The notes beneath the pieces were generated by a model that had not been told where the DNA came from, did not search any database, and saw only the letters and a program-made list of their open reading frames with translations. The position numbers and the translations under genes are program-made. DNA of 63,434 bases, counting the filler, from Octopus bimaculoides (lineage: Eukaryota), in assembly GCF_001194135.2 (NCBI RefSeq). It is 6 parts of 6 records of this genome, joined end to end, with 100 filler letters (N's around TTAATTAATTAA, not from the genome) between each part and the next. Parts side by side here need not be neighbours in the genome. Positions count along the whole stretch, not along the records: positions 39,329 to 63,434 come from NC_068991.1; 5 more parts are not named here. One strand, written 5' to 3'. This document shows, one piece after another, positions 1 through 63,434 of this stretch. The stretch's first letter is position 1, and every line of letters starts with the position of its first letter.

Positions 1-24784: not shown

Positions 24785-25744
24785 ACGTATATATATATAT
24801 ATATATATATATGCATGTAGACATGCCACATCGTATTTTATAAAATTGATGTTGAATTTCAATAAATACATTGGAAGATTTAGGACAAAATAAAAATGTA
24901 TTTTAAGAAAAATGTCACCAACAACCATCACCATCACCACCACCACCACCAATACCACCAGCAACAACAACAACATGCATTAGGAAAATAAAAATAATTT
25001 CGTTAAAATATAGGTTAGTAGAGATTTTTGTTCTGAAATTTCAGTAGTATCAGCCAACAGGTATTCATTAATATATTGATTAAACAACGACAGTAAACGT
25101 GGGAGGAAAAGACTTGTTCCCACGCATACACACACACACAGAAGCGCGCATGCATGTACACATACACACGCGTACACACACACGCACACACTGTAACGCA
25201 GACACACACATAAATAGTAAAGTATGCCGACCGAACTGTAGGATCTCCTACTCACCTATCGCTACACGCCTTCATTAAAATTTTGGTTTAGGTGAATGGT
25301 AATTTAGGAGTTCCCTCCCTTTTACATTTTAGAAATACACTTTCATTTACACTTTAATTTATCTTGGTTCACTGCGTCAAGCCTTATGGCGTTGCTTTGC
25401 TTCCCACGCTCATCCTGCTCCAATACACACACAAATATGCACGTACATATGTGAACAGAGACACAGGCAGACACACATGCACACACATACACACAAACAC
25501 ACACATATACATAACCGAAAGATACAGGTACGCTTCAAACAAAGTTTTCTTTCTTTCTTTCTTTTATTATTCTTTCTTTTATCGTCTACTTTGTTAAAGA
25601 GTTCACCCAAAATGTTAGTCTACTTTTTTTGTATATCTGTATGTGTGTATGTATGTGTGTGTATGTATGTACATACATACACACATAAATGCATAGAAAG
25701 AATAAAAGAATAAACGCGTGTAACACTCTTTTACCAAAAGGACT

Positions 25745-26147
25745 TACTCTTTTACTCTTTTATTTGTTTGTCATTTAAGTGCGGCCATGCTGGAGCATCG
25801 CCTTTTAGTCGAACAATTCGACCCCAGGACTTATTCTTTGTAAGCCTAGTACTTGTTCTATCGGTCATTTTTGCCGAACTGCTAAGTTACGGGGGGACGT
25901 AAACACACCAGCATCGGTTGTCAAGCGATGTTTGGGGGGGGGGACATAGACACGCAAACACACACATATATATATATATGTACGTATACGACGGGCTTCT
26001 TTCAGTTTCTGTCTAAATCCACTCACAAGCCTCTGGTCGGCCCGAGGTTATAGTAGAAGACACTTGCCCAAAGTGCCACGCAGTGGGACTGAACCCGGAA
26101 CCATGTTGTCGGAAAGCAAGTCACTTAACTACACAGCCACTCCTGCA
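25745..26147 (-). mobile_element. SINE family A, full length, low divergence
   Basis: Complete reverse complement from tail to head. Confidence 0.9.
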
Positions 26148-26699
26148 CTTTATTCAAAGATTTAGCAGTAATATACGTGGGGTGATTTTCATCAGCCATT
26201 CTCATCTGGCAAACGACAATTTGTCTGGTGGTGCCTGTTGAATGTAAACAAAAATCAATAATGGCAAACTGAAATTTTCTTTTATTAATTATTTTTCCTT
26301 CTTGTCTCGTGACAGTTCCAGCATGATGTTACATTGCCTCATCTGGTCTGTATTAAGTATCGATTTTACGACGCTTTGTACGACTCTCAGAGGATAATCT
26401 CTTATAATAATTTGATGTAGGGAGTAAATATAATTTGCCGATAAAATAAGAACGAATGTCACGCCTGACCTGGCACGGAATGGTTTCCAGACCATATTAA
26501 TCTAGCTTCATGATTTATAGTACATTCGTCTGAACGCGCGCGCGCGTACACACACACACACGCACACGCACACACACACACACACTTACGTATGCATCTA
26601 TGTATGTATCTGTATATGTGTGTGTGTGTGTGTGTATGTATGTGACAGTAGGTGTGTGTATGGATGTACTATTATTATCATTATTATTATTATTATTAT

Positions 26700-26748
<49 letters not shown>

Positions 26749-26882
26749 CATTGATCTTTAGAAAACACTCACTGGATTCCAGGAATTGCTGTACCAATTA
26801 ATTCATTTTCCAATAAAAAATGTTACATATACGGGTACACATAAACACACACACACACACACACAAACATATACATACAGGC

Positions 26883-27160
26883 AGTGGCGGACTGGCCAGG
26901 TTGCCACTTTGCCCGATGGCAAGTGGGCCCCTGCGTCATTAGAATCCATTTATGGGGGTCACGTGTTAGTATCTAAGAGACTCATCCCCTCAAGTTTGAG
27001 AATTTTTTATTCACTCCTGGAAGAATTCATTAATCATTTCAGCCTGGCTGTGTTTGTAGACAGGTGAAAAGAATACTTTAAAACAAAAATATATAAATGA
27101 TAGCATTGTATTTGCAGGTGGGCCCCTTTGTAGTTGTGGGTTGACCCCCTTAGTCTCCTG
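26883..27160 (+). mobile_element. Possible hAT-like MITE
   Basis: CAGTGGCGGACTGGCC left end, repeated GTGGGCCCC near both ends; right end degenerate. Confidence 0.35.
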
Positions 27161-27903
27161 GTTGGACAAAAACAAGGAAAACGCTACATTTTACTTCGTT
27201 ATTTTTTATTTTGTCAATATTACATTGAAGACTGTCCCAGTCTGTATATACGTGTTCACGCGCATTATGAATGCATTATGTACTTCATGATAAAACCTCC
27301 TAATTTTTCTGGTTTCGCAGACATATTTAAACAAGTTAAAATGTCCGAAGAGGACAAATTATTGGAGCATGGATAGCTGACGCTTTCACTCACTAAAACC
27401 AATGACTAGTTTAATATTTCGAGAACTACAGTATCTAAAGAAGGTGGGTTCGATTCGCACAGGTCGCTTTCCGATTTTTTTCCATCCGAGAGTTTTTTAA
27501 ACTTTATATTATTTATAGCTACATCGATGTTCACGGTAAAAAATAGAATAGTGCGCGCGTGTGTGTGTGTGTGTGTGTGCGTGTGTGTATACGTATGTTC
27601 TTCACAGCCAAACAGCAAAGACAGTATTAAATATATATCAAGCTAAAATTGTAACAAAATAAACAATTTATACATCATTTAAATGCATAAGGACTTTAGT
27701 GTTTGCGTACGTGTGTGTGTGTACGCGCATACACACGCATATATACACAAATGTGCATGTGTTATACATGTGTATTATGTAGGTGTACATGTGTGTTCAT
27801 ACGTATACAAATGCATAAAAACATATTTATATATATATGTATATATAAATATATATACATACATATGTTTATATACACACACGCATATATCTGTGTTTGT
27901 GTT

Positions 27904-27958
<55 letters not shown>

Positions 27959-28055
27959 CCATACACACATACATATGGAAAGTGTGCTACAGCCAACAAT
28001 AATTGCCATAAATGACGAGAGAGGAGAGAGAGAGAGATAGAGAGAGAGACATACC

Positions 28056-28099
<44 letters not shown>

Positions 28100-29589
28100 G
28101 GCAGGCAGACGGACGGACGGACAGACAAGCAAATAGACTGGCAGATGTATATATGTGAAGACAGACAAATTGACATTCTTCTCGACATGGTGGTCCCTCA
28201 AAACGTTGTGCTTTTTTCATATATCCATACACACTCTATTCACAAGTATTGCTAGCTGTACCGAACGACGATGCATCATAATTCTATGACACTGACACAC
28301 ATGAGTATCCAACCTGAAATAATACTCTAAAATTACTTCCACACCGTACAAACTTCAACGATATCAAAATACTAATTGATCGCTCAGAGTAAATTTCGTA
28401 TTTCACACTACTTTGATATAACGATGGATGACTGCTATTCAACTGGGTTTATTCTGCATACACCCTTCTATGTACCACCGCCGTTACATTTGTGTCTTTG
28501 ATTTAAATATATTTGCTTTTCTTTGGTAATTCGAAGCGAATTTATTTATTCTGCTTTTTATGTATTTCTACATCAAGTAACGAATCTTAATATGTCAGAC
28601 ATTGAGAGTTTACAAGAGATGGTATCGTACTTAGGCGATATATTTTCTTGCAAGAAATATATTAACTTCAGCCATCTTTGCCGGCAAATGAACAACGTGT
28701 GTTGTTGTTGTTGTCGTCGCCGCCGTCGAAGTGTCTACACTCTGCAGTCGAACATAATCGTCTCCCTTGCTTTGCTGCGGATTACTGAATGGCTGAATAT
28801 CTCAATCTTAACTACACAGATTTCTCTATGCCGGACACAGTGGTCATTTAGAGTTTCAGATGATCAGTCTCAGTGGCCATTTCAATATAGTTGTCAGATG
28901 TGCTATAAATATCAGTGGAATTTTCCTCAGAGATTCTAAACCCTTCAAGGCCGTAGTTCAGCATAAGTCGAGTCAATCCGGGTTAATACTTTGCAATAAA
29001 CAGTGACAACGACATCAATTTCATTAAGAAGAACATTTCCATCCATTTGTGGTCTGAAATCTTTTCTGGTTTCGCTCTGCTTTATTTTGTTTTGTCTGGA
29101 AGAAATTATAAATGGTTAAGTAGTGGTGGGAGTAGAGTTTCTGTTAGAGGAGAAGAAGCTTACTTTTCTTTATATTTCTTTTATTTTTATTACAGCCATT
29201 ATTCTTACAGCAGACAAAAGAAAAGACACAGCGGACGGACATACAGACAGACACATAATGATAGAAACGAAACAAATAAGGCGGCCCTGGGTGAGTGAGG
29301 GACGTAATTGCCCAGAAGGGATGGTAGTCGATTAAAGTTTTAGCGGAAGTATATTGATTCTGCCTCGGGGGTAACAAGATGTTCTTTGTGAAGGTGAGGT
29401 TGTTTTTGTTGTTTTCTTTGTGTATTTTTTTCTTCATTTTATAGGCCTTTGGGTAGTGACTGAAAAAAAAATCGGCAGGACACCTAATAAAAAGCCTTAA
29501 ATTATCTCCTTTATGTTTTGAGTCTTGGGGCTCGATTGTCGTATCTCTTGAGTCGGATAAAACAAGTATGTATTGTAACTTTGTTAGAA

Positions 29590-29750
29590 ATTATTGGTAC
29601 ATCGACCCTAGTGCTCAACTGGTATTTATTTTATAGACCCCCAAAAGGATTAAAGGCGAAATCGACTGCGGCCGAAATTGAACGTAAAACCGGAAGAAAT
29701 ATCGCTAAGGATTTGGTCCTAACATTCGGCGTGCTTGCAATTCTGACAGC
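29590..29750 (-). mobile_element. SINE family B, partial
   Basis: actggtatttattttatagaccc...aaggcgaaatcgac...gaaattgaac, reverse complement of the family core. Confidence 0.7.
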
Positions 29751-30812
29751 TTTGTTTTAGATGTTCTAATGAAACCCATTTAAGGGTTTTTTACTCTGAA
29801 GACCTATAAAGGATAAGAAAATAGAGAAGAGAGGAAAACAGAGGAGAGCAGACGAGGCAACAATGGGATCAAGAGTCCTCAGTTTTCTGAATGCCTTCAG
29901 TGTTCTGGAACTCCGGAATGGAAGAGGAAGTCATCCGATGCCTCATCTCTGAAACAAGTGAAATAAGTACGCCGTCCCTAGACTCCAGCAATCAGCACAC
30001 AGCACAATGCCATGGTGCTGTAATGAGGGAGAGAGTATGGTTACAGACGAAATACCCAAACCTGACGTGGAGAACTGCTAGAAGCAAAGGGAAAGACGTC
30101 AGAAGAGACATTTCGAAGTTTATTTGTGATTGCAATATTTTAAATTTATGACAAAAAATATATACTTCTTTCAATTTCAGTTTAGCGTTTGAAAAATAAA
30201 TAATAAATGAGATTTGTATATTTAAAGGCGAAATATAAAAGTCCTTCAGGCGAATAAATTTCAAGAACTACGTCAGGAAAACATTTGTTTGCAGTCCAAA
30301 ATATAAATATTTTATATGTTTTCTCATGGATTGAAGTGATGTGAAATGTAAAAATTAATCTAATATTAGTGACAATGTAGTAATGTAATAAATATTTCAC
30401 GATTGTAATATGTTTTATCAAAATTTGTGTTTAGTTTTTGGCTAATGAAAATTAGTTTAAGTATTGAGGTATATTGCATTATGTGGTTGAGTATATTTGA
30501 ATGAGGCTGTGGGTATTTTTTGTTTACGTGAATGTCAGTGGGGGTAGTTGTGTATGCATACGGATGTGTGCTTGTGTGTGGGTGTTCGCGTTTCTATGTA
30601 AATATAGTTGTTTGTACGTATTCATGTATGCATGTATGTATATATGTATGTATGCATGTATGTATGTATATTGGCTCTGCACGTATGGATACATAAATAG
30701 ACAAATGGACAGGGAAACAGACAGACAGACAAACAGAAAGACAGGCAGGCAGACAGGTAGATAGGTAGGTAGGTAGATAGATAGATAGAGAGAGGGGGGG
30801 AGGTAGGTAGGT

Positions 30813-30887
<75 letters not shown>

Positions 30888-30945
30888 CAGATAGATAGAC
30901 AGATATGTATATATATGTATATATATGTATATATATATATGTATA

Positions 30946-31045
30946 NNNNNNNNNNNNNNNNNNNNNNNNNNNNNNNNNNNNNNNNNNNNTTAATTAATTA
31001 ANNNNNNNNNNNNNNNNNNNNNNNNNNNNNNNNNNNNNNNNNNNN
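30946..31045. other. Artificial scaffold spacer 4
   Basis: N44-TTAATTAATTAA-N44. Confidence 0.95.
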
Positions 31046-31231
31046 AAGTGGAAACATTATAATATTTTCTCTCTCTTCACTGTATATGTAAAAAAGGAAC
31101 AATGAAATCTCTTTGAATATGTTTTAACTTCAATAATACATTCCAATATTAAATTGTTCTCTATCCATGTTGATTGTAACTTCCATTGTTTGGTGTCTCC
31201 TCACATTTCTTTATCATTGGTTTGTCAACAG

Positions 31232-31385
31232 AAATACTGTCAACCTGTTGTGGTGACATCAAGTGATGATGCTGTGGAAGATAATGCTGCTATGGTTTGT
31301 AACTATACATCAGATACAATGTCATCTAAGAGAAGTGGTAGACAAGGAGACCTGAAACATTATGAAGAAATACCAGGAGTATCAG
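31232..31385 (+). CDS. Penultimate coding exon of an upstream gene (KYCQPVVV...HYEEIPGVS), possibly a protocadherin cytoplasmic exon
   Basis: tttgtcaacag| acceptor, open frame, CAG|GTTAGT donor, phase 1 matches the next exon. Confidence 0.6.
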
Positions 31386-31537
31386 GTTAGTAACTCCATT
31401 GATTCTTTTTTTTTTTTTTTGTTTTACTGTCCTGTATTTACGCTTACTAAATCCATACAAGCCATGTTAAATTGTTTTTAAATATGTATCACTATGTTTA
31501 TATATTTGGCAAAAATATCTTTTTATCTCAATTCCAG

Positions 31538-31614
31538 ATCAAAATATATATAAAAACAACGATTCATCTACATCAAAAGATTCTAATGAAGAAACACCAG
31601 TAAAGCATGTGTAA
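31538..31614 (+). CDS. Terminal coding exon (DQNIYKNNDSSTSKDSNEETPVKHV*)
   Basis: ttttatctcaattccag| acceptor, in-phase open frame to TAA, AATAAA at 31773 and 32153. Confidence 0.6.
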
Positions 31615-32380
31615 TTTTTACCCTGAAATAACATATCTACCCTACTCTCTGTATATATATACAATACTCAGCTGATCAATGCAAATACCATGCCAATGAA
31701 GTCATTCTATATTATTAGTGTTGTTTAATTGTAAGGACAAGGAGTGTCAGAATATGAGAAGTGATTCTGATAAATAAATTGAAAGTTGTGAAAATCAATA
31801 CAGTTTTATTTTAGTCAATTTGAGGTTCTGTACTATAATCACATTAATTTTGTTTGATGTGAAAAACTAGAAAGATATTGTATCTACACATAATTAAAGC
31901 AGGCCTTTTGATAGAAACCATAAAAAGCAAAGCTGACAGTGGTATGTGTTAGTTTTAATCCAAACCAGATTTATTTTGCTCTGCATTCTGTCAGGTTTCA
32001 TGAAGTTATTCACTTGCATCAATCCACTTGACTATATTATCCTGCTAAATGTTTCACCACTTTTAGAAATTATTTTTATTTTGTAGATATCTGGAAATAA
32101 GAGTATAATGTTTCATAAGTATTTGCAATTATTGCTTTATTGTTTCATTTAACAATAAACGATAGTTTGAACTTGATTAGGAATGTGTATGTCACATAGC
32201 CTTGTGACATTCTTATTGAAAGATAAATTTGAATAGGAATACTAACATTGAATTTTGTAGTTCAGCATAAAGATAGTTATAATGGCAGTAAATGATAGTG
32301 AGAAAGGATGAACATCACACAATCTCACTTTAAGTTTCAGGCAGTGTTTGCCTACCAGAATCAATATAAAGAACATTGTT

Positions 32381-32795
32381 ATTGGTCTTCTGTTTAGATC
32401 ACTCAGCCAATCAGATTCTGGATAAAACATAGAAAAAATTCACTAACAAAGCCAAGCATTCACATCACTGATGTTATTATCCCAAACAATTATGTTATGT
32501 TTTAGTATAAACATAATTCTAAGTATTTAAATAGATACCCATGTAAATAGTAAACATCTTCTTTAAGGATACATACATACAGAATACTATTAGGTGGATA
32601 TACTCTTACAAACATACAACTTCCATAACACATGCAGCCCTATCCTAGCAGCAGACTATCTGCCTGACGTGCTACACTACTCCATCACCATACAGCCATT
32701 GTCACACCATTACAGCAGCACGTACAATGGATCTTTCTACAATAAAAACGTCTTTCTATTCTCACTGAATAACCAATGATATAATTATTAAAGAG
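32381..32795 (+). promoter_or_regulatory. Candidate promoter and non-coding first exon of the protocadherin
   Basis: ATTGG 32381, AGCCAATCAG at ~32405, TATAAA 32506, perfect GAG|GTAAGT donor at 32795/32796; the Pcdh exon has an acceptor that needs an upstream donor. Confidence 0.4.
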
Positions 32796-34619
32796 GTAAG
32801 TTTCTATTTGATCTCTTATAATCTCATTTGATATTATAAATCTCACTGAATATGTATTAAATATTAACAAAAGAACAAAGAAACTGAACATTTTGTACAT
32901 ATTTTTCATTAATGCTGTTCAAACTCTTTTATTTCACAACTAATTACAAGTTGTTGATTGAAATGTTCAACACTCAGTCTTTATTCATTGAAACGATGTT
33001 ATATATGTTACATATATTGATCAGTAACAACTGAGAACAACCTATGAGATGTATTATAAAGTGTATGTGTGTGTGTGTGTGTGTGCGTGCGTGCGTGTGT
33101 GCGTGTGCATGTTTGTTATAAAGTAAGATAGAATATTTCATCTGTATAGTAGATGTTATATGAAAGATATATTTAGACGTTTTGTGTAGCAGAAATATGT
33201 TTTTTATATGGTTATTGAATGTGAGTTTAGAACTTATGACATAGGAGTGTGTTATAGATTTTAGCTGGGGATAATGGCAGACATATTACAATTTACTGCT
33301 GTCAGGGAACGACCAGATATGGTGTCATGTTGTAGAAGATAAAATAATGAGAAAAACCACTTCTGACTAGAAGTGAAGAAATATAGACAATAGCATTTAT
33401 GTCAAATCATTGCCGTTGTCGTCATCATCATCATCTATGTGGCTTCCATGTTAGCATGGTTTGGACAGAATAATACATTGTTTTCAAGTACATCAACCTA
33501 TTTCATCTACTTCCATAGTTTATTAATTTCTATAATTTGAGCCTAAATTCCATATTGTAATTTATAATGTATTTCCAAGATTTCATTATGAACTTTTGTG
33601 ATATTTTAATATCATTTAAAGCTTATATTTACAGAAATTAAAACTGAAATGTATTTTATCTATAAACAAGGTTTCCAATTCAAACTGAAAACAATTCTTC
33701 AGCATTGTGTTCAGATATATTTCACAATATTCTCTATCCAGGTTTTTAGATAATTCACATAAACTGCTACCATCCGTTTGTAGTTATCAGAATTGGTAGG
33801 TGCTCTAAATATCGACTCAAACTGTTTCTTCCTATTCTTTGTTCCTCATAAGATGTTTCATCTTTACATTAACTCTCCCATGTCATTTATTCTTTTGTTA
33901 GTTCTCCGATCTGAGATTCTTTCATCATTCATGGATTGTTTTATTTCTCAGACAAATGATGCAAGTATATTTTAAACTACATGAAACTGTGTTGGATTGC
34001 AGAATTTATTTCTTATTTAATTTCTCTGATGATTGTGAGGCTGCTTTACATAAGTTTTATTATACAAAGACTTTAGAAGAATCATACAGAATGTTCCAGA
34101 TATGTAAAATTATTTGTTAGAAACCACTGAATATGAAAAACGATAGATTTATATGATAAGAACATTCTTTGCTGGATGTAGCAAGCATTCTTAAGTACAC
34201 TGTTAATGTGCACCTATTACACTTTTGTCTGATTCCTTTGAATATTTACAATAAACAATTTGTGTATCATCAACCAATATCTCAACTGTAATAAGTCATG
34301 GAATCATTAATTATTACTCTGTCAGGCATACTTTCCTCTGTTTTCTATATATTATATCTTAATATCATCACTGTGGACACTAACATTTTATGGAAGGAAC
34401 ATTTTTCATTCTAATTGAACTTTTCAGAACCACTAATTAATGACATATTTAATTTTGTATGTCATTTATTTACATTGTAATATGTCCATATATTCCAGTC
34501 TGCTCATTATATATTGTTAATATCACATAAAGAACTAAGGAAGTTGTTGCTTATTTATAAGTTTATCATTTAAATATTTATGTTTTAAAGGATTGTATTT
34601 TCTTTGTTTTTCTTCCTCT

Positions 34620-36125
34620 TTCTTTACGACCCTAGAATCAAAAGGGCATGATGGGGTCAATAAGTAAGCAACTTCACTTTTCCTTATCTATGATTGTAAT
34701 ATCTGATCTATTGTTTTCTAACTTCTTGTCTACTTGAAGAGCAAAGTCCCACAAGATCTTACATTTCTCCAACTCTTTCGACTCGATGATTGTACCAGGT
34801 GTTTCCAGTTTCAAATCCCCATTTCTGGCACAGTTTCCAGTGTAAAACTTTTACAACCTGGTCATGCCTCCATTTCTTATTTTCTTCCTGTGCCAACTTG
34901 GAGCATTCTGTCACAATATGTGCCACTGTCTCATTCCAAGTCCCACAGTCTCTACATTTTTCTGACATATTCTTTCCATTTATATTTTTTCTCAAGTTAT
35001 TTGTTTTCATTGTTTGATCTTGGGTCACTACAATTAGGCTCAGTTTCTTTTTATAATTGCTCCTTTTTTAACCGAGTCTAGGATTTTGTTTCACATATGT
35101 CCTCAGTGGCTCTCCAAAATTAGCCATGCAGAGGTTTCTCTTTGATCAATCTGATGTGCTCTCTTTGTATTTCATTCTTGCCTTGTTCTCCTATTATGTG
35201 CTTCATCACCTGTTCTTCATCACCTGCCTTTAGTAATTTTTCTGTGCTGCTCTGTAAATACTCGACTTTTTCTTTCCATCTGTATAACTTATTCTACTGC
35301 TATTAAGCCTCTTCCACTCTGGTCTCTCCTCAGGTACAGCCAGTTGATATCAGTTTTCGGATGGTGGAAAAAGGAACAACTTCCTAGTTTTTCTGTCAGG
35401 CTTCTTTATATCATTTTTGGTCCAGTCTATAATTCCAACTCCATATCTGATTAAGGGTACTGCTCTTGAATTGTTTCAATAAAATGTTTGGAATTCAACA
35501 TTGACTACAATAATTTTCTGACTCTCCTTGTGTACTCTCTTCTGGTAATTTGTTCCATTTCTTCATTTTTTATCACATCTGCTTCGAGTATTCCCAAGTA
35601 CTTATGCCACTGTCCTTTCTCAACCATTCTCATCGTTTGCCCATTTGGCATTTCAGTTTCCTGGCTTCTTTCTAATCTTCCTCATTTCATTTTCAGTATA
35701 GTGCACTTTTCTATGCCAAATTCCATACATATGTCATTTGAGAAAATGTGGATAGTATGTACAAGATTTTCAAGCTGTTTCTCATTTTTCACATAAGCCT
35801 TTATATCATCCATGAAAAGGAGAGGATTATTTATCTGACCATTTCCTTTCCCCAAATTGTAAGCAATTTTAACATTACATAGTATCATACTGAGCAGTCT
35901 CATGGCCAATATGAATAGTAATGGAGATAAGCTATCACCTTGGAGTATTCCACATCTGATGTTCACTGTTCCAGGTTTTTGTTTCCCTCTGATCAATTCA
36001 GTATTCCAGTGTTTCATACTTTCATTAAGCATTTTCTCCATGTTTTTTGCTATTCCAAACATGCTCATTGTTTGATTTATCCAACTATGTGGTACCATTT
36101 CAAATGCTTCTTTTGTAATCTAGCT
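34620..36125 (-). mobile_element. R4/Dong-clade non-LTR element, degenerate
   Basis: VPHSWI, GILQGDSLSPLLF, FMDDIK, MEFGIEKC, CRDCGTWNETVAHIVTEC, RHD. Confidence 0.9.
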
Positions 36126-36140
36126 GTGGATAATGTATAG

Positions 36141-36186
<46 letters not shown>

Positions 36187-36625
36187 ACATATCTTTGATG
36201 AAAGATCTGTTCAAGCATGGCTAATCTCAAAATAGGTATTAACAATAATAAATTGCTGACTGAATTGCAGAGTTCTTTTAGACATAGAACTTACTATTGC
36301 TTGTTGCTATCTTGTGTTATATATTCTTAGATTCAATGTTCTGCATTTTTTAAAGTTCATATCATTTGATCTTATTCAAATAATATATAGAAACAAATAA
36401 AATACATTCAGATGAGAGTTTGAAGTTTAACATTGAAATGAAAATAAGAAATAGTCTTCTGTTAGGTCTCGTTTCAGTGTGATATATATACAGGTATCTA
36501 TTGTGTGCTGTTGTTAGAAATCAGGCAAAAAAAAAATTTATAAACTTTATGTCATTGTGTAGGAGCATATTTTTTCTTATGCTTTGTCAGATAAATTTTC
36601 TTTTTCATATTAAAAATAAATATTC

Positions 36626-38090
36626 AACCTTCAATAGAGTATGCTGCTGTGTGATATGGTGGGCTCTGAGGAGGCTAGGAGTAGATGAGTGGCTTGTGGA
36701 AGTTGTACAGGTCATGAACAGGGGTGCTGTCTGTAAGCTGAAAGTTAACCATGAGTATAGTAAAGAATTTGGCGTACAGGTAGTTGTCCATCAAGGCTCA
36801 GCCCTCAGTCCCCTACTTTTCATCATTGTCCTTCAGGACGTAACAGAGGAATTCAAGACTGGCTGCTTCTGGGAACTCCTTTATACTGATGATGTTGTCC
36901 TCAAAGAAGATACTGCATCAGAGCTGGAAAAGAAATTCCAGGTATGGAAACAAAACCTGGAATTTAAGGGCCTTAAGGTTAACTTAGAAGACTAAGGTCT
37001 TAGTATGCAAAAGAAAGAAAAAAAAAACAGACAGGAGCCTACCCTGTTCAGGTTACTGGCCCTGCTCAATTTGTAGGAAAGGTATATGCAGGAATTCCAT
37101 ATGGTGTACCCAGTTTAAGCCATGGACACACGAGGTGCAGTGGAATAGTAGGAGGGTTATCAGAGAAAATAATGTTCGTATGTGGAAGATGCAGAGAAGC
37201 CACAAAAACTACAGATACTTGGGAAATCAATTTTGTCAAATACCCCAGAAGCTCTTTAGAGGTAGTGGATAATTTCTGTTACCTAGGGGACCAAGTTAGG
37301 TAGTAGGGGTGAACATATGGATAGCATAATAGCTAGAATAAGAATAGGATGGAGAAAATTCAGAGAGCTTTTACCTTTGTTGGCAACCAAAGGTTTCTCT
37401 CTCTCTGAATGAAAGGAAGATTGTATGATGCATGTATACGAACAGCAATGCTAGATGGAAGCGAGACATGGGCCCTGAATGCAGGGGACATGTGAAGGCT
37501 AGAGAGGAATGAGGCCAGTATGCTCTGCTGGATGTGTAATGTAAGTGTACATGTTCGACAGAGTGCTAGTGTTTTGAGAGAGAAGTTGGGCATTAGAGGG
37601 ATTAGATGCTGTGTGCAAGAGAAAAGACTGCACTGGTTTGGTCATGTTATGTGGATGGATGCTGACAGCCCCTCATGGAAGAGAGAGACCCAGGAAGACA
37701 TGGGGTGAAGGACCACCTCAGAACACTGAACCTTTCACACAAGACGCCAAAGGATTGAGATACCTGGCACCTTGCTGTACTCAGAAAGAACCGTCCTCCA
37801 GAGCAGAAGTGTTCAGGCTGTATTCTCTGATGAAAAGGATTGGCCTGCAAGAGTCCTGTGTCGGTGCCATGCTAAGAACACCCATGCTGATGTCACATGA
37901 AAGTACTTGTGCTGGTGCCACATTAAAAGCCCCAAGCACACACTATAAAGTGGTTGGTGTTAGGAAGGGATTCCATCTGTAGAAACCAAACCAAACCAAA
38001 CCGGAACCTGGTGCAGCTCTCCGGCTTGCCAGCTCTAGTCAAACCATCCTGCCCATGCCAGTATGGAAAATGGATGTTAAAAGATGGTGT
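36626..38090 (+). mobile_element. RTE(X)-clade LINE, 5'-truncated, with 3' UTR
   Basis: WALRRLGVDEWLV, HQGSALSPLLF, LLYTDDVV, Cys-rich insertion (CSICRKG..), WFGHV; the 3' UTR matches the (GAT)n-tailed repeats elsewhere in the window. Confidence 0.9.
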
Positions 38091-38392
38091 TATCATTGTC
38101 CTGCTTCTCATTCTTGTTCTTCAGTGTAGTTATCCAACAACAGTGAATTAAGTAAAATCTCTTTCATAGGGTGCGTAGCTTTTGCTATTTTTTTCACTTT
38201 TGTAGATTCATTGAAACAAATTATTGACTTCTTCATAAAGTCTATAAATGTAGTTTTGTAAAGTAATAGATTCATATTTCTAATGTAACTGAGAACTATA
38301 TTTTAAGATGATTTATTTCTGATAATAAATAGAAACATATTTCTCTTCATAGGTTAACACACTTGATTTTTTAAACAAGACCAACTATCAAC

Positions 38393-39228
38393 ATGTTATT
38401 GTCATTGTGTATTGTGTTATCAATGGTCCACTGTGTCCTGACCATAGACCTTACCTACCATGTGGAAGAAGAGAGAAGTCCAGGAACATATGTAGCAGAC
38501 ATTGCTGCTGATTCTAAACTTTTAGACAATGTTAAACCATCTGACCAACATTTGATAACATTCAGTCAATTCAAACGAAAGGTGGCACAATTATTTAATA
38601 TCACCAAAACAGGTAAACTGTACACTGCTCAGACATTGGATGCAGAAGATCTCTGTACATTCAATAAAGAATGTTCTAGAATTGTCAAAGTTGTTGTCAA
38701 TAAAGGAACAAGTGTTACAAAAGTACTAAAAATCAAAATTGTAATAGAAGACATCAATGACCATGAACCTGAATTTCCTATAAAAGGAGTAAATATTGAG
38801 TTTGGTGAACATGATCGCAAAGGTTCAGACAGATCAATACCCAATGCTATGGACAAAGATGTAGGATTTCAAAATTCCTTAATACAATATAAATTAAAAT
38901 CAAAGAATGGAGAACCATTCTCTCTGTCAGTGTCTAAAAGAGCTGATGGTATTTCTTCTCTTAAAATAGTTTTGAAAGAATCATTAGACAGAGAAGTCAA
39001 AGACACATATTTATTACAAGTCATAGCTAAAGATGGAGGTTCACCAGCAAAACAAGGTGTTTTGAATATAAATATTTCTATAACAGATTTAAACGACAAC
39101 CCACCTGTATTTTCTAAACCTTTATATAATATATCCATACAAAGTACACATCACAAGTCTAAACCCATCATTGTTTTATCTGTAAGTGATGCTGATTCTG
39201 GTGAAAATGGTAAAATTACTTTCCATTT
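38393..39228 (+). CDS. Pcdh: Protocadherin, cephalopod type; partial (signal peptide, EC1, EC2, start of EC3)
   Basis: Signal peptide; EC1 C-X5-C (LCTFNKEC); DINDHEPEF, LDRE, AKDGG, DLNDNPPVF, SDADSGENG Ca-binding motifs; acceptor ttcttcttcatag-type at 38352; truncated by spacer 5. Confidence 0.97.
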
Positions 39229-39328
39229 NNNNNNNNNNNNNNNNNNNNNNNNNNNNNNNNNNNNNNNNNNNNTTAATTAATTAANNNNNNNNNNNNNNNN
39301 NNNNNNNNNNNNNNNNNNNNNNNNNNNN
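39229..39328. other. Artificial scaffold spacer 5
   Basis: N44-TTAATTAATTAA-N44. Confidence 0.95.
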
Positions 39329-39373
<45 letters not shown>

Positions 39374-39395
39374 GCAACATATACATATATACATA

Positions 39396-39570
39396 TATGA
39401 CAGGCTTCTACACAGTTTCCGTCTACCAAATTCATTCACATGGCATTGGGTGGCAGCCTAGAGCTTATAGTGCAATAGAAGAAGACACTTGCCTAAGGTG
39501 TTGCACAGTGGGACTGAACCCAGAACCATACAAATGCAAAGTGGGCTTCTTCAACCCCACAGCCATGCCC
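39396..39570 (-). mobile_element. SINE family A, head half
   Basis: Homology to the family head. Confidence 0.75.
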
Positions 39571-40060
39571 ATGCCTACATCAATGTTCAAAAATAGAAAA
39601 TTCACGGTCTGGCAATTCGGATGAATTTAGCAACAGTCAAAATCTGTTGCATGCTTTTGAACCAGGTCACAAAAGTCTGAGAAAAAAAAAAAAAACTCAA
39701 TATATTGACAAGCTACATCCTTCTACAGCAAGCCATGAGTCATGGATTCCAATTCCCTTTTCAATCCACTAGTTCTGAATGCCTCCCAAAGATTTTAGAC
39801 ACTGTACAACTAACTGACTGAGACATGATAGGATAGTTCTTGTTTTTCTTCAAACGGACTCGACTCCTCGCTGTTTACTCCTGCTTCTTTCTATGTTGTA
39901 TTTGTGTTTGCTTGGCATAATTTTCACATTGGCAAACAGCATCTCAAGTGTTATAAATTAGCGCTGTATGTTAGATGACTACGTAATCTAACTGTGTAAT
40001 AGACGACTATAAACTATTGAGATGAAAGTGAAAACAGGAATTATGGGCCAATATTCCCAA

Positions 40061-40102
<42 letters not shown>

Positions 40103-40231
40103 TCATGCTGGGGCATCACCTGGAAGAATTTTAGTGTGAAATGAATTGACACTAGTACTTACATATAACACACAAATATACACATATATAATACAAATAT
40201 ATATATACATATTCATAAATATACCTACAGA

Positions 40232-40285
<54 letters not shown>

Positions 40286-41009
40286 CACACATATATATAC
40301 ATACATATATACATACACCTAATTATCATACAAGCTTCTATTTATATCTATCTATCTATCTATTTATCTGCCTATATACATATATACATACTTATATATG
40401 CAATCACACACCAACACACACACTGATATGAGAGTGTGTGTGTGTAGCTTTTAAATTTAGCTGTTCCATGCTGATATGCACGAGTTGGAGAGAGACGGAG
40501 ATAGAGAGAGAGAGAATCATTCAAAGATAGAGGGAGTGATCTTACTAGACCAAATGCTTGTATATTTTGACATACATTTCTTCTGTTTTCCTCCTTTGTT
40601 GAATATTATTAATTAGTTCAGTTCAGTTTATAACTGAATTTAACAACAGTGTAATCTTTCATTTCATGTTCACCCATTTAATTTATAATTTCACACCAGT
40701 TTTGTCACATAGTGATCTACTCTGTCACAATTGCTATTCACATGTCTTCTTCAATGCTTCAGAAAAACTTGTTTATTGTTTAAACTGTTTTGCATAATAT
40801 GAATCCAACTTCAACCTAATTTTTTTTATAAACAAAACCTGGTTAAACATTTTTTTTCTCTAGCAAAATAAAAGTTAAACAAACTACAAATAGACAGCTT
40901 ATAAAGTTAATTAATGTATCTTTTAAACTTTTATTGTGGACTCTCTCACATACATACATTTTTTATATTCATTGCACCACCTTCAAGAATGTTTTGTCAA
41001 ATGAATAGA

Positions 41010-41143
41010 CCTCAGTTCTTATTTGTTTTTAAGCCTGGTACTTATTCTATCATTCTCTTTTGCTAAACCACTATGTTATGGGGACATAAACACACCAACA
41101 CCAGTTGTCAAGTGATAGTGAGGACAAACATAAAGACACACAC

Positions 41144-41188
<45 letters not shown>

Positions 41189-42155
41189 NNNNNNNNNNNN
41201 NNNNNNNNNNNNNNNNNNNNNNNNNNNNNNNNNNNNNNNNNNNNNNNNNNNNNNNNNNNNNNNNNNNNNNNNNNNNNNNNNNNNNNNNNNNNNNNNNNNN
41301 NNNNNNNNNNNNNNNNNNNNNNNNNNNNNNNNNNNNNNNNNNNNNNNNNNNNNNNNNNNNNNNNNNNNNNNNNNNNNNNNNNNNNNNNNNNNNNNNNNNN
41401 NNNNNNNNNNNNNNNNNNNNNNNNNNNNNNNNNNNNNNNNNNNNNNNNNNNNNNNNNNNNNNNNNNNNNNNNNNNNNNNNNNNNNNNNNNNNNNNNNNNN
41501 NNNNNNNNNNNNNNNNNNNNNNNNNNNNNNNNNNNNNNNNNNNNNNNNNNNNNNNNNNNNNNNNNNNNNNNNNNNNNNNNNNNNNNNNNNNNNNNNNNNN
41601 NNNNNNNNNNNNNNNNNNNNNNNNNNNNNNNNNNNNNNNNNNNNNNNNNNNNNNNNNNNNNNNNNNNNNNNNNNNNNNNNNNNNNNNNNNNNNNNNNNNN
41701 NNNNNNNNNNNNNNNNNNNNNNNNNNNNNNNNNNNNNNNNNNNNNNNNNNNNNNNNNNNNNNNNNNNNNNNNNNNNNNNNNNNNNNNNNNNTATATATAT
41801 ATATATATATATATATATCTGAGTGGTTGGCGTTAGGAAGGGCATCCAGCTGTAGAAACTCTGCCAAATCAGACTGGAGCCTGGTGTTGCCATCCGGTTT
41901 CACCAGTCCTCAGTCAAATCGTCCAACCCATGCTAGCATGGAAAGCGGACGTTAAACGATGATGATGATGATGATGATGATATATATGTATATACATTTA
42001 CTTCTTTCAGTTTCTGCTACCAAATCTACTCACAAGGCTTTATTTGTTCTGAGGCTACAGTAGAAGACATTTACCCAAGGTGTCACTAGTGGGACTAAAC
42101 CTGGAACCATGTGGTTGGGAAGCAAGCTTCTTATCACACAACCACACATGCACCA
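41010..42155 (-). mobile_element. SINE family A whose internal microsatellite holds a gap and an RTE-tail insertion
   Basis: 3' half at 41010-41160, head half at 41995-42155. Confidence 0.65.
41821..41978 (+). mobile_element. RTE(X) 3'-end-derived repeat (family C) with (GAT)n tail
   Basis: gtggttggcgttaggaagggcatccagc...gcatggaaagcggacgttaaacgatgatgat; other copies at ~42330-42520(-), 43860-44145(+), 45620-45880(-), 55260-55540(-), 61650-61840(+). Confidence 0.85.
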
Positions 42156-42256
42156 TATATATATATGGGAGAATATACAAATAATAACAACAGACGAGGA
42201 CAGGTGGTGTAAATAACAAAAGGATGTATTAGTATGACGCTCGGGAATACGGAAAG

Positions 42257-42293
42257 TCTTTGACGTTTCGAGCTATGCTCTTCAACAGAAAGA
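42257..42293 (-). ncRNA. Minimal type I hammerhead-like motif with A6U core (HHR-2) inside a ~150-bp insert (42167-42317) flanked by (AT)n
   Basis: TCTTT-CTGTTGA-A-GAGC-ATA-GCTC-GAAA-CGT-C-AAAGA: perfect helices I and II, palindromic ACGT, GUC triplet. Confidence 0.75.
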
Positions 42294-42626
42294 ATACGGA
42301 GACAAGGAGAAAAACAATATATATATATATATCATCATTGTTTAATGTCCTCCTTCCATGCTGGCATCGGTTGCATGGTTTGACAGGAGCTGGCCAGGCA
42401 GGAGCCTGTGCCATCCTTCCGTGCCTGTTTTGGCATGGTTTTTACAGCTGCATGCCCTTCCAAATGCCAGCCACTTTACACTGTGGACTGGGTGCTTTTT
42501 AAGTGGCACCTGCGCTAGCAGGGTAACCAAGTAACTTTACAAGACAAGGGGTCTTTCACACACAAACACACACACAATATAAACCAATATTTTTTTTTAT
42601 TCTAATACATTGTGTATTTGTGTCTA

Positions 42627-42849
42627 GAGAAAGTCATTATGCCAATATTATAAACACACACACACTGGTTCAATTCCACTTCTTTATTATTAGTCAATTA
42701 GTTAAATATCCAACTAACTAATCAATTGTTTGTTTAATTTGGTTAAAGAAACAATTGATTACTTAATTGATTACACATCTAACCAGCTGGCTAATAATAT
42801 TGGAGTGGAATTGAATCAGTGTATGTGTGTGTTGGCATAATGACTCCTC
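42627..42849. repeat. Foldback (long imperfect inverted repeat), MITE-like
   Basis: ~100-bp arms (gtcattatgccaa...atcaattgttt / aaacaattgat...ttggcataatgac), 17-nt loop. Confidence 0.85.
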
Positions 42850-42977
42850 AGGCACAACAAAATTTGTTTCAACACACGAATTCACAGAGTATCCTGAAAA
42901 CCAGATACAAAACCACTGTGTTTATTTAAATTAAGTTAGCAGTTATATACCTCACTTTATGTATCTCCCTTTCTCTC

Positions 42978-43028
<51 letters not shown>

Positions 43029-43498
43029 TCTTTCACCCTCTTTATACATATTCATTCTCCTTAGTAGCCGATTTCTACAGCTTTGACCATATATGTTGAA
43101 CTATTTCACTCAATTGGTTTATATTTTGAAAGGTTTTAATCGAGGAAGGTTTACGTAATGGATGCATTTCTAATTATATATTACGCAAACCCGAAACATA
43201 CATGCTAAATGATTTCAGAAAATATTTTCAAATATTTCATTTGCCTACATTATTACAACTTACACGATTTGATGCCAGTACAAACGAGCCAGTCCAGACT
43301 TCACTTAAGTGGATACTCAAACAACAGCTTGGAGTAGTTTGTTGTATTTTCTCAAGTCATAAGTTCTGATACCATGTTACACTTCTAAGCAGGACATGAA
43401 ATTACATACATACATACATATATGGTTGCCAAGCAGTGGTGGGGGACAAACACACACACACACAATATGTATATATACAATGGGCTTCTTTCAGTTTC

Positions 43499-43730
43499 TT
43501 ATTTTTTTATTGCCCACAAGGGGCTAAACATAGAGGGGACAAACAAGGACAGACAAAGGGATTAAGTTGATTACATCGACCCCAGTGTGTAACTGGTACT
43601 TAATTTATCGACCCGGAAAGGATAAAAGGCAAAGTCGACCTTGGCGGAATTTGAACTCAGAATGTAACGGCAGACGAAATACCACTAACCATTTCGCCCG
43701 GCGTGCTAACGTTTCTGCCAGCTTGCTACC
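43499..43730 (-). mobile_element. SINE family B (B1 tail), full length, nested in SINE-A with 10-bp TSD
   Basis: Flanks tttcagtttc (43489-43498) and tttcaggttc (43731-43740). Confidence 0.9.
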
Positions 43731-44937
43731 TTTCAGGTTCTGTCTACCAAAATTCACGTACTGTTGCATGATTAATCAATTCCTGCCTATCATTTTAATT
43801 CTCTCTCCTCGCATTCTAATTTCATTACATCAAACTTAAGTAAAATCGCTGTCTTCCACACATACAGACTTGTCCTTCCAGGTGCCGGTGTCACTTAAAA
43901 AGCAGCCGTGCCAGTGCTGCATTGATGCACATGTGCAGGTGCTGTACAAATGCACCCATGCCAGTAGTACCCAGCACACTCCTCTGTTAAGTGGTCGCCA
44001 TTGGGAAGGAGTATCCAGCTGTAGAAGCCATGCCTCAACAGACACCTGAAGTCCGGACAGCTCCCTGCTAGACAGCTCTATGTCAAACTGTCCAACCCAT
44101 ACCAGCATGGAAAGCAGATGTTAAATGATGATGATGATGATGATGATTCTCGTTGGATTGACAGAATCATACATCATCAAACATAATGCTTTGTAATATC
44201 TAGATACAATACTGTACTTTCCAAGTTCAAATCTTGCCAAGGTGATCTTAGGCTGTCAGCAACCTTTCAGGGTTAATGAAATGAAGTTGAGTATTTGGGC
44301 TGAAGTAAACAACTAGTCTTCCCCCCTTCAAAACTATTGGCCTTAAACCTATATTAAAAACAACACTTTGTGTGCGTGTGAATGGGGTGGGTGTGTGAAT
44401 AAGAGTAAGTAAGAGTTTATGCAACCTAGTAATTCAATAGCAGCAGTTACCGTATGGCAAAAACAGCAATTAACACAATCTAGAAAAATAAGTGGTTTTT
44501 AGTGTGTTTGCCCTGTTTTGCATTTCTAAACAAACACTTAATAAAGGCGATCATAGCGGCTGAACAATCCTAGTTTAACCAGCCCTGAGAAGAAAGCTAA
44601 ATTTAATACACGCATACAGACAGACATAAACACATGCACATATGCATTTATACATGTCTGCATGTACATACAGATAAAGCATTGTCACGGTGTCAGTACA
44701 GCTTCAGTCATAGAGCAAAATGGTGCGAAAGTTTGCAATAAAGAAGTAGGCATGTAAATAGACAGACTAAGACACAATGTCCAACATGGGAAAAAAGTAC
44801 TATAGAAAGACGAAAAGGAAGAGAGGAAACCGGAGAGAAAATCTATGTATGTCCAACAAAGGACATTGTCTGGAGATATCAGATACTAACTGCAACTGTT
44901 TGTAATCAATCGTCATGGATCTATCAACATATAGATA

Positions 44938-44990
<53 letters not shown>

Positions 44991-46195
44991 GGTATGTATA
45001 TTGATGTGTATATATACATGTGCATATATTTATATGTATAGATATATATATGCGTATGTATATATACGTCAATGAACATGAACATCTGAGAAAGCCGACC
45101 ATCAGAAATTAATGTACAACAACTATAATAATAACAATAACAACAACAACGACAAAAACAACAATAATAATAAGAAGAACAACAACAACATTAACAATTA
45201 TGATCTAGATAAAGCAGGAATTGTTGGAGAATAAGAATATAGTATATAGTTGTATTTAAATACACAGTTGGTGAGATTTTCACTGGCAGTCTGTCCGTCC
45301 CTTTGATGCAGAGAATGGCAGGTTTTTAAGAAGAGGTTGTGTGTTCAGAGAGACATGAGAACAAAAGTCACAGACAAAAAAAGAAAAAGGAAAGGAAAGC
45401 CAAGGAAAAGAATAACTCGGTTAGAAGAATGCTTTTCATCACAATCTGCTGAAACAGGACTAAACAATAACACATATAAGTAGTGCAAACCTTGTTCACC
45501 TGGTATGAATTTTATGTTATATTTTATCTTTTGTTTGTTTCATTCATTGGACTGCAGCCATGCTGTAGGGGTGGGGGCAATGCATTGATAGGTGTTAATT
45601 GAAGAAACCAATGCCAGTACTTCTTCATCATCATCATCGTTTAATGTCCGTTTTCCATGCTGGCATGGGTTGGATGGTTTGACTGAGATCTGGCAAGCCA
45701 GATTGCTGCACCAGGCTCCAATCTGATCTGGCAGAGTTTCTACAGCTGGATGCCCTTCCTAATGCCAACCACTCTGAGAGTGTAGTGGGTGCTGCTTACG
45801 TGCCACCAGCACAGAAGCCAGTCAGGCGGGCCTAGCATCGATCACATTCAGATAGTGCTTTTTACGTGCCATTGGCACGAATTGAAAGAAAAAAAAAGAA
45901 AAATGAATTGTTGCACATTTGATTACACTAAGTTACAGGGATGTAAACGTATCAGCACTGGTTGTCAAATGATGGAAGTGGGATGACTAACTAACACACA
46001 CACATGTATGTTTGTATATGTGGCTGGCTTCCACACATTTTTGTCAACCAAATTCATTCACAAAGCATCGGTGGGCCTAGGGCTATAGTAGAAGACAGCT
46101 GCCGCACAATAGAACTGAACCTGAAACCATGTGATTGCAAAGCAAGCTTCTTAACTACACAGCCATGTCTGCACCCTTATTATGTTATATTATAC

Positions 46196-46590
46196 TAAGG
46201 CAGCTAGCACGCCGGGCGAAATGCTTAGCGGTATTTCGTCTGTCTTTATGTTCTGAGTTCAAATTCTGCTGAGGTTGACTTCGCCTTTCATCCTTTCAGG
46301 GTCAATAAAGTAAGTACCAGTTGCGTACTGGGTCGATCTAATCGACTGGCCCAACCTCCTGCAAAATTTCAGGCCTTGTACCTAGAAAAGCTTATTTAAG
46401 GCAGAATCGTTAGCGAATCGGTAAATGCTAAGCGGTATTTCGCCTGTCGCTACAATCTGAGTTCAAATTCCGCCGAGGTCGACTGTCTTTCTGCTTTTCC
46501 GGGTTGATAAATTAAGTACCAGTGAAACACTGGGGTCAGTGTAATTGACCAGTCTTCTCCCTCAAAATTTCAGGCCTTGTGCCTATAGCA
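46196..46590 (+). mobile_element. Two tandem SINE family B copies (B2 tail); a further copy at 47190-47405
   Basis: Same head and core, tail ...aaaatttcaggccttgtgcctaga. Confidence 0.85.
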
Positions 46591-46635
46591 GAAAGGACTA
46601 TGTTATATTATACTGTAAATATATAAAACCGATTG

Positions 46636-46671
<36 letters not shown>

Positions 46672-46890
46672 GTAGGAGAGTCATTATCATCATCATCATC
46701 ATCATCATCATTGTAAATGAGGCCTTAATGTGTTTGTATGTCAGCAGTTTTAGCATTAAACAATGAATTTATTTTAAAGTCCATGCCTCTTTCATGAATG
46801 TATATTTTTAATACATTCCTTTCCCAGTCAAGCATAAACCAAATGGGTTTATAGTATTCTTTATGGTATTACGAACAATGTTAAAATAAT

Positions 46891-47082
46891 AAAATATTCT
46901 ACCTGTTTTATGTTCAAACAGGCCATACCTGGTCTCTCACACCTACCCTACAATGTCATAGTAAAAATAAACATTCCCATCATCAAAATCACAAAGGTAC
47001 AAGAAAATGCATGATTAATTCAAAACAATGTTAATATATAAGCATTGCATTTGAATGAATAATCTGAATGCTAAAGAATTAA
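46891..47082 (+). mobile_element. piggyBac-like MITE, left end missing
   Basis: Homologous to 49536-49755, ends ...ctaaagaa|TTAA. Confidence 0.7.
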
Positions 47083-47990
47083 TGTGAGAAAATCCCAAAC
47101 TACCAATAGTTACTGGGTTATTTTCATGGGCAAGATTCCATTCTATTAAAAATGTAAATACCAATCTTGGTTTTAACATTTTACCAAAATAAGGCACGAG
47201 CTAGCAGAAACTTTAGCACACTGGGTAAAATGCTTAGAGGTACTTCGTCTGTCTTTATGTTCTGAGTTCAAATTCCGCCGAGGTCGACTTTGCCTTTCAT
47301 CCTTTTGAGGTTGATAAATTAAGTACCAGTTACGTACTGGGATTGAACTAATCAACTGGCCCCCTTCCCCAAAATTTCAGGCCTTGTGCCTAGAGTAGAA
47401 AAGAACATTTTACCAAAATGCTTGCTTGCTAAAAAGTACATCTCATCCAAAAATATCATGTACAAATTTATTAACTTAGCAAACCTATGCAAACAGATGA
47501 AAGTTTGTGAAATTTTAGAAGATAAATCAAAAAGAGCAACAACAAAAAAACTGATTTGTTTCTGCTCTCTGAAATTTTAATCTTATATTGTTGCATTCTC
47601 CGAATATTTAAACAGATCAAAAGAAGACATTCAATCAGCCATACAATACGCAATTTCTTTGATACTGTAAAAGCAACTTTTTTTCTTTCTTTCCCACTGA
47701 AAAAAGATAGCAGGTCAAATAAAAGGTAGATCAGAATGGTAGTCTTGATGAAAGAAAGATCAAAAATGGAACGGTAAGTCTTGATAAAAGGAAGATCAAA
47801 TTGGTAGTCTTGATAAAAGGTAGATGAGATCATAAATATTCAGGTTTTTCATTGGTTAGCAACAAGGTATGGCATCAAAAATAAAAGAGCGGGAAAAAAA
47901 TATGGAAATTTGGGGCTTTTATGAAGATGGTATATCAAGGAAAATTAGATATGTTAATGTCTTCACATAGAATTAAATTCACTTTTCTGA

Positions 47991-48028
<38 letters not shown>

Positions 48029-48088
48029 NNNNNNNNNNNNNNNNNNNNNNNNNNNNNNNNNNNNNNNNNNNNNNNNNNNNNNNNNNNN

Positions 48089-48123
<35 letters not shown>

Positions 48124-49226
48124 CATCCATTATTTGATATCACTTTCAGAAATTATAGAATTCTAGCGAAATTCTTCATTTCGGAAGGCAAGTAGCTGGT
48201 TACAGTCGAGAGTTGGAGTCCCAATGGTCCAATGGTGATTAAGATATGGTAACCTTTACTGAAGGTCAACCGATAAATATACAGCAACTTTGCAATGTGG
48301 TGGTGTGGGCATCAATAAAAGTCAACAAGTTCAACTGCCACAAGCACATCAAAGGCTCTAAACTTGCATGGTTTAATACGAAACCTTAGAAGACAAAAAC
48401 GCACTCATCAGAAAATAAAAAAATAAAACAGCTGAAGTCAATACTTGTACCATATATGTGTTTGTGTGTGTATTTATGTATGTATGTGCATGTATGTATG
48501 TAGACATAAACACACACATACATATATATACATATATCGGTACACACATATTTTATAACAACAAAATGGATATATGTATGTATTATATACGCATACATAT
48601 ATGGAATTCCCAAAAGTGGTTATCAATATCATTTCAGCTCGGAATTATAGATAGACAGCTAGTTTGTAAAATGTACTCCAAACTAAGAACCTAACATGAT
48701 GCCATTCACAACAGTTAGAATTTATAGATCAACAAAAATTGCAAACCTTTGACTGGCTAACCTCTCTATCTCTCCCAGAGGGCATTTTACATCTGCTTTC
48801 CTCATCTTTAAAAAGTTATGCTATGTTCACTGCAAAGATCAATGTCATCTTATATAACTAGTAGTCATCAGTAGATTTGCAATTCCCATAAAGGATAAAG
48901 TATAACCATTGAACAAAAAAGCACATTCAAAATAATCAAAGGAAAAAGAAAGCAAAGAGAAGAAATTTTACTTTTTTTGTATCATTTCTCATCAATTTGA
49001 CTAAAAAAAAAAATGGCTACCTCACAAGCAGCAAATGAAATTACAACTGCTTTTATTTATTTTTTTTTGTTTTACCCCTTGTTATTCTACACCTGACAGT
49101 TTGACATACCTTTTAAAACATCCAGCTATATTTCAAATCTTTCAAATTCATTAAAAATCATATCAACACATACAAAACCTACCATACTATGATTCCTTAC
49201 CATACTAGCTTCACTATGCTCCACAG

Positions 49227-49847
49227 CAGTACTTCTCAAATGGGGTCTGTATGACTGCTGGGGATCTATGTAAAATTTTGTGGGGTCCACACAAATGAAA
49301 TAATACATTGGGAATCCACATTAGTATTGAAAAGGTTCATGAATAAATTTTGCTTCTAGATATATTTATTGCAAGAAACAGCTAAGGTTTCTTTCTTTAA
49401 TATTTTACTTAGTTTAACATGTTTCCAGTCATTAAAACATGTTCTCTCAATGAGTGTTGTTGAAAACTTATACAAGTAAACATGTGGAAAACAATATAGG
49501 AATTTAGAAAGACATTTTAAACATTGTTAATTTAACCCTTTAGCATTTAATCTGGCCATACCTGGCCCAAATATTCTTCCTGTTTTATGTTCAAACTAAG
49601 CTGATCTGGTTTCTCACACCTGTACTATAATGTCATTATAAGAATAATTAGTCGCATAACCTAAATTCCAAAGCTACGAGATAGTGCATGATTCATTTAA
49701 AACAATGTGAATGAATAAATATTACATTTGAGAGAAAAATCTGAATACTAAAGGATTAAAATGGTTATGGGGGGGGGGGTCCACCAGAATCAAATAATAA
49801 TCAAAAAGCTTCATAAATAAATTTTTAAAAATGGCTGAGAACCACTG
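49227..49847 (+). mobile_element. hAT-Charlie-like MITE containing a piggyBac-like MITE
   Basis: TIRs CAGTACTTCTCA / TGAGAACCACTG; 8-bp flanks ctccacag / cactacag (6 of 8 match). Confidence 0.7.
49536..49755 (+). mobile_element. piggyBac-like MITE, complete
   Basis: TTAA|CCCTTTAGCATT ... AATACTAAAGGA|TTAA. Confidence 0.8.
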
Positions 49848-50077
49848 CACTACAGAAATAAAAATTGTGAAGTATCCACTCAAATGTGCTTCGCAACTCA
49901 ACTAGTCAAATGACTCAGTTGAACAGAAAGGAAATTATTTAAGAGATTATAAGGCCACACCTTGTCAAATGGTGTTGTTTTTCTTTATCAAAAGGATCCA
50001 CCTTCTGAAATTAATAGGCAATAAATTTACTTAAGCGGTGTGGGTATTGTGTGGAAACAGTGGTGCACAGGTTTTAA

Positions 50078-50327
50078 CACATTTTTGACATTAACCTGCC
50101 CAATATCTTCCCTGGTTTTATGACACAAACTTAACTGCTTTAAAGTGATCTAATTTTTTAAAAGAAAAAGAAAACCTTCCATCAAAATTTTATGTTAATT
50201 TATGTTCTAAACTCCAGCTAAATAATGACAAAGTTATTTTGTTATTTTGTAATTTCTTCACGATTTTTAAAATTAATTGAAAGAACAGCAGTGTATGTAT
50301 TTTAACAAAAGCATGACAACGAAAGGG
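50078..50327 (+). mobile_element. Second piggyBac-like MITE family
   Basis: Ends ...acgaaaggg; homologous to 10924-11748. Confidence 0.6.
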
Positions 50328-50389
50328 TTGGTACAATGTTAATTTCAATTTAGTTTGAATCATACAAATATGGTTTCAATTTTCAACAG

Positions 50390-50960
50390 ACATAGCTCTG
50401 TGACTTAGAAGCTCGCTTAATAACCATGTGTTTTCAGATTCAGTCCCACTACGCGACACCTTGAACAAATGTCTTCTACTATAGCCTCAGGCCGACCAAT
50501 GAGTGAATTCAACAGATGGAAACTGTGTGGAAGCCTCAAAAATATATGTATGTGTGCATTTGTGTATTTCCTCCACCATTATTTGACAACTGATGCTGGT
50601 TTGTTTTTGTCACTGTAACCCAGCGATTCATCAAAAAGTGCTGATAGAATAAGTACCAAACTTTAACAATGAGTGAATTCGATAGATGGAAACTGTTTGG
50701 AAGCCCAAAATATATGTGTGTGTGTGTGTGTGTATGTGTGTGTGTTTGTGTATTTGTGTTTATCCCCCATCATTGTTTGACAATAGGTGTTTGTTTTCGT
50801 CCCTGTAACTTAGCATTTCAGCAAAAAAGACTAATAGAATAAGTGCCAAACTTTATAAATAAAAAGAAAAAAGTATAGGGGCTGATTTGTATGACTAAAC
50901 ATTTCATTCAAGACAGTTTCCCACCATGGCGGCAGTCCAATAATTAAAACAAGTAAAAAG
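50390..50960 (+). mobile_element. SINE family A (older) with internal tandem duplication
   Basis: Module tgagtgaattc...aataagtaccaaacttt occurs at 50500-50669 and 50670-50860. Confidence 0.75.
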
Positions 50961-50984
50961 ACTGATGATAAAAGATTCCGTATT

Positions 50985-51520
50985 CAAGTGGCTGTGTGGT
51001 AAGTAGCTTGCTTACCAACCACATGGTTCTGGGTTCAGTCCCACTGTGTGACACCTTGGAAAAGTGTCTTCTACTGTAGCCTCAGGCCGACCAAAACCTT
51101 GTGAGTAGATTTGGTAGACAAAAACTGAAAGGCGGCGAGCTGGCAGAATCGTTAGCACGCCGGGTGAAATGATTAACGGTATTTCGTCTGCTGTTACGTT
51201 CTGAGTTCAAATTCCGCCAAGGTCGATTTTCCCTTTCATCCTTTCAGGGTCAATAAATTAAGTACCAGTTATGCACTGGGATCGATGTAATCGACTTAAT
51301 CCGTTTGTCTGTCCTTCTTTGTCACCTCTATGTTTAGCCACTTGTGGGCAATAAAGAAATAAGAAACTGACAACCAATGCTGGTGTGTTTACATCCCCAT
51401 AACTTAGTGGTTCGGCAAAGGAGACCGAATAAGTCCTTGGGTCGATTTCTTCGACTAAAGGCATTGCTCCAGCATGGCTGCAGTGAAATGACTGAAACAA
51501 ATAAAAGAATAAAAGAATAA
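50985..51520 (+). mobile_element. SINE family A with nested full-length SINE family B (51131-51362)
   Basis: Flanks aaaactgaaa (51121-51130) and gaaactgaca (51363-51372). Confidence 0.9.
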
Positions 51521-52050
51521 ACCAAAATGAGCCTTATATTCCATGCATTTGGTGTTCCATAAAGTAATACTAGTGATTATGCTGAAGATAATCCCTACAA
51601 CAACATTCTTTACCTGCAAATATTAGCTTTGAGCCTCATCAAAATAAATCAATAAAATGAAAACACACTATGTACTTATGTCCATATATACAACGCAATA
51701 TATATATATATATATACATACTGTATATGTAACAAGAAATGTGATTTATGATCTGTTATTGCTGGTAACACCGTACAACTGAATTTTGATGGAACATAAA
51801 TCTAGCTATTAATCCATTATTATGTACAACAACCAGATAAGAATGCATCAGCTATAACTTAATGGCTTCATGAAGTTTACAGATTTTATAGCTAATCACT
51901 GTGATGGTTGAATTTGTAAGCCTAGTTCAGTGTGACTCGAGTTAATAGATTCATCATACCGAAGTGACTAATTCTGTTCAATATTTTAGAGATGAGGAAT
52001 TCTGTGCATTATTTACATTGGACGGATATGTGTCTTCATCTTGTTTGTTG

Positions 52051-52096
52051 TTGCCACGTTTCGGCTGATTTATTCTCCAGTCTTCATCAGGTGTCC
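52051..52096 (-). ncRNA. Degenerate minimal hammerhead motif (HHR-3) in a probable Penelope-like terminal repeat fragment (~51970-52200)
   Basis: GGACAC-CTGATGA-A-GACTG-10 nt-CAGCC-GAAA-CGT-G; position 17 is G and the helix I 3' strand is broken. Confidence 0.65.
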
Positions 52097-52254
52097 TGGA
52101 AGAATTTTGAGCCCAACCCTGGGTTCTCATACCTAAGGTAATTTTTTGCTGATGCTATTATTATTATCTATTCAAGGCACTGCCTGGAATTAATTGCTGA
52201 GATCCCTTTCCGTCATGACTGACATGTACCTTCACAAATAAAAGTGTGCCAAAT

Positions 52255-53930
52255 TAATATTGGTATCAAAATTTTAATACAAGGCCAGCAATTTTGGGGA
52301 GAGGGTAAACTACATCAGCCCCAATGCTCAACTGGCACTTGTTTTATAGACCCCAAAAGAATGAAAAGCAAATATGATCTTGGTGGAATTTGAACTCATA
52401 ACGTAAAGACGGATGGAATGTCACCAAGCATTTTGCCTGGCACACTAACAATTTTGCCATTGCTGCCTTATGCCTTAATATTAGTTTCAAATTTTGACAC
52501 AAGGGCAGCAATTTGATTTGGGNNNNNNNNNNNNNNNNNNNNNNNNNNNNNNNNNNNNNNNNNNNNNNNNNNNNNNNNNNNNNNNNNNNNNNNNNNNNNN
52601 NNNNNNNNNNNNNNNNNNNNNNNNNNNNNNNNNNNNNNNNNNNNNNNNNNNNNNNNNNNNNNNNNNNNNNNNNNNNNNNNNNNNNNNNNNNNNNNNNNNN
52701 NNNNNNNNNNNNNNNNNNNNNNNNNNNNNNNNNNNNNNNNNNNNNNNNNNNNNNNNNNNNNNNNNNNNNNNNNNNNNNNNNNNNNNNNNNNNNNNNNNNN
52801 NNNNNNNNNNNNNNNNNNNNNNNNNNNNNNNNNNNNNNNNNNNNNNNNNNNNNNNNNNNNNNNNNNNNNNNNNNNNNNNNNNNNNNNNNNNNNNNNNNNN
52901 NNNNNNNNNNNNNNNNNNNNNNNNNNNNNNNNNNNNNNNNNNNNNNNNNNNNNNNNNNNNNNNNNNNNNNNNNNNNNNNNNNNNNNNNNNNNNNNNNNNN
53001 NNNNNNNNNNNNNNNNNNNNNNNNNNNNNNNNNNNNNNNNNNNNNNNNNNNNNNNNNNNNNNNNNNNNNNNNNNNNNNNNNNNNNNNNNNNNNNNNNNNN
53101 NNNNNNNNNNNNNNNNNNNNNNNNNNNNNNNNNNNNNNNNNNNNNNNNNNNNNNNNNNNNNNNNNNNNNNNNNNNNNNNNNNNNNNNNNNNNNNNNNNNN
53201 NNNNNNNNNNNNNNNNNNNNNNNNNNNNNNNNNNNNNNNNNNNNNNNNNNNNNNNNNNNNNNNNNNNNNNNNNNNNNNNNNNNNNNNNNNNNNNNNNNNN
53301 NNNNNNNNNNNNNNNNNNNNNNNNNNNNNNNNNNNNNNNNNNNNNNNNNNNNNNNNNNNNNNNNNNNNNNNNNNNNNNNNNNNNNNNNNNNNNNNNNNNN
53401 NNNNNNNNNNNNNNNNNCCCTCGTTCAAACTTGATGTCATCATTAATTTAATGATTGGTAATAAGTATGTTTGTATTTGACATGTCTTTTGTAGTTTTCA
53501 ACAAACACCAGAATTACACAGCAGATGTTAAAAAAAAAAAAAAGAAGAAAGCTATAAACAACTACATAAAAAAAATGTTTTTATTCATTAATCCTGGTAT
53601 TATATAGTCCTTTCATTGCAGATTCACTTTTATTTTATTTCCAAGCAAAAAAAAAAAAAGCATCAGAATAAAAAAATAAAAAATATGCCAGTGGGTTGGC
53701 ATCACAGACATGGTTATTATTGGTTTTAAGTTTTGGCACAATGCCAGCAAGCTTGGAAAGTGGGGTAAGTTGATTACATTGACCCAAATACTCAACTGAT
53801 ATTTATTTTATCAATCCTGAAAGGACAAAAGGTAAAGTCAACTTCGGCAGAATTTGAACCCAGAACTTAATGATGGGCGAAATACTGTTAAACATTTTGC
53901 CCAGCGTGCTAATGATTCTGCCATCTCACT
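52255..53930 (-). mobile_element. SINE family B copies (~52255-52480, 53700-53930)
   Basis: Reverse-complement core and B2 tail on either side of a gap. Confidence 0.7.
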
Positions 53931-54900
53931 GCATTAGACATGGTTATCACTGAGGAGAATGTGGTCAAAGACAAATAGGGTACCTGCACAGTGTTAATGC
54001 AAGTAGAGTGAGAAAGGTGTTGTAAGTTGGGAGTTGAACTTAGAGGGAGAGAGGAAACAAGGAAGACATTAAATCAAAGGATCAAACAATTGTACTTTAA
54101 AAACTTCTTTTTTTCCCCCTTTTATATCCGTGATTCTTGACCATTTTTTACCTATGGATCCCTTTCATTCCTATTTTATTCTGCTGGACCTCAATCGCCA
54201 TTTGATGTATATATAAAAAACTGTATACTATTTTATAACTGAATATTATTATGAATTGTTTAAAAAAAATTGCTTTAAAACGTGGAACCAACACGGGTGC
54301 TTTAAAACGTGACACCAGCACAGGTATTTTAAAAAGTGACACCAGCAAGGGTGGTTTTTACGCAGCAAAGAAGCGAAATAGAATCAGAGCATGTGTTTAT
54401 TATTGGTACATTGACCCTCCCAAGGTGCAACAAAATCTGCTTCAATAAATGAGTTCATACCAAGAATCTTTCAAACCAAACACAAGGACTAATCAATGCA
54501 ATGTTTTTGTTTAATACTTAACATTAAAAGAGATAATTGAAAAAGTAATGAGTGAACTAAATTAAGCAATGGTTTCAGTGATTCTTGTGGAAAACACACT
54601 GAAATAAAATTGTAAATATTTCTAAAAGATAATTACAATGTTTCTTCAATCTTAACGAGAATGATCTAATTTAGAGTATCTATTTCACACCATTATATGA
54701 ATTACTTTTATAATCATACTGTACAGATTGTTTATCAATAATATCAAATATGAAGTAGCCTGGCTGGAGATAAGGTAAAAACAAATTTCCAACAAAGAAT
54801 TTAAATTGTTGTAATCTCTAGATTCAAAATATGAAAGAGACACAAGTTTAAAAAAAGTTATATTGATAAAGGTTGAATGTTGTATGTTACATTACAAAAT

Positions 54901-55241
54901 GGTGAAGGCACATGGCTCAGTGGTTAGAGCGTTGGGCTCACAGTCATGAGGTAGTGAGTTCAATTCCCAGACTGGGCTGTGTGCTGTGTTCTTGAGCAAT
55001 GCACTTTATTTCACATTGCTCCAGTTCACTCAGCTGTAGAAATGAGTTGTGATGTCACTGGTGCCAAGCTGTATTGGCCCCTTTGCCTTTCCCTTGGATA
55101 ACACTGGTGGCATGGAGAGGAGAGGCTGGTATGCATGCATGGGTGACATCTGGTCTTCCATAAACAACCTTGCCTGGATTTGGAGGGTAACTTTCTAAGT
55201 GCAATCCCATGGTTATTCATGACTGAAGCGGGACCTTTACC
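54901..55241 (+). mobile_element. tRNA-derived SINE family D, full length
   Basis: A box TGGCTCAGTGG, B box GAGTTCAATTCCC, then non-tRNA body. Confidence 0.85.
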
Positions 55242-55760
55242 ATTTACATCACAAAATAACAACATCATTGTCATCATTGTCATCATTGTCAACTCCATCA
55301 TTGTCATCTTCATCATCATTATTTAACGTCCTTTTTCCAAACTGGTATGGGTTGGATGGTTTGACAGGATCTGGCATACTGCAGGGCTGCATCAAGCTTC
55401 AAATATCAGCTTTGGCATGGTTTGTGTGATTGGATGCCCTTCCTAATGCTGACTGCTTTACAGAGTGTACTGCATGTCTTTTTGAGGGGTTTTGTGTTGG
55501 TTTTTTTTTGTTACTTTTTGTGCCACCAGCCTGTGTGAGGTCACCAAGTAACATGTAAAACTGAAAGAGAACAAGGAAAACCCTGTTCTTTTTCTGTCTT
55601 GAAAGAGTCTTTTTGGAGTCTTTATGCCAGGTTTTGAAAGGCTGATGCATGATAGAGATCTCTTGCTAAAGTGAAGATATATGGCTATCCCACTGTTTAC
55701 TGTTAAATTAAACTAAAGTAAAAAAAAGAAGAAAAACCAAAAAGCTAACCGACATATAGA

Positions 55761-56100
55761 AGGACCCCCTTTAGTCATGAACGACCATGGGATTGCACCT
55801 AGAAAGTTCACCTCTGAAGTACAAGTCTGGGCAAGATTGTTTATGGAAGATCAGATGTCACCCATGCATGCATACCAGCCTCCCCTCTCCATGCCATTGA
55901 TGTTATCCAAGGGAAAAGCAAAGGCCGATACATCTTGGCACCAGTGATGCAGCAACTCATTTCTACAGCTGAGTGAACAGGAGCAACATGAAATAAAGTG
56001 TCTTGTTTAAGAACACAATATAGAACCCAGTCTGGAAACTGAACTCACTACCTCATGATTGTGAGTCCAATGCTTGAACCACTGAGCCATGCACTTTCAC
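55761..56100 (-). mobile_element. tRNA-derived SINE family D, full length, inverted
   Basis: Collinear reverse complement of 54901-55241. Confidence 0.85.
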
Positions 56101-56989
56101 ATGTATACTATCAAGTCCTGTGTATACTATCTGTAGAAAAGATGGAATACCTTTGATCATCGATCAACAACAGCAACAACAGCAACAGCAGAGCCAGGGT
56201 TTTGAACCTATGCCCTTTGGCTTAAAAGTCAAGCACAGCGTCCTACAAGTTTTGGTTTCATAGACCTGTGGAGGTCTGCTAACTTTGTTTGTGAGATATG
56301 GGAAATGAAAATTTGTTTGAGAGAAATTCCCACAGGGGCAGATATATGAAAGGCCTATATTTTTCTTCTTAATGCAATTTATTTTATATGATTTAGCCAA
56401 TCAATATTAATTATTATTGATTTTTTTTTTCTTTTCAGATTTCAACAGTTTATTATTATATACAGTGGAATATATTTTGATGTTGGGTGAATTAGTTTTA
56501 TGTTTTCTCCTTTATCTGTATCTCTAAAAGAATTAAGTTGGAATTCTCTCAAATCACATTGTGTAAAATAGCTTCAGAGAAAGAGCGAGATCTATAGCAA
56601 TAGGGAACATCCTGAAGTGGAAATAGTGTGGAGGTGGGGAGGGCGGGGAGTTATAAAAAGATTGAGAAATATTGATACAATACAATGATGATACTAATTA
56701 TTGTTGTCACACATAATGATTTAAGAAGAATAGAGTGATATCAAGTATTTAAATAGAGAAAAATAAAGCAGAGAACAAAATGCTTTCAACTTTTATAAGT
56801 GAATGTTATATTTGAAAAGGTAATTACAAATAATATTTTTTAAATGGAATGTAAATATTTAATAAATCACTAAGCTTGAGAAAACAAGGAAAAAACTATA
56901 CACAAAGAATTTATATACATATACATATATATATATAAGACAGAGTGAGAGAGGCATACATATATGTTTATATGTACTTATGTATATGT

Positions 56990-57108
<119 letters not shown>

Positions 57109-57115
57109 TTGATTT

Positions 57116-57232
57116 GGCTCTGAAGAAGATATTATTGTGATGGTTTTTCCTCATATTTTCAGTTGATCAATTGATTGACTGATAAAATTGAACCATGAAC
57201 ACCCAAATGGATATCTGAAACAGCTGTAAGCC
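57116..57232 (+). ncRNA. Type I hammerhead ribozyme with intact core and long helix II (HHR-4)
   Basis: GGCT-CTGAAGA-AGATAT-[78 nt]-ATATCT-GAAA-CAGCTG-T-A-AGCC; palindromic ACAGCTGT helix III, GUA triplet. Confidence 0.8.
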
Positions 57233-57289
57233 TATATTTTGTAAATAAGTGTATATAACCTGTTATTTCTGTCTATTTTATATGTGTGT

Positions 57290-57835
57290 GTGGGTGTGTG
57301 TGTCTATGTGTGTTCCTCACCACCACTTGACAACCGCTGTTGGTATGTTTATGTCCCTGTAACTTAACAGTTCAGCAAGAGAGACTGATAGATTGAGTAC
57401 CAAGCTTATGAAAACAAAAAAAGTCCTGGGGTTGATTCCTTCAACTAAAATTCCTCAAGGCAGTGCCGCTGCATGGCCACAGTCTAATGACTGAAACAAA
57501 TAAAAGATAATAAACATTATAGAAAAATCAACCCCAGGACTTATTCTTTGTAAGTCTGGTACTTATTCTATCAGACCCTTTCGCTGAACCACTAAGTTAT
57601 GGGGATGTAAAGAAACCAACATCGGTTGTCAAGCGATGATGGCGGTACAAACACACACCTACACACACATATACATATGACAAGCTTCTTTCAGTTTCCT
57701 TCTACAAAATCTACTCACAAGGATTAATGGTTGGCCCAAGGCTATAGTATATGACACTTGCCCAAGGTGCCATGCAGTGGGACTGAAACTGGAACCATGA
57801 GGTTTGTAAGCAAGCTACTTACCACACAACCATGT
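57290..57835. mobile_element. Two SINE family A copies tail-to-tail (57290-57515 +, 57524-57835 -)
   Basis: Homology to the family on opposite strands. Confidence 0.85.
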
Positions 57836-58509
57836 CTGAGCCAATAGANNNNNNNNNNNNNNNNNNNNNNNNNNNNNNNNNNNNNNNNNNNNNNNNNNNN
57901 NNNNNNNNNNNNNNNNNNNNNNNNNNNNNNNNNNNNNNNNNNNNNNNNNNNNNNNNNNNNNNNNNNNNNNNNNNNNNNNNNNNNNNNNNNNNNNNNNNNN
58001 NNNNNNNNNNNNNNNNNNNNNNNNNNNNNNNNNNNNNNNNNNNNNNNNNNNNNNNNNNNNNNNNNNNNNNNNNNNNNNNNNNNNNNNNNNNNNNNNNNNN
58101 NNNNNNNNNNNNNNNNNNNNNNNNNNNNNNNNNNNNNNNNNNNNNNNNNNNNNNNNNNNNNNNNNNNNNNNNNNNNNNNNNNNNNNNNNNNNNNNNNNNN
58201 NNNNNNNNNNNNNNNNNNNNNNNNNNNNNNNNNNNNNNNNNNNNNNNNNNNNNNNNNNNNNNNNNNNNNNNNNNNNNNNNNNNNNNNNNNNNNNNNNNNN
58301 NNNNNNNNNNNNNNNNNNNNNNNNNNNNNNNNNNNNNNNNNNNNNNNNNNNNNNNNNNNNNNNNNNNNNNNNNNNNNNNNNNNNNNNNNNNNNNNNNNNN
58401 NNNNNNNNGATAGATAGATAGACAGATAGATAGATAGATAGATAGACAGATAGATAGATAGATACAGAGAGAGAGAGATAAATAGAGAGATGTGTGTGTG
58501 TGCGTGTAC

Positions 58510-58583
<74 letters not shown>

Positions 58584-59371
58584 TTGTGTATGTATGTTTA
58601 AATATGTGTATACTTATATAATTATTACCGCCATTGTTATTGTTGAATCCCTGAAATAGTTGCTGTAAACTATTTTAAGACTTCATTGAATTAGTAGTAG
58701 AGAAAAAAACAAACAAACAAAAAAAAAGGACAAAACAAACAAAGAACTATGACAGCCCCGTCACCAAGACATTGACAAAGGAGAAAAGAGAATTTTTACT
58801 CAGCACGCAATCCAATTTAGGTTGAAAAACAGATCACGCAGGAAGAAAGAACAAACCAAAGAAACGTGCAAAAAGTACTGTCTTAAAAACAAAAACAAAA
58901 AATTCTTGTATTTTTTTTTTAATTTCAGTATGATATTTATTATTATTGTTTTTTATTTCTTATTTTAGAATTTATCGTTCATGTCAAAAAAAGAAAAAGA
59001 AAAAAATGGTAACAGAAGTATGGGTATATCTGTAGAAAAGTGACAATATGGGAGGGAAAGTCTATGGGAAAGGTTTCAGAGCAAATGCGTTATTTAATGT
59101 CTTCGAATGTAAACAAAAGATTTAGTAAAGTAAAAAGTATAAAAAAACAAACAAACAAACACAAAAAAAAAACAGAGATATCCTTGGTGGTTTATATGTT
59201 ATATACACCCACCACAAGTGAGGAAAACATTGCTCATGTATATCTACACACACAAGCAAGCGTATACATATATATATATATATATATACATGCATATATA
59301 TATATATACATGTATATATAGAAATATGTATATATATATATATATTTGTATATATACATGTATATATACAA

Positions 59372-59438
<67 letters not shown>

Positions 59439-59825
59439 TATATATACATATATATGCATGTATGTGTACATATATATACATACACACATATATATGTGTA
59501 TGTATATACATATAAATACACACGCGTGTGTGTGTGTGTGTGTGTGTGTGTGATTGGAGCACTTAAGAGAACATTAAGGTAATAAAAAGTGGATAGATTT
59601 ACAAAGTATACTCAGCAGGGGGCGGGTTGTACCCAATCAAGCTACAAGTGTAAAAGATCAGGCTTTAATTTATCAGCAACACTCCTAGAAAGCCATTTAA
59701 GAATTGCATTTGGTTCGTGCTCATCCCATCCCTCTCTCCATTCTCTATTCCTGTCTCAAATTATTACACATTAACAGTTATATATTGCCATTAATACAGC
59801 TGCATTTCTTCTGGGTTTTTTTTAT

Positions 59826-60180
59826 ATTCTGAGTTTAAATCTCACTAAGATCAGCTTTACCTTTCATCCTTTTCAGTTTGATAAAATAAGATACCAGTCA
59901 ACTACTGGGGACTGATGTAACTGACTATCTTCTGCCCTGAGTTCAAATCTCACCAAGATTGATTTTGTCTTTTGTGCTTTTGGGATGGTTAAAGGTTTGT
60001 TAAAATAAGATACCAGTCAACTACTGGGGGTCGATGTAATTGATTATCATCAGCTCCACGTTCAAATATCACCTAGGTCAACTTTGCCTTTCATCTTTCA
60101 GGGTCAATAAATTAAGTACCAGTTAACTTATGGGGTTGATGTAATCAACTATCCCCCCTTCCCTCTAAAACTGTTGGCGT
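59826..60180 (+). mobile_element. Three tandem SINE-B core modules
   Basis: Each starts at the B box (gagtt(t/c)aaatc) and ends near gatgtaa...actatc. Confidence 0.75.
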
Positions 60181-60939
60181 TGACACTTTATTTCATGTTG
60201 CTCCAGTTCAATCAGCTGACAAAGAAGCATAGTACCTGTATTATCATTGTGTCATGCTGAATCTCCCTGAGAACTACATTGAGGGTATGTGAGTCTGTGG
60301 AGTGCTCAGCCACTTGGACATTAATTTCAAAAACAAGCCATTCTGTTGACTGGATCAACTGGAACCGTCATTGTTGTAAATGACAGAATGCCAGTATTTA
60401 CAGAACACATGATTCAATATACCTGAAATATTTCTGATGTAGATAAATCTACAGTTATTTATTTTGAAAGATGTTGTGGAGATTACAGACAATGTGAAAA
60501 CATTCTATTGTTCTTTTATGTAAACAGAAAAATAATTGAGAACCTTCATACAGATCTGTTTTGATGCTGACAGCTTTATTATCAGAGAAGTTCCAATATA
60601 CTTTGCCTACCCAGAGAAAATATCATCTATTATAATTTAGCATAATCTAAAATATACTATATATAATTTAGATTATATATAGTAATCTAAACTGCTATAT
60701 ATAGTAGGAACTTATAAGAACATAATATGAACAGTCTTCCTTAGCATATAATACGTTAGCTACTTCAGCACTATATATTTATAAAGAACACACCATATAT
60801 CTTGCTGTTACCCCTTCTCACCTTACCCCTGCCTTTGAAGGTTTTGAACCCTCTTCTGATTACCCTATTGCTTATTCCCACCCTGATTGTCCCACCTTCA
60901 TTCCCCCACAAGGCTTATGTACAAGAAGCCACATTGGCC

Positions 60940-61330
60940 CAGCTCATCCCTCTGACTGATACATGCCTATATCAGCAACTCCAACAGTCCGTCTTCATTG
61001 CATTGAACCATCCTTGTGCTTTTGAAATTCCTCCTCTCCAGTGCATCTCCTCTACCCTCTTCACTCTTATCAACTGCCGGCCATCACTCTCCCTCACCTT
61101 ATGTTACTCTTGTAGGGTCCAGCCCACAAGCTCCTACACTAACCCTTATTCACAGGCCTTTTTTAGAACATCATTCCTCTGGGATCGTCTCCCTGCTCAT
61201 GTCTTTCTTGCTGGTGATGAATGACAGCTGTTCAAACAGGCTTTTAATGGCACCAAGATCACTGGTCTTGGAAGAACTGCAAAAGTCATGGACATAGACC
61301 CTGTCTCCAGACTTGGCAAGTAATAATAAG
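60940..61330 (+). pseudogene. CR1/Jockey-like LINE ORF2 C-terminal remnant
   Basis: ..YSQAFFRTSFLWDRLPAHVF..QLFKQ resembles the SFFPRTSRLWNSLP..FK terminus of such RTs. Confidence 0.5.
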
Positions 61331-62041
61331 ATAAGAACTGGGGGACAACTTGGTCACCAAAACCTGTGAGGGCTCTGCAGGTGAATGACCGAAAACAGTA
61401 AAAGAACTTTTCTAGCATATAGGAGTCCACTTTTGTAGGTCATTCCTCTTATTTTTGTATATATATATACACACATACATATGGTATTTTATAAGCTTAA
61501 AGCTTACAAGCAATCACCATGCATTGTCTAAGGAAAAGAATGTAATATTGAGGCATATAAGCCCTTGACAGAAATAAGTAGGGTTGTCCATACACATGGG
61601 ACTTGGACTCACACCTTTATGTTTTTGCATACCACTACACCACTAAAAAAAAAAGCATCCCGCACAGTCTGTAAAGTGGTTGGCATTACGAAGGGCATCC
61701 TGTGGTAGAAATCATGCCGAAACAGACAACACAGCTTGGTGCAGTCTTCTGACTTGCCAGCACCAGTTGAATCATCCGATTTATGCCAGCGTAGAAAAAA
61801 CAAGTATTAAATGATGATAATGATGCTGATGACGATGACAATGATATATACAAAATTTATATATATATATATATNNNNNNNNNNNNNNNNNNNNNNNNNN
61901 NNNNNNNNNNNNNNNNNNNNNNNNNNNNNNNNNNNNNNNNNNNNNNNNNNNNNNNNNNNNNNNNNNNNNNNNNNNNNNNNNNNNNNNNNNNNNNNNNNNN
62001 NNNNNNNNNNNNNNNNNNNNNNNNNNNNNNNNNNNNNNNNN

Positions 62042-62077
<36 letters not shown>

Positions 62078-62850
62078 TGTATATCATAGACCAAAGACAG
62101 ATTGATGGTTGCATAAAATCATGGCAGTTCTAGTTATATGCTGAAAATAAACATATTACACCTATGGTGTCAATAAATGCATAAAAGTAATAAAACACAT
62201 ACACACACACACACATACATACATACAAACATATACATACACACATACAGTCGAGTCAGCATACAACCCTTCTGTTTGTATACGCCTTCTTTTAGAATCT
62301 ATATAGCAGACTAGATATAAGCTAGCACATTCTCCAAGAAGTCTATACTTTCCGAGCAGTGTTATTGATATATTGGCTCTGCATTTCATGCTACGCTGTT
62401 CCTTTCTAAGCCACAATTATTGACAGGTACATTGTTTGAGGGGAATTTATTTTCCTTCAAACTTCATAGTTTAGCCAGACAATTCTATTACGATAATAGT
62501 TCAGATTTTTTATTGTTTACCAACATTGAATAAAATAAACAAATAAATAAAAGAGATTGGCATTTTATTTTTATTTCATTTATTTTATTTACTTTTGCTT
62601 TTATTTTTATTTTTTGTTCTTTTCTTTTTTTGTTTCCAATGTTTGCTTTTTCAGTTTTTCTTCATTTCCTTATCAAACAGAACCAATATTTTATTAATTA
62701 ATCGTTAAAAATGGAAAAATATTTACAGGAAATATTATCCAAAAATTCTAAAACAATGAATGCACTATGAAAAATTCAACTTAATTCAAAACTCATTCTA
62801 GCTTGTAAATACTGTTCTTATCTTGAATCTACAAACCATATATACATATA

Positions 62851-63285
62851 CAGGATGCGATGGGTAAATTGTCACCAGTTTATATTTTTTCATTTCGTGC
62901 ATGCACCTTGTTTGTTTCTGAGTTTGTCAATAACACAGTAGGGTCAGTGAGAAAAACAGCACCATGACACAATTCACTCTGCCAGAAATTTGGAAACGAC
63001 ATGTTTTACTGCTTGGCATTCACACTGGAAGTTCCAATACAAACAGATAGTGAACACACAGAACAACTATTGGCTTACTGTGTTCCAAAAACATGTGCCA
63101 AGAGTGATAAAAATCAAACATCCAGTCAACATCATGGAGTGATCACTAATGATGGTGACGTTATGCCTCCATTCATCTTCCCACATGGCCTCAAACTCAA
63201 CATGGAGGCCTACTTCAAGTATCTGGAGGAGGTAGTGCTGCCCTGGGTCAAGAGGGTGACTGCTGGAAGACCCTATGTCTGGTGG
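62851..63285 (+). mobile_element. Tc1-like transposon, internally deleted
   Basis: TA|CAGGATGCG end; N-terminal MTQFTLPEIWKRHVLLLGI fused to GVITNDGDVMPPFIFPHGLKLN..LPWVKRVTAGRPYVW. Confidence 0.85.
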
Positions 63286-63434
63286 TGGGGGGACCAAACA
63301 TAAACACAGATACAAGGCATTGACGGACCAGCAGAAAACACTTGCCCAAAGTGCTGCATAGTAGGACCAAACCTCAAAGCACATGGTGGCAAAGCAGGTT
63401 TCTTAACCACACACCTAAGTCTGAACATATATAT

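What the first reader, a model, noticed from the sequence alone, without database searches (positions are those of the whole stretch)
43489..51372. SINE-B inserted twice at the same 10-bp site, in the same orientation, inside SINE-A
Both full-length B1-tailed copies (43499-43730 minus, 51131-51362 plus) are flanked by duplications of SINE-A's GAAACTGAAA (gaacctgaaa/gaaactgaaa; aaaactgaaa/gaaactgaca), directly after ggtagac. Either a sequence-specific SINE that parasitises another SINE, or a composite A+B element that spread as a unit. Known: many Tx1-clade LINEs are target-specific for other repeats, which fits the Tx1-like tail on B1. B2-tailed copies here are not at this site.
Basis: partly seen in the sequence, partly recalled or inferred. 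Interest (0 to 1): 0.75.

Follow-up and report, generated by a model that had tools for sequence, protein, structure and literature searches.

The report
Octopus SINE twice in one SINE spot
Two copies of a short octopus retrotransposon sit at exactly the same nucleotide of an older, very common retrotransposon; this is real and not chance, but the element also inserts elsewhere, so it is most likely an insertion hot spot or a copied nested pair, not a strictly site-specific parasite.

Summary
Two 235-bp B1-tailed SINE-B copies (43499-43733 minus; 51128-51362 plus; 90% identical) lie in SINE-A's orientation directly after A's GGTAGACN. Each is flanked by a duplicated GAAACTG. The secure target-site duplication is 7 bp, not 10, because the following AAAG is also B's own 5' end. 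Chance is below about 1e-4. It is not a large segmental duplication, because homology between the two loci stops after 261 nt.

Strict site specificity is refuted. The only other B1 copy whose DNA I could fetch (Octopus vulgaris, locus L001 10142-10376) sits in non-repeat DNA with a clean 19-bp duplication. Another copy, read through a translated contig (P0008), sits inside a SINE-B head.

Three or four of the five known B1 3' flanks start with GAAA(C). I therefore favour a hot spot: a weak preference for nicking before GAAAC, plus AAAG microhomology with B's 5' end, hitting the genome's commonest instance of that motif (confidence about 0.45).

One insertion later copied together with its A flanks (a composite family, or a local copy) is not excluded (about 0.4 together). 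The "Tx1-like tail" could not be tested. No octopus genome was searchable, so a genome-wide flank census is still needed. Interest is modest.

The parts
43499..43733 (-). SINE-B, B1-tailed copy 1 (235 nt; AAAGGTAGCAAGCTGG...GGGCAATAAAAAAATAA)
   Evidence: Read directly. BLAST gives 90% identity to copy 2. Three-way alignment with the O. vulgaris copy.
43734..43740 (-). Upstream target-site duplication of copy 1 (GAACCTG), preceded by A's tttggtagaca (43741-43751)
43492..43498 (-). Downstream target-site duplication of copy 1 (GAAACTG). It can be read as 11 bp (43488-43498, GAAACTGAAAG) because A continues with AAAG.
43424..43491 (-). Remainder of copy 1's host: SINE-A positions about 153-245 (aaagaagccc...(TG)n...ctgcttggcaacc). 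The DNA beyond it is unrelated to A.
   Evidence: Local alignment to an intact O. vulgaris SINE-A scores 33, against a shuffle maximum of 16. BLAST.
50975..51120 (+). Head of copy 2's host SINE-A, up to ...gatttggtagaca. It is 88% identical to A positions 11-155 of the intact O. vulgaris copy.
51121..51127 (+). Upstream target-site duplication of copy 2 (AAAACTG)
51128..51362 (+). SINE-B, B1-tailed copy 2 (235 nt; AAAGGCGGCGAGCTGG...GGGCAATAAAGAAATAA)
51363..51369 (+). Downstream target-site duplication of copy 2 (GAAACTG)
51370..51522 (+). 3' part of copy 2's host SINE-A (A positions about 240-410). About 87 bp of A (aaagaagcc...cgcttg) are missing between 51369 and 51370.
   Evidence: Alignment of A copies. 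BLAST to the O. vulgaris A copy covers positions 236-409.
48029..48088 (.). Assembly gap between (TG)n and (TA)n. It is not part of either element, but it separates the contigs that carry the two copies.

Best explanation
SINE-B with the B1 tail is an ordinary SINE that moves on its own and has tRNA-promoter-like boxes. It is copied into the genome by a partner LINE through target-primed reverse transcription. It is not site-specific.

Its insertions do appear to favour a first-strand nick just 5' of GAAAC on the top strand (bottom strand 5'-GTTTC|). Its own 5' end, AAAG, can pair with a target that carries AAAG a few bases further on when the second strand is joined.

SINE-A's ...GGTAGACG|GAAACTG|AAAG|AAGCC... 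offers both features, and SINE-A is present in very many copies. So separate B1 insertions land again and again on the same nucleotide of A, in A's orientation, with the same short duplication. On this reading the two window copies are two such events in two different resident A copies: one a fragment, the other a whole A with an internal 87-bp gap.

Shown: the junctions, the duplications, the empty sites in other A copies, the solo copy elsewhere, and the equal distances between the B1 copies. Inferred: the GAAAC preference (from five flanks only), the role of the AAAG microhomology, and that the two events were independent.
For: 1. B1 moves by itself. The O. vulgaris copy at L001 10142-10376 lies in non-repeat DNA, with a 19-bp duplication gtatattttcaatgttttc / gtatatgttcaatattttc.
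2. Target-derived GAAAC begins the 3' flank in both window copies (A's own GAAACTGAAAGAAGCC continues without a break). It also does so in P0008, where ...WAIKK is followed by I-ENLARWVRCLEAFRLSLCFEFKF. That is a SINE-B head read in frame from its GAA ACG TTA GCA. P0001's flank back-translates to RAARTG.... A flank starting GAAA by chance has probability of roughly 0.006 at this base composition.
3. B starts with AAAG and A has AAAG right after GAAACTG. This explains why both events show the same duplication length, although the solo copy has 19 bp.
4. The three B1 copies form a star: private changes number 10, 12 and 13. Only one change shared by copies 1 and 2 could be polarised, and it is at a CpG. 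So there is no sign of a shared history after leaving the master.
5. The two hosts differ in structure, and homology between the loci ends after 261 nt.
6. A possible B2-tailed copy at the same A site (P0016...YVRWKLKG|HELVE) would be a third, independent hit. The match is weak, with shuffle p of 0.02-0.14.
Against: - Only five B1 flanks are known. Two are inferred from translated sequences, and three of the five are not in SINE-A.
- With a preference for the 5-mer GAAAC alone, the A site should take perhaps 5-10% of insertions. Two out of two in one window would then still be unlikely (1% or less). A stronger, longer motif preference must be assumed.
- A's own tail has a similar GAAAC...AAAG motif (GAAACAAGTAAAAG) that is not hit here.
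- Both hosts share the CG-to-CA change just before the duplication, and both B1 copies share CCGAGG-to-CCAAGG. Both are CpG sites, but this is what common descent would also give.
- The same duplication length in both copies is also what one single event would give.
- The two A-site copies are neighbours on one scaffold, while all three copies from elsewhere lie outside A.
Confidence: 0.45

Rival explanations
1. Composite family. B1 inserted once into one SINE-A copy, and that A-B1-A block became a source element. It was transcribed from A's promoter and retrotransposed through A's tail. Both window copies descend from it, so the shared site, orientation and duplication are inherited, not re-made.
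For: - The junctions are identical to the nucleotide and the duplication length is the same in both copies, whereas the solo copy has 19 bp.
- The base before the duplication is A, not G, in both hosts, and B1 position 93 carries a shared CpG change.
- Copy 2 looks like a full composite, from A's 5' end to A's tail.
- Copy 1 could be a 5'-truncated composite.
- Composite and dimeric SINEs are a well-known outcome of nested insertion (established knowledge).
Against: - Copy 1 lacks A's 3' 165 bp, which such a composite would need in order to be retrotransposed. Copy 2 lacks 87 bp that copy 1 has. So at least two later deletions must be assumed.
- There are no shared derived changes beyond two CpG sites. 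About one shared CpG loss is expected by chance.
- No A-to-B junction peptide (GFGRRKLK|GGELAE) appears among about 35 B-head ORFs with a visible 5' flank, apart from the doubtful, B2-tailed P0016. Clustering at 50% identity and the lack of an ATG in that A frame bias against seeing such peptides.
- I found no significant outer duplication around copy 1's block.
Confidence: 0.3
2. Local DNA-level copy. There was one B1 insertion into a nearby SINE-A. Soon afterwards a block of about 350 bp (A 135-152, B1, A 146-245) was copied in inverted orientation about 7 kb away. Templated double-strand-break repair or gene conversion into a pre-existing A fragment could do this.
For: - The two A-site copies are neighbours on one scaffold, while the three B1 copies seen elsewhere are not in A.
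- Copy 1's block has neither end of A and no convincing outer duplication, as expected for a DNA fragment that was not retrotransposed.
Against: - The copies differ by 10%, as much as either differs from the O. vulgaris copy. The copying would therefore have to follow the insertion almost at once.
- The two copies are on different contigs joined across a gap, so even their proximity rests on scaffolding.
- Such templated copies of several hundred bp are rare (established knowledge).
Confidence: 0.1
3. Strictly sequence-specific SINE. B1 is driven by a target-specific (for example Tx1-like) LINE whose endonuclease recognises the SINE-A sequence, so that essentially all B1 copies sit at this site.
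For: - Two of two full-length B1 copies in the window are at one site in one orientation.
- Target-specific Tx1-clade LINEs that live in other repeats are known (established knowledge).
Against: - The solo O. vulgaris copy lies in non-repeat DNA, with a 19-bp duplication that has no GAAAC.
- P0008's copy is in a SINE-B head.
- P0001's flank is not A-like.
- Duplication length varies between 7-11 bp and 19 bp.
Confidence: 0.03
4. Coincidence or assembly artefact. Either two unrelated insertions happen to share a site, or a short-read assembler joined A and B wrongly.
For: The scaffold has many gaps, and both elements are very abundant repeats.
Against: - The chance estimate is below 1e-4.
- The two loci differ at 24 positions and in their flanks, so they are two real places.
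- The shared sequence at the joins (4-7 nt) is far too short to mislead an assembler.
- Both junctions carry duplications, as real insertions do.
Confidence: 0.02

Closest known systems
Insertion hot spots of LINE-driven SINEs inside other repeats (for example L1/Alu insertion at TT|AAAA, giving recurrent Alu-in-Alu and Alu-in-L1 nesting; 5'-junction microhomology in L1 integration)
   Same: - A weak nick-site preference combined with a very abundant repeat that carries the motif gives repeated hits at the same position and orientation.
- The target is duplicated on both sides of the insert.
- Microhomology between the target and the insert's 5' end fixes the 5' junction.
   Different: - The motif here is GAAAC (bottom strand GTTTC|), not TTTT|AA.
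- The SINE has no poly(A). It ends in ...GCCCCTTGTGGGCAATAAAGAAATAA, with a small hairpin before an A-rich tail, which is more like SINEs of 'stringent' LINE partners.
- The preference rests on only five flanks.
Target-specific non-LTR retrotransposons (Tx1L in the Tx1D DNA transposon of Xenopus; Keno, Mutsu and others of the Tx1 group; R1/R2 in rDNA)
   Same: A retroelement found at one defined sequence of another multicopy element, always in one orientation.
   Different: - Those elements are found almost only at their target. B1 is also found in non-repeat DNA and in a SINE-B head.
- No partner LINE was identified, so the Tx1 link is untested.
Composite or dimeric SINEs formed by nesting (Alu from two 7SL-derived monomers, B1-dID, Twin, and the SVA type of composite)
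   Same: One short retroelement lies inside or next to another, with a possible later spread of the pair as one unit.
   Different: - Only two copies are known here. Their outer (A) parts are not collinear.
- No outer duplications or family-specific substitutions were found.
tRNA-derived SINEs of octopus (OK, OR1, OR2 of Ohshima and Okada 1994, cited in PMC4758252; the SINE-rich octopus genomes in PMC9115989)
   Same: - Short elements of 230-410 bp in an octopus genome, with internal promoter-like boxes, target duplications and subfamilies that differ in their tails.
- They are very abundant and often embedded in transcripts and gene models.
   Different: I could not compare sequences with those named families because no repeat library was on hand. 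Whether A or B equals one of them is not known.

Membership tests
LINE-mobilised SINE (for SINE-B, B1 tail) | Short, non-coding, dispersed copies bounded by target-site duplications of variable sequence | tested here: met
   There are three DNA copies of 235 nt, 88-91% identical. Their duplications are 7-11 bp (twice) and 19 bp at different loci, in two assemblies. No open reading frame with a family match was found.
LINE-mobilised SINE (for SINE-B, B1 tail) | Head derived from a tRNA, with pol III A and B boxes | tested here: inconclusive
   - Box-like motifs can be read: TTAGCACGCCGGG near position 25 and GAGTTCAAATTCC near position 78.
- ARAGORN finds no tRNA.
- Rfam gives no tRNA match at E up to 1.
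- My loose box patterns found no B box and matched the A-box pattern only at positions 7-15, not at that motif.
LINE-mobilised SINE (for SINE-B, B1 tail) | 3' tail shared with a partner LINE | not testable with these tools
   No LINE with this tail is in the 24-kb piece or in L001. No repeat library or octopus genome could be searched. B1 and B2 tails share a hairpin with loop CUUGU and changes on both sides of the stem, which fits recognition by an RT but does not name the LINE.
Sequence-specific (Tx1-like) retroelement | (Nearly) all copies at one target sequence | tested here: not met
   Two of five known flanks are at the A site. L001's copy is in non-repeat DNA with a 19-bp duplication, P0008's copy is in a SINE-B head, and P0001's flank is not A-like.
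Sequence-specific (Tx1-like) retroelement | Tail or coding homology to a Tx1-clade LINE | not testable with these tools
   No LINE sequence was available to compare. Pfam on four window ORFs gave nothing.
Composite SINE family (A-B1-A) | Many copies with the same composite architecture, bounded by outer duplications at unrelated loci | tested here: inconclusive
   Only two copies are known and their A parts are not collinear. The outer duplication of copy 1's block is not significant. Copy 2's host abuts another A's tail, so its outer duplication cannot be read.
Composite SINE family (A-B1-A) | Inner and outer parts share one history (shared private substitutions) | tested here: inconclusive
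   The B1 parts form a star with the O. vulgaris copy. Only about 18 nt of A are shared by both loci, with one shared CpG change.

The most novel reading that the evidence does not exclude
B1's partner LINE might recognise an extended motif (about ACR|GAAACTGAAAG) that exists almost only inside SINE-A. A large share of all B1 copies in octopus genomes would then sit at this one nucleotide of SINE-A. That would be a SINE that uses another SINE as its main landing pad while keeping some off-target insertions. It would be a semi-specific, SINE-on-SINE parasitism of a kind I have not seen described for cephalopods.
Probability: 0.2. Interest if true: 0.6.

Novelty: new member of a known kind. Interest (0 to 1): 0.3.

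Why it matters
Octopus genomes are unusually rich in SINEs, and these are embedded in many brain transcripts (PMC9115989). Several annotated octopus "proteins" found here are in part SINE-B read-through (P0002-P0005).

Knowing whether a SINE subfamily has a preferred landing sequence would help in three ways:
- dating and ordering the SINE bursts, because nested insertions give relative ages;
- identifying the partner LINE and its nicking preference;
- cleaning up repeat libraries, in which a frequent A-B1-A nesting could be mistaken for a separate family.

If the site preference were strong, it would be a neat natural case of one non-autonomous element living mainly inside another. If it is only a hot spot or a copied nested pair, it is ordinary transposon biology.

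Tried and rejected
1. Exact-pattern scans for the B1 tail and for the conserved B head in the metagenome, viral and GTDB collections all gave 0 hits. No octopus DNA is there.

2. Protein-database route to more copies:
- The B1-tail reverse-frame peptide gave only P0001 (O. bimaculoides, UniRef), which has no contig on record.
- A 1181-aa concatenation of SINE-derived peptides was a mistake.
- The third search gave P0003, and through it the one useful locus, L001.

3. The exhaustive profile search gave 47 B-head ORFs. They are cluster representatives at 50% identity, so A-hosted copies may be collapsed. I therefore did not use them as a frequency estimate.

4. P0007, P0008 and P0016 lie on Logan contigs of 1.1-1.5 kb. 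The contig look-up accepts only window proteins or hits of the first search tool, so I did not fetch them.

5. A candidate outer duplication around copy 1's block (GTACGTGAATTT / GTATGTAATTT) is no better than shuffled sequence. I dropped it.

6. A weak degenerate A head upstream of copy 1 was tested: only 18 nt match.

7. All Rfam matches in the piece are microsatellite artefacts (mir-297, mir-598 and others, all below gathering score). ARAGORN found nothing. Pfam found nothing for four ORFs.

8. A full-text search for four diagnostic DNA strings found no paper.

9. Using the host A's divergence from consensus to date the host against B1 was rejected as a test. A composite master could have formed in an already old A. 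In any case host and insert are equally diverged, at about 88% identity to the O. vulgaris copies.


Full report
WHAT THE PIECE IS

Places 39329-63434 are AT-rich animal DNA with five assembly gaps. The piece is crowded with short repeats. Peptides translated from those repeats match only octopus proteins: O. bimaculoides in UniRef and O. vulgaris in NCBI. SINE-A is an element of about 410 bp. SINE-B is about 210-235 bp, has one head, and carries one of two tails (B1 or B2).

THE OBSERVATION

- Copy 1 (minus strand): tttggtagaca | GAACCTG | AAAGGTAGCAAGCTGG...GGGCAATAAAAAAATAA | GAAACTG | aaagaagccc...
- Copy 2 (plus strand): tttggtagaca | AAAACTG | AAAGGCGGCGAGCTGG...GGGCAATAAAGAAATAA | GAAACTG | acaaccaatg...

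Intact SINE-A copies read GGTAGACGGAAACTGAAAGAAGCCCGTCG at this place, with nothing inserted. In the window these are at 39427, 42020, 50511, 50681 and 57706. In O. vulgaris they are at L001 1501 and 11366. So each B1 copy is an insertion into A with a duplicated target. Both lie at the same nucleotide and in A's orientation.

The two B1 copies are 89.8% identical.

B's true 5' end is AAAGGC. This is shown by a solo copy with a clean 19-bp duplication and by B2 copy 47197, which has a clean 14-bp duplication. The secure duplication is therefore the 7-mer GAAACTG.

The B2-tailed copies in the piece are elsewhere and have ordinary duplications.

The assembly gap at 48029-48088 sits between a (TG)n and a (TA)n run, kilobases from either copy. 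It affects only the linkage and spacing of the two copies, which lie on different contigs.

IS IT CHANCE OR A DUPLICATION?

The piece has 8-9 such A sites in 21.8 kb of read sequence. A random oriented insertion hits one with probability about 2e-4. Two random insertions sharing a homologous position and orientation in any repeat family is below 1e-4.

It is not a large segmental or inverted duplication. Homology between the two loci is 261 nt (43491-43751 against 51110-51370) and then stops.

The hosts differ. Copy 2 sits in a whole SINE-A: head from about 50975, 88% identical to an intact O. vulgaris A, and tail to 51522. That A lacks about 87 bp right after the duplication. Copy 1 sits in a mere fragment of A, with 11 nt plus the duplication upstream and A positions 146-245 downstream. 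The DNA beyond is unrelated.

LOOKING FOR MORE COPIES

No octopus genome was searchable. Exact-pattern scans of the metagenome, viral and prokaryote collections found nothing. I therefore used reading frames that run through the SINE.

- A reverse frame of the B1 tail found P0001 (O. bimaculoides). Its residues before the tail (MMYHF) back-translate to RAARTGRTACATCAT, which is not SINE-A beyond a possible GAAA. Its DNA is not on record.
- A B-head frame found P0003, an O. vulgaris 'hypothetical protein' that is simply flank plus B1. Its locus, L001 (OX597819.1:6084910-6105260), gave 20 kb of O. vulgaris DNA.
- L001 holds one B1 copy (10142-10376). It is 88-91% identical to the window copies and lies in non-repeat DNA. 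It is bounded by gtatattttcaatgttttc / gtatatgttcaatattttc, 19 bp with two mismatches. The SINE-A copies in L001 have empty sites.
- An exhaustive profile search gave 47 more ORFs that contain a B head.
- Among these, P0008 carries a B1 tail (...IPLSVLVCSLYL...FWAIKK) followed at once by I-ENLARWVRCLEAFRLSLCFEFKF. That is a SINE-B head read in frame from its GAA ACG TTA GCA. So this B1 copy sits inside another B, just before GAAACG.
- None of about 35 visible 5' flanks reads like A's ...GFGRRKLK, except perhaps P0016 (YVRWKLKG|HELVE, with a B2-type tail). Its similarity is weak.
- These are cluster representatives at 50% identity, so I do not use them as frequencies.

WHAT THIS SHOWS

First, B1 is a free-standing SINE that can insert outside A. 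The strict 'sequence-specific parasite of SINE-A' reading is refuted.

Second, the flanks are not random. In copies 1 and 2 and in P0008 the 3' flank begins with GAAAC that clearly belongs to the target, because it continues A or B without a break. P0001 is compatible with GAAA. Only L001 (GTAT) is not. In target-primed reverse transcription the first nick lies at the left edge of the duplication, so this points to nicking of the bottom strand at 5'-GTTTC|.

Third, A carries AAAG straight after GAAACTG, and B begins with AAAG. Four bases of microhomology are just what fixes 5' junctions in LINE-type integration (established knowledge for L1). This would explain why both A-site events have the same duplication length, although the solo copy has 19 bp.

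Because SINE-A is so abundant, it must hold most genomic instances of GAAACTGAAAG. Even a moderate preference would then look like targeting of A.

INDEPENDENT EVENTS OR COMMON DESCENT?

A three-way comparison of copy 1, copy 2 and the O. vulgaris copy gives 10, 12 and 13 private differences. Where the B2 consensus can serve as outgroup, only one difference is shared by copies 1 and 2, and it is a CpG. About one shared CpG loss is expected by chance.

So the two window copies are no closer to each other than to a copy from another assembly. Any shared history after leaving the master was short. This fits independent insertion. It also fits a composite master formed from a fresh B1, or a local copy made soon after insertion.

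The A sequence common to both loci is only about 18 nt, with one shared CpG change.

Both models need the same number of extra deletions to explain the hosts. A candidate outer duplication around copy 1's block is not significant.

The counts (2 of 2 here, 0 of 3 elsewhere) favour a fairly strong site preference or a composite class over a rare local copying event. They cannot separate the first two.

VERDICT

I put about 0.45 on independent insertions into a favoured motif, 0.3 on a composite A-B1-A lineage, 0.1 on a local DNA-level copy, and a few per cent on strict specificity, chance or artefact.

The 'Tx1-like tail' is untested, because no LINE with this tail is in the 44 kb available.

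The B1 and B2 tails share a small hairpin with the same loop (B1 GCCC-CUUGU-GGGC; B2 AGGC-CUUGU-GCCU). Three of its four pairs are changed on both sides (the energies alone are not significant). This is the kind of 3' structure that 'stringent' LINE reverse transcriptases recognise. It suggests that the two tails come from related partner LINEs.

COMPARISON WITH KNOWN THINGS

The case works most like the known hot spots of LINE-driven SINEs inside other repeats, with a different motif and without poly(A). It resembles target-specific Tx1/R-type elements only in appearance, because the defining feature (nearly all copies at the target) was tested and not met. It could be the seed of a composite SINE, but that architecture is not shown.

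It is a new instance of a known kind of phenomenon and is of modest interest. A genome-wide flank census and a look at the orthologous loci would settle it within hours on any octopus assembly.

Noticed in passing
window 43499-43530, 51331-51362, 47375-47399; L001 10345-10376: The B1 and B2 tails differ in sequence but keep a 4-bp hairpin with the same loop: B1 GCCC-CTTGT-GGGC and B2 AGGC-CTTGT-GCCT. Three of the four pairs are changed on both sides. An A-rich end follows. This looks like a conserved 3' recognition stem-loop inherited from related partner LINEs.
   Followed up: partly
window 41818-41966, 42331-42513, 43963-44135, 45630-45900, 55312-55472, 61675-61821: There is a third abundant short repeat ('C', ...catcatcatcgtttaacgtccgctttccatgctagcatgggttggacg...). 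Twice it is nested inside SINE-A copies: in A's internal microsatellite at about 41966, and in A's tail at 45630-45900. So SINE-A is a frequent host for other elements too.
   Followed up: partly
window 50398-50958, abutting 50975: A SINE-A copy has an internal partial duplication: two ...gaattc-a-agatggaaactgt-tggaagcc modules at 50511 and 50681. Its tail runs directly into the head of copy 2's host, giving a head-to-tail A-A arrangement.
   Followed up: no
window 57264-57507 (+) and 57525-57832 (-): Two SINE-A copies lie tail to tail in inverted orientation, only about 18 bp apart.
   Followed up: no
window 46205-46390 and 46400-46600: Two B2-tailed SINE-B copies lie head to tail. The first is 5'-truncated and abuts the 5' end of an inverted SINE-A (46165).
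   Followed up: no
SINE-A copies at window 39413-39427, 46038-46060, 50511, 50681 against 42005-42020, 57692-57706, 43734-43748, 51113-51127: SINE-A has two variants just at the insertion site: ...GAAACTGAAAGAAGCC and ...GAAACTGTGTGGAAGCC. Both B1 hosts are of the AAAG variant. None of the four or five TGTG-variant sites is occupied. The numbers are too small to test.
   Followed up: partly
P0003 (L001 10001-10351); P0002, P0004, P0005 (O. bimaculoides, UniRef): Several annotated octopus proteins are partly or wholly SINE-B read-through. P0003 is flank plus B1. P0004 (EF-hand protein) and P0005 (MFS protein) end in the B-head frame ...ELAE-LA-R-K...SEFKFR-GRLCLSSF. P0002 starts with SINE-A and SINE-B frames. 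These are either exonised SINEs or gene-model artefacts.
   Followed up: partly
P0016 (Logan contig, 1.1 kb): A B2-tailed SINE-B ORF whose upstream residues (...SKYVRWKLK|GHELVE) resemble A's ...SGFGRRKLK| right up to the junction. This may be a B2 copy at the same SINE-A site. The similarity is weak (shuffle p 0.02-0.14), and its DNA could not be fetched.
   Followed up: partly
window 46637-46712, 48463-48550, 56957-57031, 59230-59560 and others: All Rfam 'microRNA' matches in the piece (mir-297, mir-598, mir-466, mir-3149 and others) fall on microsatellites. One is a palindromic (ATG)n/(CAT)n at 46637-46712. All are below the gathering scores, so they are artefacts of low complexity.
   Followed up: yes
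window 63001-63303 (+): A 100-aa ORF (...HGVITNDGDVMPPFIFPHGLKLNMEAYFKYLEEVVLPWVKRV...) looks from memory like the C-terminal part of a Tc1/mariner-type transposase. Pfam gave no match, so this is unconfirmed. The ORF at 60802-61224 (...FFRTSFLWDRLP...) likewise recalls a LINE C-terminus but has no match.
   Followed up: partly
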